A stretch of DNA of 64,000 nucleotides, taken from sequence record SRR31156797_5029. One strand, given 5' to 3'. A program made the position numbers and the translations under genes. Positions 1 to 64,000 of this stretch are shown in pieces (position 1 is the stretch's first letter; each line of letters starts with the position of its first letter). Below the pieces are notes generated by a model that was not told where the DNA came from, made no database searches, and was given only the letters and a program-made list of their open reading frames with translations.

Positions 1-837
1 AGCATCGGCAGAGTTGTGGATTACCTGCACTCTAGCTGTTTCAGCAGAAGTTGTAACCTGCTCAGATGGCAATTCAATCAAATCACCTCCGGAAGGAAGT
101 GCTACAAACAGGCCAAAAGCAGGGCCATCATTGTTGTTGCCAGGGTTCAGGAAACCTGATGCAACCACGGTTAGTGCAGCTCCTTCAAGTCCTAAAGTTT
201 TGAGCGGGGCAGCGTATTGAGCTACAACATCAGTACCAGCTCTGTTCTGGATTTGGAGTGAATAATCATCAGCAGGAAGTGACAGATATCCTGCAAACTC
301 ACCATAACCCAGGTCATTAATGATCGTTCCCGCGCCAGTGGCAACTTCAACAACGTCTACTTCAGGTGCATCTGTTGAACCATGAAAAACGACTACATCT
401 GTTGTTGGTCTTGAAGGGCTGCTGATTGCTTCTTCGCGTGCACCGGCAAATGGGAAAATGTCAAAAGGCTTGAAATTATCATCATTTTCTTCTGGCAGCA
501 ATCCGTTTGCAATTAAGATATAAGTTTCACCAGTCTTAAAGAAATAGGAATGTTTCCACCGAAGGTTGTTATTTTCACTTTCGGTCGACTGTGGAATAAT
601 CTCAACATTCAATGTTGTTTCGGCTGGAACTTCAATAAATCGTGTTGCAGTACGAAATTTAAAATCGTCGATAAGTAAATTGTCATTTACAAAAACGTCA
701 ACTGTTTCGCTTATCTCATCTGCTGAGTTGTGGATAAGCTGAATTTTAGCGGTTTGAGCACTGTTTTGAGCGCTAACAAGTGTGCTGCTGAATACTGCAA
801 CAACTATTAATGTAATAATGCTTTTGAGTGTTTTCAT
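1..837 (-). CDS. DUF4397-domain exported protein (5' part; runs off the left edge)
   Basis: Not in the ORF track. Manual translation from ATG at 837 is open to the edge: MKTLKSIITLIVVAVFSSTLVSAQ (signal peptide), then repeated AKIQLIHNSAD / VVFHGSTDAPEVDV / ARVQVIHNSADA DUF4397-type units. Confidence 0.85.
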   Translation of the reverse strand, partial: MKTLKSIITLIVVAVFSSTLVSAQNSAQTAKIQLIHNSADEISETVDVFVNDNLLIDDFKFRTATRFIEVPAETTLNVEIIPQSTESENNNLRWKHSYFFKTGETYILIANGLLPEENDDNFKPFDIFPFAGAREEAISSPSRPTTDVVVFHGSTDAPEVDVVEVATGAGTIINDLGYGEFAGYLSLPADDYSLQIQNRAGTDVVAQYAAPLKTLGLEGAALTVVASGFLNPGNNNDGPAFGLFVALPSGGDLIELPSEQVTTSAETARVQVIHNSADA

Positions 838-1083
838 TTGATTTAAAATTTAAATTAATAATTCATTTGATTTACTTGATGTCTAAACTTGATAAAAATT
901 AAAATGTTCAACGATAAGTCTAAAACATTAAACAATAGTTGCCTGATTTTAACTTTCTTTTAGGTTTGAAATGGTAGGAAGGTTCCTATTTATGTGAAAA
1001 TGAGTTATATAGAAATATTGTATAAGTGTTAAACAAAGTGAAATAATCCCTGTTTCATTAAAGAAAATTAACGTTAAGGAATT

Positions 1084-1572
1084 ATGAAAGTGTTAAAGAC
1101 CGTTCAGAAGTTGCCCATTAAAATTGGAGTTGCATGGGATTTTTTTAGTGACCCGGTAAACTTGAAAACCATAACTCCACCGTTTATGGGATTTGATATT
1201 ACCTCAGGATATGATGGCAGAAAAATGTATGAGGGGATGATTATTGCATACAGGGTAAGCCCTCTTTTAAATGTACCAACTAGCTGGATTACAGAAATAA
1301 CGCAAGTTCAGGAACCTCTGTTTTTTGTGGATAATCAGAAATCCGGCCCGTTTAAATATTGGCACCATCAGCACCATTTCAGGGAGATTGATGGTGGAAT
1401 TGAGATGACGGATATCGTAAATTACGCAGCACCATATGGTTTTGTTGGAAGGGTTGTTGAAAATTTAATGGTTGAAAGACGCGTAAATGAAATATTCGAT
1501 TACAGGTATAAAAAGCTGGAGGAAATCTTCGGGGTATATTCTGAGGTGGATGGTCGGGAAGTTGCGGCATAA
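1084..1572 (+). CDS. SRPBCC (START-like) ligand-binding protein
   Basis: AWDFFSDPVNLKTITPP, FVDNQKSGPFKYWHHQHHF, IFDYR motifs. Confidence 0.85.
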   Translation: MKVLKTVQKLPIKIGVAWDFFSDPVNLKTITPPFMGFDITSGYDGRKMYEGMIIAYRVSPLLNVPTSWITEITQVQEPLFFVDNQKSGPFKYWHHQHHFREIDGGIEMTDIVNYAAPYGFVGRVVENLMVERRVNEIFDYRYKKLEEIFGVYSEVDGREVAA

Positions 1573-1599
1573 AAAAAAGTCCGGTGGTTTGCCGGACTT
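1571..1599. terminator. Intrinsic terminator between convergent genes
   Basis: AAGTCCGG-N7-CCGGACTT hairpin preceded by A8 (U-tract on the minus strand). Confidence 0.75.
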
Positions 1600-1620
1600 A
1601 AATGGAATTAATTCTTGATT

Positions 1621-2121
1621 TTATTTGTCATCGAGCGCTTTAATCAATTTTTTTCTGCTAAAAAATATACGGCTCTTCACAGTTCCGATAGATAAATTAA
1701 GATGCTCGGCAATTTCCTTATATTTAAAACCCTGATGATGCATCTGGAAAGGAATGCGGTGCTCATCTTCAAGTCCATTAACAACCTTGGTTACTTCTTT
1801 ATGGGACAGCGAAGATTCAGGATTGGCCGCTTCAGATGTCTTACTTGAGTTGATAAAATAAAGGTCGGCTGTGTTATCCACAATCATGCTCACCTTGCTA
1901 CTACGCCTGTAGTTATTGATAAAGGTGTTTTTCATGATCGTGTAGGTCCAGGCCTTGAGATTTGTGTTGGCCTCAAATTTATCTCTGTAGGTAAGCGCTT
2001 TCAGATAGGTTTCCTGAACCAGGTCTTTGGCTTCTTCCTCATTTTGAGTTAAAGTAGTTGCGAAATATTTTAAATTATCCTGGAGGCTTGTTAGTTGCTG
2101 ATCAAATTCCATAGTTGCCAT
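1621..2121 (-). CDS. ECF RNA polymerase sigma factor (paralog 1)
   Basis: AKDLVQETYLKA, NLKAWTYTIMKNTFIN (region 2); YKEIAEHLNLSIGTVKSRIF (region 4). Confidence 0.92.
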   Translation of the reverse strand: MATMEFDQQLTSLQDNLKYFATTLTQNEEEAKDLVQETYLKALTYRDKFEANTNLKAWTYTIMKNTFINNYRRSSKVSMIVDNTADLYFINSSKTSEAANPESSLSHKEVTKVVNGLEDEHRIPFQMHHQGFKYKEIAEHLNLSIGTVKSRIFFSRKKLIKALDDK

Positions 2122-3205
2122 TTTGGTATAAGTTTATATGTGACTTTGATTGTTTAATCGTTAAGATGCGAAACTAAACATTGAAAAACCGGTATTTCTA
2201 AAAAATTCCTTTAAAAAGCATAACAGATTGAAAAATGATATCCGGACATTTTTCAAAACATTCATCCCGTGGGTCATCGTCATCTGATTTTTCATCTGTT
2301 TTGTCATCTCACTATCTAAAACTTGATTCACTGCAAACATAGCAACAGAAATCTATTTTTATTTATTCTCATTCCAAATAAAACTTAAAATTTAAAGGTT
2401 TTTAACGGTTAAGCAGGAAATTAGAGCAAATGTGATTGAACAATGCTGAAAATTGACAGATTTAGGGGAATGTTTTATCCGGGTCAAACTTCAAAAATGT
2501 AGCCTGGGTTGGTTGATGATTCTAGAGTGGATATTAATTTACAGGTGCTAATGGTTTGATCGTAAACCTATGGGTCAATTGTCTGTTAAACAGGATGACT
2601 TTCAGATAATTAAAACTGCCTGAATAGTTTCCAGAAAACAGCGTGGAACAACATGCCAGAATACCCACACCGGCAAGACAGCCAGATTCCACTTTTCAAG
2701 CCAGATGAATAATAAACCACCAAACCAGGAAAGGAATGTGATAGCGATGAGAGAAAATTTATTATTCAGGATGAAGTTGGCAAAAGCGGTGACTACCTTC
2801 CTCATACAACCTTGTTTTAGGGTCGGAGGGAAAGGTCAGATCATAAGGGGGGCATCATGTCAGGAACAGAAAGTATTGAAGTGGAATTCATAGCGGGAAA
2901 AGCGCTGAAATATTGATGCGGATTGCGGCTAGTTATATGGGCTACATGATTTTTTTTTGATTTTAATGACTTGTAAGTCTGAAATCGTGAGACCAAAAAC
3001 AGGATACTGTGAAAAATAATTTACCTATTCTGATACTGGTGAATACAGTTATGATACAAATTTACTAGAATGGCATATTTGTTTTCATCCCTGGTGTGTT
3101 TAAATATGTTCTATTTATTACGATAAATGCTGGATTGATCAACAAAATGCGAAACAGAACCGCAACCCTTTAGAATCAGGGACCAGATTTGGGTTTAATT
3201 TGGAG

Positions 3206-3232
3206 AAAAAAAAGCCCCCATTGCTGGAGGCT
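3206..3232 (-). terminator. Intrinsic terminator of ECF sigma paralog 2
   Basis: Minus strand AGCCTCCA-GCAA-TGGGGGCT followed by a U-run, just after the stop at 3239. Confidence 0.75.
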
Positions 3233-3238
3233 GATATT

Positions 3239-3742
3239 TTATTTGTGATCTTTAAGTGATTCCATCAACTTTTTTCGACTGAAAAATATACGGCTTTTCA
3301 CCGTTCCGATGGATAGGTCAAGTTTTTCTGCAATTTCCTTGTACTTGTATCCGGTATGGTGCATCTGAAAAGGGAGTCTGTGCTCATCTTCAAGATTATC
3401 AACCACTTTATTTATGTCCTTATGTGATAAAACCGAATCCGGATTATAATCGGCGGTAGATTTGCTTGAGTTCAGATAATACAGATCGGAGGTGTTATCC
3501 ATCACCATATTTACTTTGGCATTTCTGCGGTAATTGTTGATGAACGTGTTTTTCATAATGGTGTATGTCCACGCCTTGAGATTGGTATTTTCCTCAAACT
3601 TATCACGGTATGTCAAAGCTTTAAGGTATGTTTCCTGTACCAGATCTTTGGCTTCTTCGTCATTTTGTGTTAACGACTTGGCAAAATATTGAAGCTTTTC
3701 CTGAAGACTTGACAGTTCAGTATTAAAATCTTGAGTTTGCAT
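3239..3742 (-). CDS. ECF RNA polymerase sigma factor (paralog 2)
   Basis: Same motifs as paralog 1, about 73% identical by manual alignment. ATG at 3742 (MQTQDF) aligns with the paralog 1 start. Confidence 0.92.
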   Translation of the reverse strand: MQTQDFNTELSSLQEKLQYFAKSLTQNDEEAKDLVQETYLKALTYRDKFEENTNLKAWTYTIMKNTFINNYRRNAKVNMVMDNTSDLYYLNSSKSTADYNPDSVLSHKDINKVVDNLEDEHRLPFQMHHTGYKYKEIAEKLDLSIGTVKSRIFFSRKKLMESLKDHK

Positions 3743-4024
3743 AGCAGTTGGTTTTATGTTTAACAATTATTCTGCAATATTAAACAAAAGTCAATGCCCT
3801 TAAACAAAAAATATCTAAACAAAACTTAATAAAGCTTAATAAAAATCTGTAATAAGTTGAAAATAAGAATATAAAGAAAAATTCAAAAAAATAAAATGTT
3901 TATTCAAAAGATAAATAAAATAAACAGTACTATGATGAAATATTTTTTGCGCCTTCTAATTTGATAGGTTGGGAGGGTTGTCAGGCTTTTGAATGACGGT
4001 TATTAAGGAATGCGGATAAATATA

Positions 4025-4063
4025 AAATAGGCTGTCCAATAATTTTAGTGGACAGCCTATTTA
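4025..4063. terminator. Hairpin terminator after the MerR gene
   Basis: AAATAGGCTGTCCA...TGGACAGCCTATTT inverted repeat. Confidence 0.75.
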
Positions 4064-4094
4064 TTTGTAGAGCTTATTCGTCGGGCTTATTTCC

Positions 4095-4976
4095 TCACAA
4101 TTCGTCTTTGAGCTGATCAACATTTGTTATGAGGGTAATTTCATCAGGAAGCTTAATGTCTTGCAATTTAAATTGCAATCCACTTACAAAAAGTTTTTTA
4201 TGGTTAAAATGTTCTACAAGTTTTTTCAGGTGCTCATCAATGTCATACGACGACAAACTGGAAGTGATAAAGGTTATCAGCCCATCTGTTTCCATGGTAT
4301 TCACAATTTTGTAAAGGTCTTCAAATGGAACCATCTGTCCAAGGTATATTACCCTGTGTCCTGCTTTCTGGATGATGTAGGAGTAAAACAGTAAACCAAT
4401 TTCATGGAGTTCGCCCTCGGGTAGGTAAAGAATATATGTTTTTCTTCTTTCAGGCTGGGTAGCAGGAAGAATCCCATCGATTGCCACAATCATCTTTTGC
4501 CTGATCAGGTTGGTGATAAAATGTTCCTGTCCCGGGTATATAGTACCAATTTGCCACAGCAATCCAATTTTTTCAAAAAATGGGATTAGCACCTGGATAA
4601 ATGTTTCCTCAAATCCGAGGTTTATGATCATATTGGTTAAATCTTTTTCAAACTTAACCTCATCCATTTCAATCATATCCACAATAAGCCCTTCAACTTT
4701 GCTATCCGTATCAAAACTCTTATTGTTTATGCTAATGATTTTTTTGCTGAGTTCCGCGTTGGGGAGGTTGGCAAGACTCGAAATTTTGAAACCGTGCCTG
4801 TTGAGGATTGAAATGTTTAACAGCTTTTTAAGGTCTTCATCAGAATAATACCTGATGTTTGTTGGTGTCCGTTCAGGTTTCACAACCTGATACCGCTTTT
4901 CCCAGATGCGCAAAGTGTGCGCCTTGATCCCGGTAAGCAGTTCTAAATCTTTAATTGTATAACTTGATGGAGGCAT
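4095..4976 (-). CDS. MerR-family regulator with cobalamin-binding domain (CarH/LitR type)
   Basis: MerR HTH (YTIKDLELLTGIKAHTLRIWEKRY...NIRYYS), W-x9-EH (WQIGTIYPGQEH) and ExHxxG (GELHEIG) B12-binding motifs. Confidence 0.9.
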   Translation of the reverse strand: MPPSSYTIKDLELLTGIKAHTLRIWEKRYQVVKPERTPTNIRYYSDEDLKKLLNISILNRHGFKISSLANLPNAELSKKIISINNKSFDTDSKVEGLIVDMIEMDEVKFEKDLTNMIINLGFEETFIQVLIPFFEKIGLLWQIGTIYPGQEHFITNLIRQKMIVAIDGILPATQPERRKTYILYLPEGELHEIGLLFYSYIIQKAGHRVIYLGQMVPFEDLYKIVNTMETDGLITFITSSLSSYDIDEHLKKLVEHFNHKKLFVSGLQFKLQDIKLPDEITLITNVDQLKDEL

Positions 4977-5114
4977 ATTATAAGATTACGTTTGTTTACC
5001 AAACAACAATTTATTCCAAATGTTTAGGATTACGTTCCCAAATTTAAACATATCTTATTAAATGTGAAAAAATACCTCAGGAAGACAGGAAATTTGAAAT
5101 GAATCTAAATGCTG

Positions 5115-5519
5115 CTATTCCTTGATCTGTTTGTTTTGGAATTTCTTGATCTGCATAACCTCAACAACCGTAAAAACAAGGTATAAAATGAAAAAATCAG
5201 TGATGAATCGTACAGCATCATCACGCACTACAAGTGCGTAAATTACGATAATGGCAAGAAAAAAGAGTAATTTAAAGCCGGTCGTTACCAGGAAAATATT
5301 GACAAACTTAGAGCCCTTAGCGGTTGTGGCGCGGAGCTGATAGTAAAAAATGATATTGGTGATACCAAAGAAAAAAATGATGAGCCATAATCTGGCCGGA
5401 CTGTATGGTAATTCCGGTACAACTGATTTTAAAATAAAGTGTAAAGCGGCCAGAAACACGGCAATGATTGTTGTTTGGAGCAGGAAACTTTTAAATGCAG
5501 GCTTGTTGTTATCTGGCAT
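5115..5519 (-). CDS. Four-TM membrane protein, AtpI-like
   Basis: Four hydrophobic segments and a KFVNIFL..TGFKL motif. Lies directly after the atpZ-like gene, the usual position before atpB in Bacteroidota. Confidence 0.6.
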   Translation of the reverse strand: MPDNNKPAFKSFLLQTTIIAVFLAALHFILKSVVPELPYSPARLWLIIFFFGITNIIFYYQLRATTAKGSKFVNIFLVTTGFKLLFFLAIIVIYALVVRDDAVRFITDFFILYLVFTVVEVMQIKKFQNKQIKE

Positions 5520-5525
5520 GGATGA

Positions 5526-5744
5526 TCATTTTTTCAGGAAGTCTTTAATGGCAATATAAATGGCGGTTCCAACTGCAAGGGTTGATAGGGTCAGGAGAAA
5601 TATGGGGAACTTGTTTTCCATCCAGACATCGAGTTTGTAACCGCCAAAAACTCCGGCAACAATGATAACCAGCATCTGAATTCCAATGTTGGAATATTTA
5701 ATGAAGTTATCAAATTGTTTTTTCTTGTTTTTTAAGTTTTTCAT
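5526..5744 (-). CDS. AtpZ/AtpI-family small membrane protein
   Basis: KYSNIGIQMLVIIVAGVFGGYKLD motif. Probable ATG at 5744 overlaps the end of the bactofilin gene. Confidence 0.8.
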   Translation of the reverse strand: MKNLKNKKKQFDNFIKYSNIGIQMLVIIVAGVFGGYKLDVWMENKFPIFLLTLSTLAVGTAIYIAIKDFLKK

Positions 5745-6126
5745 ACGCCTGACCCGGGATTTGTTCTTTTTCAGGCAGTTCGCCCATATTACATGCTCCA
5801 GTAAACTTTGCACCGGGCTCAATAGCCAGCTTGCTGGTCAAAATATCGCCGTGAATTATAGCAGATGCTTTCAAAATCAATAGCTCATGTACGATCAGTT
5901 TTGCCTGGATTGTCCCCGAAATATCAGCATTCTGGCAAACAATATCACCTTCAACCCGGCCCGAACTGCCAACCACAACTTTACCCTTCGAATTGATGGA
6001 GCCTTTGAGCTTTCCGTCAATCCTAAAATCACCGGTTGATTGAATATCTCCTTCGATGGTAGTTCCTGAACCCAGGAAGTTTAAGGTGGGTGTGTTTTCA
6101 GTGGTGCTATGCTTTGCCATTTTCAT
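5710..6126 (-). CDS. Bactofilin (polymer-forming cytoskeletal protein)
   Basis: GTTIEGDIQSTGDFRIDG...GRVEGDIVC...IEPGAKFTG beta-helix. Start at 6126 or 6120, downstream of a TATCTTTG promoter element (6157-6150). Confidence 0.9.
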   Translation of the reverse strand: MKMAKHSTTENTPTLNFLGSGTTIEGDIQSTGDFRIDGKLKGSINSKGKVVVGSSGRVEGDIVCQNADISGTIQAKLIVHELLILKASAIIHGDILTSKLAIEPGAKFTGACNMGELPEKEQIPGQAYEKLKKQEKTI

Positions 6127-6201
6127 CAGTTGTTTTGCAGTAGTGGTTGCAAAGATAACATGTTTTAAGATTTCCAAATACTTAAGCAAAAGGGTTGATG
6201 A

Positions 6202-8943
6202 TTACTCCTCTCCGCCTTCATCAGCAGTTTTTCCCAGGTAAACTGTTGAGAAATAATTGTAGTAGTCTTCTATGTTTTTCTCGCGATAAAAGATTGGATA
6301 ATTATCAACAGAAATGGTGAAGGTACTAACCTCAACATCATTAATCTGAGATGTAACGTAGTTGTCGTTGATCAGCGATTCGTAATAATCCTGGGCTTTG
6401 TTGGCATTTTCAAAATTGCCAACAGTGATGAGTTGTATGTCGCCCTGGTAAACAATGCTGTTTATCTTTAGCTGGGCGGTATAAAAATATTTGGTATTGA
6501 AGTCGGAAAGCCTGATTTTTAATGCATTAATATTGGTCTTCGATGCATCAACCAGGGCCATAAAAAAGTGAACCGATTCCATATTGGTTTTATAAACCGT
6601 AGTGAGTTCTTTTGCTGCCTCCCCTGAAAGTTCGCCGTTAGTACCGTCACCGTCTCCGGAAGCAGGTTTTTCTTCAAGCTGCATTTTTCCGTTTTCATCG
6701 GGACGCAGCCTGGCAAGGATATCTTCAGCCAAAGGCCGTACTTCACTATTCGGAAAACTATCCACCAGCATTTGTAGTGAAACAGCCAGTGTGTCGAGGT
6801 CCTGAATTTTTCCTAACGACATCGCCTTCAGAAATTCAAACTTTGAAATGAGTCCGCTTTCCTGGTAATTTTCTGCTGCTTTATTGTAATTGTTGATTAC
6901 CAGGTAATACTGGTTATTCATATAGGCCTGGTAGGTGTCTTCGTAAAGGTCGGATGCTGCATTTCTTTGTGCTTCAAGCACCAGGTTGTAATTGGGATCG
7001 ACTATAATTTTGGCATAATCGCTGTCAGGAAAATCCTTAACGATCAGATTTTTATAGTAAGTTGCCCGCTCTTCGTCAGGCACTTCCTCCCAGTTTTTGT
7101 AAAGTTGATAATAAACCTGAAGGCGGTTTTCGTGTTCCGGAAATTTCTCCAGCAACTCTTCAAAAGCTTCAATGGATTTTTCATTGTCCTTCAGGCCATC
7201 TTTATAGATGTACCCGATGTTGTACAAAGCATCTTCGATAATCACATTGGACTCAGCCAGTTTTTCTTCGGTCATGGGAAGATCCTGGAGATAATACTCT
7301 CGTTTTTTCGGGTCTGTTTCCAAAGCCAACGCGGTGCTGTCCGCTGGAATTGAATCTGTTTCAGCCAGCTCATCTTCCTCATCCCCAAAGTTCATCAACT
7401 GCTTATTACTCAGCCTCCACAAGTCTTCCAGTTTCCTGCGGCCCCATTTCTTGTTGAATTCGGTAAAACCAAAACTCACAGCCTGGGGGTTGTTAAAATA
7501 CCAGCCGCCGGATCGTTGCATATTCCTGTTTTGTTGTCGGCTGGATTGCTCAAGCATCGACAGGCTCTGGCGGCGTTCACGTTCCAATTCGCGCTGGCGG
7601 GCCTCCTCTTCAGCAATCTCTTTAATTATTTTATCAAGTATAGCATTCCGTTCCTCTTCGGGCATGGCTGCCATACGCTGCAAACTGTCCTGTACGAAAA
7701 TGGCCTGCAGGTTCGTGATCAGTTCAGTAAGCACCTCGGTGGTTTCCTTAAGTTCCTCATAATTGGGATACTCCTCGGGGAGAAATTGCATGGCAGTATC
7801 GTAATAAGCCTGGGCAAGTGTATACTCAGGTTGCTTAAAGTAAATATCAGCAAGTTTAAGTGATGATATGGATTTTTGATAATCGTTTGAAACACTTCTG
7901 GCTACTGACAATGTCAGGTATTCGATACCCTGTTCTTTCTGGTTATCTTTCAAATAAATTTCAGCCAAAGCATAATAAACCTGGTCGAGGTATTCCTCGT
8001 TTTTATCATCCTTGAGCATTTTGTTCAGTTTCTTAACAATCATGCTGCGATTGCTCGATTTTGCATCGTAGGTTTGGGCCAGGTTGATCTTGGCATTAAA
8101 CGCCATTTCGTAGGGCGGGTTTTTCCTGATCACAAGTTGATAAAGCTTGCCTGCATCCTCAAAATCACCAAGCTCCTGGTAAACCTGGGCTAGGATGAAC
8201 CTTAAGCGATTACGTACTTTTTTACGACCATTGAGCTCAATTGCTCTTTCGAGGTATTGGATGGATTCGCCATATCGCTGCTGAAGAATGTAAAAGTTGG
8301 CATAAACTTTCACGAACTCCTTTTCCAGCTTTTGAGGGGCATTACCATTAACAAGGCTGTTGTTCAGGTTATCCAGGATGGATTCCGCTTTTTCAAATTC
8401 CTCATTTTGATTGTAAGTTCTGGCAAGCCAAAGCTCAGCTTCGTAACGGCTGTCTTCCTTGGAAAACCTGTTGGTAATAAATTCAAACGTACGCCGGGCA
8501 CTCGAATATTCCTGCTTATAGAGATAGGCCTTACCGATGAGCATGTAGCTGTCGTCGATCCACCGCACCCACTCTTTCCGGTTAAAATACATGGAGTGGC
8601 GCTGGATGACCTTTGAGCCCTTTTCGATGGCGCGATCCATATTTGGTACGATCGATTGTGCATCCTGTTTGTTCCCATATTTGTAAACAGGTAGCACCAT
8701 GGTGTAATTATCTTTTACATTTTTGTCAAGGGTTCGTACTCCCTCTTTAAAGCTCTCATTTCCATTCCAATATGCATTATAATGAGCTGTTAAATTGTGA
8801 TAGGCACGGCGGGTAAATGAGTTTTTTTTGGTGGAGCAGGAATACTGCGAAAAAATGATGAGGGATGTAATAATTCCAAGCCCAACCAAAATCAGGTGGC
8901 GGTAACGAAAATGCTGACTGGAGAAAATATGTGGGTTCTTCAA
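6202..8943 (-). CDS. sprE: T9SS TPR lipoprotein SprE/PorW
   Basis: Lipobox-like SC-STKKN, YHNLTAHYN.YWNG, WIDDSYMLIGKA, WYFNN...EFNKKWGRRKLEDLWR, TPR repeats. Synteny with bactofilin-atpZ. Confidence 0.85.
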   Translation of the reverse strand: MKNPHIFSSQHFRYRHLILVGLGIITSLIIFSQYSCSTKKNSFTRRAYHNLTAHYNAYWNGNESFKEGVRTLDKNVKDNYTMVLPVYKYGNKQDAQSIVPNMDRAIEKGSKVIQRHSMYFNRKEWVRWIDDSYMLIGKAYLYKQEYSSARRTFEFITNRFSKEDSRYEAELWLARTYNQNEEFEKAESILDNLNNSLVNGNAPQKLEKEFVKVYANFYILQQRYGESIQYLERAIELNGRKKVRNRLRFILAQVYQELGDFEDAGKLYQLVIRKNPPYEMAFNAKINLAQTYDAKSSNRSMIVKKLNKMLKDDKNEEYLDQVYYALAEIYLKDNQKEQGIEYLTLSVARSVSNDYQKSISSLKLADIYFKQPEYTLAQAYYDTAMQFLPEEYPNYEELKETTEVLTELITNLQAIFVQDSLQRMAAMPEEERNAILDKIIKEIAEEEARQRELERERRQSLSMLEQSSRQQNRNMQRSGGWYFNNPQAVSFGFTEFNKKWGRRKLEDLWRLSNKQLMNFGDEEDELAETDSIPADSTALALETDPKKREYYLQDLPMTEEKLAESNVIIEDALYNIGYIYKDGLKDNEKSIEAFEELLEKFPEHENRLQVYYQLYKNWEEVPDEERATYYKNLIVKDFPDSDYAKIIVDPNYNLVLEAQRNAASDLYEDTYQAYMNNQYYLVINNYNKAAENYQESGLISKFEFLKAMSLGKIQDLDTLAVSLQMLVDSFPNSEVRPLAEDILARLRPDENGKMQLEEKPASGDGDGTNGELSGEAAKELTTVYKTNMESVHFFMALVDASKTNINALKIRLSDFNTKYFYTAQLKINSIVYQGDIQLITVGNFENANKAQDYYESLINDNYVTSQINDVEVSTFTISVDNYPIFYREKNIEDYYNYFSTVYLGKTADEGGEE

Positions 8944-9151
8944 AATTTTAATCCTTGATTTATTGATTATTACATCAATCTTTCAACATCGAAACATTAA
9001 CTTACAATCCGCAAAAATATTATTTATTAAGTGCTTGTTCCTGTTAATTTGTGGTTGGTTTACGGTTAATAAATTCTATATCTGAATTTTGTTCCCCATA
9101 AATTGTTTTTCAAAAAGCGATATTTGCAGAAATTTTTGGCAGGTAAATTTT

Positions 9152-10024
9152 ATGAAGGATCAAAAAACGAAACAAAAAAGAATTGAAAAACTCAGGCGTA
9201 AGTATAAGCTTGTGTTGATGAATGCTGACTCGTATGAGGAAAAGTTATCCATCAGGCTAACACGGCTTGGGGTTATTTCCGTTTCTTTTTTGATTTTGTT
9301 GATTTTTATTCTGGTTACGATCTATTTGGTGGCATTTACCTCCCTGCGCGAATACATCCCCGGATATACCGATACCAGCTTGCCGGGCAGGATTTATGCA
9401 TTGCAGCGCAAAACGGATTCACTGGAAAAGGCGTTTTATCAAAAGGATTTGTACATCAACAACCTGAAAAGGGTGATAAGTGGTGATTCGATATTTGATG
9501 ATTCCAAACCTGTATCTTCAACATCCAATACCTATGATACAATTACGATGCGGGTTTCACACCTGGATTCTGCACTCAGGGCTGAGTATGAGTCTCAAAC
9601 GCAGTTTAGCCTTTCGCAGGGACGTCCAATAAACTATACACCGGAAAACCTCGGAAACATTAATTTTTTCCCACCATTAACCGGGATCATTACACGTTCT
9701 TTCGAGCCGGAGGCTGAGCATTACGGGGTTGATATCGTAACGGACAATAATGAAGCTATCATGGCTACTTTGGATGGGACGGTAATTCTGTCGGACTGGA
9801 CACTGGAGACCGGCTATGTTATTGGTTTGCAACACAGTAATAATTTGATTTCAGTATATAAACACAATTCCAGTTTGCTTAAACAGCAGGGCGCTTTTGT
9901 ACAGGCGGGTGAAACCATTTCCATTGTTGGAGAATCAGGAGAGCAAACCACAGGGCCTCACCTTCATTTTGAACTTTGGCACAATGGCATTCCTGTCAAC
10001 CCGGAGGAATTTATTTCATTTTAA
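9152..10024 (+). CDS. M23-family peptidase
   Basis: HYGVD and GPHLHFELW zinc motifs, N-terminal TM segment. Probable ATG at 9152. Confidence 0.9.
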   Translation: MKDQKTKQKRIEKLRRKYKLVLMNADSYEEKLSIRLTRLGVISVSFLILLIFILVTIYLVAFTSLREYIPGYTDTSLPGRIYALQRKTDSLEKAFYQKDLYINNLKRVISGDSIFDDSKPVSSTSNTYDTITMRVSHLDSALRAEYESQTQFSLSQGRPINYTPENLGNINFFPPLTGIITRSFEPEAEHYGVDIVTDNNEAIMATLDGTVILSDWTLETGYVIGLQHSNNLISVYKHNSSLLKQQGAFVQAGETISIVGESGEQTTGPHLHFELWHNGIPVNPEEFISF

Positions 10025-10071
10025 CCGGTTGCTAAGCTGAAATACATAAACCCACAAAAGGTCAGTACTTA

Positions 10072-11220
10072 ATGAAAAATATTGCAATACTCGGTTCAAC
10101 AGGTTCTATTGGATGCCAGGCGCTGGATGTGATCAGGCAGCACCCTGACCGGTTTAGGCCTATCGTGCTCACAGCTCACAACAACCATGAAAAGCTTATT
10201 ACGCAGGCCCTGGAATTTAAACCCGATTATGTGGTGATTGGTTGCAAAGGTTCTTTTGATGCTGTAAATGATGCCCTTGCCGGAACAAAAACCGAAGTTT
10301 TGGCAGGAAAACGAGCTGTGAATGAAATCGTGACCCTGGCTGAAATCGATATGGTTTTATTGGCCCTTGTGGGTTATGCCGGATTAAAACCTGTGATCAA
10401 TGCTATTTCTGCCGGAAAGGATGTGGCACTTGCCAATAAAGAATGCATGGTTGTTGCAGGCCGGTTGGTGAAGGAACTTCAGGAACGTCATGGTGTTCAA
10501 ATTATCCCCGTCGACTCTGAACATTCTGCAATTTTTCAGTGCTTAGCCGGGGAGTCGCTTCAAAAAATAGAAAAAATTTACCTGACTGCTTCCGGCGGCC
10601 CATTTTTTGGGATGACCCGAAAATTTCTGGAATCGGTTACAAAGGAGCAAGCACTGGATCATCCCAACTGGAGCATGGGGCCAAAAATCACAATCGATTC
10701 TGCAACCCTCATGAACAAGGGATTGGAAGTTATCGAAGCAAGGTGGCTTTTCCATTTAAAGCCTGAACAGATTGATGTTGTGGTACATCCGCAATCAGTG
10801 ATCCATTCCATTGTTCAGTTTATTGACGGCAGCATGAAAGCCCAGATGGGACTGCCCGATATGAAGTTGCCCATCCAGTATGCGCTGGCTTACCCGGAAC
10901 GGATTGGTTCAGATTTCCCAAGGCTCAATTTTCTCGACTATCCGGAATTGACCTTTATGCAACCTGATAGAAATAATTTTCGTAATCTTGCACTCGCTTA
11001 CAAAGCCATGGAGTCTGGAGGAAACCTCCCATGTATTATGAATGCTGCAAATGAGGTGGCTGTGGATGAGTTTTTGGCAGGGAATATCGGCTTTATGCAA
11101 ATTCCGGAAATTATTGAACAATCCATGAACTCGGTTGGTTTTATTGCCGTTCCTGATTATGAGGAGTTAGTTGAAACCAACAGAAAAACAAAAAATTACG
11201 TGAAAAGCACGTTATTATAA
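10072..11220 (+). CDS. dxr: 1-deoxy-D-xylulose-5-phosphate reductoisomerase
   Basis: ILGSTGSIG, LANKE, PVDSEHSA, TASGGPF, HPNWSMGPKITIDSATLMNKGLEVIEA. Confidence 0.98.
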   Translation: MKNIAILGSTGSIGCQALDVIRQHPDRFRPIVLTAHNNHEKLITQALEFKPDYVVIGCKGSFDAVNDALAGTKTEVLAGKRAVNEIVTLAEIDMVLLALVGYAGLKPVINAISAGKDVALANKECMVVAGRLVKELQERHGVQIIPVDSEHSAIFQCLAGESLQKIEKIYLTASGGPFFGMTRKFLESVTKEQALDHPNWSMGPKITIDSATLMNKGLEVIEARWLFHLKPEQIDVVVHPQSVIHSIVQFIDGSMKAQMGLPDMKLPIQYALAYPERIGSDFPRLNFLDYPELTFMQPDRNNFRNLALAYKAMESGGNLPCIMNAANEVAVDEFLAGNIGFMQIPEIIEQSMNSVGFIAVPDYEELVETNRKTKNYVKSTLL

Positions 11221-11246
11221 AATAAAAATTTGATAACAGATTATTG

Positions 11247-12596
11247 ATGGATATTTTAATTCAAGTATTGTCTTTTATTTTCAGCCTTTCGATTTTGGTG
11301 ATTGTGCACGAATTTGGTCATTTCATTGCAGCAAAGGCTTTTAAAACCAAAGTGGAGAAATTTTATCTCTTTTTTAATCCCGGATTTTCAATTTTTAAAT
11401 TCAGGTTGGGTGAAACCGAATACGGCATGGGATGGCTGCCATTGGGTGGTTATGTTAAAATTGCCGGAATGATTGATGAATCCATGGATAAGGAGCAGAT
11501 GAAAAAACCACCCGAACCTTGGGAATTTCGCTCAAAGCCCAGTTGGCAGCGATTAATCATCATGCTTGGCGGTGTGATCATGAATGTGATTCTGGCTGTG
11601 ATCATTTACATTGTATTGCTTTTTAATTACGGTGAAAAATACCTCCCAACCCAAAACCTTACTGATGGTATCTGGGTAACCGATTCATTACTCATGGATG
11701 TGGGCCTGCAAACCGGTGATAAAGTGCTTTCGATAAATGGCCAACAGCCACCAAAACGTTATAACGAGATTCTCATCGAGATGCTCTACTCTGATAAAAT
11801 GATGGTAGAGCGCGATGGTAAAACTGTACAAATAGATTTGCCTGAGGACCTTGCGGGAAAGCTTTCAAGCCAGCGGGGCTCACGTATCGAATTGCGGTTT
11901 CCTTTTATCGTTGGAGCCATTCCCGATTCCTCCCACAATGTAAATTCCGGGTTGAAGAAGGAAGATATGATCGTTGGAATTAATGGCAAACCCATTAAAT
12001 ATTTCGATCAGTTTTCCGAAATTGCCGATCAGTTGAAAGGGCAATCAATTGTAGTTGATTTGATACGCGATGGGCACGAACAACAGATCACCATGACAAT
12101 TAACGAGAATGGGAAGATTGGCGTAGTTCCGGTTTTTGTAATGCCTGATCAACTTGAGGAACTTGGCTTTTATAAGTTTGAAAAACAAAATTATACCCTT
12201 CTTCAGTCTATCCCCGCCGGGTTCACCATGGCCCGTGAGCAACTGGTAAATTACGTAAGACAGTTTCAGTTGCTCCTCAATCCTGATACGGGTGCCTACA
12301 AAGGTCTGGGCGGTTTCATCACCATTGGATCCTTTTTTCCGGCCAACTGGGACTGGTATCGAATCTGGCAACTCACCGCATTTCTTTCCATCATGTTGGC
12401 AATCCTGAATATTCTTCCAATCCCCGCATTGGATGGGGGCCATGTTATGTTCCTGTTGTACGAAATGATTACCCGCAGGAAACCCAGTGATAAATTCATG
12501 GAATATGCACAAATTGCAGGTATGGTGATTTTGCTTGGTTTGCTGATCGTGGCAAATGGTAACGATATTATCAGGCTCTACAACGAGCTTTGGTAA
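11247..12596 (+). CDS. rseP: RIP metalloprotease RseP
   Basis: HEFGH, PDZ domains, NILPIPALDGG. Follows dxr. Confidence 0.95.
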   Translation: MDILIQVLSFIFSLSILVIVHEFGHFIAAKAFKTKVEKFYLFFNPGFSIFKFRLGETEYGMGWLPLGGYVKIAGMIDESMDKEQMKKPPEPWEFRSKPSWQRLIIMLGGVIMNVILAVIIYIVLLFNYGEKYLPTQNLTDGIWVTDSLLMDVGLQTGDKVLSINGQQPPKRYNEILIEMLYSDKMMVERDGKTVQIDLPEDLAGKLSSQRGSRIELRFPFIVGAIPDSSHNVNSGLKKEDMIVGINGKPIKYFDQFSEIADQLKGQSIVVDLIRDGHEQQITMTINENGKIGVVPVFVMPDQLEELGFYKFEKQNYTLLQSIPAGFTMAREQLVNYVRQFQLLLNPDTGAYKGLGGFITIGSFFPANWDWYRIWQLTAFLSIMLAILNILPIPALDGGHVMFLLYEMITRRKPSDKFMEYAQIAGMVILLGLLIVANGNDIIRLYNELW

Positions 12597-12679
12597 TTAC
12601 CCGTTTGTATTTCCTTCTTACTTTCTGTCGCACTTTATTAAGGTTTTTATTATTCCATTATTTTTGTGAGTAGTGTGCT

Positions 12680-12687
12680 TAACTTTG
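12680..12687 (+). promoter_or_regulatory. Bacteroidota -7 promoter element for the PAS-LuxR gene
   Basis: TAACTTTG matches TAnnTTTG. Confidence 0.55.
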
Positions 12688-12733
12688 GCAAACGTAAAAT
12701 GCAATGTGCCAAATAATATGAAACCTTCTAAAG

Positions 12734-14317
12734 ATGAATTCCATACCCGACGGATACCTTGAAATTGTTGAACTTACTCCTGACACAGTTTTGATATCGG
12801 ATGAATACGATCAAATATTGTATGCCAATAAGAACGCGAGAAATTGGTTTGGAAATCAGGTTGTTGAAAAGAATATTCTGTCCATATTCGGGGAAAAAGT
12901 AAAATCCTGGCATTTAATAAAATCAAATCTGCTATCTGAAAATTCAGCATCCATCGATCTGGAATTGAAGCCATACAATATTTCGCGTTTAAACGTCCAT
13001 TCAAAAAGCATTTTGTTTGATGGTAAAAAATGTATCGTCACATTTATGCGTGATATCTCCAGCCAAAATTATCTCAAGCAGGAGCTTTTAACAGAGAAAA
13101 ACAGGAGGGACCTTATCCTTGATTCAATCCCTGCACTTGTTTTTGTTAAGGATGATGAAAACCGGCTTATTTCGATGAACAGGGCCTACAAGGAAGTTAC
13201 CGGCCTTACCATGGATCAGGTTGCTGGTAAGAATATGATCCAATTTACGGAAAATAAGGAGTTGGCCGAAAATTACTGGAAAGACGACCTTGAAGTAATC
13301 GAAACCGGATTGCCCAAACGTAACATTATTGAACCGCTGATCACTGATGAAAAAAAATGGTTTATCACCGATAAAATTCCATTCAGGGATGAACGCGGGA
13401 AAGTGGTTGGGGTGATCGGTTTTTCTGTCGACATCACAGAACGGAAAAATGCTGAAGATGCATTGATGCGAAGCGAAAAGAAGCTGAGGCTGATTTTCGA
13501 AGCATCACCCGATGGTATTGTGATGAGTGATTTTGATGGGAAGTTTTTAAGTACCAATGAAGCATTTCGGAATTTGCTTGGCTATAGTTACGAAGATGTC
13601 GCTACCATGAGTTTTGATGAAATTACACCTGAACATTACAAAAAACAGGAAATAAACTTTATTAATAGGGCCATTGAAGCCAATCTGGACTCCGAAAGGT
13701 TTGAAAAAGAATACATTGCGAAAAACAATCTGTTGATCCCTGTATCGGTTACATGCTGGATGCTCAAAGATGAAATTGGAACACCTTTACAAATGGTGGC
13801 AAATATCAAAGACCTTACGTATCAGAAAAAGGCCGAAGCACTCGAAAAATCATTGCTTCAGAAGGAGAATGAACAATTGGAAAAAGACCTCAAAACCAAA
13901 ACTCAGCAATTGAATTTTAGAATTACACAGCTTATCGAAAAAAATCAACTGGTAACCAACCTCATTAAGCGCCTTCAACATGTTAAAAATGAAAAATCAG
14001 ATGCAATTTATACGCGCATCGATGCTATCATTCATGAGTTACAGTACAGTTCACAGGAAGATTTTTGGTCGCAATTCGAAAAAACATTTGGGCAAATCAA
14101 TCAATCATTTTATGATAATTTATTCAAAGCCTACCCTAATCTTACTAATAACGAGCGCAAAATCAGTGCCTTCCTTAAAATGAACCTTTCCACAAAAGAT
14201 ATTGCCAACATAACCCACCAGAGTATCAGGAGTATTGAAATGGCTCGGGCCAGACTTCGTGCTAAGTTAAACCTGGATCGTAAGGACAATCTCTCAAAAT
14301 TTTTAAATCAGTTTTAG
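12734..14317 (+). CDS. Multi-PAS one-component regulator with C-terminal LuxR-type HTH
   Basis: About three PAS/PAC domains (ILDSIPALVFVKD, DITERK, IFEASPDGIV), a coiled coil, and YPNLTNNERKISAFLKMNLSTKDIA...RARLRAKL. Confidence 0.88.
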   Translation: MNSIPDGYLEIVELTPDTVLISDEYDQILYANKNARNWFGNQVVEKNILSIFGEKVKSWHLIKSNLLSENSASIDLELKPYNISRLNVHSKSILFDGKKCIVTFMRDISSQNYLKQELLTEKNRRDLILDSIPALVFVKDDENRLISMNRAYKEVTGLTMDQVAGKNMIQFTENKELAENYWKDDLEVIETGLPKRNIIEPLITDEKKWFITDKIPFRDERGKVVGVIGFSVDITERKNAEDALMRSEKKLRLIFEASPDGIVMSDFDGKFLSTNEAFRNLLGYSYEDVATMSFDEITPEHYKKQEINFINRAIEANLDSERFEKEYIAKNNLLIPVSVTCWMLKDEIGTPLQMVANIKDLTYQKKAEALEKSLLQKENEQLEKDLKTKTQQLNFRITQLIEKNQLVTNLIKRLQHVKNEKSDAIYTRIDAIIHELQYSSQEDFWSQFEKTFGQINQSFYDNLFKAYPNLTNNERKISAFLKMNLSTKDIANITHQSIRSIEMARARLRAKLNLDRKDNLSKFLNQF

Positions 14318-14479
14318 AAAAATGTGAAATTCTACTATTTACATTGCATTTGCTGCCATGCTGTAAATTGAGATGTAATTCATTTAAAATAAAAGCTTTA
14401 CTTGTTTATTTGCCATTTCATTACTTAAATCATAAAAATGCAATGTGCAATTTTTGTGAAAAAAAAATAAAGCTTTTTA

Positions 14480-14511
14480 TTTGGCTACACCGTAATATGG
14501 GCTTAAGTTTG
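14480..14511 (+). promoter_or_regulatory. Consensus Bacteroidota primary-sigma promoter (-33/-7)
   Basis: TTTG (14480-14483), 20-nt spacer, TAAGTTTG (14504-14511). Confidence 0.7.
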
Positions 14512-14516
14512 CAGGG

Positions 14517-14650
14517 ACTAAATCATGGTTGTTTTTTAATAATTGGTTTTAAGGGGTAGTTTGGGAGTCAACCTAAAGCAGGGGGATACAAATCACAAGA
14601 CTTTTACTCCAGATTTAGCATTTATCCCCCCGCTCCCAAACTTTTTTTTT
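14517..14650 (+). ncRNA. Candidate small RNA or terminating leader, about 130 nt
   Basis: Consensus promoter upstream. AGTTTGGGAG (14558-67) pairs with CTCCCAAACT (14633-42), GGGGGATA (14581-88) pairs with TATCCCCC (14623-30), followed by T9. Confidence 0.5.
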
Positions 14651-14717
14651 GTCCTGATTAAACATTCTTTCCAATTTTCCCTTTATTATTTTAGATTCTC
14701 TTATACCCCCGGCAAAA

Positions 14718-15386
14718 ATGAATTTATTAAAAAGCACGGTGCTGCTCCTTGTGTATGGCAGGTTCAGTCATACGTTTCATAAACATTATTTTAAAGATGG
14801 TAGCTTAACGAAATCCCGTCATAAGTATTTGCGACCCTGTTCGCGTAATGACGCACTTTCACACTACTGGAAATGCATGGCGGGGAAAGATGACCTGGCG
14901 ATACTCAAATCAAATGATGAACTGAAATTTGGTCACGTTAAATTTGGGATTTCATTTTATAAAATGCGTATAAGGAAGTCTGATTACAAGTGTTTTGATG
15001 TTGAAAAATATGCCGGCCATATCTGGAAGAGGATAGGCTACAGGGAAAAGATCCGTAATGAAGTAGCTAAGCGTATTTTCCACTTTTTGGATGGGGAATT
15101 TTTCTTTGGCGAACTACTTTATTCGGACATCAGAAAAATTGACCTGGAAAACATAGCCAATGCGCTTGTGAAAAAGTATACCGGTAAAAATTATCATTAT
15201 CATAATGGTGACATCAGAATTAATCTTGCAAACGGATTCATCTATTTTGAAAATTCCGGAATACACCTATCCATTAAATACATTTCAACAGCATCGGAGC
15301 AGGTTAATGAAAAACTTTCACACATCTTTACCATAAAAGGAGTAAATCTCAAACCTATTCCCAACGAAGCTTTTGATGTGTTGTAA
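14718..15386 (+). CDS. Hypothetical protein
   Basis: 222-aa ORF filling the gap. No family recognised. Confidence 0.6.
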   Translation: MNLLKSTVLLLVYGRFSHTFHKHYFKDGSLTKSRHKYLRPCSRNDALSHYWKCMAGKDDLAILKSNDELKFGHVKFGISFYKMRIRKSDYKCFDVEKYAGHIWKRIGYREKIRNEVAKRIFHFLDGEFFFGELLYSDIRKIDLENIANALVKKYTGKNYHYHNGDIRINLANGFIYFENSGIHLSIKYISTASEQVNEKLSHIFTIKGVNLKPIPNEAFDVL

Positions 15387-15698
15387 TCCAGCCTGGATAC
15401 CCGGTCATCTTTTTTTATTTAAAATTGCCAAATCTCTTCAAATTATCCGGGATTAGGATATTTCATTGATACGTCACAATTTATATTCCCTGGTTATTGA
15501 AACAACATGAAATAATTGTTGGCTTTTAGCATACCTTCCCCAACTTTTCTTTCTTCCGGCAATATCCTAAAACACTCAACGTTTGCTGATCATCAAGCCG
15601 GAAATCGTTAAAATTTCTTTTGTGGAAAAACTTGTTTCAAAGATCGCCTTAAAAGTGTTTATTTTGCACACTGATTTTTTAATGAATATTTAGGATTT

Positions 15699-16643
15699 AT
15701 GCTCAGGAAATTTACAATATTTCTTATCTTACTTGGAGCTTTGGCATTACATGGGCAGCAATTACCACAGTATACGCAGTACATGTTTACCAAGCTTGCC
15801 TTAAATCCTGGGTATGCGGGTGCCGGAAACGGTATTTGTGTTACCGGCCTGGTAAGGCAACAATGGGTAGGTTTTCAGGAAACGGATGTAGATGGGAATT
15901 CCACCAATGTAGCCCCCGAGACCTATTTAATTTCAGTACACTCACCTGTAAAAGTGCTGCGCGGTGGTTTGGGTGCAACAATCACCCAGGACCAGATTGG
16001 CCATTTCAATGATATTGCCTTAAATATCATGTATGCTTATCAAACTACTTTGGGGCTGGGTGACTTGGGTATTGGTGTTCAGCTAAGCCTTATGAATAAA
16101 TCCATTGATTACGGTAAATTTAATTTCCGCGATTCCGGTGATCCGATATTAGATGGGAAAGGTGAAGAAACAGATATGTATTTTGATGCAGGTCTTGGCT
16201 TGTATTACAGGGTACCTGACAACTATTATATTGGTTTATCTGTTTTGCAACTTTTGGAAGCCAAAAGGCCGGATGGAACACAGTTTAATCAACGCAGGCA
16301 AATTAACCTGATGGGTGGTTATGAATTTGGATTTCCATCACTGCCGGCTATAGACATACTTCCGTCTATCATGATAAAAACGGATGGTGCATCTGTTGAA
16401 TACGACCTTACAGGGCTTTTAAGATATAAAAACCAGTTTTGGGGTGGTATGTCATATCGTTACCAGGATGCTATTGCATTTATTGTTGGTTTCGACTATA
16501 AAAATTTCAATATCGGATATTCCTACGATTTTAATACCTCAGCTATCAGTACCACAGGTACACATGAAATACGCGCCAGCTACTGTTTCAAGATCGAGAT
16601 TGATAAAGTCAAAAAGATTTACAGAAATACACGTTTCCTATAA
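15699..16643 (+). CDS. porP: T9SS PorP/SprF-family outer membrane protein
   Basis: QQLPQYTQYMF...NPGYAG...RQQWVG, IGYSYD, GTHEI, C-terminal RFL. Directly upstream of gldK. Confidence 0.93.
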   Translation: MLRKFTIFLILLGALALHGQQLPQYTQYMFTKLALNPGYAGAGNGICVTGLVRQQWVGFQETDVDGNSTNVAPETYLISVHSPVKVLRGGLGATITQDQIGHFNDIALNIMYAYQTTLGLGDLGIGVQLSLMNKSIDYGKFNFRDSGDPILDGKGEETDMYFDAGLGLYYRVPDNYYIGLSVLQLLEAKRPDGTQFNQRRQINLMGGYEFGFPSLPAIDILPSIMIKTDGASVEYDLTGLLRYKNQFWGGMSYRYQDAIAFIVGFDYKNFNIGYSYDFNTSAISTTGTHEIRASYCFKIEIDKVKKIYRNTRFL

Positions 16644-16878
16644 TTTGTTGGCATGTACTTCGTTTTTAATTCGTTTTTAAATCAAAATCAGATAGCTAAG
16701 CAAATCAAATTATTGTGTGGCCACAAGGACCAATTTCAATCAAATGATTTTCTAAAAAGGATTGGTGAGGGTCTGAATGTGCCTCTGTACAAGCATTTAA
16801 TTAAATTTGAGTAAAAATTTTCTTTTATAATAAAGCATGGGCAAAGTCGTTACACTGTTTGTAAAATCAGCAGTTCAT

Positions 16879-18234
16879 ATGAGAAAAGTATTGTTTTTCC
16901 TTCTGGCCGCGGCCATTATCAGCAGTTGCAGTAATAGCGGGAACGGTGAATTGACGGGGGTACAGGACCGTCCTAAATTTTATCAACCCGATCCTTATGG
17001 AATGGCCTTTATTCCGCTCGGATCTTATGTAATGGGCGTTGGTGAAGAAGATGTTCCTTATTCTCAGATTACCAATCCTAAGCGGGTTACCGTAAGTTCA
17101 TTTTACATGGATGAAACGGAAATCACAAATAACGAATACCGGCAATTTGTTTACTGGGTCCGGGATTCGATGGTTCGGTCGCTCCTGGGTGAGATCAACC
17201 CGGAAGAGTATTTAATCGAAGAAAATCCGGAAACCGGCGAACTTTATGATCCCCCGTTCCTGAATTGGGAAACCGAAATTGACTGGGAGGATGAAGAAAC
17301 CGTTCAAACCCTTGAAGAAATGTACCTTCCGGAAAATGAACGGTATTTTCGTAAAAAAGAATTCGACAGCCGGAAATTCAAATACAGGTATTTCTGGATT
17401 GATTTGAAAAGCGCTGCCAAAAAAGACTATTCACAAGAAACCGATGCTTCAGACGGAGCATTTGCAAACCGGCCTCAGGGCATGAACGACAGATCAGTCT
17501 ATGTTCGTGAAGAGGTAATCAATGTTTACCCGGATACACTTTGCTGGATCCACGACTTTCCGTATAGCTATAACGAACCACTTACACAATCCTATTTTTG
17601 GCATCCCACATACGACCACTACCCTGTAGTTGGTGTAAACTGGAACCAGGCCAGGGCATTTTGTGTTTGGCGGTCGGCTTTGTTTAACAATTACCTGCAA
17701 AGCAATGGCCAGGCAGGACTGAATGATTTCAGACTGCCATCTGAAGCTGAATGGGAGTGGGCAGCACGTGGTGGTTATGAGGCCAATCCGTTCCCATGGG
17801 GCGGTCCATATAGCCGCAACGAAAAAGGATGTCTTTTGGCTAACTTCAAGCCAAATCGAGGTAATTATGTTGACGACGGAGGAGCAACCCCAATCATTGT
17901 TGGCCATTTTCAGGCAAACAGCTTTGGATTGTATGACATGTCGGGTAATGTTGCTGAATGGACCAGAAGTGCTTATGATAAAGCCTCAGGCGTGATAACC
18001 TGGGATCTCAATCCGGATTATGAATACAATGCCAACCCTGACGACCCAATCTCACTCAAAAGAAAAGTTGTTAAAGGCGGCTCCTGGAAAGATATTGAAT
18101 ATTATTTGCTTGTTTCAACCCGTGACTATGAATACCAGGACACTGCCAATTCCTATATCGGCTTCAGAACTGTAATGCCATACCTCGGCAGGTCAAAGGG
18201 TGATAATCCATCCAGAGCATCAAATGTGTATTAA
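16879..18234 (+). CDS. gldK: T9SS/gliding lipoprotein GldK/PorK
   Basis: Lipobox IISSC, FGE-sulfatase domain (MDETEITNNEYRQF, YPVVGVNW, RLPSEAEWE, IGFR). Probable ATG at 16879. Confidence 0.95.
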   Translation: MRKVLFFLLAAAIISSCSNSGNGELTGVQDRPKFYQPDPYGMAFIPLGSYVMGVGEEDVPYSQITNPKRVTVSSFYMDETEITNNEYRQFVYWVRDSMVRSLLGEINPEEYLIEENPETGELYDPPFLNWETEIDWEDEETVQTLEEMYLPENERYFRKKEFDSRKFKYRYFWIDLKSAAKKDYSQETDASDGAFANRPQGMNDRSVYVREEVINVYPDTLCWIHDFPYSYNEPLTQSYFWHPTYDHYPVVGVNWNQARAFCVWRSALFNNYLQSNGQAGLNDFRLPSEAEWEWAARGGYEANPFPWGGPYSRNEKGCLLANFKPNRGNYVDDGGATPIIVGHFQANSFGLYDMSGNVAEWTRSAYDKASGVITWDLNPDYEYNANPDDPISLKRKVVKGGSWKDIEYYLLVSTRDYEYQDTANSYIGFRTVMPYLGRSKGDNPSRASNVY

Positions 18235-18273
18235 AATATATTGCTGAATAAAATTTCCTGAAAAAAGAATTTA

Positions 18274-19341
18274 ATGAATTCAAAAGCAAACAACAAAAGG
18301 AATAACGGGTCCTCCGGGTTGGATAGGGCTCTCGAAAGTCGTTTCTTTAAACGCTTTATGTCGGTGGCCTACGGCCTGGGTGCCTCTATTGTAATTATTG
18401 GGGCATTGTTTAAGATTACCCACATCAAAGGTGCCAACGAGGCATTGTTTATTGGTATGGTAACTGAAGCCATCATTTTTGCTTTGTCGGCATTGCAAAA
18501 GCCACACGTTGAACCTGACTGGAGTAAAGTTCACCCGGAACTTCAGGATGATTATCATGGATTTACAGATGAGAGTGTTGATAAAAAAGCAGCAACAGGA
18601 GGCCAGACCAACCAATTGGATGAAATGCTTCAGAAAGCGGATATAAATCAGGAGATGATTGCAAGGCTTGGAACTGGTTTGAAAAACTTAAGCGAATCAA
18701 CCACAAAAATGAATGACATGGCCAAAACCACTGTGGCCAATGACGAATTTGTTGATAAATTGAAAGGTGCCTCAAAATCAGTTACTACATTATCAGAATC
18801 CTATAATAAAACATCAAAAGCTCTAGACCAGGAACTTACAGTTTCCGGTGAGTTTTCAACCAACGTAAAAGCTGCATCAACCGCAGCTGCAAATCTGAAG
18901 CAGGTTTATATTAAAACCTCGGATTCGCTGAAAGAGGATATCGAAGCTTCACAAGTGCTTTCGAAGAGCCTGACATCTGCATCAGATTCGGCCAAAAAAC
19001 TTGCCGACAGCTATTTCCGGTCTTCAGAAAGTATCATGAAAAATATTGAAGAGTTACGTGCTTCAACTACCAAAAATACGAATTTCAATAATCAACTGAA
19101 TAAGCTTTCAGATAATCTGTCATCCCTTAATACTTTGTACGAGCTGCAGCTAAAATCTTCACAACAGCAACAACAATCTACGGCTAAACTTCAGGAAGCC
19201 ATGGCAAAGCTGTTGTCCGACCTTGATAAATCATCAAGTCAAACTGCTACTTATCAAAAAGAAATGGAAAACCTGACCAGGAAGATGTCGTCACTCAATG
19301 GTATTTACGGCAACATGCTGTCAGCCATGAACGTAAAATAA
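18274..19341 (+). CDS. gldL: T9SS motor subunit GldL/PorL
   Basis: YGLGASIVIIGALFKITH, TEAIIF, PDWSKVHPEL, C-terminal YGNMLSAM. Confidence 0.96.
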   Translation: MNSKANNKRNNGSSGLDRALESRFFKRFMSVAYGLGASIVIIGALFKITHIKGANEALFIGMVTEAIIFALSALQKPHVEPDWSKVHPELQDDYHGFTDESVDKKAATGGQTNQLDEMLQKADINQEMIARLGTGLKNLSESTTKMNDMAKTTVANDEFVDKLKGASKSVTTLSESYNKTSKALDQELTVSGEFSTNVKAASTAAANLKQVYIKTSDSLKEDIEASQVLSKSLTSASDSAKKLADSYFRSSESIMKNIEELRASTTKNTNFNNQLNKLSDNLSSLNTLYELQLKSSQQQQQSTAKLQEAMAKLLSDLDKSSSQTATYQKEMENLTRKMSSLNGIYGNMLSAMNVK

Positions 19342-19370
19342 TGATGATAAACCCTGAAATATTCTCATAA

Positions 19371-20987
19371 ATGGCTGGATACAAAGAAACACCACGTCAG
19401 AAGATGATCGCCATGATGTACCTGGTACTCACGGCACTTTTGGCATTGAATGTATCAAAAGAGATGCTGAATGCCTTTTTGGTGGTGAACGACAGTGTGG
19501 AACTGACCAACGAAAATTTTACCAAAAAGCTGAACGATACTTATCATGCGTTCGACAAGAAATATCAAAACGATCAGGTTAAGGTAAAACCGTTCTACGA
19601 CCGTGCGCTGGAAGCCAGAGATTTATCAAAACAAATGGTGGATTATGTGGATAGTCTGAAATTTGAATTGATTTCTCGCACTGAGAAAATAACATACGAT
19701 TCAGCAAAGCTTGTTAAGGTATCGGAAGTAAAAAATAAAGATGATTATGATACGCCGACGAATTTCTTTTTCAGGGGTAGCGAAGATGGTTCTAAGGGCG
19801 CCGGAAAAGATCTGAAACAGCGTATTGATGATTTCAGGCTCAACATGTTGAACCTTATTGATGCCGACGATCGTAAGCGAATAAAACTAGGGTTGAGAAC
19901 CGATGGAGAATATAAAGATACTGAGGGTGTCCCGCAAAACTGGATTCAATATAATTTTTACCATACCATTCTTGCTGCTGATGTGGCTATTTTGAATAAG
20001 ATCATCACCGAAATTTATAATGCCGAATTTGACATTGTGAACTTTCTACTCGATGCTGTTGATGCCAAGGATTTTAAGTATGATGAAATTGACGCCAAGA
20101 TACTTCCCAATCGCGACTACGTTTTTGTTGGCGAAGATTACGAAGCAGAGGCTATTGTAGCAGCATACAGTACCACGCAAAATCCTGAAGTTTTCCTCAA
20201 AATGGGTGTTGATTCATTGCCTGTTTCTGAACTGGCTTCAGCCCAAACAATTGAAGGTGAGAGGGGTATGGTACGGTTCTCATTACCAGCTACAGAAGAG
20301 GGCGTTCAAAAATACGCAGGTGTAATCAGGGTCAAGGGTGGAACAGGAGAAATGAACACCTATCATTTCCGTGAGGAGTATACGGTGGGCAGGCCTTCAT
20401 TAACGGTTTCAGCTACCAAGATGAATGTATTTTACATTGGTGTTGATAATCCGGTGGATATTTCCTCCCCGGGTATTCCGAATGAAAAACTAACCCCAAG
20501 CATCAGCGTGGGTACATTAACACGAAATCCTGAGAATGATGGATGGGTTGTTAGGGTTAAAGAAAAACCACAGGGCGATATGACAGCAGTAATTTCAGTT
20601 CTTGCAGAAATTGACGGTGAGAGGATGAATATGGGTGAGATGAAATTCAGATTGCGAACAGTGCCAGACCCAACCGCGAAAATCGCCAATAAAACTGAAG
20701 GAACGATCACCACAAATACATTGCTATATTCTCCGCAGATTGTACCGGTTAAACCTAAAGATTTCGACTTTGATATGGTTTTTGAGATCGTTTCGTTCGA
20801 CATGGTATTGCTCCAGGGTGAATCTGTGATAAAGAGAAGTGCAAACGGCCCTTATTTTTCTCAGGAAATGAAAGACCTTTTGGAAACAGCCAGAAGGGGT
20901 CAGCGGATTTGGTTTGAAAATATTGTGGCGACTGGCTCAGATAAAGAAACCAGGCGGTTGAATTCAATCAACTTTGTGATACAGTAA
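19371..20987 (+). CDS. gldM: T9SS motor subunit GldM/PorM
   Basis: TPRQKMIAMMYLVLTALLALNVS, KMNVFYIGVDNP. Confidence 0.96.
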   Translation: MAGYKETPRQKMIAMMYLVLTALLALNVSKEMLNAFLVVNDSVELTNENFTKKLNDTYHAFDKKYQNDQVKVKPFYDRALEARDLSKQMVDYVDSLKFELISRTEKITYDSAKLVKVSEVKNKDDYDTPTNFFFRGSEDGSKGAGKDLKQRIDDFRLNMLNLIDADDRKRIKLGLRTDGEYKDTEGVPQNWIQYNFYHTILAADVAILNKIITEIYNAEFDIVNFLLDAVDAKDFKYDEIDAKILPNRDYVFVGEDYEAEAIVAAYSTTQNPEVFLKMGVDSLPVSELASAQTIEGERGMVRFSLPATEEGVQKYAGVIRVKGGTGEMNTYHFREEYTVGRPSLTVSATKMNVFYIGVDNPVDISSPGIPNEKLTPSISVGTLTRNPENDGWVVRVKEKPQGDMTAVISVLAEIDGERMNMGEMKFRLRTVPDPTAKIANKTEGTITTNTLLYSPQIVPVKPKDFDFDMVFEIVSFDMVLLQGESVIKRSANGPYFSQEMKDLLETARRGQRIWFENIVATGSDKETRRLNSINFVIQ

Positions 20988-21014
20988 AATTTGCGAACAT
21001 TTAAATTTAGAATT

Positions 21015-21893
21015 ATGAATATCAGGCTTTTAAAATTTTTTATTTTTCTCGCATTCACCGTTTCAGGTGTTGTTGTTTTGGCCCAGCCGGCAAACCAGGT
21101 CCAACTGGTTACCGAGCCAAGAGACAAGGCCTACGACCGTGCACATATTGACGATTTGAAGCCGATAACCTACCCTTACCTCAGAGAAGCAGATGTGTTT
21201 TGGGAAAAGCGTATTTGGCGTGTTATCGACTTGCGTGAAAAAATGAACCAACCACTTTATTTCCCTGAAATTCCACAAGGACGATGGCGCAGCCTGATGC
21301 AGGTGCTTTGGGATGCTGTTTTGGGGGGCGAGATAACTGCCTACGAATATACACCGAGCACAGATAATTTTGAATCGCTGATTCCACTCACTGCTAATCA
21401 GATCGAGCAGCAGCTTACTGATACGATTCCGGTTCAGGTGGTGGACCCGAACGATCCCAACAATTTTATCACCGAAATGAAACCCGAACCGTTTGTACCG
21501 GAGGATGTGGTGAGGTACTTGATTAAAGAGGACTGGATTTTTGATAAAAAACGTTCGGAAATGCAGGTTCGCATTTTGGGAATTTGCCCGCTCAGGATCG
21601 ACTATGACGAAAATGGAAACCAACGTGGATATGAAAACCTGTTCTGGCTATATTTCCCTGAAATAAGGCCATTACTCGCCAGGTTCGAAATTTTTAACCG
21701 CAACAACAGCGCCCGCAGGTTGACTTACGATGAGTACTTTCTTACACGCTCATTCGCAAGTTACATCACCAAGGAAGACAATGTTTACAACCGCGAAATT
21801 CGCGATTATACATTGGGTATCGATGCACTTCTGGAGTCGAAACGTATAAAAGAGGATCTTCGCAATTTCGAAGGCGAACTTTGGGTGTATTAA
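21015..21893 (+). CDS. gldN: T9SS protein GldN/PorN
   Basis: [41 protein letters not shown]. Probable ATG at 21015. Confidence 0.95.
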
Positions 21894-21985
21894 TTTCAGT
21901 GACCATTTTAGGATAAAAATATTGAAACTCCTTGCAGCTTGCTGTAAGGAGTTTTTCTTTTATTTTGTGGTAGAAAACTACATCC

Positions 21986-24091
21986 ATGTCCAACTCAATT
22001 TTACGCAATTCCATAGAATATTTGAAAGGTGTAGGCCCGGCACGTGCCGAGTTACTAAAGAAAGAGCTGGACATTCACACTTTCGAAGACCTGCTTTATT
22101 ATTTCCCGTTCCGGTACGTAGACCGAAGTAAGTTTTTTAAAGTGTCAGAGATTTCAAGTGAGCATACCTGGGTGCAGATCAAAGGAAGGATCACCAACCT
22201 GAAAACTGTTGGAGTAGGAAGAGGTAAACGGCTCACCGGTTTCCTTCAGGATAGTTCCGGTTCTGTTGAGCTGGTTTGGTTTCGCGGGATCTCATGGGTG
22301 GTGCAAAAAATAAAACCCAACCTCGAGTATGTGGTGTTCGGCAAGCCCACACTATTCAATGGTAAGTTTAATTTTGCGCATCCTGAATTTGAAGCTGTTG
22401 TGGATTTGGAGGTTGCCCCAGCAGCCAGCCTGCAGCCTGTTTACAACACCACAGAAAAGCTCAGGAGTAGAGGGCTGGAAAGTCGTGGTTTAGCACGTCT
22501 GACAAAATCACTGGTTGCGCAGATCAGGAATTCGATCCATGAAACTTTATCTGATGAATTGATCCACAGAATGAAATTTGTTTCACGGGAAATGGCACTG
22601 ATCAATATTCATCATCCCGAAAGTCAGGCATTATTGGATAGGTCTATTGCCCGGTTGAAGTTTGAAGAGTTGTTCTTTATCCAGTTGATGTTACTGAAGC
22701 TGAAATTTATCCGCACGAAAAAGATTAAAGGGCATGTATTTGGTGTGGTGGGTGATTATTTCAACAACTTTTATGCAAACCATTTGCCCTTTGAATTAAC
22801 CGGTGCACAAAAGTGTGTAATACGTGAAATAAGGACGGATATGGGAACCGGTGCACAAATGAACCGGCTCTTGCAGGGTGACGTGGGAAGCGGGAAAACC
22901 CTTGTTGCTCTGATGTGTATGCTTATTGCCATCGACAACGGATACCAGACGGCGTTGATGGCGCCAACAGAAATTTTGGCACAGCAACATTTTGCAACCA
23001 TCAGCAAAATGTTAAAAGGTCTTGAATTGGAAATTTATCTCCTGACCGGATCAACAAAAACCGCTGACCGTAAAATCATACATGAAAAGCTGGAAGATGG
23101 CTCCCTGAAAATCCTCATCGGGACCCATGCCCTGATCGAGAAAAAAGTAAAATTCAGGAACCTCGGATTCACGGTTATTGATGAGCAACATCGTTTTGGT
23201 GTAGCCCAGCGCGCCAGACTGTGGCAAAAAAATGTGGTGCCTCCGCATGTTTTGGTCATGACCGCCACGCCCATTCCGCGCACCCTTGCCATGACGGTAT
23301 ATGGAGATCTGGATGTTTCGGTGATTGATGAATTGCCACCGGGTCGCAAGCCGGTGCAAACCTTTCATTATTACGACAGCAAACGCCCACAGCTTTTCAA
23401 TTTCATGAAGAACCAAATTGCTGAAGGGAGGCAAATCTATGTGGTTTACCCGCTGATCAACGAATCGGAAGCCCTGGATTTAAAAGATCTGATGGATGGT
23501 TATGAAAGCATTGTCCGTTCTTTTCCTTTACCTGATTATGCGGTGAGTATTGTGCATGGACAGATGAAAACCGACCAGAAAGACTGGGAAATGCAACGGT
23601 TTGTAAAAGGCGAAACCAACATTATGGTGGCCACCACCGTAATTGAAGTGGGTGTAGATGTGCCCAATGCTTCAGTGATGGTCATCGAAAATGCTGAGCG
23701 TTTCGGGCTTTCTCAGTTGCACCAGCTGCGTGGCAGGGTAGGGCGTGGCGCTGACCAGTCATATTGTATTTTGATGTCGGGCTACAAGCTTACAACCGAT
23801 GGCAAGAAGCGACTCCAAACCATGGTTGAAACCACCGATGGTTTTAAAATTGCAGAGGTAGATATGAAGTTGCGAGGCCCCGGCGATATGCATGGAACCC
23901 AGCAAAGTGGAGTTCTCGATATGAAACTGGCAGATATCATCCGCGATGAAAAAATCCTGAAGTTTGCCCGGTCAGTGGCCATCGAGATTCTGGAAGATGA
24001 TCCCGGTTTGCAAAAGCCCGCCAACGAAAGAATAGCAGGGCGTTTGCAACAAATCAGCAAAACACGGCATGATTGGAGCCGGATTAGTTGA
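21986..24091 (+). CDS. recG: ATP-dependent DNA helicase RecG
   Basis: LQGDVGSGKT, DEQHRFG, TATPIPRT, QLHQLRGRVGRG. Confidence 0.98.
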   Translation: MSNSILRNSIEYLKGVGPARAELLKKELDIHTFEDLLYYFPFRYVDRSKFFKVSEISSEHTWVQIKGRITNLKTVGVGRGKRLTGFLQDSSGSVELVWFRGISWVVQKIKPNLEYVVFGKPTLFNGKFNFAHPEFEAVVDLEVAPAASLQPVYNTTEKLRSRGLESRGLARLTKSLVAQIRNSIHETLSDELIHRMKFVSREMALINIHHPESQALLDRSIARLKFEELFFIQLMLLKLKFIRTKKIKGHVFGVVGDYFNNFYANHLPFELTGAQKCVIREIRTDMGTGAQMNRLLQGDVGSGKTLVALMCMLIAIDNGYQTALMAPTEILAQQHFATISKMLKGLELEIYLLTGSTKTADRKIIHEKLEDGSLKILIGTHALIEKKVKFRNLGFTVIDEQHRFGVAQRARLWQKNVVPPHVLVMTATPIPRTLAMTVYGDLDVSVIDELPPGRKPVQTFHYYDSKRPQLFNFMKNQIAEGRQIYVVYPLINESEALDLKDLMDGYESIVRSFPLPDYAVSIVHGQMKTDQKDWEMQRFVKGETNIMVATTVIEVGVDVPNASVMVIENAERFGLSQLHQLRGRVGRGADQSYCILMSGYKLTTDGKKRLQTMVETTDGFKIAEVDMKLRGPGDMHGTQQSGVLDMKLADIIRDEKILKFARSVAIEILEDDPGLQKPANERIAGRLQQISKTRHDWSRIS

Positions 24092-24106
24092 TTCTAATTC
24101 AAAGAT

Positions 24107-24682
24107 TCATTCGGGATTTTCCTTTTTCCAGGCATTATACTTTATGATTACTTCAGGAATTTCCTCATAATCGTAAACTTTGTTTCTTACCTCCCTTTTA
24201 AGTACTTTATTATCAGACACCCTCGATGCAAGCTGTTTACGATATCCTGTCCGGGTAAGTTTATTAAATTTACCCGATCGGCTATCCTCAATATAATAGT
24301 TGTTAACGTCCTGCTGATCCTCAACTGTAAAAATTGCTGTGAGTTTATTTTGAGTAGCAAGTAAATTCAGTCTGCCGGTAATTAAATTCCTGGCAAACAC
24401 ATGAAAGGCAGCAGCTTCTGCATTTTCGATCTGCAAAATGGATTGATATTGAATGGTGTCGTTAATCACAAATCCCTTGATCTGCCGCGGATAATATGTT
24501 TTCTTCTTTCCTTCGGTATCTCTGAATACCACCTTTCCTTTCCCGGGTTTTGTTTTCTGGCAGACGCTTCCAAAAATAGTATCGGATTTGTTGTCGATGA
24601 GATAGCCCGTAAGGTAATCGTTTTGTGAGCTAACAGTTACTGCCGTAAGCAGAAAAATGATAATCGTGATTGTGAATTTCAT
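24107..24682 (-). CDS. Hypothetical exported protein
   Basis: Signal peptide MKFTITIIIFLLTAVTVSSQ from ATG at 24682. Confidence 0.7.
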   Translation of the reverse strand: MKFTITIIIFLLTAVTVSSQNDYLTGYLIDNKSDTIFGSVCQKTKPGKGKVVFRDTEGKKKTYYPRQIKGFVINDTIQYQSILQIENAEAAAFHVFARNLITGRLNLLATQNKLTAIFTVEDQQDVNNYYIEDSRSGKFNKLTRTGYRKQLASRVSDNKVLKREVRNKVYDYEEIPEVIIKYNAWKKENPE

Positions 24683-24836
24683 GGTGTGAAATAATGGTGT
24701 GAAATATTGGAGTTCAAAAATAGAAAACATCATTCATTTATAGTCTAAAGCTTAATTTTAAAACAATGGAAATCTTTATTTTGCTGGAACAATAAATCAA
24801 ACCACACTGCCCTCCCCCCCTTAAACGTCAATTTAT

Positions 24837-24844
24837 TACATTTG
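24837..24844 (+). promoter_or_regulatory. -7 promoter element upstream of the repeat array
   Basis: TACATTTG (TAnnTTTG), within the left direct repeat. Confidence 0.55.
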
Positions 24845-24956
24845 TACAGCGTGAGTTGAAAGTTGCTTATGAATCATTGATACGTTTTTTTCAATTGGTA
24901 AAGCAATATAATCACATTTACTTATTAGACTTTGGGATTCAATAAAAGTAGCAATG

Positions 24957-25298
24957 TCTGGTACAAAAACAGCAGTAAAATTGCATGTGGATTTTGGAAA
25001 GAAAAATAGGGGTAAACAGCGTGAATGAATTGATGAAACATCTGGAGAAACCAGACGAAATAATAGAGATAATGATGTAAATGATGGTGAAATTGATGAA
25101 ATAAGTGGTAAGCCGTCTGGAGATTCCAGACAAAGAATAGGTAATAGAAAAAGTGTTATTGTTTATTGAAATAATAACCTTGGATGATTTAGTAGGCCAT
25201 CTGGAGATTCCAGATAAAGTAGAGGTGATAATAGAGGTAATGATATAAATGAAGGTAAAACTGATGATGTAAGTAAAGAACTATCTGGAGATTCCAGA
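24957..25298. repeat. Regularly interspaced palindromic repeat array (TCTGGAGATTCCAGA)
   Basis: Exact copies at 25116, 25200 and 25284, variant TCTGGAGAAACCAGA at 25041, degenerate TCTGGT... at 24957. Periods 84, 75, 84, 84 bp. Confidence 0.9.
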
Positions 25299-25321
25299 CA
25301 ATAACAATATAAAGCTTAGAA

Positions 25322-26779
25322 ATGGAAAATTTAACTAAAGATATGTTATCGGGTATCAACAAGCTGATAATAAAATATAAAAAAATGAATAGTAATGAAC
25401 TTCGTTTTCATATTGGCGGATTTATTGTGTCTTTTTATGTTAAAAGGAAGAAAGTAATCAAAGAGCAAACTTCCTGGAATAAAATACTAACTTCAGTTTC
25501 GGATAGCCTGAATAAAGAATACGGTGGAGATGGTTATGGGGTAACAAACTTAAATTATATGCAACAGTTTTATCGTAAATACAGGAACTCATCCGAGATG
25601 ATGGACAAAGCGTTAAAACTTGATTGGAGTCACAATGTTGCATTGCTAAAAGATAAACTAAATGATGATGAAAGAAATTATTATTTAAACAGGGCTATTT
25701 CCGAAAAATGGTCTGTAAAAGAAATAGAGCGTCAAATAAAGGATGATGGTTTCGATAATTTTTTAAACGAAATAGAGGGGAACAACTATCAATTTATCAT
25801 TAAAGACTTAAAGATAGAGAACTATAAATCACTGGTAAATATTGAAATTGCAAATCCTTCGAAACTGCTTGTTTTTGCTGGTGCAAATGCAAGCGGTAAA
25901 TCAAACATATTTGAAGCAGTTGAGTTTTTAATGCATACTGCCATGACCACAGGAACAATTGCGTTTGATATTTTCGGAGGTAACGAAAATGTTGTAAATT
26001 ACAAAGCCTCAAAGCAAAATGGTCAGTTCCTTGAAATTGTTTTGGATTTATCCTTCGGAAGTAATGATCACAATATTAGTTTTGGGTTGAAATACGATAT
26101 CCAAACGAAGCAATTAGCAAGGGAGTTTACAGGGATTAAGAAATTAGATGAAAGAATAGTAAATTCTTTTTCCAGAATATTTATTGATAATCACAAAAGG
26201 GCAGAGAATAAACTAAAAACTTATAATAAACTCTGGATTGATGCTGCTAATTTGAGTAGCATTCTAAAAGTAACCCTTGAAGACGAAAAAAAGAAAACAG
26301 AGATTATTGAATGGATTCAGATATTAATTCCCGAAATTGAAAGTGTATCAGTTGAAAAGGATTTTAGTGGAAAAGAAGAATTAATAATTATTGAAAAGTC
26401 TTATCCTGACAAGCCATTTGCCGGAAATTTAATATCCGAAGGAACACATAACATAATAGCATTACTTACATTATTTTATCAAACAGATCAACCCCAGTTT
26501 GTTTGTATAGAAGAACCGGAAACTGGGTTAAACCCTGCTGTTTTAAGTGAACTCATTCCATTTTTACGTGAGATGACAGATAAATATCATCATCATATTT
26601 GGATTACAACACACTCGGCTTCTTTGGTTTCAGAACTTACTGAGGAAGAATTAATCATTGTAAACAAAAAAGAAGGGGAAACAAAAACCAACCAATGCAA
26701 AGACGGGGATTTCGAAAAAATGCGGCCAGACGAAGCATGGATGAGCAATATGCTTAAAGGAGGAGGATTACCATGGTAA
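25322..26779 (+). CDS. DUF1016 (YhcG) N-terminal domain fused to an AAA_15/AAA_21-type ABC ATPase
   Basis: Residues ~1-145: EYGGDGYGVTNLNYMQQFY...LDWSH..LL...ERNYY...EKWSVKEIERQI. Then IENYKSL, Walker A GANASGKS, signature-like ISEGT, Walker B IEEPE, H-loop TTHS. Confidence 0.85.
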   Translation: MENLTKDMLSGINKLIIKYKKMNSNELRFHIGGFIVSFYVKRKKVIKEQTSWNKILTSVSDSLNKEYGGDGYGVTNLNYMQQFYRKYRNSSEMMDKALKLDWSHNVALLKDKLNDDERNYYLNRAISEKWSVKEIERQIKDDGFDNFLNEIEGNNYQFIIKDLKIENYKSLVNIEIANPSKLLVFAGANASGKSNIFEAVEFLMHTAMTTGTIAFDIFGGNENVVNYKASKQNGQFLEIVLDLSFGSNDHNISFGLKYDIQTKQLAREFTGIKKLDERIVNSFSRIFIDNHKRAENKLKTYNKLWIDAANLSSILKVTLEDEKKKTEIIEWIQILIPEIESVSVEKDFSGKEELIIIEKSYPDKPFAGNLISEGTHNIIALLTLFYQTDQPQFVCIEEPETGLNPAVLSELIPFLREMTDKYHHHIWITTHSASLVSELTEEELIIVNKKEGETKTNQCKDGDFEKMRPDEAWMSNMLKGGGLPW

Positions 26780-27360
26780 AAGTCGGTTTCATTGTTGAAG
26801 GTACTTCGGACTTCATAATTTTGAAATCTGACAGGTTTCAGAGTTTACTTAATTATAAACTTGAAATTGAGACCGATGAGTCTTTGATAAATATTGCACA
26901 TGGTCGGTCAGGGTTAAAAAAGAATTTTGTGTCACTCGTTAGAAATCTGCAAAAACAAAATGTCGATTATATTTTTACACTTGTTGATCAGGATGATAAA
27001 GAAGAAGACAAAAAGAATAGAGGATACCGGCCTCCCGACTGTCCGATAGTTGTTGTGAACGAAATTCAAAATTTTCGGGATAATAGGAATTATATTTTCC
27101 AAAAAAATTCATTTGTAATTATGACCAGAGAAATGGAAGCATGGTTTTTGGCTGATGTTGATCTGAATTTAAAGTTTGATGGTGACCCTGAAGAAGTTTT
27201 AAACCCATCCGATATTGTTGGTGAGCAGTTAAATACATCAAGTCATGTGAAAATTGCAAATAAGCTTAAAAATAGATTTTCATTAGTCAGAGCTGCTGAA
27301 AACTCAAAAAGCGCAAAAAGGTTTCTTGAAAAACTTAAAGAAATTGCCGTTGGAAACTAA
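26773..27360 (+). CDS. TOPRIM-like DUF4276-type protein, putative nuclease effector
   Basis: FIVEGTSD, VDQD, REMEAWFLAD, NSKSAKRFL motifs. Overlaps the ATPase stop by 7 bp (ATGGTAA). Confidence 0.75.
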   Translation: MVKVGFIVEGTSDFIILKSDRFQSLLNYKLEIETDESLINIAHGRSGLKKNFVSLVRNLQKQNVDYIFTLVDQDDKEEDKKNRGYRPPDCPIVVVNEIQNFRDNRNYIFQKNSFVIMTREMEAWFLADVDLNLKFDGDPEEVLNPSDIVGEQLNTSSHVKIANKLKNRFSLVRAAENSKSAKRFLEKLKEIAVGN

Positions 27361-27443
27361 ACCAAATTTTTTTCCCGACTTTCAATCCTCTGATACCGAT
27401 CACAACCCACAACTGTTAACTCAAAACTCACAACTGAACTCAA

Positions 27444-27485
27444 AACCAATAACGAATAACCAATAACCAATAACGAATAACCAAT
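27444..27485. repeat. Heptamer tandem repeat (AAC[C/G]AAT)6
   Basis: (AACCAAT AACGAAT AACCAAT)x2, preceded by AACTCAA/AACTCAC units. Confidence 0.85.
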
Positions 27486-27513
27486 TACAATCCACCCCTA
27501 CAGTTCAATTTAT

Positions 27514-27521
27514 TACATTTG
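27514..27521 (+). promoter_or_regulatory. pheT -7 promoter element
   Basis: TACATTTG, 30 nt before the pheT ATG. Confidence 0.7.
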
Positions 27522-27551
27522 CGGACTTAATTTCAAAATCATAGAAAAATC

Positions 27552-30017
27552 ATGAAGATTTCATATAACTGGCTTAAGGAACATGTTGATATAGATCTCG
27601 ATGCTGAAAAGGTTTCGGAGATTTTAACGGATACCGGACTGGAAGTTGAAGGCCTTGAAAAAATTGAAACCATCAAGGGAGGCCTGAAGGGCGTGGTTGT
27701 TGGTGAAGTGAAGACCTGCGAAAAGCATCCTGATGCCGATAAATTGAGCGTTACAACGGTTGATGTTGGCTTTGGGAAAGTATTGCCTGTGGTATGCGGG
27801 GCACCTAATGTTGCTGCCGGGCAAAAAGTAGTGGTAGCAATTGTTGGAACAGTACTTTATGCCGGTGAAAAATCCTTTGAAATTAAAAAAGCGAAAATAC
27901 GTGGCCAGGTTTCTGAAGGCATGATTTGTGCGGAAGATGAGCTCGGGCTCGGTGATTCCCATGATGGAATAATGGTTTTGCCCGAAGATGCTGAAATAGG
28001 CATGGCTGCCAAAGATTATTTCCAGATTGAGGAAGATCACGTTTTTGAAATCGGGCTTACACCAAACCGGAATGATGCCATGTCGCACGTTGGTGTTGCA
28101 CGCGATTTGGTAGCCGCTTTGAATTTCCACAATCCACAGGCTGATCCTCACAAGGTTTTCACGGCCTGTACGGATAGTTTTGAAATAAAAAATAAAAATT
28201 TTCCCATCGAAGTAGTGGTCGAAGATAAGGATGCATGTCCCCGTTATTCAGGAGTTACGATCACGAACGTAAAAGTTCAGGAATCTCCTGACTGGTTAAA
28301 GAACAGGCTTTTATCAATCGGGCTGCGACCCATAAATAATCTGGTCGATATCAGCAATTTCATCCTGCATGAAACCGGCCATCCAACGCACTTTTTTGAT
28401 GCGGATAAAATCAAGGGTAAAAAGATCATCGTTAAGAAGCTACCAAAAGGGTCAAAGTTTTTATGCCTTGACGAGGTTGAAAGAGAACTTTCAGGTGAAG
28501 ACCTGATGATTTGTGATGGTGAGGAAAACGGGATGTGTATTGCCGGTGTATTTGGCGGCCTTAATTCAGGTGTTACTGAAACTACCAAAACCCTGTTTAT
28601 CGAGAGTGCTTATTTCGATCCGAAAACCATCCGTAAAACGGCTAAGTATCATGCGCTGAACACCGATTCTTCTTTCCGTTTTGAGCGGGGTGCCGATCCA
28701 AATGCAACATTGTATGTGATGCGCAGAGCTGCGTTACTTGTACAGGAACTTGCCGGCGGTGAGGTTTCCTCTGATGTTCAGGATGTGTATCCGGACCCGA
28801 TAAACCCATGGAAGGTTGAAGTAAAATATGCCAACGTCGACAGACTGATCGGTAAATCAATTCCGCGTGACCGCATTCATGATATTATCATAAATCTGGG
28901 AATGGAAATACTCGAAGATCATGAAGATATACTGGTTGTTGAAGTCCCGACATTCAAAGCCGATGTTACCCGTGAGGCTGATATCATCGAAGAGATTCTG
29001 AGGATTTATGGTTATAACAATGTTGAGTTTCCGAATCAGGTCAGGGCATCTTTGTCATACATTGAAAAACCAGATCGAGAAGCGGTGCAGGATTTGGTTT
29101 CCGACTTTTTAAGCCACAATGGCTTTGCTGAAGTCATGAATAATTCACTAACCAAAGCCTCCTATGCCGATAAGTTTGGTTTTATCAATAAAGATCAGGA
29201 TGTTAAGATCTTTAATCCGTTGAGCAGCGACCTGGGTGTGATGCGCCAGACTTTACTCACTTCCGGTTTGGAAAGCATCATTTATAATGTTAATCATAAA
29301 AATGCCGACTTACGTTTTTATGAGTTTGGGAAAACCTATGGCCAACTTACAACTGATACAAGTAAGGATGTTTTGGACAGGTTTGAGGAAACCATGCATT
29401 TATCACTGTTTGTTACAGGAAACCTAAACCTTGAAAGCTGGCATGATGATCTGAAACAGGGTGATGTATTCTTCCTTAAATCACAGGTTTACGCCATACT
29501 GAAGAAACTGAAAATTGATGACCGCATGTTTCAGGGTCAAAAAATTTCCGATGAAATTTTTACCTCAGGCATGATGCTTACCTGGAATGGGAAAGAAGTA
29601 GTTGTTTACGGACAACTCAAAGCAACTCTCCTGAGTGAATTTGAAATTGAGCAGCCGGTATATTGGGCCGATTTTAACTGGGATCTGATTTTGGAAATAC
29701 TGAAAGGGCATAAACTTTCATATAAACCAGTGTCAAAATTCCCGGAGGTACGCCGCGACCTTGCCTTGCTTGTAGATAGTACAGTAGAGTTTGATGAACT
29801 GAAAAAACTCGCTCTTGGTGCGGAAAAAAAGCTGCTTAAATCAGTAAACCTGTTTGATGTTTATGAAGGTGAAAAAATTGAAAAAGGTAAGAAATCTTAT
29901 GCCCTGAGCTTCATCCTGCAGGACGATACCAAAACCCTTACTGACAAGATAATTGACAAAACCATGAAAAAGCTTGCCAACACATATCAGTATAAAATTG
30001 GCGCAACCTTGAGGTAA
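27552..30017 (+). CDS. pheT: Phenylalanine-tRNA ligase beta subunit
   Basis: MKISYNWLKE, VCGAPNV, LTPNR, RFERG, SKFPEVRRDLA, C-terminal GATLR. Confidence 0.98.
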   Translation: MKISYNWLKEHVDIDLDAEKVSEILTDTGLEVEGLEKIETIKGGLKGVVVGEVKTCEKHPDADKLSVTTVDVGFGKVLPVVCGAPNVAAGQKVVVAIVGTVLYAGEKSFEIKKAKIRGQVSEGMICAEDELGLGDSHDGIMVLPEDAEIGMAAKDYFQIEEDHVFEIGLTPNRNDAMSHVGVARDLVAALNFHNPQADPHKVFTACTDSFEIKNKNFPIEVVVEDKDACPRYSGVTITNVKVQESPDWLKNRLLSIGLRPINNLVDISNFILHETGHPTHFFDADKIKGKKIIVKKLPKGSKFLCLDEVERELSGEDLMICDGEENGMCIAGVFGGLNSGVTETTKTLFIESAYFDPKTIRKTAKYHALNTDSSFRFERGADPNATLYVMRRAALLVQELAGGEVSSDVQDVYPDPINPWKVEVKYANVDRLIGKSIPRDRIHDIIINLGMEILEDHEDILVVEVPTFKADVTREADIIEEILRIYGYNNVEFPNQVRASLSYIEKPDREAVQDLVSDFLSHNGFAEVMNNSLTKASYADKFGFINKDQDVKIFNPLSSDLGVMRQTLLTSGLESIIYNVNHKNADLRFYEFGKTYGQLTTDTSKDVLDRFEETMHLSLFVTGNLNLESWHDDLKQGDVFFLKSQVYAILKKLKIDDRMFQGQKISDEIFTSGMMLTWNGKEVVVYGQLKATLLSEFEIEQPVYWADFNWDLILEILKGHKLSYKPVSKFPEVRRDLALLVDSTVEFDELKKLALGAEKKLLKSVNLFDVYEGEKIEKGKKSYALSFILQDDTKTLTDKIIDKTMKKLANTYQYKIGATLR

Positions 30018-30061
30018 AAAAGTTTTTCCTGGTTTTTATTGATAACCTAAAACCCAAGAAA

Positions 30062-31699
30062 ATGGAAGTGAAATATTCAGTTAACCCGGAAGGCGAGAAA
30101 TTCGAGATTCCCCCAAAATCAGCTTATGCAGCTGAGCTCGAACGTGTAAAAAGTCTTACTGATCAAGCCAGGGCCGATGGAAAGGAAATTGTTGTGGTCA
30201 TGGGTGTTGGATTTGTTGGAGCCGTGATGGCTGCCATTGTTGCCGACACAAAAGATGACAATGGCAAAAATTCAAAATTCGTTATCGGATGCCAGCGCCC
30301 AAGTGTAAGAAGTTACTGGAAAATCCCCATGTTAAACCGCGGTGTTTCTCCTGTGAAAGCTGAAGATCCTGAAGTGGATGAATTGATTACCAGGTGTGTA
30401 ACCGAAACCAAAACACTCATTGCCACTTACAATAGTGATGTGCTGTCGCTTGCTGATGTTGTGGTTGTGGATGTTCAGTGCGATTACCAGAAAAAAGATC
30501 TGGGCAACATGCGCAATGGTGAGGCCGATATGGCAGCGCTGGAAGCTACCATGAAAACCATCGGTGAGAAAATCCAACCCCATTGCCTTACCCTCATCGA
30601 AACAACGGTTGCGCCCGGCACCACTGAATTTGTGGCCTGGCCGATCATGAAAAAAGCGTTTGCAAAACGTGGATTAAGTGAGGTGCCTGTTTTGGCGCAT
30701 AGCTTTGAACGCGTGATGCCCGGGAGGGAATATGTTTCGAGCATTCGCGATTTTTGGCGTGTTTGCAGTGGATGTGATCAGCCTGCCCGTGAAAAAGTTG
30801 AGAAATTCCTGCATGAGGTTCTGAATACCAAAGAATTTCCGCTCACGGTTATGGATCGACCCATCGAATCGGAAACAACCAAAATTGTTGAAAATTCTTA
30901 CAGGGCAACAATCCTGGCCTACCTGCACGAATGGAGCATTTTTGCCGAGCGCAATGGTGTGGATCTAATCAAGGTGATTGATGCCATTAAAATGCGGCCA
31001 ACACACAGCAACATGATTTTCCCGGGACCCGGAATTGGTGGATATTGTCTGCCAAAAGATGGTGGCCTTGGATATTGGGCTTACCGTCATATTCTGGGTT
31101 TTGAAGATGGTGATTCTTTGTTTAAAATCACCCCAACAGCTATCGACATTAATGATACCCGTGGGCTTCATGTGGCCCAGCTTGTTCGGGATGCATTGCG
31201 CAATATGGCGCGTTATATTGCTGGTGCAGAAGTCCTGATATGCGGAGCCAGCTATCGTCAGGATGTTGGGGATACCCGGTATAGTGGCAGCGAAATGGTT
31301 GTTCGCAAACTCACGGAAATGGGTGCGGAAATGCGTGTTCACGACCCATATGTGGATCATTGGTACGAGTTGGAAAACCAGGATGCCTACCCGTCAGCAT
31401 CTTCATCGTGGAAGCGATTCTTCCGTAATCAGGACAACTTAAAAGAAACTAAGATCAGTAAAAACCTAAAAGAAAGCCTAAATGGAGTAGAAGCAGTAAT
31501 CTTTGCTGTTCCGCACGATGAGTATAAAGGCCTTTCACCTGATGATATTGTGAAATGGGCAGGTGGGCCAGTTGCTGTTGTAGATGCATTTGGCATGATC
31601 CCGGATGAAAAAATAAAGCGCTATTTCGAGCTGGGTTGCGAAGTGAAAGCCCTGGGACGTGGCCACGTTCAACGGATTAAAAAAGAAGTTAAAGGCTAA
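30062..31699 (+). CDS. UDP-glucose/GDP-mannose dehydrogenase family protein
   Basis: GVGFVG Rossmann motif, ETTVAPGTT, ETTKIVENSYR, GPGIGGYCLPKD catalytic Cys, SYRQDVGDTRYS. Confidence 0.88.
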   Translation: MEVKYSVNPEGEKFEIPPKSAYAAELERVKSLTDQARADGKEIVVVMGVGFVGAVMAAIVADTKDDNGKNSKFVIGCQRPSVRSYWKIPMLNRGVSPVKAEDPEVDELITRCVTETKTLIATYNSDVLSLADVVVVDVQCDYQKKDLGNMRNGEADMAALEATMKTIGEKIQPHCLTLIETTVAPGTTEFVAWPIMKKAFAKRGLSEVPVLAHSFERVMPGREYVSSIRDFWRVCSGCDQPAREKVEKFLHEVLNTKEFPLTVMDRPIESETTKIVENSYRATILAYLHEWSIFAERNGVDLIKVIDAIKMRPTHSNMIFPGPGIGGYCLPKDGGLGYWAYRHILGFEDGDSLFKITPTAIDINDTRGLHVAQLVRDALRNMARYIAGAEVLICGASYRQDVGDTRYSGSEMVVRKLTEMGAEMRVHDPYVDHWYELENQDAYPSASSSWKRFFRNQDNLKETKISKNLKESLNGVEAVIFAVPHDEYKGLSPDDIVKWAGGPVAVVDAFGMIPDEKIKRYFELGCEVKALGRGHVQRIKKEVKG

Positions 31700-31722
31700 A
31701 TCAGGCCTTTTCCGGTAACAAC

Positions 31723-31759
31723 AAAAAAAGCGCTTTCAACAAGTAACTGAAAGCGCTTT
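31723..31759. terminator. Bidirectional intrinsic terminator
   Basis: AAAGCGCTTTCA...TGAAAGCGCTTT between convergent genes. Confidence 0.8.
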
Positions 31760-31777
31760 ATTTATATTAGGTTTAGT

Positions 31778-33583
31778 TTATTCAAACATTATTGTGAGGG
31801 TGACAACACCAGGACCTGTGTTGACCCCAAGTACCGGGGAGGCGTAATTGATAAATTTTGGTTCCATACCACCGGTAAGTTCCCTCATCTGTTCAGCATA
31901 CCAGTGGGCTGTACTTTCATTATCAGCATGCGAAATGGCATATCCCCAAAGTTTACGGCCTTTCATTTTTTGATTCACCAGTTTCATGGTAAGTTTCATG
32001 CTACCTTTCTCACTGCGAGGTTTACCAATCGATTCAGATTTGCCTTCATTATTTACTGTAATAACCGGCTTAATGCTCAGGAGTTTTCCCATCATACCTT
32101 TTACCGAACTCACACGGCCACTCTTCACCAGGTATTTCATGGTTTTTGTTGTTACAAACATCTCCGTTTTTTCTGACCAGTCCTGAATTTTTTTAACAAG
32201 CTCATTATGTGTCGTACCTGCCTCCAGCATATCTGTAGCGCGCATCATAATTAATCCCAGCCCGGCAGAGAGCCTTTTGGAATTGATTACTGTAATGGGT
32301 TTTTTGGTGAAGTTGCTTATGGTCTTGGCAGCTTTCCTGCTGTTGGAACAGGTCCCGCTCATGGCTTCACTCAGGTGAATGCCAATTACTGAATCATAGT
32401 GCGTGCTTAAATAATTGTACTTGTTACTGAATTCTTTAAAGGTTGGTTGTGCTGAACTGGGGTAATCAGTTGCTTTTGGCAACATTTTATAAAACCGGTC
32501 AGGTTTAAGTGTAACCCTGTCGAGGTAATAAGTATCGCCAAAATGAACACTTAAGGGCACAACGTTGATCTGGTGTTTTTCGATATATTCCTGCGGCAGA
32601 TCACACGTTGAATCAGTGACGAGTGCGATGTTATGTTTTTGATTTTCGGCAACATCCATTTGCAATACCATATCATCCACTTTTTGGAAAGTAATACTGC
32701 CGAATTTGCTGATTTTGGTGAAAAGTTGATCTGGTGTATCGGTATGGATATGCATCCGCATTTTTTTCGGCGATCCTGCCAGGACCAGCGAATCACCAAA
32801 GTGCTGGATCTTACTTCTTAGTTTATCCCGGTTAATTTCATCTGCAATGATCATGGCCTCAGTGCAATACCTGTAGTTGACGTTTTCGTGATCATGGGTA
32901 CCATCAAAGCCCTGAACTTTGATAACATTGCGTGCGCCAAGGATTTTCTTTAACTCACCATGTTTAAAAAAGTCAATCATGCCTTCAAGGAAAACCACAA
33001 ACCCTTTGGCTCCTGCATCCACAACATTTGCCTTGGCCAGCACCTCTAACAGTTTTGGTGTATTTGCAAGAGATTCTTTGGCATTGGTATATGATTCGAT
33101 GATGAGTAAATTAAAGTCGTCGATTTTATCTTTGAGCACCTGAATGCCTTCGGCCCACTCACGGAGTACCGTAATAAGTGTGCCTTCTACGGGATTCGAA
33201 ATCGCTTCGTATGATTGTGTAACTCCATTGGTAATAGCCATCGAAAATTTGTTTACGTCAATCTCGTCTTCATTTTCGAATGTGCTGCTAAATCCGTAGA
33301 GAAACTGAGCGAAGATAATTCCTGAGTTACCCCGAGCGCCAACAAGTGCGGCATCTGCAAGTGCATTGGCCGTAACTGAAAAGTTATCAGTAGGAATAAA
33401 AGTGTCTACAATCGAACGCATCGTTGAGGCCAGATTAGTGCCAGTGTCTGCATCCCTGACAGGGAAAACATTGATTTTATTCAATAATCCCTGGTGGTCG
33501 AAAATGCGTTGAGCACCTGCCAGAAAGCTATAATACAATCGCTTTCCATCGAGTGTTTTTGTATTTATCGATTCTTTATTCAC
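31778..33583 (-). CDS. DAK2 (FakA-like)-DegV (FakB-like) fusion protein
   Basis: INVFPVRDADTGTN, GARGNSG, VVDAGAKG, HIHT, followed by DegV motifs VTDSTCDLP, SSAQP, SGTC, SGR. Confidence 0.9.
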   Translation of the reverse strand: MNKESINTKTLDGKRLYYSFLAGAQRIFDHQGLLNKINVFPVRDADTGTNLASTMRSIVDTFIPTDNFSVTANALADAALVGARGNSGIIFAQFLYGFSSTFENEDEIDVNKFSMAITNGVTQSYEAISNPVEGTLITVLREWAEGIQVLKDKIDDFNLLIIESYTNAKESLANTPKLLEVLAKANVVDAGAKGFVVFLEGMIDFFKHGELKKILGARNVIKVQGFDGTHDHENVNYRYCTEAMIIADEINRDKLRSKIQHFGDSLVLAGSPKKMRMHIHTDTPDQLFTKISKFGSITFQKVDDMVLQMDVAENQKHNIALVTDSTCDLPQEYIEKHQINVVPLSVHFGDTYYLDRVTLKPDRFYKMLPKATDYPSSAQPTFKEFSNKYNYLSTHYDSVIGIHLSEAMSGTCSNSRKAAKTISNFTKKPITVINSKRLSAGLGLIMMRATDMLEAGTTHNELVKKIQDWSEKTEMFVTTKTMKYLVKSGRVSSVKGMMGKLLSIKPVITVNNEGKSESIGKPRSEKGSMKLTMKLVNQKMKGRKLWGYAISHADNESTAHWYAEQMRELTGGMEPKFINYASPVLGVNTGPGVVTLTIMFE

Positions 33584-33720
33584 TCTTTTCTGCTTCTTAT
33601 TGAATTCTTTTTAAATCAAATATCATTTACATCTATAACAACAGCAATCGCAAAAATACACTAATCTATTTAATTGATTTCTTGTAAAATATGTTAAACG
33701 CTGGAAAACAGTTTTTTGTG

Positions 33721-34467
33721 TTATCTTTCAGAGGTTTGCTGGTGGTAATATTTTTGCTTTACCAGGTTTTCCATTTCCAGGAAATAATCTTTTTCGATCG
33801 AAAAAATTGTTATTTCTAAAACGGTGTTTTCTGTTGTTTCTGAAATTGGTTTTATCTGGGGTGATTTTTTTAAGGAGGCCCAGGGCATGAGTATTATATC
33901 ATCATGAATGTCCCGGATTGTGGAAGAAAGTTTATCAGTTTTGGTTATTTCCATCCTGAAAGTATGGCTCAGAATCGTTTCGGCAGGATTGGATTTTACA
34001 ACCGCTTTTCCCATTATGGTGCTGTAGGGAAGGTAAATTGATTCACCAGATTCGGTTTCGAGAATAATTCCTGATGGTTTAAACTTGATGATTTTCCCTG
34101 AATAATCGTCAATTTTAAGGGTTTCGTTAATTTTAAAATGTGTATTGGCTTTAAAAAATGCCCCAACAATAAAATCCTTAAGAGCTACCCAGGCCGTATA
34201 AAACGTAAAGAAAAACAGCATAATAAAAAGGCCTATTGCGTATATCTGGCTTGTTTCGGAGAGGAAATTAACTGACCAGATTAAAAAAGCGATCCAAACA
34301 ATGAGTTCAATCAGGGCAGTATATCTCCAGGCATGCTTGCGCTTGTCTTTTCGTAAGGCTAAAATCGGTACCAGCCAGGTAAGCAATCGAAATAGCAGGA
34401 ACAGCCCTATTGCAAGCAGGATAACTGTGTAAAGTGCGACATTTGAAAATTCCAGTATCTGATCCAT
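33721..34467 (-). CDS. MscS-like mechanosensitive channel domain membrane protein
   Basis: Three TM helices, KDFIVGAFF..FKINETLKIDDYSGKI beta-domain. Starts 6 bp after the upstream fusion gene. Confidence 0.65.
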   Translation of the reverse strand: MDQILEFSNVALYTVILLAIGLFLLFRLLTWLVPILALRKDKRKHAWRYTALIELIVWIAFLIWSVNFLSETSQIYAIGLFIMLFFFTFYTAWVALKDFIVGAFFKANTHFKINETLKIDDYSGKIIKFKPSGIILETESGESIYLPYSTIMGKAVVKSNPAETILSHTFRMEITKTDKLSSTIRDIHDDIILMPWASLKKSPQIKPISETTENTVLEITIFSIEKDYFLEMENLVKQKYYHQQTSER

Positions 34468-34472
34468 TTTGA

Positions 34473-37400
34473 TTAAAGCATTTCTTTTTCGATGAGTTTG
34501 GCTTGCAGATGTGGATATAAAAATCCATTTATTTCATAAATCCCGGGTTGATTTTCAACAATAACCCGCGACCTTTTGAGAATCTCAATTTTGCTTTTCA
34601 TTTCCTGGATACTTCCCAAACAAATCCTTGATAATTTCTTGAGATTTGCCCGTTTGTGCAGGATAAGCTGAACAATCAACAAATACCAGTCCGGTTTTAG
34701 GTGGTCCAGGATTGACATGTCAGGTATTCTGGGTGAGTTGATGGTGATCATGTTCTTTTCGATATCCTCGATGTTTGCAAGCCATGATGCCAGCACAACT
34801 CCCGGATTTCCCCTTGAGTAACTAAAATAACGGGCGAACAATCGTGCCAGGTCCCATGGCCGCAAATATTCACGAATATTTCCGGAGAGTTTCAGTTTGA
34901 GTCCGCTGGATTGGTGCCTGGTGAGAACAATTCGTTGTAAATCCTCCGAATTGAAAGGTTCAAGCTCAATGATGTTGATGAAATAAGCTTCAATATCTGC
35001 AATTCGATTTATGAGTTCAAAACTATATTTGTTAATGTTTACCACAAACAAACATTTCTTACTGTATTTATTGATGAGTTCATTGATTTGGTCAACCACA
35101 GCGAATCCTTCATCACTTTTTTCCCACCAAAGCGAAAGGTCATCAATGATTAAAACACTATTCTCAGGTATTGTATTGAAGATACGGTAATAGGAGCCCT
35201 CCACCTCGCAAGTGCTCTCCAGGGCCTGCTTGAATATTTTGGGATCCGTAGATCCTCCGAAAGGTGCGGGCAGGTTATAAACGGTAGCATTTTCATAGTA
35301 CTTGTTGATAAAGTATTGCGAAAAAAATGATTTTCCCGAGTTGGCTTCGCCAATAACCAAAATACCTCCAAACAGTCCACTGCGATAGCGTTGTATCGCT
35401 TTTTCGCCTTCAGCCAGTTCTTTTTTACGACCTACCCAAAATTCATTCAAATAATATTGTTTTCGGTAAAACAGCCTAGAGTAATAATATGGTATTTTAC
35501 GTGCGGTTTCCGGGCTAACGGATAGTTTCTCAGTAAGGTTTATAGCATCGTTTACCCTGAATTCTCCGGGAGTCGACTCTTTTCGCAACCGTTGCGTAAA
35601 CATAACACCAATGCTTTGCCGGTACCAAAACTGGTTGAGTTGATGTTGGATAAAATTCCGCGAACTTCGCTGCATATTTTGCAGGTAGTACCAGCGTTTT
35701 CGGCTTTCGATATCACGGATATATTGTTTGAGGTTGATGGCATTGTTTACAAATGAATGGAAAGCCAGTTTATCCTCAAAGGTGTTGTGCCTTTCGTTAA
35801 ACAGATTCACAATTTGCAGCTTAACCTCGGCTGTTCGGTCTATTTCTTTGTTAAATAGCTTAATGTGATTGTCAACAAGCTCGATAACATTTGTGGGGTC
35901 GGGCGTTCCGGATGTGCTTTCCTCTGTTTCTTTTTCGATACCAAAAGTAAGGTTACGGATAATCTCATTGATGGCTGAATTTATTTTTTCGAGCTTTTGT
36001 GGAATTTCAGAAACTGATTTTTGCAGCGGCTCAACAAACTCCGACTGGAGCAGATAGTCCATCAACTCAGCGACAGAAATATTTACGGTATTTACATTTT
36101 TGTATTGTTTGGAACTAAAATTATTGAGTGATTCATCATCCAACAGTTCGATACTTTGGGGCAGTACGCTGGTGGCCAATCTTAATTTCCTGAATGTTTT
36201 TTCTATCAGCTGGTTGAAAAATGCCTGGAATGATTCACGCTGCTCCAACTCACTAAAATGCTCAGGATTAAACTTGTGCTGTGCCCCACCTTTGAGTTGC
36301 TTACTGAACTTGGTAAGTTTGTCGCGCATTTCCACCTCCTGTGCAATAAATTTTTGTTCAAAAATGAGGTTTGTTTCGTCGGCTACATCACCCAGTATTG
36401 ATCGCAGCTTTGTTGTTAATGATAAAAGCCCGAGTTCAAGTGTTAGCGCATTGATCAGCAACTGCTGATTTTTGCGCCAGGTGTCAGGAATTACCTGGAT
36501 AACATTTCGGATTTTACGCACACTGTGGGTATCGTAACTATTTTCATCAAAAGCTTCATTGGCGTTGAGCCGGCCAAGTTCAGTTGAAAAATCACGTATG
36601 ATCTCATTCACTTTCGACAGCGAAAATTCTGTGAGAATCGCACCCGATTCCTGGTTTAGTTTTCTAATATTATCCACCTCCAGGCTGATGGCCTTCCTCC
36701 GCTCTTCAATCATGTCCGGAGTTATTCCGTCAGCCGATTTCTTTTCGAGTTCGAATAAAATGGAAGCGATTTTATAAAACATCGACCGGCCTTTTACAGC
36801 AAATTTTAAAGTTGAAACACCCCACTTCTCAAGTAATTCGTAAACCAGGCGGGTGGATGAAATATAAAGATACCGTTGGATTAAGCGTTTGTACCTTACG
36901 GTATAATTTGCGTTTTCGCTTTTGCCCAAAAATTTCAATAACCGTTTTCTAAAGATAAAACTGCGCTCCGAAACTGTAGATGCCCTGCTAAAATCAAGGT
37001 CGCTGTCAGGCAAAATAACTTTAACTTTTGCAGGACTGTTCCTGATAATTTTATCTATTTCCCTGAACAAATATTCTACACTTTCTCCCAGGCGGGATTG
37101 CTGAATTTCAAAAATTTCGCGATCGTAATCAGCAATAATTTTTCTAAATCGGAAAAGCAGGTTACTCTCAAACTTTACAATAGCTTTATGTTGCTGATTA
37201 GCCTTAAGCTCAGGCACCCTGTCCAAAATATTCTGTAAATTAATGGAGACGGCTTCTTCAACCAAATCGATCATATTGGTATGGAAACCGGTGAGTTTTG
37301 TTAAATACTGGTTTTTCAGGTACTTGTTTACTTCCATCAAATCTCCGTACAGCAGCCGAACTTGTTTTGCCAGTTCATCGCGTTCAGGATATTTAATTTG

Positions 37401-39674
37401 TGGAAGCGGAATTGTGGAAACTTTCTCTTTATTTGTTTGGTTCTCCAGCTTATCTATTCTGCTGAGTAGCGCCTGCCTGATGCCAATTTTGAGCTCTTTA
37501 AAATTTGTTGATGCACTCAACAATAGTACAGTGCCAATGTCCTTGCAGAGCTTGTTTGTTTCTTCAACAAAAGTTTGTTCATCGCCTTTTTGGATGTCAG
37601 GTAAGCCGATGAGGATCAGGTCGGAGTTCACAGATTCTACCTGCACGATATCATAAAAAGATCGTTGCTCAATCTGGTTATTGATGATCTTGATTTCTGC
37701 GTTTATGCGCATATTTTCAAGAATCGCACTGGTATTCCGATGGATGATTTCACGCTGTTCGTTCACAGGATTTACGATCAGGATGCGGGCTTTTGTGTTA
37801 CGCCATTCGTCGGAAAGCCATAAAAATTTGAGCAGTACCAGAGCCAGGTTTCCGTTGTGCTCCGTGGTTCGCCACCAAATATCCACCTGGCTGTATTTGC
37901 CAAATCCTGCTGTTTTGTCATAATCCATCAGCAGGATGTTCATGTCGAGATCTTTCAGGGAATTCACGGTTTTCAGGAAACTCTCCGGGTTTTCGCTGTG
38001 GCGGCCCCAGCCCATCATCACGGTGTTGGGCTCGATCCCTGAAAAACCATATGTTCCGGCTATGTTGCGAATTCCTTCATAAATATCCGAACAATAATGC
38101 TTACGCGAAAAAATGCCTTTATTGACCAACTCTGACGACTCCTGCTCAATTTGTTTTGGCCGAGGAATTACCTCATCATCGTTTTTAGTTTGTACCAGGT
38201 CGAAGTTTGATAAAAACCCCTTTCTTCCAACAAGGTGTATCCCGAATTCGATCAGGTGAGGACGTGCCTGTGTGCCGCCGCTGAACAAAATAATATTGGG
38301 CTGCCAGTTTCTTTCTTCAAGGCCCTTTCGGGCGATCCGGCTCAACGATGATCTCACAATCGACGACCATACACTTTGCCATACATCTCCAAAATCAACC
38401 TGTAACTCTTTTTTGGTGAGGAAAAAATAAATGCCAAACATGATTAAAATCGCCATGATCATGGCTACGGTGTCGAGCTTAAACATCACTGCAAAACTTG
38501 CGATAAAGCCAACAATACCAATCCACTTGGGGATTTTAAAACTAGGCCTGAAATCGGTTGATGCCCAGTTTTCCAGGGCATAGGCCAGGTTGATGAACCC
38601 GTAGGCCGCAATGTAAAACATAGATACAACACGGGCAATCACATCCAACTCACCAATGAGGATTCCAGCTTCTGCGATCAGGAAGGTGAGTAAAAGAGCG
38701 TTTCTGGGCTCGTTGCTTTCACCGTAGCCTTTACCGAAAAACCGCGGAAAAATCCTGTCACGGGCAATGGCCTGCAAAATGCGTGGTGCTCCGAGTATTC
38801 CGCCCAGGGCAGAAGAAAGTGTTGCTCCCCAGATTCCGGCAACTACAAGTGGGGCCCACATGGCCACCTTCATGAGAAAGTTGTAATCAGTTAAAAGTAT
38901 ATCACGATTGGCATAATAAGCAATGGCAATGGCCAGGCCAACATAAGTTACTAGGCCAACACCTATGGCCCACAGGGTTCCTTTTGGGATGGCTTTTTTT
39001 GGGTCAGACAAATCACCTGACATGGCAACTCCCGCTGTAAAACCGGTTACAGCCGGGAAAAATATGGCAAACACTGTTTCGAATGGAAGACTATCTCTAA
39101 CTGGTTGCATCAGTACAGTTTGGCTTGAAGCATCTCCGAAAGTTATAAATCCGATCATTATGGATACCAGAGAAAGTGCTATGGCCCCAAGGATAACATA
39201 TTGAGATTTTATGGCCAAAGAAGTACTGATAAATGCCAGCAAAACCAGGAATAGAATGGCTGCAGTACCTACTATCCGAATATCGGCAGCTTCAGTTCCA
39301 AGGCCAAGAAATGTTCTGATGGCCTCTATCCCCAGGAAGTTTTCGGCAAAACCGACCAGGTAAAGGGCGATGCTTAGTGATGTTCCGACAAAAATCGTGA
39401 TACCAATCGCCCCGCCCATGGGCAGGCCGAGGCTGCGACTGAGGATATAATAAATGCCGCCAACCTTGATCTTTTTATCCGTGGCAATGGAAGAGATGCT
39501 TAGCCCGGTGGTGATTGAGATTACATGAGCAATCAGGATAATGGCAATTGCGCCGATAAGCCCCGACTGGCCAACAACCCAACCCAATCGAAGGTACATG
39601 ATCACACCAAGTATGGTTAAAATTGATGGTGTAAAAACCCCCGCAAATGCACCAAACTTTTTAGCTTTTGGCAT
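34473..39674 (-). CDS. Cation-chloride cotransporter (SLC12-like) fused to a long helical region and a P-loop NTPase
   Basis: GVFTPSILTILGVIMYLRLGWVVG, FAIFFPAVTG, RNWQPNI (CCC motifs). C-terminal FWVGRKKEL, GEANSGKS Walker A and LIIDD Walker B. Confidence 0.85.
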   Translation of the reverse strand: MPKAKKFGAFAGVFTPSILTILGVIMYLRLGWVVGQSGLIGAIAIILIAHVISITTGLSISSIATDKKIKVGGIYYILSRSLGLPMGGAIGITIFVGTSLSIALYLVGFAENFLGIEAIRTFLGLGTEAADIRIVGTAAILFLVLLAFISTSLAIKSQYVILGAIALSLVSIMIGFITFGDASSQTVLMQPVRDSLPFETVFAIFFPAVTGFTAGVAMSGDLSDPKKAIPKGTLWAIGVGLVTYVGLAIAIAYYANRDILLTDYNFLMKVAMWAPLVVAGIWGATLSSALGGILGAPRILQAIARDRIFPRFFGKGYGESNEPRNALLLTFLIAEAGILIGELDVIARVVSMFYIAAYGFINLAYALENWASTDFRPSFKIPKWIGIVGFIASFAVMFKLDTVAMIMAILIMFGIYFFLTKKELQVDFGDVWQSVWSSIVRSSLSRIARKGLEERNWQPNIILFSGGTQARPHLIEFGIHLVGRKGFLSNFDLVQTKNDDEVIPRPKQIEQESSELVNKGIFSRKHYCSDIYEGIRNIAGTYGFSGIEPNTVMMGWGRHSENPESFLKTVNSLKDLDMNILLMDYDKTAGFGKYSQVDIWWRTTEHNGNLALVLLKFLWLSDEWRNTKARILIVNPVNEQREIIHRNTSAILENMRINAEIKIINNQIEQRSFYDIVQVESVNSDLILIGLPDIQKGDEQTFVEETNKLCKDIGTVLLLSASTNFKELKIGIRQALLSRIDKLENQTNKEKVSTIPLPQIKYPERDELAKQVRLLYGDLMEVNKYLKNQYLTKLTGFHTNMIDLVEEAVSINLQNILDRVPELKANQQHKAIVKFESNLLFRFRKIIADYDREIFEIQQSRLGESVEYLFREIDKIIRNSPAKVKVILPDSDLDFSRASTVSERSFIFRKRLLKFLGKSENANYTVRYKRLIQRYLYISSTRLVYELLEKWGVSTLKFAVKGRSMFYKIASILFELEKKSADGITPDMIEERRKAISLEVDNIRKLNQESGAILTEFSLSKVNEIIRDFSTELGRLNANEAFDENSYDTHSVRKIRNVIQVIPDTWRKNQQLLINALTLELGLLSLTTKLRSILGDVADETNLIFEQKFIAQEVEMRDKLTKFSKQLKGGAQHKFNPEHFSELEQRESFQAFFNQLIEKTFRKLRLATSVLPQSIELLDDESLNNFSSKQYKNVNTVNISVAELMDYLLQSEFVEPLQKSVSEIPQKLEKINSAINEIIRNLTFGIEKETEESTSGTPDPTNVIELVDNHIKLFNKEIDRTAEVKLQIVNLFNERHNTFEDKLAFHSFVNNAINLKQYIRDIESRKRWYYLQNMQRSSRNFIQHQLNQFWYRQSIGVMFTQRLRKESTPGEFRVNDAINLTEKLSVSPETARKIPYYYSRLFYRKQYYLNEFWVGRKKELAEGEKAIQRYRSGLFGGILVIGEANSGKSFFSQYFINKYYENATVYNLPAPFGGSTDPKIFKQALESTCEVEGSYYRIFNTIPENSVLIIDDLSLWWEKSDEGFAVVDQINELINKYSKKCLFVVNINKYSFELINRIADIEAYFINIIELEPFNSEDLQRIVLTRHQSSGLKLKLSGNIREYLRPWDLARLFARYFSYSRGNPGVVLASWLANIEDIEKNMITINSPRIPDMSILDHLKPDWYLLIVQLILHKRANLKKLSRICLGSIQEMKSKIEILKRSRVIVENQPGIYEINGFLYPHLQAKLIEKEML

Positions 39675-39890
39675 ATACAGTCTGCTTGTTATTTTTTGTA
39701 AAAATAAGTATAATTCTAAATCTTAAGATAAACTGGTGTTTAACCAGTGATGCAAAGCAAATAAACAGCCTGAAACCATGAAAATTTTTAAGCGCGCTTC
39801 AGGGTTCAGCGGAATTAAAAATTCTTAACATTCTTACGCATGCTTTTTCACATTAGGTATTCTTATTATTTTTGGGAAAAACGACAACAC

Positions 39891-40421
39891 ATGCAAAAGG
39901 TAAAACACATACCGCAATATTCCTATGAAGACTACAAGTTGTGGAAAGGCGACTGGGAACTTATTGGTGGTGTGCCATTTGCCATGAGTCCATCTGCCAA
40001 GGCTGAACATCAGTATTTTCAAGGTGAAATTTTATTTCAGGTAAAAGGTTACTTAAAAAAATCGAAGTGTAAAGGTTTATGCAATTGTTACACCGATTTA
40101 GATTGGGTCGTTGACGATCAAACGGTTCTCAGGCCTGAAATTTCCTTTGTAAGTGGAGAAAAGGTATCAGGATTTATCAGGCAAGCTCCGGTGTTGATTG
40201 TTGAAATATTATCTGAATCAACGGCCTACAACGACCGGATTGTTAAGAACGATATTTATGAAGCCCAAGGCGTAAAATATTACCTGATAGCCGATCCGGG
40301 TAAGAAAATCATGGATGTTTTTGCGTTAAATGATGGTAAATATCAATCTAAGGAAATGGCAAAGTTTAAAATTACTGAAAACTGTGATTTATCTTTAGCG
40401 TTTTCTGAGATATGGGAATAA
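39891..40421 (+). CDS. Uma2-family endonuclease-fold protein
   Basis: WELIGG..AMSPS...HQ, LIVEILS.ST..ND...K...Y...GVKYYLIADP. Probable ATG at 39891. Confidence 0.88.
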   Translation: MQKVKHIPQYSYEDYKLWKGDWELIGGVPFAMSPSAKAEHQYFQGEILFQVKGYLKKSKCKGLCNCYTDLDWVVDDQTVLRPEISFVSGEKVSGFIRQAPVLIVEILSESTAYNDRIVKNDIYEAQGVKYYLIADPGKKIMDVFALNDGKYQSKEMAKFKITENCDLSLAFSEIWE

Positions 40422-40459
40422 TTTTTGTAAGCAAAACGTTGATTAAATTGAACAACACC

Positions 40460-41158
40460 ATGAAACATATAAACCTGATACTTATTTTTCTGATCACAGC
40501 AGCTTTTGGTTTTTCTCAATCCATTATGAATGATACGCTGCCCGAGCCGATGGCTGAAGATACCCTTAGCAGGTTTTCTGATGCGGGATATCCCGGTATG
40601 GTGCCATTGGCAAGCCCGGAAAAAAGAATATCTGTTCGTATGGAGATGGGTACTTCAATTGGAGTTGGAAGCAATACCGGAGGCATGTATGGTATTTATG
40701 CTTCTCCTCACATTAGTTATAAGGTTTCACCAAGATTTAGGGTAAATTTTGGTGCCAGGATTGAGAATTCAAATTTCTTGAATTATTACAGTCCGTTTAA
40801 TCCTTATTTTCCGGAGTACACCCAAACCTTTGAAAGCAATATCACCAGAACACTTGTTTATGCTGAGGGCCAGTATCTTGTAAATCCAAGACTCATGGTG
40901 AATGCAAGCTTATACAAAGAGGTGGCCACTTTTGGAGAACCACAGGTTAACCCCCGGGCACTCAACATGGATGCCGAAGGCGTTGCTGTTGGGTTTCAAT
41001 ACAAAATAAATGATAACATGCACATTGGTGCTGAGTTCAGCTATGGCAAAGGCCGAAATCCATACAATCCTTTCTATCCCTCAAATATTGGTAATTCGTC
41101 GTTTTCCTCGCCTTATGGCATCAATAGGAATGACATTTTTAATCGCGGTGGCTGGTAG
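40460..41158 (+). CDS. Hypothetical exported protein, beta-barrel-like
   Basis: Signal peptide MKHINLILIFLITAAFGFSQ and alternating beta-strand pattern. Confidence 0.7.
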   Translation: MKHINLILIFLITAAFGFSQSIMNDTLPEPMAEDTLSRFSDAGYPGMVPLASPEKRISVRMEMGTSIGVGSNTGGMYGIYASPHISYKVSPRFRVNFGARIENSNFLNYYSPFNPYFPEYTQTFESNITRTLVYAEGQYLVNPRLMVNASLYKEVATFGEPQVNPRALNMDAEGVAVGFQYKINDNMHIGAEFSYGKGRNPYNPFYPSNIGNSSFSSPYGINRNDIFNRGGW

Positions 41159-41180
41159 ATTTTGTTAATTAAAAAATGAA

Positions 41181-41948
41181 ATGGTTGTAATTCTTTCTCC
41201 CTCGAAAACCCTCAATTTCGATATTTCTTCCCCCACTCATCAGTTTTCGCAGCCTGAATTCCTTGAAGATGCTGATGTGATTATTGAAAAATTGCATCAG
41301 TATTCTCCAGCGGGATTACAAAAGCTTATGAAGATTAATCCGCAACTTGCTGAACTGAATGCCAACCGTTTTATGAACTGGAAACCGGGTTTTAATCCTG
41401 GAATATCAAAACCGGCAATTTTGCAATTTAAGGGTGAGGTTTACAATGGATTAAAGGCTGAAACATTGTCGGCGGACGATCTGGAATATGCACAGGACCA
41501 CCTTCGGATTTTGTCAGGAATGTATGGCATTCTGCGCCCGCTTGATTTGATACAGCCTTACCGCCTGGAAATAGGAACACCACTCAAGGTGAAAAGAAAA
41601 AAGGATTTGTATCATTTCTGGGGATCCAAACCAACCGGTCATCTGAAAAACTTAATGGGAAAAACAAATCAGACATATATCATCAACCTGGCCTCGGATG
41701 AGTATTTCAAAGCACTGGATACTAAAAAGCTCAATGCTGAAATTATAAAACCTGTTTTTAAAGATTTTAAAAACGGCAGCTATAAATTCATTACGGTATA
41801 CGGCAAAAAGGCACGTGGCATGATCACACGTTTTTTGATCAAAAACCGGATTGAAAAAGTGGATGAACTCAAGCTTTTTGATGAAGACGGCTACTTTTAT
41901 AACGATCAGCTAAGCCGAGGAAACGAATGGGTTTTTACCAGGGGCTGA
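41181..41948 (+). CDS. yaaA: Peroxide stress protein YaaA
   Basis: ILSPSKTL, F.GEVY.GL, ILSGMYGILRPLDLIQPYRLE, INLASDEY, KKARG. Confidence 0.95.
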   Translation: MVVILSPSKTLNFDISSPTHQFSQPEFLEDADVIIEKLHQYSPAGLQKLMKINPQLAELNANRFMNWKPGFNPGISKPAILQFKGEVYNGLKAETLSADDLEYAQDHLRILSGMYGILRPLDLIQPYRLEIGTPLKVKRKKDLYHFWGSKPTGHLKNLMGKTNQTYIINLASDEYFKALDTKKLNAEIIKPVFKDFKNGSYKFITVYGKKARGMITRFLIKNRIEKVDELKLFDEDGYFYNDQLSRGNEWVFTRG

Positions 41949-42048
41949 TTTTTACAGTCCATCAAAAAGATTCTATCCTCACCCCCCTTTGAAATAATTA
42001 TCCGCTTTACAGGATTTTGTATTTTTACGCTTGAAAGCGTACCCTGGC

Positions 42049-44178
42049 ATGCAAAATTGGAATCCATACCCGTTTTTCAGATTGATTATTCCTTTTGTTA
42101 CTGGAATTTTAATCGCCATATTTTTTGATTTTCCTGTTGAACCTTCCAGAATTGCTTTAATCGTTTTTCTCGTTCTGTTGTTTCTTCCCGTTCTGGCCTT
42201 GTTTCAGCATGGAACATGGCGCAATCAATGGCTTTCGGGATTCTTTATTTTTCTGTTTCTTGCAATGGCCGGTTTTGCGCTTGTAATTTTTAAATCGCCT
42301 AAATATGATTCAGATAATATAGCCCGTATTGGCAATAATGCAAATCAATTCCTTGTCAGGATAACCGAACCGCTTACCGAAAAAACCAACAGCTATAAAA
42401 GTGTGGGTGAAATGGTCGGTGCTTTTGATTCAGTAAATTTTATTGATGTTTCAGGAAATGTGCTTTTGTATTTTGAAAAGGACACCTCAGCTCATCAAAT
42501 CAAATATGGCGATTTCCTACTGCTGAATACCCAAATTACTGAGGTTAAACCTCCCGGAAATCCACATCAGTTCAACTATAAAAAGTTTTTAGCCCATAGC
42601 GGAATTTATCATCAATCATACCTGAAATCAGAGAACTGGGAAAGAACCGGAAAGTACAAGGTAAATCCGGTTTTTCAGTTTGCTTACGAAGCCAGGTTTA
42701 AATTGTTAAAAGTGCTTGAAAACAACGGTTTAAAAGGCGATGAGTTTGCTGTTGTTTCCGCAATCCTTTTGGGGTACGACGATTTCATGGATCGCGACCT
42801 GCGAAAGAAGTATGCCGGCGCCGGCGCATTGCATGTGTTGTGTGTTTCGGGTTTGCATGTGGGAATAATTTTCCTGTTGTTGAGTTTCATACTGAAACCA
42901 CTGGAAAGGAGAAAGGTGCTTCGGTACCTCAAAGTCGTGCTCATTTTGATCAGCATTTGGGTTTATGCATTTATAACCGGGCTTTCTCCGTCGGTGATGC
43001 GTGCGGGAGTGATGTTTAGCTTATTTGCTGTCCGGGAGGCATCCAGAGAAAAGTCAAACCCGTATAACATCCTTGCAGCCTCTGCATTTATTTTACTCCT
43101 CATCGATCCCTTCATGATCACGAAAATTGGATTTCAATTGTCGTATTCTGCCGTGCTGGCCATTGTTGCATTATTTAATCCCATCTATGGGCTCTTACCG
43201 GTCAAGAACAAAATACTCGATTATTTCTGGAAACTGACCGTGGTTTCACTGGCTGCTCAAATTGGCACATTTCCTTTTGCTATTTATTATTTCCATCAGT
43301 TTCCGGTTTACTTTTTTCTAACAAATATAATAGTCATACCGCTGGTCTGGCTCATACTCAATACCGGCATACTTGTACTATTAGTTTCGTTGTTTTCAGG
43401 CCTGGTTTCTTCAATATTGGGGTTGGCGTTATCTATCATGTTGTTGGTTTTAAATACATCGGTTGGTTTTATCAATGCCCTTCCCGGGGCCACGATCACC
43501 GGATTGGTAATCAGCTTTACGGAGGTTGTATTATTTTATGTGATTGTTATTTTATTGAACAGGTCCTTAATTTCACGAAGTACTGTTCAGTTGATAATTG
43601 CAGCCGGCTTATTCATATTTTTAAGCGTGGGGTTTTTAACTCGAAAAATTCAAATAAGCCACCAGAATGAAATGGTAGTTTATCAAACAAATGGCCAAAC
43701 CGGGATTGATTTTATTCATAGCCATAAAGCTTTATTTGTAGTGGACTCGTCTCTGATGAAGGATGCTCAGAGCATAGCGTTTAATATTTCAGGAAATCGG
43801 ATTTACAAAGGTGTTTGCGATGTTCACAACGTTGAAATTGATGAAATAGACGATAGCACCGGAAATTTCCCTGCTGTGCCGGTCAGATATTACAAACCGT
43901 GCTTTTACAGTTTCCGGGATAAAAGGGTTGCGCTCATCGGGCAAGATCATCAAAAGTTTAAGCCTGAAAAACCCTTAAATCTTGATGTGTTGATTTTAAG
44001 GGAAAATCCCCGTTATTCGATAAGCGAGTTACAGAGACAGTTCAATTTCAATACGGTTATTTTTGATCCATCTGTAAATTATTGGCGGCTCAAAGAGTGG
44101 CGGGAATATTGTGACAGCACAGGGCAAAATTATCACGATGTCGGCGCATCGGGAGCTTTTCGGCTGGTTTCCGAGTGA
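42049..44178 (+). CDS. comEC: ComEC/Rec2-family competence membrane protein
   Basis: PGNPHQFNY, AGALHVLCVSGLHVG, TGLSPSVMRA, IGFQLSY. Confidence 0.92.
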   Translation: MQNWNPYPFFRLIIPFVTGILIAIFFDFPVEPSRIALIVFLVLLFLPVLALFQHGTWRNQWLSGFFIFLFLAMAGFALVIFKSPKYDSDNIARIGNNANQFLVRITEPLTEKTNSYKSVGEMVGAFDSVNFIDVSGNVLLYFEKDTSAHQIKYGDFLLLNTQITEVKPPGNPHQFNYKKFLAHSGIYHQSYLKSENWERTGKYKVNPVFQFAYEARFKLLKVLENNGLKGDEFAVVSAILLGYDDFMDRDLRKKYAGAGALHVLCVSGLHVGIIFLLLSFILKPLERRKVLRYLKVVLILISIWVYAFITGLSPSVMRAGVMFSLFAVREASREKSNPYNILAASAFILLLIDPFMITKIGFQLSYSAVLAIVALFNPIYGLLPVKNKILDYFWKLTVVSLAAQIGTFPFAIYYFHQFPVYFFLTNIIVIPLVWLILNTGILVLLVSLFSGLVSSILGLALSIMLLVLNTSVGFINALPGATITGLVISFTEVVLFYVIVILLNRSLISRSTVQLIIAAGLFIFLSVGFLTRKIQISHQNEMVVYQTNGQTGIDFIHSHKALFVVDSSLMKDAQSIAFNISGNRIYKGVCDVHNVEIDEIDDSTGNFPAVPVRYYKPCFYSFRDKRVALIGQDHQKFKPEKPLNLDVLILRENPRYSISELQRQFNFNTVIFDPSVNYWRLKEWREYCDSTGQNYHDVGASGAFRLVSE

Positions 44179-46097
44179 CTTTGGTAGAATTTTACACTGA
44201 TACCATCCATGAAGAAGTTGCTTTTACCCTGATTCCAGATATAAATATTCAGCACATCATCCGGTGATTTGATTTCCTCAACATAGTGCGACAGGAAACA
44301 TGCCTTCCATTTTCCGGGAATGGAAAAATTCTGGATTTGTGAAGGCTGCCACAGGTATTCTACACCATCATGTTTCAGGGTTAACACAATCACAGCATTT
44401 TCGATTTCTTTTTCTGAAAACACATCAATTTTGAATTCAACTTTAATGAATTCTCCATCAAGAATATTTCCGACTCGCGTTCTGAAACCCGGGGCATATT
44501 CTGTTAAACTGTCGAGCCTGTAGCTGTATGGTTCCGATAAAGCATGTGTGCTGTCCAGATTATACCTCATGGTTTTTAAAGCCTGCGCATCGTCAAATGA
44601 ATGATTTACTTCAAAATCTGGTTTAATACCTTGCAGGCATGAATCTGTATTAATGGATGAAAAAAGTGTAACCCTCGACAGATCAGCAAATGTTTCCCGG
44701 CCGGCAATGCAGGGATATTTATCATGGAGCATCAACTCAATTTCCATGGGTGCCGGTTTCGTCCAGCCATAAACAAAATAGGGCGTTTGCACCGAATCCA
44801 GCATCTGTGAAAATGCTTTCAGGTCTTCTTCGCCACGGTTATCATATTGCAGAAATCCTATGCCCGGTTCAAGTTCATCCAGATAATAGTGAATGTAAAA
44901 AGGCCCGTTTACAACAATTGAATTGGTAACATTTTGTTTGCCATATTGCTGGTTCCATGCGGCAAACTTTTCGGCAATGCCTTTAAATTCTCCAAAATGC
45001 TGTTTTTCGTAAAACCTGTAAAAAACAGAAGTTTGTATGGAGCCAATCAAAAGGAAAAGCAAAACCAGAAACAACTGAGGCATTTTATCAAACTTCAACG
45101 GAGCAGAAAAGGCGAATAAAAGCAGGAACGGGAACGAAAACAGCAGGATTGAATATTGTAAAATAGGGTTCCGCATGATGGAATAAAAATATCCAGTCAG
45201 GAATAGCACAACAAACCAGGAGAGGGCAAGTATTTGAAAACGGGTTGGTTTGGTTAACAATTTATATACCGAAAACAGGAAAGGTATTCCCAGTAGCAGT
45301 GCCAAAATATAACTTTTGTTTACAGCCTGCCAGAGGTATTCAAGAATCCAGTCGGGGTCAGGTTTTCCCAGCCAGCCTTCTTCACCGCCAACTCCACCGA
45401 TGTTAAACTGGTGCAGGAAAATCCCGATATGTGGTGAATAGATCAATCCGGCCGCCAAAGCTGCCAGTATATAATTTCGGATATCTGACTTTCGGATGAA
45501 GACGAAACCTGATAATCCTACCAGGAGCACGAATAAAAAACTGTAATTGTGTGTATATGCTGTTAGTGCCGCAAAGAGCGCAAATCCCGCATAATCAAAA
45601 AAGGCCTTTTCTTTATCAAAAACGATTTTTGTCCAGTACCATACCGTGATCAGCGAAAATAATAGTCCGGGAGCGTAAGGCCGTGCAAGTTGGCTGTAAA
45701 GAATGGGGTATTGCAGAAAAGCCATTGAGGCTGCGGCGAACAGTGCTGTTGTCGGGGTAAACCACCTTTTTCCAATACGCCAGGTAAACCACACCGACAG
45801 AATTCCAAAAACCACAAAAGGCAGACGAACCACCCAAATGCTGTTTCCGAATAAATGGGTCCATAACCATAAAAATGCCTGTACGCCAGCAGGATGGAAA
45901 TCGTTTAACTTTACTCCATGTTCAATCATTTCCAGAAAAGTATCGAACTGAAGCCTGTTTAGTGCGCTCAACTCATCATTGCTCAACGACCACCCCGCAA
46001 AATTGTAGAAGCGCATGGCTATGGCCACGATCATAATTAATACAACCGAAAGTTGCTGGAAAACCGGATTATCAGCTGATTGATTATATTTTTTCAT
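44133..46097 (-). CDS. GT-C fold membrane glycosyltransferase (family 39/ArnT-like)
   Basis: SLSNDE, DFHP, RLPF, YSQLARPY, many TM helices, soluble C-terminal domain. Confidence 0.8.
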   Translation of the reverse strand: MKKYNQSADNPVFQQLSVVLIMIVAIAMRFYNFAGWSLSNDELSALNRLQFDTFLEMIEHGVKLNDFHPAGVQAFLWLWTHLFGNSIWVVRLPFVVFGILSVWFTWRIGKRWFTPTTALFAAASMAFLQYPILYSQLARPYAPGLLFSLITVWYWTKIVFDKEKAFFDYAGFALFAALTAYTHNYSFLFVLLVGLSGFVFIRKSDIRNYILAALAAGLIYSPHIGIFLHQFNIGGVGGEEGWLGKPDPDWILEYLWQAVNKSYILALLLGIPFLFSVYKLLTKPTRFQILALSWFVVLFLTGYFYSIMRNPILQYSILLFSFPFLLLFAFSAPLKFDKMPQLFLVLLFLLIGSIQTSVFYRFYEKQHFGEFKGIAEKFAAWNQQYGKQNVTNSIVVNGPFYIHYYLDELEPGIGFLQYDNRGEEDLKAFSQMLDSVQTPYFVYGWTKPAPMEIELMLHDKYPCIAGRETFADLSRVTLFSSINTDSCLQGIKPDFEVNHSFDDAQALKTMRYNLDSTHALSEPYSYRLDSLTEYAPGFRTRVGNILDGEFIKVEFKIDVFSEKEIENAVIVLTLKHDGVEYLWQPSQIQNFSIPGKWKACFLSHYVEEIKSPDDVLNIYIWNQGKSNFFMDGISVKFYQSHSETSRKAPDAPTS

Positions 46098-46215
46098 CTG
46101 CCCTGTTGGAGTACATAAAACCGGGTATAACAAAGCGCAAAAGTAACAAAGAAATCAAGCCTCTCATCCTCATTTTGTTCCTGAAAAAACCGAAAACAAC
46201 GATTAGTTGATTTTT

Positions 46216-46232
46216 TTGTGAACATTTCGTGA
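46216..46232 (+). promoter_or_regulatory. Putative OmpR-type tandem binding box upstream of the response regulator
   Basis: TTGTGAACATTTCGTGA, GTGA repeated at an 11-bp period. Twin at 48630. Confidence 0.55.
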
Positions 46233-46302
46233 TATTTTCACCTTTATTTTGCAAGCTATTGAGAATAAATATTTTAATTGTTGACCAAACCAAGTTATCG
46301 AA

Positions 46303-47004
46303 ATGAAGAAAGTACTATTGGTCGAAGACGACCTTCACATTACCGAACTGGTTACCATCCATCTCGAAGACCTGGATTGCAAAGTAACCACAGAAGCCAC
46401 AGGTACCGGTGGTATCAACCGGGCGCTTAACGAACAATTCGATTTGATCATTCTGGATATTATGCTGCCCGGTATGGATGGCATCGAAATATTGAGGCAG
46501 TTGCGTGCAGAAAAAAAATCAACACCGGTGCTGATGCTAACGGCAAAATCAGAAGAAATTGATAAGGTGCTTGGTCTGGAAACGGGTGCTGATGATTACA
46601 TGACGAAACCATTCAGCGTTCGCGAATTTATCGCTCGTGTGAAGGCCATTTTCAGGAGGGCGAAACTGAACGAGGGTCCTGATGAAGAAAAAGATTCAGA
46701 AATACTTCAGTTTGATAATCTTTCCATCGATCTGCAAAAGCGGAAAGTAAACCTGGATAGCACAAAAATAGAACTTACACCCAAGGAGTATGAAATGCTT
46801 CTGCTGATGGCGCAAAAGCCAGGAAGGATTTTCAGTAGAAATGATTTGTTGAACCAGGTGTGGGGGTACAATTATGAGGGATATGAGCATACGGTGAATT
46901 CTCATATCAATCGCCTGCGAAACAAAATCGAAAAAGATCCCAATGAGCCAAAATTTATTTTAACCAGCTGGGGAGTGGGTTATAAGTTTAACGATGAAAT
47001 TTAA
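46303..47004 (+). CDS. OmpR/PhoB-family response regulator
   Basis: LLVEDD, LDIMLPGMDG, GADDYMTKPF, winged helix TVNSHINRLRNKIE...WGVGYKF. Confidence 0.95.
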   Translation: MKKVLLVEDDLHITELVTIHLEDLDCKVTTEATGTGGINRALNEQFDLIILDIMLPGMDGIEILRQLRAEKKSTPVLMLTAKSEEIDKVLGLETGADDYMTKPFSVREFIARVKAIFRRAKLNEGPDEEKDSEILQFDNLSIDLQKRKVNLDSTKIELTPKEYEMLLLMAQKPGRIFSRNDLLNQVWGYNYEGYEHTVNSHINRLRNKIEKDPNEPKFILTSWGVGYKFNDEI

Positions 47005-47053
47005 TGGAATTTGTGATCATAAAAAAAGCAATAACAAATAACAGATACTAAAA

Positions 47054-48523
47054 ATGAAGATTAAGATATTCAATAGTTTATTTTGGAAAATATCAGGGAT
47101 ATTCCTTTTGATGATGATTGTTCTGGCGCTTATATTTGTTAGGATTTCGATCAATCTGTCGGAAGAATATCACATGGAGGCACAGCAAAAAATCAACAGA
47201 AACGTTGCGGAAGGTGCCCTAAAAGAAGTGAATCCGTTTTTTATCGATGGAGAGGTAAACGAACAGGCCTTGCATACAATTATGCATTCCATGATGGCGG
47301 TTAACCCAAGTATCGAGGTATACCTGCTTGATCCGGATGGAAAAATACTCACTTATGTAGTTCCTTACAAAGAAGTAAAATCCACAGATGTTTCACTTGA
47401 GCCCATTCATCAGTTTATGGAGGGTAATCATGATGAATATATTAAAGGTGAAGATCCAAGAAATCCGGGAGAACGCAAGGCATTTACCGCAGCCCCAATC
47501 GTGGAAAACGAACAAATGATGGGCTACCTCTACATTATCCTGGCCAGTAAGGAGTATACCGGTGCAATGGCTGTGCTGCAAAACAGTTATATCCTGGGTT
47601 TGGGCATGCGTACCATGATAGTCGCATTTCTGTTCACCACCATATTAGGACTAATTTCCATCGCCTTTATCACCAGGAACATCAACCGTATTGTTGCTGC
47701 AGTTAAAAAGTTCCGCGAAGGAGATCTTGATGCCCGGATACCGGTGAAATCGAAGGGTGAACTGTCGATGATGTCAGAGACTTTTAACAGTATGGCTTCC
47801 AATATCCAGAAAAACATCGAAGAGCTCAAAAGTGTTGAAAAACTTCGGCGTGAGCTGATTGCCAATGTCTCACACGACCTGCGTAGTCCGATAGCATCCA
47901 TACAGGGATTCACCGAAACCATCCTTTTAAAGAAGGATTCCCTTTCTGATGAACAATTCACCAAGTACCTGAAAATTATTTCACAAAATACCAATAACCT
48001 GAGTAAGCTGGTAAACGATCTTTTCGAGCTATCAAAGCTTGAGGCAAATCCCGAACAGATGCAGCCGGAGCCGCTTCAGATTGCTGAACTTGTTCAGGAT
48101 GTGGCTGATAAGTTCCGCATCATTGCTAAAGAGAAAAACATAAGCATCAACACCATTTTTTCCAAAAGCCTGCCCATGGTTTATGCCGATATCCAAATGA
48201 CTGACAGGGTTTTTCAGAATATCATCGACAATGCCATAAAATATTGTAACCAGGGGGATGTGGTGAGTATTGAACTTGAAATGAAAACCAAGGAGGTACT
48301 GGTGAGAATTAAAGATACCGGGACAGGTATTGCACAGGAGGATTTACCCTACATTTTTGATCGGTATTACAAAAAAATTAAAAACAAAGCCAATAGCACC
48401 GGCCTTGGGCTTGCCATTGTAAAGAAGATACTTGATCTGCATAAATCTTCCATCAGGGTATTTAGTGAGGTGAACCGCGGCACGACATTCGAATTTGGGT
48501 TACCGGTTTACCAGGCAACCTGA
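47054..48523 (+). CDS. HAMP-domain sensor histidine kinase
   Basis: Two TMs, HAMP, NVSHDLRSP, NIIDNA, DTGTGI, GLGLAI. Confidence 0.95.
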   Translation: MKIKIFNSLFWKISGIFLLMMIVLALIFVRISINLSEEYHMEAQQKINRNVAEGALKEVNPFFIDGEVNEQALHTIMHSMMAVNPSIEVYLLDPDGKILTYVVPYKEVKSTDVSLEPIHQFMEGNHDEYIKGEDPRNPGERKAFTAAPIVENEQMMGYLYIILASKEYTGAMAVLQNSYILGLGMRTMIVAFLFTTILGLISIAFITRNINRIVAAVKKFREGDLDARIPVKSKGELSMMSETFNSMASNIQKNIEELKSVEKLRRELIANVSHDLRSPIASIQGFTETILLKKDSLSDEQFTKYLKIISQNTNNLSKLVNDLFELSKLEANPEQMQPEPLQIAELVQDVADKFRIIAKEKNISINTIFSKSLPMVYADIQMTDRVFQNIIDNAIKYCNQGDVVSIELEMKTKEVLVRIKDTGTGIAQEDLPYIFDRYYKKIKNKANSTGLGLAIVKKILDLHKSSIRVFSEVNRGTTFEFGLPVYQAT

Positions 48524-48546
48524 TATTAAGTCTCAGAATAGATTTT

Positions 48547-48575
48547 AAAAGCTCACTATGTAGTGGGCTTTTTTT
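48547..48575 (+). terminator. Intrinsic terminator after the kinase gene
   Basis: AAAAGCTCACTA-TG-TAGTGGGCTTTTTTT. Confidence 0.75.
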
Positions 48576-48629
48576 ATGGATCAAAAGATAAACCATCAAA
48601 AACCTGACTTTCACACTTTCTTTACTTTC

Positions 48630-48646
48630 TTGTGATCTTTCCGTGA
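48630..48646 (+). promoter_or_regulatory. Putative OmpR-type tandem binding box upstream of the lipoprotein gene
   Basis: TTGTGATCTTTCCGTGA, same layout as the 46216 box. Confidence 0.55.
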
Positions 48647-48699
48647 AGTTTCAAGTGCTTCTTTGCAGTGTAAATAATTTATTACTCATGAAAATTTTA

Positions 48700-49617
48700 A
48701 TGAAAATGAAACTCACAAGAATTGCACTATTAAGTTTAGCCGCCATGCTCATCATGGCTTCATGTAAAAAGGATAACGACGACAATCCAACTCCTGATCC
48801 AAACCCATCACCCTCCACCAAGGAATTAAAGCTTAGTTTTAGCGGTCTGGAAAACCTGGGAATGGACTATGCCTATGAGGGCTGGATTATGGTTGACGGC
48901 AGCCCTGTAACAACCGGAACATTCATGGTTGATGACAACGGAAACCTCTCGAAATCTTCTTTTATGATTGATGAAACACAACTGAACAAGGCCACTGCCT
49001 TTATTCTAACCATCGAACCCTATCCGGACAATGACCCTGCACCAAGTGATGTACATGTTCTGGCAGGAGATTTTTCATCTGCTTCAGCTGATCTGACTGT
49101 AAACCACATGGCTGCGCTTGGTAATGATTTTATGAACGCCATGGGTTATTACATACTGGCAACGCCCACCACATCCACTATGGATGATGAACTGAGTGGT
49201 GTTTGGTTTTTGGACCTTTCTTCAGGATCTCCTGCAAAAGGTTTACAACTCCCGGAACTTCCTGCGGGTTGGGTTTACGAAGGCTGGGCCGTCACCGATG
49301 GTGTACCGGTTTCAACAGGAAGGTTTTCGATGGCTGACATGGCCGATTATGCGGCACCATACAGTGCAACAGATGCAGGATCGCCACCATTTCCAGGTGA
49401 AGATTTTATCATGAATGCGCCGGCAGGCCTTTCCTTCCCAACAGAGTTAAATGGCGGACTGGCAGTGATCAGTATCGAACCGGAACCGGACAACAGCCCC
49501 AATCCGTTTGCCTTAAAGCCACTGGTTGGAGAAATCTCAATGAGCGCAATGGATCACACAACGTATATGCTCGATAATAACTCAGGATCATTCCCCACAG
49601 GAATGGCTACTCGCTAA
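48700..49617 (+). CDS. Lipoprotein with duplicated RskA/anti-sigma-K C-terminal-like domains
   Basis: Lipobox IMASC. Internal duplication YEGWIMVDGSPVTTGTF / YEGWAVTDGVPVSTGRF and LTIEPYPDND / ISIEPEPDNS. Start at 48688, 48700 or 48706. Confidence 0.75.
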   Translation: MKMKLTRIALLSLAAMLIMASCKKDNDDNPTPDPNPSPSTKELKLSFSGLENLGMDYAYEGWIMVDGSPVTTGTFMVDDNGNLSKSSFMIDETQLNKATAFILTIEPYPDNDPAPSDVHVLAGDFSSASADLTVNHMAALGNDFMNAMGYYILATPTTSTMDDELSGVWFLDLSSGSPAKGLQLPELPAGWVYEGWAVTDGVPVSTGRFSMADMADYAAPYSATDAGSPPFPGEDFIMNAPAGLSFPTELNGGLAVISIEPEPDNSPNPFALKPLVGEISMSAMDHTTYMLDNNSGSFPTGMATR

Positions 49618-49647
49618 CCTCATTCATAACTCAAATCACTATTACCG

Positions 49648-49681
49648 AAAGCCGGTGCAGCATGCTGCACCGGCTTTTTTG
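49648..49681. terminator. Bidirectional terminator (30-bp perfect palindrome)
   Basis: AAAGCCGGTGCAGCATGCTGCACCGGCTTT followed by a T-run. Confidence 0.85.
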
Positions 49682-49696
49682 TAGGATTAACAGTTG

Positions 49697-51652
49697 TTAT
49701 TTACTATGAACCAATTTTTGTCTGAAACTATTATTACCATTCCGGTCAAGAAATATCCCCTGCCCGTCCCATTCGCTAACGTTCAGTATATTTTTATTGA
49801 TACCCATCATTTTTTCAGCTTTGACCACTTTTCCCATTGATTCTGTATTTCTATTCAGGCTATTCTGAAACCAGCTGAATGTATCATCACCCGCATAATC
49901 CCAAAAATATCCGTTACCCCTCAGGTCGCCAATGCCAACACTTCTATTGCCAAAATGATATGTGTCATTACCTGATATTTCAATAAACCATCCGGTACTA
50001 TAATCTCTTCCTGATCCCATTGTTTGTGTTACAGCTGTTGAGTCAGATAACATATTATAGTTATCGTCTCCCTTTGATTCTAAAAATATGCCATTGGCAA
50101 AATGCGCCGCATAACCCTGACTATGAGAGACGGCCAGGTAGTTATCTTTTCCTGATCGATCAAAACAGGCACCAAAGCCAAAATAATAACCAGCCCCCTG
50201 CGAAAAACTCCTGGCTACATAATGATCATCTCCAGCAAAATCCAACAGGAAACCGTATCCACCTCCAAGGCTGTGCCCGTCAGAAGCTTCGGCCCACCGG
50301 CCTGCAGCAGAGCCCTGAACAAATGAAAATAAATTTGATTCCTGTGTTTCGGGCCTGACATTATAGTTGTCGTTGCCCTTGATGTCAATCAGCAATCCAA
50401 CACCCATCGTTGAACCAAAACCCTGCGACATGTTTTTTCCCAGGTACACATCGTTACCGGAAGCGTCCAATAAAATACTCACGCCGCAAATCGCTGAAGC
50501 CATTGAATAATCGGACTTGCATTCATAAACATCATCTCCTGCTGCATCAAAAAGGATTGATGTTCCTAACATAGAAAACCCTAATCCTGATAAATTCGAA
50601 GAATAAGTGTCATCACCCTCCATATCGCAGAGCATACCGATCCCCTGAATGCCTGAAGCAAGATGGCCAGCATCACTCTCATAAATGTCGTTTCCTGCAA
50701 AATCTACCAACATACTGATGGGCTGCCGGCAGTTTTGGGGACAGGCATGATCGCCTTGATAAACATCGTTTCCTCCTATATCTACCAGAAGGGCAAAAGC
50801 ACCTTGAATTGTATCACTCTCTTCACCAAATATCCCGATTTTCCCAAGTTCTGTATTGATTATACAGGATGAAAAGCCCGTTTCAAAGGTGATGTTTTGC
50901 GCTTTAATCAGCCTGTTAACTTGTTCAGCTAAAATTCGCGATGCATAAGAAAGCTTTTTGAAGTCGTAATTCTTAATGATTTTGATAGCATTGAAATCTG
51001 CCAATTCTCTGGTTTTCCAGGGTTCAATAAGTTTTGGATAAGATATGTTTCCGGGACTGGTAATTTGGCCATTCGAAGAGTTGTATGCCTGCATTAAAAT
51101 TTCGTGAGATCGTTCAAGCACAAAAATTGTTTTTAGTATTTCGAGGCGAAATGATTCGGGAATTTTTTTCCATTCAAGCATGTTCCGTGCCTTAAAAGAT
51201 AAACCAACAGTTTGCTTAAGCAGGTTGATGGCTTCCATTTCATTCCGTTTTAAAACCACCTGAGGGTAATAATTTCCCGTACCTGCCAGCGGCGGGCCAA
51301 CCCCTCCGGCAGGTGCATCCAGCAAACGAAAAGCGTTGTGCAATACCCCAGTTATTGATGTGCCACTTTCTTCGGGCTGCAACAAAAATTGAGACAAAAA
51401 ATCCGGGATTTTTAAATGGTCATCATAGAATAATTCCATGGTTGACGGGATCAAATCTACGCCTAAGCCGTGTTTGATCTCACTAAAACCAGGATAGCCG
51501 GATTTGTAATCATAATTTGAATGCGCCAGCTCATCAAGAAAATTTGTTGACAAGTGCTCATTTCTTTTGTGGATTGTATGGTCACTTAAACATGAATAAA
51601 ACAGAACCATACAAATCAATAACAATGAGGATTTTCTTGTGTGATTTACCAT
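49697..51652 (-). CDS. Hypothetical lipoprotein with (L/F)xDxxGxDxY repeats
   Basis: LFYSC lipobox-like motif and about 10 repeats such as LVDIGGNDVY, LFDAAGDDVY, LLDFAGDDHY. Confidence 0.75.
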   Translation of the reverse strand: MVNHTRKSSLLLICMVLFYSCLSDHTIHKRNEHLSTNFLDELAHSNYDYKSGYPGFSEIKHGLGVDLIPSTMELFYDDHLKIPDFLSQFLLQPEESGTSITGVLHNAFRLLDAPAGGVGPPLAGTGNYYPQVVLKRNEMEAINLLKQTVGLSFKARNMLEWKKIPESFRLEILKTIFVLERSHEILMQAYNSSNGQITSPGNISYPKLIEPWKTRELADFNAIKIIKNYDFKKLSYASRILAEQVNRLIKAQNITFETGFSSCIINTELGKIGIFGEESDTIQGAFALLVDIGGNDVYQGDHACPQNCRQPISMLVDFAGNDIYESDAGHLASGIQGIGMLCDMEGDDTYSSNLSGLGFSMLGTSILFDAAGDDVYECKSDYSMASAICGVSILLDASGNDVYLGKNMSQGFGSTMGVGLLIDIKGNDNYNVRPETQESNLFSFVQGSAAGRWAEASDGHSLGGGYGFLLDFAGDDHYVARSFSQGAGYYFGFGACFDRSGKDNYLAVSHSQGYAAHFANGIFLESKGDDNYNMLSDSTAVTQTMGSGRDYSTGWFIEISGNDTYHFGNRSVGIGDLRGNGYFWDYAGDDTFSWFQNSLNRNTESMGKVVKAEKMMGINKNILNVSEWDGQGIFLDRNGNNSFRQKLVHSK

Positions 51653-52821
51653 CTTGAAATTGCCTTCTTATCGAATTGGAATTTTAAAAAATTGGTGGAG
51701 TCCGGCCTGTCAGGGGCTATATATAAAACCGGGTTTTCGCTTAACTCCATAATCAGACAGCCAAAAGTGCCTTGATTACAAATGGGTTCGATCTCCGGCT
51801 GAGCCGAACTTAAAATAGCCCTGATGTTCCCTTCATTCAGTTTATAGTCATATGATTCAATTTTGTCATACGCCAAAAAATATCTGGGACAGTAATAAGG
51901 CGAGTCAACAGTCTTACCATAATGTTTTAATAAATCAATAAATGCATTGTTGAAATCTCTGTTTGCAATTGAAAAGTTGGTATGTAATGTGATGTTGTGT
52001 TCTTTAAACGGATAAAATTCAGCAAGTTCGTTTGCTGAGCATTCAAAACACTTTGCCTCTGCTATGCCGCCAATGGTAAAGCATTGAGGTATACCGGTTT
52101 TAACTTTTTCAATAACCCCAAAAGCTTTATGTTCCGAATCCATGCTAAGTATTTTACGCACCATAAATGCTACCGGTAATCCGTTTCCGGAATAATTAAG
52201 CATGGAAATGCCATTGCAGGTTATACCGACGGCATTTGAATTTAAACCGTTAAGCCCGATAAAACCGGGAAAAGTGAATACATAACTCTGCAGGTTTGAA
52301 TTTGGGGTAGTAAGGTGAAGCAATACGGGAGTTCCGTGCAGGAATTGTGGTGGATCCATGTTCTGAGCCAAAATGGTATTGCTTGAGTCTGTTTTGTTTA
52401 TGCTTATTGAAGTGCAATTGCCCAGGTTCATATCTGCTCCCAACAAATCCAATTCTTCGCTCATCTGAAATGTTAATATGGTTTCGTAAGCAATACCTGA
52501 ACCATCAGCAATGCCATTGACTTCTTCCAGCAACTCCGGACAGTATTTTTTAATTGTATCTACAAAAGTGGTTGATACCAAAAAATCATCACGAATTCTG
52601 GTAAATTTTTGCTCGCTATTCTCCTCAACAATTTGTATCCACCGATTTGTAATATCCAGTATTTCATCTTTCATCAGGGCCCCGTGTTTCAAACCATTCT
52701 CATACGGAGAGCCAGACAGGTGTAGAATTACAAGGCCATCTTTTATTTCCTTATTGCTTTGCCTGGTGCAGGCCGAGCAGAAAAAGATGATCACAAAAAG
52801 AAATCCAGTGCATTTCATCAT
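51646..52821 (-). CDS. C45-family (Ntn-hydrolase) peptidase/acyltransferase, lipoprotein
   Basis: GSPYENGLKHG, EEVNGIADG, NCTS nucleophile site, AQNMD, GLNSNAV, HTN. Confidence 0.85.
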   Translation of the reverse strand: MMKCTGFLFVIIFFCSACTRQSNKEIKDGLVILHLSGSPYENGLKHGALMKDEILDITNRWIQIVEENSEQKFTRIRDDFLVSTTFVDTIKKYCPELLEEVNGIADGSGIAYETILTFQMSEELDLLGADMNLGNCTSISINKTDSSNTILAQNMDPPQFLHGTPVLLHLTTPNSNLQSYVFTFPGFIGLNGLNSNAVGITCNGISMLNYSGNGLPVAFMVRKILSMDSEHKAFGVIEKVKTGIPQCFTIGGIAEAKCFECSANELAEFYPFKEHNITLHTNFSIANRDFNNAFIDLLKHYGKTVDSPYYCPRYFLAYDKIESYDYKLNEGNIRAILSSAQPEIEPICNQGTFGCLIMELSENPVLYIAPDRPDSTNFLKFQFDKKAISRW

Positions 52822-52824
52822 GAA

Positions 52825-53832
52825 TTATGGTTTTAATAAAAATTCAATTCCCTTATCGATCTGACTTGCCTGATCAGGCGGATATGTATGCCCCATTCCT
52901 TCGATCACAATGTGTTTGTGGTCGATATTATTTTGTGAACAAAATTCGGCCAGCTCGTATTGTTTTGTCAGGTAGAAGTCTTCAGATCCTCCAATAAAAT
53001 AAACGCCTACAGGCGTTTCTGACAGGCTTTCATTCTGACTAATGTTTGGCATTCCCGGACAAAATGCAAGTGTGCCTTTTGCAGGAACTGTTTGGTTTAG
53101 CAAAACATCAATGGCAAAATTTGCACCGGCGGATATGCCGGCCAAAATGATACGATCAGGGTCAACAGCATAGTTATTAATAACATTTTGAAATACAACT
53201 TTTAATTCATCCTTGCCTCTCTCATCACCTGTTCTCCAGCCGTAGTTAAATGAATCGTAGTGCCGGTATGACTGAACATATACTTTAATGAATTCTTCTG
53301 TCAGTTTTGCTGAATGCCAGTGCATTTTTACTTTTTGTAGGTTGCTGCCACCTCCATGCAAAATCATGATGAGCGGATACAGGGTTTCGGGATTATAATT
53401 TTCAGGTACTACAACATCAAAAATTGACCGGGACCTGGCCAATGCTTGTGATCTTAAATCCTGATCAACAGCAGCAAGTGTGTCAAACTCAACAAATACT
53501 GTGTAAGGTTTACAAAAAGGCAGTGCCGGGTGCAACAGGAAGAACAATTCTTTTTCGTGCCCCATTTTATAAATTTCCAGATTGGCCTTGTAATTATTGA
53601 ATTTCTCGTTGATCGAAATAATTTTTTTTGCCAGAAAAAACCATTGTTCTGCCGGAATATCATTCTCCAGCCAGTTGAATGTAGCCTCTGCCTCAGTTGC
53701 AGTTTCGATGGTATTCAGTTTTGCAATCAACGAATCGGTTGCGTTTATTTGAGCATCAATGTTTACAGGGATAATCAGGTTTAAAACAATAGCCAGGATA
53801 ACCCAGGCTCTGCAATGGCTGAAATCTGTCAT
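52825..53832 (-). CDS. Exported alpha/beta hydrolase (esterase-like)
   Basis: YPLIMILHGGG, VDPDRIILAGISAGA (GxSxG), EGMGH. Confidence 0.85.
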   Translation of the reverse strand: MTDFSHCRAWVILAIVLNLIIPVNIDAQINATDSLIAKLNTIETATEAEATFNWLENDIPAEQWFFLAKKIISINEKFNNYKANLEIYKMGHEKELFFLLHPALPFCKPYTVFVEFDTLAAVDQDLRSQALARSRSIFDVVVPENYNPETLYPLIMILHGGGSNLQKVKMHWHSAKLTEEFIKVYVQSYRHYDSFNYGWRTGDERGKDELKVVFQNVINNYAVDPDRIILAGISAGANFAIDVLLNQTVPAKGTLAFCPGMPNISQNESLSETPVGVYFIGGSEDFYLTKQYELAEFCSQNNIDHKHIVIEGMGHTYPPDQASQIDKGIEFLLKP

Positions 53833-53953
53833 CTCTTTAAAAAATTTATCAGTATAATTGGGTGAAATTCATAGTCACCGCAAGGTACAACGGATAAATT
53901 TGAGATATAGAAAGTTTTCGCTGAGTGGTAATTATTCTCGGCGACAGGCAGAA

Positions 53954-54670
53954 TTACGTATACCTTTTCCTGAACTCACTGTATTTTCTGCGGCTTACGG
54001 GAATTTTAAAATCCATTCCGCTTACCAGAATTTCTTTTAAATCTGAAGATCGTCGGTTAATTGTTTCGATGTGATCAACATTTACAACATATGAGCGATG
54101 TGTCTGGATGAATTTATCTGCCGGGAGGCTTTGTATCCACAGATTTATGCTTCGATGCATAATTCCTTTCAGGCCGTTGCCGGTATAAATGTTCGTATAA
54201 TCTCCATTGGCTTCAATACAGAGGATGTTGGATACGTCGACCAGATGTGATGCCCTTCCCGTTTGAATCAGGATTTTATCATCATATTTGAGTTGTACGT
54301 CATTTTGGGGTCCTTGATTTTCATTTAGCCGTGCAACAGCAGCTTTTAACCTGTCAGGATGGACAGGCTTTAACAGATAATCCAATGCATTCACCTCAAA
54401 TGCTCTGATGGCGTAGCTATCAAAAGCAGTTACAAAAATTACCTGAAATTTCATGGGTACAATTTCCAGCAAATCAAAGCCAGTGCCTGATCCTAAATCA
54501 ATATCCAGAAACAGTAAATCCGGAGAATAAGCCTCTATTTTTTTTCTGGCGTCTTCAACTGATGACGCTTCAGCAACAACCTCTGTTTCAGTTATGGATG
54601 CCAGGAGGCGCTTCAATTCAAAACATGCCAGGGGCTCATCATCAATCAGGATTGTTTTCCAGGTTTTCAT
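53954..54670 (-). CDS. LytTR-family response regulator
   Basis: IDDEPLA, FLDI, FVTAFD.YAIRAFEVNALDYLLKP, FIQTHRSYVVN, IPVSRR. Confidence 0.95.
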   Translation of the reverse strand: MKTWKTILIDDEPLACFELKRLLASITETEVVAEASSVEDARKKIEAYSPDLLFLDIDLGSGTGFDLLEIVPMKFQVIFVTAFDSYAIRAFEVNALDYLLKPVHPDRLKAAVARLNENQGPQNDVQLKYDDKILIQTGRASHLVDVSNILCIEANGDYTNIYTGNGLKGIMHRSINLWIQSLPADKFIQTHRSYVVNVDHIETINRRSSDLKEILVSGMDFKIPVSRRKYSEFRKRYT

Positions 54671-55730
54671 TCAGTGTGCAATCTGTGGATAATTGGATGT
54701 GGGCTATGACCTTCCCTTTTTCTTCCCGCAGGTCAAAACTGAAATTGGGATCCAGATACTTCAGCCTGCTTTTCAGGTTTTTGAGGCCGGTTTGGGATCC
54801 TAGTTTGTGATTTTGGCTTTCCTCCGCACGATATAGCTTTCCGTTATTTTTTACAATAAGGTTTAACTGATCATTTTCCAGAAACACATCAATTTCAATC
54901 AGTAGTCCCCCGTCGTTTGTTTTAAAACCGTATTTAATGGCATTTTCAACAAGTGTCTGGAGCGAAAATGCAGGAATCTTACAGTGTTGACTTGCACTGG
55001 CGATCCGTTTCTCAATGTTTAGCTTATCCTGAAACCGGGTTTTCTGGATCGACAAGTAGCTGTCAACGGCGCTTACTTCTTCGTTGACATGCACAACAGT
55101 TTTATTTTCGATGGTCAGGCTATAGCGGAAATATTCTGAAAGTTCGGTGATTATTTCGCGGGCGTGTGCATTGTTTTTACCAATGAGAGCTCTGGTGCTG
55201 TTTAATGCATTAAACAGGAAGTGCGGATTAATCTGATACCTGAGCATCATCCATTTTGCCTCCTGGGCCAGCGCCTCGGCCTTGAGCTTTTCTTCCCTTG
55301 CCCTAACGGCATTTAACCGGTTTTTTGTAAGGGCATATAAAACCAGAACAAATGTGATTGGGATATAAAAATGAAGACTCTGTATGAAAAAGAAATTATC
55401 AATATGTGGGGGAGCAAATCCTATGAGTGACCTGATTGAAAGGGATATGACATTGGCGGCGATTGCTCCAAAATAGATGAAAATCAGCAGTAAAAACCGA
55501 AAACGTGATTTTTTATAACGATCGCTTACATATTCTAAACTGAGTATGAAAAGGCCGCTGATAACAAAAATGGCCAATGCTTCAATCGCCCTTACGGATA
55601 ACGGGATGCCTAAGCCGGGACTGGTTTTCGGATTTTGCGACCATTGAACCACAGTGATGGCAAACCAGATTATGATTCCTGTGATCTGTGCAAGTAAATA
55701 TTGAGGTTTTATTTGCAGAAACTTTTTCAT
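54642..55730 (-). CDS. LytS-type sensor histidine kinase
   Basis: QINPHFLFNALN, QTLVENAIKYG, GLKNLKSRL, four TMs. Confidence 0.95.
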   Translation of the reverse strand: MKKFLQIKPQYLLAQITGIIIWFAITVVQWSQNPKTSPGLGIPLSVRAIEALAIFVISGLFILSLEYVSDRYKKSRFRFLLLIFIYFGAIAANVISLSIRSLIGFAPPHIDNFFFIQSLHFYIPITFVLVLYALTKNRLNAVRAREEKLKAEALAQEAKWMMLRYQINPHFLFNALNSTRALIGKNNAHAREIITELSEYFRYSLTIENKTVVHVNEEVSAVDSYLSIQKTRFQDKLNIEKRIASASQHCKIPAFSLQTLVENAIKYGFKTNDGGLLIEIDVFLENDQLNLIVKNNGKLYRAEESQNHKLGSQTGLKNLKSRLKYLDPNFSFDLREEKGKVIAHIQLSTDCTLNENLENNPD

Positions 55731-55842
55731 TTCAAAAAATACAGGTCAGTGTTTCATGAAAAAATGTGAGCAACTCTAACCCCTTTTTTAGACCAAAGAT
55801 AGTTCATATCTAACAATAGACGATGTAAATCACCTAAAGTAT

Positions 55843-57636
55843 TTACCGGTCAGGGAATTCAGTCAATGTTAATACGTCCACAACCAGATTATCAACCAGG
55901 AACAATTCATCAGAATCCGCATTAAAGAAAAACACCCTGAGTTGATCTTCAGGATTTTGCAATGCAGGAAGTTCACAGGAAAATTCAATATAAGTCCAAT
56001 CATTTTGCCGATTGTATTCATGTAGGAAAAAAGGTTTATAGAAATAAAACTTCCCCTGATTTTCGAGCTGAATGATCATTTGAGCATTTGATGATTTTTT
56101 GTTTGAGTAGATATGCCCCGAAACTCTCACCATCACATTCTCACCTTTATACAACGGCTGAGCATCAACCAGCAAACCAATGCTGTAATCGTTCACTTTT
56201 CCTGCCTGAGATGCATTAGCACCTCCATAAGCCAATGAATCTGTAACCGAAGCATAATTCAACCAGCCATAGTCTTCTTCAAAATCATTTGTAAAAGTCT
56301 CTTTTGCTATGATTAATTCCTCAGGGAGCTGCACCCTTGCCGCTGGAATAGTCCTGGGGAATGAGTCTTTGTAAATTTGAAAAGTGACTTCGCCCGGAGG
56401 AAAAATATACCTGTAATGTTGGTAGAACTGAAAGCTGTTGAGGGCAATGAGGAGAGCAAAAACGGTAATCATCAGGTTATGGAGCAGTTTGATCTTTTGA
56501 ATCATGATGTTCACGAATCCTAATAATATGGCAAGGAGTGGGTAAATATCTATGAAAGTACGGTTGCCGAAATTGGATGTGAAATTCCAGCAAAACCAAC
56601 TCGACTGTACATAAATGAAAACAACAAGGAAGAGCACTAACCACAAGAATTGAAATTTGTTTTTGCGGAAAAGATAGATCAAACCACCCATGGCTATCAA
56701 AGCAATGGGCGTATAGATGAACCATCCCTTATCAAAGCTGAAAAGTATCTGGAAAACGTAGGGGTCAGTGAAATCAAAACCTTTGTCACCATAGGAATAA
56801 ACGATCCATTTTCCGGATTGCAAGAACCATAAAAGCATCATGATAAAAGGAAAGAATGCTCCTGCAAAAGCGATGGATAAAATGTTTCGAGGTGTACCGA
56901 AACTTTTTCCAATCAGCCCGATTAGTTTTTTATAAGATCCTGCAATAAATGGGACCAACAGAATTGCAAGTCCATTGGTAGGACGAATGATAACGATGAG
57001 GCCAAAAATTAATGTGGCAAGTGCAATTTTTGAAAGTCTGAAGTTTTCAACTGCTTGTTTTATTAAAAGTAAAAATGCTGAAATTGCTGCAAAGCTGTAC
57101 ACATGGCTCATTGCACCTTCCTTCAGTACATAATAATTCAGATTGGTGCCGAGGGCAATCAAGACAAGGATCAGTGCCGTTTGCTTTTCTGAAAAACCGA
57201 AAGATATCAGTAGGTTCCTGAGTAATTTCAATCCCAGCCATAAATAAAACAGTGCTGCCAGCCCAATGGCATATTGATAAATGATGGAATAGCCATCAGC
57301 AGGAAAGCCTAAGATTATGGAAAGAAAATGGGCGATGAGGAAGAAGGGCAGGAATAAAAATGCCAGTCCGGGAAAATAAACATTCACCTTTTTACCATCG
57401 ACATCAAGGCGGAAATCCTTGATTTTATCATGGCCGTAGTATTTGGCTTCATAATCCTCGATGAATGAATAGTCCAGGTCATCATAGATAAAAATCGCGG
57501 TGAGGTATCCGTAATATCCCAGTCCATCGCTGATCAAAACCCGGTCGAAACGATCTCCCGGATTTTTCACCAAAAAAAAAGCTATGAGATAGATTCCCAG
57601 CAAAATTTCAGGTGTGTATTTTGAGAGTTTGCTCAT
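55843..57636 (-). CDS. Multi-TM protein, probable GT-C glycosyltransferase
   Basis: SDGLGYYGYL, MSH, IRPTN, GWFIYTP, FGNR motifs and a C-terminal soluble domain. Confidence 0.7.
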   Translation of the reverse strand: MSKLSKYTPEILLGIYLIAFFLVKNPGDRFDRVLISDGLGYYGYLTAIFIYDDLDYSFIEDYEAKYYGHDKIKDFRLDVDGKKVNVYFPGLAFLFLPFFLIAHFLSIILGFPADGYSIIYQYAIGLAALFYLWLGLKLLRNLLISFGFSEKQTALILVLIALGTNLNYYVLKEGAMSHVYSFAAISAFLLLIKQAVENFRLSKIALATLIFGLIVIIRPTNGLAILLVPFIAGSYKKLIGLIGKSFGTPRNILSIAFAGAFFPFIMMLLWFLQSGKWIVYSYGDKGFDFTDPYVFQILFSFDKGWFIYTPIALIAMGGLIYLFRKNKFQFLWLVLFLVVFIYVQSSWFCWNFTSNFGNRTFIDIYPLLAILLGFVNIMIQKIKLLHNLMITVFALLIALNSFQFYQHYRYIFPPGEVTFQIYKDSFPRTIPAARVQLPEELIIAKETFTNDFEEDYGWLNYASVTDSLAYGGANASQAGKVNDYSIGLLVDAQPLYKGENVMVRVSGHIYSNKKSSNAQMIIQLENQGKFYFYKPFFLHEYNRQNDWTYIEFSCELPALQNPEDQLRVFFFNADSDELFLVDNLVVDVLTLTEFPDR

Positions 57637-57980
57637 TGACTTTGTTTGATCGGATATTCGGTTATTGAGTTAGTTTGTTATCGGTTATTTGCGCTTCACG
57701 TGTTATTGGTAGTCATTTGTGCTTCGCACGTCATAGGCAGTCATTTATTTCCTGCTATCTTTGTACTCTATATTCTTTATTATCGCTAAGCTAAAGTTGC
57801 CTTAATCCTAATCCGCTTATGTCTTGATTTTCTCCAAAACATCAACTCAATTCCAAGCCAAAAACTCCAAACGTTTCATTCCAAAATCGTAATTCTCCCG
57901 AAGGGATGCCCACTTTGCGAGGCGAGCCTATGGCACAAATTTATAATTGTAAACTCTACACTCCAAACTCTAAACTCTCC

Positions 57981-59165
57981 CTAATCAAAGTCCTCATAAA
58001 TCAAATACCTCTTCCTGATCTTTTTAAACTGTTCCAGCTCAGGCTGCCAGCTTGCCCTGATATCCTCTTCTTTCCAGCCGTCCTCAATTTGCCTTCTTAG
58101 TTCATTCGTTCCGGTAAGTTTTTCAAAGTAATTGTTGAAAAAGTCTGTCTTGTCTTTTAAAGCATCATGATATCCAATCAGGAACGACAGATTAATTTGT
58201 GCCGGAAGGTTTTTCATTTCCCTCGTATAACCAATTAAATTCTGGCCATTACAATGTTGTCCCTGGTATTTTGGATTTGTTGCAGCGCCCGGTATGGATC
58301 GTGGTACAAAGAAGTAGCTTCCCAGCAGGTACTCCGGATGGCCAATCACCTGGAAAGGATAATCAGTTCCCCGGCCAACACTAACCACAGTTCCTTCAAA
58401 CAGGCAGATTGAAGGGTATAGGTAAACCGCATATTTGTTGGGTAGGTTAGGGGACGGCTTAACCGGAAGTTCATAAAAATCGTTGTGCGTATAGTTCTTT
58501 ACCGGGATTACGCTTAGCTCACATTGAACGCTATCTTTTAGCCAGAATTCTCCATTCACCATTTGGGCATATTCGCCCACCGTCATGCCATGCACAATGG
58601 GTACCGGATGCATCCCGACAAACGATTTGAATCCGGGCTCCAAAACCGGCCCGTCAACATAAAACCCATTGGGATTTGGCCTGTCAAGAACCATTACTGG
58701 AATCCCATTTTCGGCACAGGCTTCCATTACATAGGTCATGGTTGAGATGTACGTGTAAAATCTTGCCCCTACATCCTGAATATCGAAAATCACAATCTCG
58801 ATATCCTGAAGATCTTCGGAATTGGGTTTTTTATTGTTTCCATAAAGTGAGATGATGGGCAGTCCGGTAACAAGATCAATTTTGTCGTCCACCTTTTCGC
58901 CGGCATCGGCTTTGCCTCTGAAACCGTGTTCAGGACTAAAAACTTTTGTTACACGGATTCCTGCTGAAAGCAAACTATCCACTAAATGTGCACTACCAAT
59001 CAGTGAAGTATGATTGGCTACCACAGCAACTGTTTTACCTTCCAGCAGCGGAAGGTATTGTTCTGTCTGTTCGGCGCCGGTAATTAGTTCAGGCTTGTTG
59101 TTTTGTGAAGAAGCAACAACAGGTGTTAAAATTGCAATCGCTAGGATCAGGAAAATATGTTTCAT
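57981..59165 (-). CDS. DUF1343/NamZ-family exo-beta-N-acetylmuramidase
   Basis: FSPEHGFRG, FDIQDVGARFYTY, LDRPNP, HGMTVGE, PSPNLP, SVGRGT. Confidence 0.92.
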   Translation of the reverse strand: MKHIFLILAIAILTPVVASSQNNKPELITGAEQTEQYLPLLEGKTVAVVANHTSLIGSAHLVDSLLSAGIRVTKVFSPEHGFRGKADAGEKVDDKIDLVTGLPIISLYGNNKKPNSEDLQDIEIVIFDIQDVGARFYTYISTMTYVMEACAENGIPVMVLDRPNPNGFYVDGPVLEPGFKSFVGMHPVPIVHGMTVGEYAQMVNGEFWLKDSVQCELSVIPVKNYTHNDFYELPVKPSPNLPNKYAVYLYPSICLFEGTVVSVGRGTDYPFQVIGHPEYLLGSYFFVPRSIPGAATNPKYQGQHCNGQNLIGYTREMKNLPAQINLSFLIGYHDALKDKTDFFNNYFEKLTGTNELRRQIEDGWKEEDIRASWQPELEQFKKIRKRYLIYEDFD

Positions 59166-59270
59166 GTAGTGTTGGGTTTACAAGACAACGGCTTAAATTT
59201 AGCTTTGATATTTAACTATGATAAAAATAATCTCAATTTATTCCTGTTACTTTTGCACAAATTTCCAGAA

Positions 59271-60497
59271 TTGAACTTTGAACTATTCATAGCAAAAGGA
59301 ATACTCTCAGGCGACAAAAATAACTTTTCGCGCCCTATTGTCCGTATTTCCATTATCAGCATTACTCTTGGCCTTGCTGTGATGATCCTTTCGCTGGCCA
59401 TTACCACCGGATTTAAAAATGCAGTTTCTGAAAAAGTCATTGGTTTTGGGTCGCACATCCAGATTACTGGGTTCGGCCTCAACAATTCCTGGGAAAAGGC
59501 CCCCGTGGACAAAAACCAGGACTTTTATCCATCTCTGGAAAATGAACCGGGGATCACTCATATCCAGGTTTTTGCCAATAAGTCCGGATTGATCAAAACT
59601 GAAGATCAAATCCAGGGCATTGTTTTGAAAGGCATCTGGACTGACTATGACTGGTCGTTTTTCGAGGATAAACTGGTTGAGGGTGCGCCGATTGTTATTG
59701 ATTCTTCGAAACGGACGGATGACATTTTGATCTCCAAAAAGATGGCAGATGACCTGGTTTTAAAACTTGGTGATGATGTGCGGGTGTACTTCATCAATCC
59801 GGATGAAATGAGCCCGCGAGGCAGAAAATTTTCCATTAAAGGTATTTACGAAACCGGCCTTGAGGAGTTTGATGATAAATTCCTCATCGGAGATATCCGG
59901 CACATTCAGCGATTGAATAAATGGGATGAAAACCAGGTGGGTGGTTTTGAAGTTTTTGTGGAAGATATGACTAAAATAAGCGAGATGTGGGAGCGGGTTT
60001 ATAATATCATTGGTTACGAACTCAATGCCACCTCAATTAAAACCCTTTATCCGCAAATATTCGACTGGCTGGACCTTCAGGATATGAATGTGATTATTAT
60101 TTTGATACTGATGGTTGCCGTTGCCGTAATTAATATGATTTCAACACTGCTGATCTTGATCCTTGAAAAAACCAATATGATTGGCGTTCTTAAAGCGCTT
60201 GGGACCAAAAATATATCCGTAAGAAAAATCTTCCTTTACAACGCCGGATTTATTATCGGCCGGGGATTGATTTACGGTAATGTTCTGGGGTTGGGCTTAG
60301 CGTTGATCCAATATTATTTTCAGGTGATTTCTCTCGATCAGGAATCCTATTATGTGCCTTATGTGCCCATAAACCTGGAGATACTTCCCGTTGTTCTGCT
60401 AAACGTTGGAACTTTACTTCTTTGCTTGTTGTTCCTCATTGTACCCTCTGTTGTGATCACCAAAATCAGCCCGGTGAAGGCCATAAGGTGGGAGTAG
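59271..60497 (+). CDS. LolC/E-type ABC transporter permease
   Basis: MacB/FtsX architecture (GFK..V..KVIGFGSHI, EKTNMIGVLKALG, ISPVKAIR). Probable TTG start at 59271. Confidence 0.88.
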   Translation: MNFELFIAKGILSGDKNNFSRPIVRISIISITLGLAVMILSLAITTGFKNAVSEKVIGFGSHIQITGFGLNNSWEKAPVDKNQDFYPSLENEPGITHIQVFANKSGLIKTEDQIQGIVLKGIWTDYDWSFFEDKLVEGAPIVIDSSKRTDDILISKKMADDLVLKLGDDVRVYFINPDEMSPRGRKFSIKGIYETGLEEFDDKFLIGDIRHIQRLNKWDENQVGGFEVFVEDMTKISEMWERVYNIIGYELNATSIKTLYPQIFDWLDLQDMNVIIILILMVAVAVINMISTLLILILEKTNMIGVLKALGTKNISVRKIFLYNAGFIIGRGLIYGNVLGLGLALIQYYFQVISLDQESYYVPYVPINLEILPVVLLNVGTLLLCLLFLIVPSVVITKISPVKAIRWE

Positions 60498-60687
60498 GGG
60501 AGGTTGCGCGAGATGAGCGGGAATTAGGCAGAGTGTAGTGAATGTCTTGAGGATGGAAGTAGTAAAAAGTAAATCAGTTGGCAGTCGGCACTGATCAGTC
60601 AGCAGTCTGAAGTATCCAGTCCGCCGGGGCCAGACAAAGTGTTTTTTTTGGAAAATGATTTTGCAGTTAACCCATTCCTTCATCCAT

Positions 60688-60728
60688 CCATCACTCCAAT
60701 AACCCATCACTCCAATAACCAAATAACC
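60688..60728. repeat. Short tandem repeat between convergent permease genes
   Basis: CCATCACTCCAATAAC x2 (60688-60719) plus CAAATAACC. Confidence 0.75.
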
Positions 60729-60790
60729 CCGCCTTTGGCGGCACATCGCTTCGCTCAGCTCAATAACCCGGTAACAATAACGGCCCAATA

Positions 60791-62038
60791 CTACTCATAC
60801 CTCAGCGATTCAATCGGATCGAGGGCAGCGGCTTTCGAGGCCGGAAGTATGCCTGAAACCAGTGCAACACCAAAACACAACAACACGCCAATTGCAATCC
60901 ATGCCCAGGGAATGATAAAACTGGTGTCGGTGAAGAGAGAAACCAGGTTGCCCGCAAGGATACCCAGGATAATTCCGCAGATTCCGCCCAACTGGCCAAT
61001 TACAATTGACTCTACCAAAAACTGGTTCCTGATTGTAAGTTTGTTGGCACCCAGTGATTTGCGTATGCCAATTTCGCGGGTTCGTTCCGAAACGGAAACC
61101 AGCATAATATTCATCAAACCGATGGCTGCGCCAAAGAGTGTAATAAAACCAATAACCAGGGCTGCCATTTTAATGGCCGCTGTGTTTTCAGACAGCATCT
61201 TTAGCAACTGATCACTTTTGGTAATATCGAAATCATTTTCCTCCTGTATCTTGTTTTTCCTGATCACCCTGAACAGTCCGGTGGCTTCGCCAATGGCGGC
61301 ATCAACCTGCTCCGTGTTGTTGGGCATGACGTTGATGGTAAACGACATGTTTGGGCGGGAAAAGTATTGTCTGACGTTGGTGATGGGTAGTAAAACCTGC
61401 CGGTCGGGAGAAAACCCCATGCCGGTACCTTTTTCTTCAACAACGCCGATTACGCGATATTTACCTGGTCCAATAGAAACTACTTTTCCAATCGGATCTT
61501 CATTTTGTTTAAATAGTGTGTTTGCAATTTCGCTTCCCAATATCGCCACATGGGTTCCATAGTACACTTCATTATCAGTGAAGGTGCGTCCCTTTGCAAT
61601 TTCATTGCCTGAGGTTAGCATGTAGTTCTCGTCGGTGCCAATGATCTGCGAATTGGGATTGGTTTTTTCTGATTTATATTTCACTGTTGCCGTCCATGAG
61701 GCATTGGTGAAAACAGAAACTGTTGCAGGAAAAGTGTATTGCTCCTTGAAATCCATGGCCTCCCTGAACTGTATCGGGGCATAATATTTTGCCCTGCTTC
61801 GGTTGTGTCCCATCTGCACGTTCATCGACCGGTTTTTGATGGTGAAAGTGTTGGAGCCCATCATCATAAGGTTATCACCCAGGCTTTTTTCCAGTGCATC
61901 AATGGCAGTGGAGATGCCCACCAGTGCCATAATCCCAAACGCGATGATTGCAACAGTTAAGATGGTTCTGAGCAAACTGCCTTTGATGGCGCTGAGCGAA
62001 ATCCTGATGTTTTCGATTAAAACCTGGTTCTTTGCCAT
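60791..62038 (-). CDS. MacB-like ABC transporter permease
   Basis: LRTILTVAIIAFGI, IGLMNIMLVSVSERTREIGIRK, PASKAAALDPIESLRYE. Probable ATG at 62038. Confidence 0.92.
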   Translation of the reverse strand: MAKNQVLIENIRISLSAIKGSLLRTILTVAIIAFGIMALVGISTAIDALEKSLGDNLMMMGSNTFTIKNRSMNVQMGHNRSRAKYYAPIQFREAMDFKEQYTFPATVSVFTNASWTATVKYKSEKTNPNSQIIGTDENYMLTSGNEIAKGRTFTDNEVYYGTHVAILGSEIANTLFKQNEDPIGKVVSIGPGKYRVIGVVEEKGTGMGFSPDRQVLLPITNVRQYFSRPNMSFTINVMPNNTEQVDAAIGEATGLFRVIRKNKIQEENDFDITKSDQLLKMLSENTAAIKMAALVIGFITLFGAAIGLMNIMLVSVSERTREIGIRKSLGANKLTIRNQFLVESIVIGQLGGICGIILGILAGNLVSLFTDTSFIIPWAWIAIGVLLCFGVALVSGILPASKAAALDPIESLRYE

Positions 62039-62191
62039 GTTTAAAATATTAGCGTGGTTTATTGAGTAAACGAAAATAATCAAATAACCTGATTTGCCTC
62101 CATAGATTTCATTATTTATCTTTTTTACAAAAGTTATAATCCAATTCTCTATCCTTAATAGTTACTCACTTCTGCCCACTTTTCCTTCATA

Positions 62192-63085
62192 CTACTTTCT
62201 ACCTACTTCTTTCTCTTTAACATGTTTCCACCGTCTATGCGACCAAAGCCAGTACCAGGGCCACTCACGGATGCCTTCCTCGATTTTTCGGATGTATTGG
62301 AGGGCGATTTCTTCTTCGGTGTGTTGTTGGGGATTTTCCACTAACATCGAAAAATCAGCCTGGTAATATCCACGTTTAATTTTTTTGATTTGCATGAAGA
62401 CTACAGGCTGGTTAAATTTTCGTGCGATTCGTGCCGGGCCGGTGAAAAAGGGTGTTTCCCGGTTCATAAAATCCGTCCAGAAAGGATAATCTTTGGGTGG
62501 AGATTGATCGGCAAGAAACCAGGTAACAGTTTTAATTTCGTTTTGCCGGTGTGTAATCAGCTTTTTATAAATATCTTTCATGGCAACCAACTCGCCGCCA
62601 TTGGCGTATTTTTCGCGTATGTTTTTCATGAGCAGATCAAAAACCGGATCAGTAAGTGGCTTGTATATGGCCACAAATTTGTGCTTAATTTTCGACTGGA
62701 TATCAATCATCCACTCCCAGTTTCCCTGGTGTCCCGAAACCAAAACAACGCTTTTACCGGATTGGTAAATTTCATCAAACAGTCCGGGATTTTTAAATTT
62801 AAATCGCCTGTTGAGTTCTTTTTGGTTGATTCCCATCACTTTTATAGATTCGTATAAACTATCGGAAAAGTGCCTGAAAAATTTTTTGGAAATCTGTTGA
62901 ATCTCCGCTTTGGATTTTTCAGGAAATGCATATTGCATGTTTTCGGAAACAACATTTTTTCTATACCTGATCAGATAAAAGATGATGAAATACGAGATGT
63001 CAGAAAAGAAATATAAAACCGGCAGTGGAAGCAACGCAATGAGCCGGAGTAAATAATAAATCAGTTGAAAGTAGACAGTCTTCAT
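62192..63085 (-). CDS. Lipid A late acyltransferase (LpxL/HtrB family)
   Basis: GHQGNWE, FLADQSP, WLWSHRRWK. Confidence 0.9.
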   Translation of the reverse strand: MKTVYFQLIYYLLRLIALLPLPVLYFFSDISYFIIFYLIRYRKNVVSENMQYAFPEKSKAEIQQISKKFFRHFSDSLYESIKVMGINQKELNRRFKFKNPGLFDEIYQSGKSVVLVSGHQGNWEWMIDIQSKIKHKFVAIYKPLTDPVFDLLMKNIREKYANGGELVAMKDIYKKLITHRQNEIKTVTWFLADQSPPKDYPFWTDFMNRETPFFTGPARIARKFNQPVVFMQIKKIKRGYYQADFSMLVENPQQHTEEEIALQYIRKIEEGIREWPWYWLWSHRRWKHVKEKEVGRK

Positions 63086-63115
63086 TACTGATCAATGTAC
63101 AAAGTGAAATGATTA

Positions 63116-63766
63116 TCAGGCTTTTCCTCCAAATGCCAAATCGCCCGCGTCACCCAGCCCGGGTACAATATAAGCCTGTGCAGTGAGTTCATCGTCGATG
63201 GCGCCAACCCATATGGTGACGTCACTACTGGAGATTTTGCTTTTCAGGTAGTTGATGCCTTCCTGGCTGGCAATGATGGCTGCAAGGTGCGTGTGGTTTG
63301 GCTTATTGGTACTGATCAATTCTTTGTAGGCCAGGTGCATTGAGTAACCGGTTGCCAACATTGGATCGGCCAAAATCAGGTCTTTACCTTCAATTTCGGG
63401 TTTGGAAACATATTCGATCTCAACTTCAAAACTGCCATCTTTATGGTGTTTGCGGTAAGATGAAATAAATGCATTTTCTGATTTGTCGAAAAAATTCAAA
63501 AAACCCTGGTGAAAAGGCAATCCTGCTCTGATAATGGTAGAGAGCACAGGGTATTTTGAGATTACAGGTACCTCAGCACTGCCTAGTGGGGTAATCACCT
63601 CTTTGGATTCATAATCCAGCTTTTTGCTGATTTCGTAGGCGAAAATTTCTCCTACCCGCTCCAGGTTGTGTCTGAATAACTGACTGTTATTCTGCGTATT
63701 TACATCCCGCAGTTCAGCTATAAACTGGGTCAGCAGCGAATTTTCCTGTCCAAGATTTATGACCAT
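63116..63766 (-). CDS. upp: Uracil phosphoribosyltransferase
   Basis: IIRAGL, ADPMLATGYS, YIVPGLGDAGD. Confidence 0.96.
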   Translation of the reverse strand: MVINLGQENSLLTQFIAELRDVNTQNNSQLFRHNLERVGEIFAYEISKKLDYESKEVITPLGSAEVPVISKYPVLSTIIRAGLPFHQGFLNFFDKSENAFISSYRKHHKDGSFEVEIEYVSKPEIEGKDLILADPMLATGYSMHLAYKELISTNKPNHTHLAAIIASQEGINYLKSKISSSDVTIWVGAIDDELTAQAYIVPGLGDAGDLAFGGKA

Positions 63767-64000
63767 GGTTTTCAGTGTTTAATGGCAAAGGTACTTAATC
63801 TTATCTATTAACACAATGGTAGTTTATATTGTTGAAAATTGAATTATACCAATGATATTAGATGCTTTAGTTATTATCCGGTAATCTGCTTTTTTACTTT
63901 CAATAACAGCTTAATTGCCGGGTTTAGTTTGCTGTAGTTATAATGCAGATAATGAACTTCTTCAGCGCCAAAACCCTTGTAAAAACGGGCAAGGTTTTTA

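Follow-up and report, generated by a model that had tools for sequence, protein, structure and literature searches.

Phased tandem palindromes upstream of a DUF1016_N ATPase–TOPRIM gene pair as a candidate protein-docking array

The sopC locus of the F plasmid is built of 43-bp repeats in tandem, and SopB binds a 16-bp inverted repeat within each of them. Two other repeat classes serve as references here: the repeats of the ToxI antitoxin are near-identical, and REPs are species-specific and present in hundreds of copies. DUF1016 proteins and ATPase–TOPRIM pairs of the HEC-01 type often travel with restriction and Hma systems. HEC-01 itself, Hma-embedded candidate 1, is described in the available passages of a preprint as a pair of an ABC ATPase and a TOPRIM (DUF4276) protein, for which no protection was seen in an E. 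coli assay; these passages say nothing of a DUF1016_N domain at the N terminus or of a repeat array upstream (bioRxiv 10.1101/2024.01.29.577857). In T4-type phages, the PeSL is described as a conserved stem-loop motif that borders non-essential ORFs and to which the differences between relatives map, and as a combination of a sigma-70 promoter with a terminator stem-loop (PMC2839356; see also PMC4122927).

Here we describe an array of short palindromes in a 64,000-nt stretch of DNA from sequence record SRR31156797_5029, the whole of which is called the window below. Among listed sequencing runs, no RNA run carries this stretch, and four DNA runs carry all or part of it, one of them possibly its source. 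The exact palindrome, TCTGGAGATTCCAGA, stands on the + strand at 25116, 25200 and 25284, preceded by a two-mismatch form, TCTGGAGAAACCAGA, at 25041. The resulting start-to-start spacing of 75/84/84 bears out what an earlier note had read from the letters, and no shuffled sequence matched the array. When up to three mismatches were allowed, the window yielded nine matches, a count that takes in reverse-strand self-matches of the palindrome, as against a mean of 1.92 in 100 shuffles, none of which reached nine. The palindrome measures 15–17 bp, (G)TCTGGA-GAT-TCCAGA(C), with YYGTCTGGAGATTCCAGACRA as its 21-mer form; the core is organized as 6-3-6, and as 7-3-7 in 58 of 68 distinct copies. RNA folding of the four window copies gave hairpins of −5.4 to −10.1 kcal/mol. 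Copy 1 (25041..25055), the variant that also occupies the homologous first unit of L001, L004 and L007, has a 5-bp stem and a 5-nt loop (−5.4 kcal/mol); copy 2 (25116..25130) reaches a 7-bp stem through a G..C pair (−10.1 kcal/mol); in copy 3 (25200..25214) the stem is lengthened by an A..T pair (−7.8 kcal/mol); and copy 4 (25284..25298; −6.5 kcal/mol) ends 23 nt before the ATG of the next gene. Covariation of the flanking pair, which had been claimed for this array, is seen at 25116 and 25200, but an A..C mismatch takes its place at 25041 and 25284.

A fully decayed further copy, TCTGGTACAAAAACA, possibly lies at 24957..24971 on the same strand. It keeps TCTGG in 84-nt phase before 25041, and the pentamer would fall at one fixed place with a chance of ~4e-4, but the rest of the motif has decayed and the case for this copy is weak. 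The 24957 unit is identical to the other units at 28/75 to 36/84 positions, where these match one another at 34/75 to 48/84, and the homology of the window array to related loci begins only at 25004–25025, with 24957 outside it. Tandem Repeats Finder was silent on the 84-nt period because the units are less than 70% alike. Between the copies, the three + strand spacers are C-poor, as had been noted, with 3, 5 and 2 C. Spacer 1 (25056..25115, 60 nt) is homologous to spacer 3 (25215..25283, 69 nt), which also agrees with the first description: they are part of an 89-nt direct repeat whose copies, offset by 168 nt, are 78% identical. Spacer 3 is the best kept between loci, at 65–90% identity to its counterparts without indels. 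Spacer 2 (25131..25199, 69 nt) is the most divergent and carries a small A/T hairpin of its own.

Downstream of the array, a + strand gene (25322..26779) encodes a 485-residue, HEC-01A-like protein in which a DUF1016_N domain (residues 1–155, 25322..25786; Pfam E 8.9e-23) opens an ABC ATPase (AAA_21, 5.2e-19, and AAA_15; PADLOC HEC-01A, 1.3e-74). Overlapping it by 7 nt is the gene for a 195-residue, HEC-01B-like DUF4276/TOPRIM partner (26773..27360, + strand; PADLOC HEC-01B, 1.6e-20), whose match to Pfam DUF4276 (7.3e-06) lies under the Pfam cut-off. The HEC-01A and HEC-01B matches in adjacent genes make up a HEC-01 pair by the PADLOC definition, located here between a lipoprotein-like ORF and pheT and outside any Hma. 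An exact 16-nt direct repeat, CAATTTATTACATTTG, is present twice in the window, on the + strand at 24829..24844 and at 27506..27521, 30 nt before the pheT start; none of 100 shuffles gave two copies. The repeat brackets the whole inserted cassette, the right copy marking the right edge. The left copy includes the box TACATTTG, which we take to be a Bacteroidota-type −7 box, and holds the only + strand TAnnTTTG within 24600–25400. This promoter-like box at 24829..24844 likely feeds the array. The array interior in the window contains no promoter-like box, a sigma-70 scan returned 12 promoter-like sites as against 13.8 in shuffles, and a terminator scan gave a single weak candidate, which lies at the last copy and on the minus strand.

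Arrays of two to five copies recur in 16 metagenome contigs and one MAG, spaced at 84 nt in 10 of 16 loci, at 96 nt in four and at 42 or 73 nt in the remainder. In 10 of the 18 loci that we examined, the window among them, a DUF1016_N gene of the same orientation comes immediately after the array. A DUF1016_N-ATPase paired with a TOPRIM protein (PADLOC HEC-01) follows it in the window, L001, L002, L004, L006, L007, L010, L011 and L017, while in L014 it precedes a DUF1016_N homolog and a DUF7487/TnsA-like PD-(D/E)xK nuclease. The association of array and DUF1016_N, on which the earlier note had based its proposed binding assay, is thus supported by 10 loci, by two effector types and by best fold matches to ParB-type palindrome binders. 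L001 had been located via its protein rather than via the motif, and the array was present. A translated hairpin opens 4 of 23 fetched family proteins (P0014, P0024, P0028 and P0030), and two distant paralogs lacking DUF1016_N have no array. Only a 5′ stump of the ATPase gene remains in L003 and L015, with two copies each. Among 388 candidate stretches, none placed a relative of the ATPase in a viral contig.

The motif is held at the nucleotide level while the spacers drift about as third codon positions do. In every aligned copy of the window, L004, L007, L010 and L002, all 15 of 15 motif positions are kept; spacer identity there is 0.49–0.96, near the third-codon-position identity of the adjoining ATPase gene (0.56–0.93). 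Spacers 2 and 3 are free of indels among the window, L007, L010 and L002 at identities down to 0.49. The motif is identical across unrelated contigs of 30–65% GC, and L012, a 65%-GC contig, has the same A/T-rich motif letters between G/C-rich spacers. Changes in the loop shift the amino acid that would be encoded without constraint, whereas the letters of the stem are kept. The metagenome scan required two exact copies, so this invariance is overstated; likewise, the five inner stem pairs are invariant in the 68-copy set because the search pattern fixed them. In the 5.7-Mb genome G001, four of four pattern matches fall within the array, and the motif pair is absent from 400 other genomes of the phylum, which rules out a genome-wide repeat. 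DUF3024, considered as the owner of the array, was rejected: it occurs in 6 of 201 phylum genomes, and in none of these six is the palindrome found downstream of it.

The same palindrome also adjoins tRNA genes in large AT-rich phages. Ten of the 14 hairpins found within phage tRNA arrays are 3–13 nt from the end of a tRNA, where chance would give a fraction of 0.02, and whole phage records carry one or two sites each, all inside the tRNA array. The centre of the phage copies is GAT, AAT, TAT, ATC, TTA or AAA, in either orientation, and a T run follows the stem in L035 only. DUF1016_N was found in 0 of 5 palindrome-bearing phage records, one only of which is rated complete, and blastn of the 296-nt array against 50,697 phage and 72,556 plasmid records gave no match. 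When the palindrome-bearing phages were themselves compared by blastn, they matched at tRNAs only.

Which fold might read such a palindrome is hinted at by the DUF1016_N domain itself, for which the AlphaFold model reached a pLDDT of 91.6 and a pTM of 0.84. VIA-align ranked ParB DBD–parS first of 48,161 chains (Z 9.0, 119 aligned, rmsd 4.8) and Spo0J second (Z 8.2, 108 aligned, rmsd 3.8), with KorB DBD–operator at Z 6.4 and Raf1 (Z 7.0 and 6.6) among the ParB/KorB rows; helical models may reach Z ~13 by arrangement alone, and all scores here are lower. Six of the ten top Foldseek rows are Spo0J, Noc or ParB, at E values of 0.3–2 with none at or below 0.001, and Pfam HTH_ParB matches three of four N-domains at E 0.045–0.17, below the curated cut-off. 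A PDB sequence search with the N-domain returned one chance-level row. The Pfam search of the neighbours found no ParA or ParBc, only DUF1016_N, ABC-ATPase families and DUF4276. The modelled domain thus resembles the palindrome-binding domains of ParB, Spo0J and KorB best, if weakly, and the resemblance is suggestive only.

A model for the array can be put forward on these grounds. The palindrome, whose motif string occurs in none of the papers of the literature library searched, is probably a protein-docking signal that has not been described before, and not a product of chance or of a dead gene. More specifically, and tentatively, the array may consist of sopC-like docking or operator sites for the DUF1016_N domain, the single reading that we would put first. 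The DUF1016_N domain at the N terminus of the ATPase encoded directly 3′ would recognize the palindrome as its cognate site. In an ATPase dimer, each of the two DUF1016_N domains would contact one half-site on double-stranded DNA, as ParB, SopB and KorB do with parS, sopC and OB. The variable palindrome centre would follow, because a dimer reading two half-sites would ignore the centre. Three or four sites between promoter and start codon would form a cis docking and operator platform, which would keep the ATPase–TOPRIM complex at its own locus and limit read-through into a potentially toxic operon, protein bound between the pheT-derived promoter-like box and the ATG blocking the transcript. 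The steps that we propose here are binding as such, a ligand that is DNA and not RNA, and repression; the motif, its phasing, its conservation at the nucleotide level and its co-inheritance with DUF1016_N genes are what we observe. Occurrence at a single locus, selection on the letters of the motif, the fixed spacer length, the joint travel with DUF1016_N and, as a suggestion, the ParB-like fold count for docking.

Several observations count against the docking model. Perfect arrays stand without a following DUF1016_N gene in L013 (four copies), L009 (three copies) and L008 (two copies, before AbiEi/AbiEii), as well as in L003 and L015, where only the ATPase stump is left, and the palindrome occurs in five phage records, only one of them rated complete, in which no DUF1016_N was found. 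The proposal that 84 bp, as eight helical turns, sets the sites on one face of the DNA fares unevenly: the relatives' spacings include 96, 72, 48, 42, 73 and 75 nt, most of which deviate by no more than ~0.15 turn from a whole number, but helical phase is broken at 48 and 120 nt. Nearly all of these spacings are divisible by 12, in keeping with a 12-nt sub-repeat that is present in all spacers. Nor does docking account for the C-depletion of the spacers, for their composition with periods of 3 and 12 nt or for the open frame of the 96-nt arrays. Finally, pairs 6 and 7 of the stem change from A–T to T–A and from G–C to A–T or T–A, respectively. They keep complementarity rather than half-site identity, so a folded hairpin fits them better.

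A folded hairpin is the basis of the strongest rival, which we consider unlikely though far from negligible: the array would be a transcribed RNA leader or intercistronic stretch with 6–7-bp triloop hairpins. The hairpins could be bound by a protein, possibly DUF1016_N, or could protect or process mRNA ends, and they could set the level of the ATPase–TOPRIM operon or report on translation. Arrays start 10–11 nt past the upstream stop, end 23–28 nt short of the next start codon and in every case share the orientation of the flanking genes; because the array fills the intergenic gap, no room is left for a promoter. Pair 6 is AU in 57 copies, UA in 3, UG in 1 and other in 7, and pair 7 is GC in 43, AU in 6, GU in 6, UA in 3 and other in 10, giving a covariation score of 0.125 as against 0.086 in shuffles, a value that 0 of 500 shuffles reached. 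The untranslated 84-nt arrays are poor in C, at 5.1–8.7% as against 13–14% in the ATPase gene, whereas the 96-nt arrays have normal C (10.5–15.6%) but an open frame; these could represent two routes that take RNA polymerase across a long gap past Rho termination. The closeness of the phage hairpins to tRNA ends would also suit an RNA element. However, the wobble pairs carry no strand signal: pair 7 comprises 4 G.T and 6 A.C among the 55 bacterial and L025 copies, and A.C is a wobble on the opposite strand. The inner stem never covaries, though the ATPases are down to 61% identical, the exact 69-nt length is unexplained by an unstructured spacer, and the loop is unconserved, even inverted, in phage copies. 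Over 24000–27600, Rfam at E ≤ 10 returned chance-level rows only, the best over the array being RAGATH-12 (16.5 bits vs a gathering score of 75), with no family reached, and the + strand region as a whole folds no better than shuffles (z −1.5).

Less probable again, in our judgement, is that the palindrome is a recombination or homing signal at the edges of exchangeable cassettes, comparable to the PeSL cassettes of T4-type phages or to a homing-endonuclease target, with the array as a scar or landing pad. L008 and L017 share flanking Hma genes (NOV_C helicase, 75.5%; DUF1156 methylase, 82.8%), between which lie AbiEi/AbiEii in L008 and HEC-01 in L017, and both cassettes open with an array right after the helicase stop. 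Homology breaks at array edges, on the left in the window (25004–25025) and on the right in L013, ~19 nt past the last copy. Among the phages, two palindromes flank a 157-aa membrane ORF between tRNA-Leu and tRNA-Trp in L029 and L037, and L031, which lacks this ORF, has a single palindrome; the confinement of phage sites to the tRNA array and the HNH-type genes near the palindrome in L026 point in the same direction. The window cassette is itself an insertion flanked by a direct repeat, but this 16-nt repeat differs in sequence from the palindrome. The loci examined yielded neither a recombinase nor a transposase, and the 3′ end of the cassette is devoid of a palindrome in the window, L002 and L017. 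Known tyrosine recombinases have crossover regions longer than a 3-bp centre, and a scar would account neither for the strict 84/96-nt phasing nor for the three to five tandem copies.

A slimmer chance falls to a variant of docking, in which the palindrome, the 17-mer that also stands at gene-cassette and tRNA borders in large AT-rich phages, would be a phage-borne DNA (or RNA) mark read by DUF1016_N and the cis array would act as a built-in reference or brake. The ATPase–TOPRIM complex would then sit docked and silent until the copies on an incoming phage draw it away by competition or recruit it to the phage DNA. In the opposite sense, these copies could serve the phage as decoys.

That the array is the functionless, decaying remnant of a gene for a 28-aa (or 32-aa) repeat protein, the refutation that the earlier note had itself named, is very improbable, although part of the evidence for it stood up. 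All periods except three are multiples of 3. Every array type has a strong period-3 spacer composition locked to the motif: in the frame TCT-GGA-GAT-TCC-AGA, position 3 is T in 52–67% and G+C in <15%. The four 96-nt arrays keep this frame, with 1 stop vs 8.0 expected from phase-preserving shuffles (p ~0.002), and in L006 and L017 the frame ends overlapping the ATPase start codon (TTATGA). An open frame through the repeats is confined to the 96-nt relatives L006, L014 and L017, and the window type is broken. All three + frames are interrupted inside the window array, with 3, 5 and 26 stops, where the earlier note had translated two of them; the 84-nt arrays carry stops at the chance level (7 vs 7.3 expected). 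Codon position 2 collects the most substitutions and position 3 the fewest, a pattern opposite to that of coding DNA. Apart from the query itself, nothing related to the L006 ORF was found in 5.8 billion clustered proteins or in 1.84 billion representatives scanned with HMMER, and the array 'proteins' of L006 and L017 align only at the motif, though the two ATPases are 75% identical. Retention of 15 of 15 motif positions and of exact spacer length argues against a dead gene as well. On the other strand, ORFs at 24939–25133 and 25189–25362 were set aside, as no minus frame is consistently open across loci; they are open because that strand is G-poor.

Least probable of all is that units are cut from a precursor RNA and then act either as guide RNAs or as the antitoxin RNA of the ATPase–TOPRIM pair: a tandem hairpin-repeat array does lie directly 5′ of defence genes, and solitary phage copies recall the RNA anti-CRISPRs of phages (PMC10651486), but the CRISPR-like processing that had been suggested is unsupported, since the spacers share homology with one another and with those of other loci, which indicates duplication rather than acquisition, and match no phage or plasmid, Pfam and PADLOC place no cas gene or endoribonuclease toxin family beside the arrays, and units are 45–57% identical, unlike near-identical antitoxin repeats.

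For the docking model that we favour, the palindrome that travels with DUF1016_N is a concrete, readily testable candidate ligand. The array may also explain the inactivity of HEC-01, as given in the preprint passages, if the pair was assayed out of its context. The motif at the borders of Hma cassettes and in phage tRNA arrays offers a handle on how small defence cassettes are embedded and exchanged. If the phage-mark variant were true, the locus would be an innate, sequence-specific immune module that carries a copy of its target in cis, with a logic between restriction enzymes, ParB–parS and CRISPR.

Compared with known systems, the palindrome is like PeSL in that two copies flank an ORF in L029 and L037 and in that relatives differ at the motif; unlike PeSL, it has no visible promoter part, and only the L035 copy has a T run. 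PeSLs are many per genome and are not known to form phased tandem arrays, whereas the palindrome occupies one or two sites per phage record. With CRISPR and the Racr RNAs (PMC10651486), the array shares a hairpin repeat of constant period beside defence genes and single copies in phages; it differs from CRISPR in its conserved core of 15–22 nt, its interrelated spacers and the lack of cas genes. Type III toxin–antitoxin loci such as ToxI/ToxN likewise place a same-strand tandem repeat directly upstream of a defence or toxin gene, but here the 84-nt units are about half identical and the gene downstream encodes an ABC ATPase, not an endoribonuclease. REP and BIME elements are similarly small intercistronic palindromes inside operons, whereas this palindrome is identical across unrelated contigs and confined to a single locus per genome. 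The likeness to HEC-01 extends to position in L017, where the pair has an Hma-type helicase on one side and a DUF1156 methylase on the other. As in sopC, parS and the KorB operators, a palindrome is repeated in tandem at fixed spacing beside a gene with a possibly ParB-HTH-like domain; the unconserved centre and the restriction to a single locus are further points in common with sopC and parS. The array differs from sopC in its period, 84 or 96 nt and not 43, and in the 12-nt sub-repeat of its spacers, and the locus differs from both sopC and parS in lacking a ParA partner and a ParB CTPase domain, the putative reader being instead one part of an ABC ATPase protein that has a TOPRIM partner and belongs to a chromosomal defence cassette.

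Exact copies of the palindrome TCTGGA-GAT-TCCAGA (TCTGGAGATTCCAGA) are confirmed in the window at 25116, 25200, and 25284, preceded at 25041 by a copy with two mismatches (TCTGGAGAAACCAGA); start-to-start spacings are 75, 84, and 84 nt, and the observed motif match count was reached by none of 100 window shuffles. A degenerate fifth copy, proposed in the earlier note at 24957, is weak: it keeps TCTGG alone and lies outside the stretch homologous to other loci. The spacer features described in that note held up; spacers 1 and 3 are homologous, both lying within an 89-nt direct repeat of 78% identity, spacers 1, 2, and 3 contain 3, 5, and 2 C, respectively, and all three plus-strand frames are interrupted, with 3, 5, and 26 stops. 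The array ends 23 nt before the start of a plus-strand gene (25322–26779) encoding a 485-aa DUF1016_N and ABC ATPase protein (AAA_21/AAA_15; PADLOC HEC-01A, 1.3e-74), 3′ of which lies the gene for a 195-aa DUF4276/TOPRIM protein (PADLOC HEC-01B, 1.6e-20).

This gene pair is surrounded by gldN, recG, pheT, and a divergent 208-aa ORF that matches no family, and the DNA is therefore a Bacteroidota chromosome. The whole 2.7-kb cassette is flanked by a 16-nt direct repeat, CAATTTATTACATTTG, at 24829–24844 and 27506–27521; two copies occurred in none of 100 shuffles, and ~24 of 31 bases around them match as well. The cassette is an insertion, and because the right repeat copy lies 30 nt 5′ of pheT, it looks to have entered the pheT promoter region, duplicating the promoter. 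The match to other cassettes spans ~25004 to 27347, and the G+C content of the ATPase gene is 32% versus 40% for the window. Inside the 16-nt repeat, TACATTTG is the sole plus-strand match between 24600 and 25400 to what we take to be the Bacteroidota −7 box consensus, and the array thus probably sits within a leader of ~470 nt. Tandem repeats of period 21 and period 7 (AACCAAT ×6) lie at 27400–27485, in the 3′ tail that separates the DUF4276 stop codon from the right-hand copy of the 16-nt repeat. A 13-nt tandem repeat (ATGGTGTGAAATA ×2.3; 24681–24710) is found at the beginning of the divergent 208-aa ORF, the true start of which may be ATG 24683 instead of 24733.

Scanning metagenomes for two exact motif copies 55–85 nt apart yielded 16 contigs with 2–5 copies apiece. 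The period is 84 nt in ten contigs (L002, L003, L004, L005, L007, L008, L010, L011, L013, and L015), 96 nt in four (L006, L009, L014, and L017), 73 nt in L016, and 42 nt in L012, a contig of 65% G+C in which all frames at 1–400 are open from composition alone. A protein-led search found one reference-genome relative, the Lentimicrobiaceae MAG locus L001 (81% identity), with four variant copies (TCTGGAGAAACCAGA, TCTGGTGAAGCCAGA, and TCTGGTGAAACCAGA twice). All four matches to a loose pattern in this 5.7-Mb genome fall within the array, and a sample of 400 further genomes from the phylum lacked any motif pair; hence, the array is a rare single-locus element, unlike a REP-like repeat.

Without exception, the array takes up the space between two genes of the same orientation. 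On its downstream side is the DUF1016_N-ATPase/DUF4276 pair in the window and eight other loci (L001, L002, L004, L006, L007, L010, L011, and L017); L014 has a DUF1016_N homolog with a DUF7487/TnsA-like nuclease after it, L008 has AbiEi/AbiEii, L003 and L015 have an ATPase gene stump, and the ORFs in L005, L009, L013, and L016 are unrelated or lie on the opposite strand. The two stump contigs represent the L002 locus after deletion of the ATPase-TOPRIM pair; what survives is the first ~120 nt of the ATPase gene, together with two perfect motif copies. Upstream, Pfam identified a DUF3024 gene in L002, L003, L004, L010, and L013, its stop codon 10–11 nt 5′ of the first copy, and in L008, L009, and L017 the NOV_C end of an Hma-type helicase; the same assignments were made by identical C-terminal translation (DUF3024; L011 and L015) and from a conserved C-terminal peptide (helicase; L006 and L014). 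DUF3024 was rejected as owner of the array, with the palindrome downstream in none of six DUF3024 loci in 201 genomes. Two distant ATPase paralogs without DUF1016_N lack the array. The L001 genome encodes a second ATPase paralog on contig L047 that is 43% identical, lacks DUF1016_N, and is followed by a 209-aa ORF; its upstream DNA bears no array. The DUF1016_N-ATPase family is small (38 clusters); in 4 of the 23 members fetched, the protein starts with the translation of a hairpin (‘HLDIPD’, ‘MKPDK’), and more loci therefore bear at least the last copy.

Aligning the arrays of the window, L004, L007, L010, and L002 revealed 15/15 motif conservation in all copies, while spacer identity was 0.49–0.96 versus 0.56–0.93 at the third codon position in the neighboring gene; among the window, L007, L010, and L002, spacers 2 and 3 carry no indels. 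The invariant motif and indel-free spacers with drifted letters thus indicate that motif letters and spacer length are selected and that most spacer letters are not. The constraint on the motif is at the nucleotide and not the amino acid level. The A/T-rich motif letters are unchanged in the 65%-G+C contig; motif variants alter the loop, and the would-be residue with it, and leave the stem unchanged; in L001, pair 6 is flipped from A-T to T-A. Across 68 distinct copies, in which the inner five pairs are invariant by construction of the search pattern, pair 6 is AU in 57, UA in 3, UG in 1, and unpaired in 7, and pair 7 is GC in 43, AU in 6, GU in 6, UA in 3, and unpaired in 10; the covariation score of 0.125 (0.086 shuffled) was reached by none of 500 shuffles.

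The alternative of a decayed 28-aa-repeat gene survives in part. The spacers of all array types have a striking three-base periodicity of composition that keeps step with the motif; in the frame TCT-GGA-GAT-TCC-AGA, T fills the third position in 52–67% of cases. The four 96-nt arrays contain 1 stop in this frame versus 8.0 in phase-preserving shuffles (p ~0.002), in L006 and L017 the closing TTATGA of the frame shares bases with the start codon of the ATPase gene, and the 96-nt arrays are probably translated. A functional protein product is strongly disfavored: searches of 5.8 billion clustered proteins and of 1.84 billion scanned with HMMER gave no relative of the frame product, and the array frames of L006 and L017, whose ATPases are 75% identical, align at the motif only. 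The 84-nt arrays, that of the window included, have stops at chance level (7 versus 7.3 expected), and substitutions in them are commonest at position 2 and rarest at position 3, which is T-rich, a pattern opposite to that of coding DNA. The C content is 5.1–8.7% in 84-nt spacers, 13–14% in the gene, and 10.5–15.6% in translated 96-nt spacers; C-poor spacers and translation would be two ways for transcription to escape Rho termination over so long a gap. All spacers of the window (25056–25283), L002, L006, L007, L009, L014, and L017 share a 12-nt sub-period (lag-12 autocorrelation 0.46, 0.48, and 0.40; T at phase 2 of 12 in 90, 73, and 78% of cases), and the array periods 48, 72, 84, 96, 120, 192, and 204 are multiples of 12.

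From sequence and structural models, we infer a function for the array: tentatively, a sopC-like docking and operator platform on double-stranded DNA, composed of putative DUF1016_N sites. The DUF1016_N domain of the ATPase would read the double-stranded palindrome, with the array serving in cis for docking and as operator. An AlphaFold model of ATPase residues 1–155 (29-row alignment) is all-helical with a pLDDT of 91.6. Foldseek returned no match to this model at E ≤ 0.001, and DNA-binding domains of Spo0J, Noc, or ParB account for six of its top ten rows (TM 0.37–0.51). Among 48,161 representative chains, VIA-align placed ParB-DBD/parS at the top (Z 9.0, 119 aligned, rmsd 4.8) and Spo0J next (Z 8.2, 108 aligned, rmsd 3.8), with KorB-DBD/operator at Z 6.4 and Raf1 at Z 7.0 and 6.6, values that the tool warns are not decisive for helical folds. 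Pfam HTH_ParB matched three of four N-domains below threshold. The main rival, that the array is an RNA-hairpin leader, appears rather unlikely. Every window copy folds as RNA into a 5–7-bp hairpin (−5.4 to −10.1 kcal/mol), and double-stranded DNA is put first because of the ParB-like fold matches, as ParB-type domains bind 13–16-bp palindromes as dimers.

Phages also carry the palindrome. A 17-mer, GTCTGGAGATTCCAGAC, occurs in 14 viral contigs, with 7 of these hits in tRNA gene arrays; 10 of 14 viral tRNA-array hairpins lie 3–13 nt from a tRNA end (chance fraction 0.02), loops vary, and both loop orientations occur. Large AT-rich phages with the palindrome 3–13 nt off tRNA gene ends are L028, L029, L031, L032, and L037. 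Between tRNA-Leu and tRNA-Trp of L029 and L037, two palindromes bracket a 157-aa membrane ORF; L031 has a single palindrome and no such ORF. Whole phage records, of which only a 328-kb phage is rated complete, hold no more than 1–2 sites, and DUF1016_N was detected in none of the five. In phage contig L025 (4474–4574), two copies at a distance of 86 nt flank a perfect hairpin of 22 bp (−49.5 kcal/mol, z −9.6) downstream of an HTH gene and directly upstream of tRNA-Glu; in L035 (~4750–4784, minus strand), a copy followed by a T run would pass as an intrinsic terminator. Bacterial contigs L008 and L017 share an Hma-type helicase and DUF1156 methylase, between which lie differing cassettes, AbiEi/AbiEii and the HEC-01 pair, respectively, each begun by the array. 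The right end of both cassettes falls exactly at the methylase start. The viral tRNA-end position, the ORF bracketing, and the differing cassettes favor the palindrome as a cassette junction or target, a reading that we deem improbable. The same phage and Hma-locus facts underlie the reading that the defence protein recognizes a phage-borne mark, which is more doubtful still.

Set against known systems, CRISPR, type III toxin-antitoxin, REP, and Rfam families were each tested and rejected. The motif string was absent from the literature searched, and the accessible portion of the HEC preprint (bioRxiv 10.1101/2024.01.29.577857) mentions no repeat. Of the five features by which ParB-type site arrays were judged, the element shows two and lacks one. 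We rate the element as belonging among cis-acting palindrome arrays, as a variant that is probably new.
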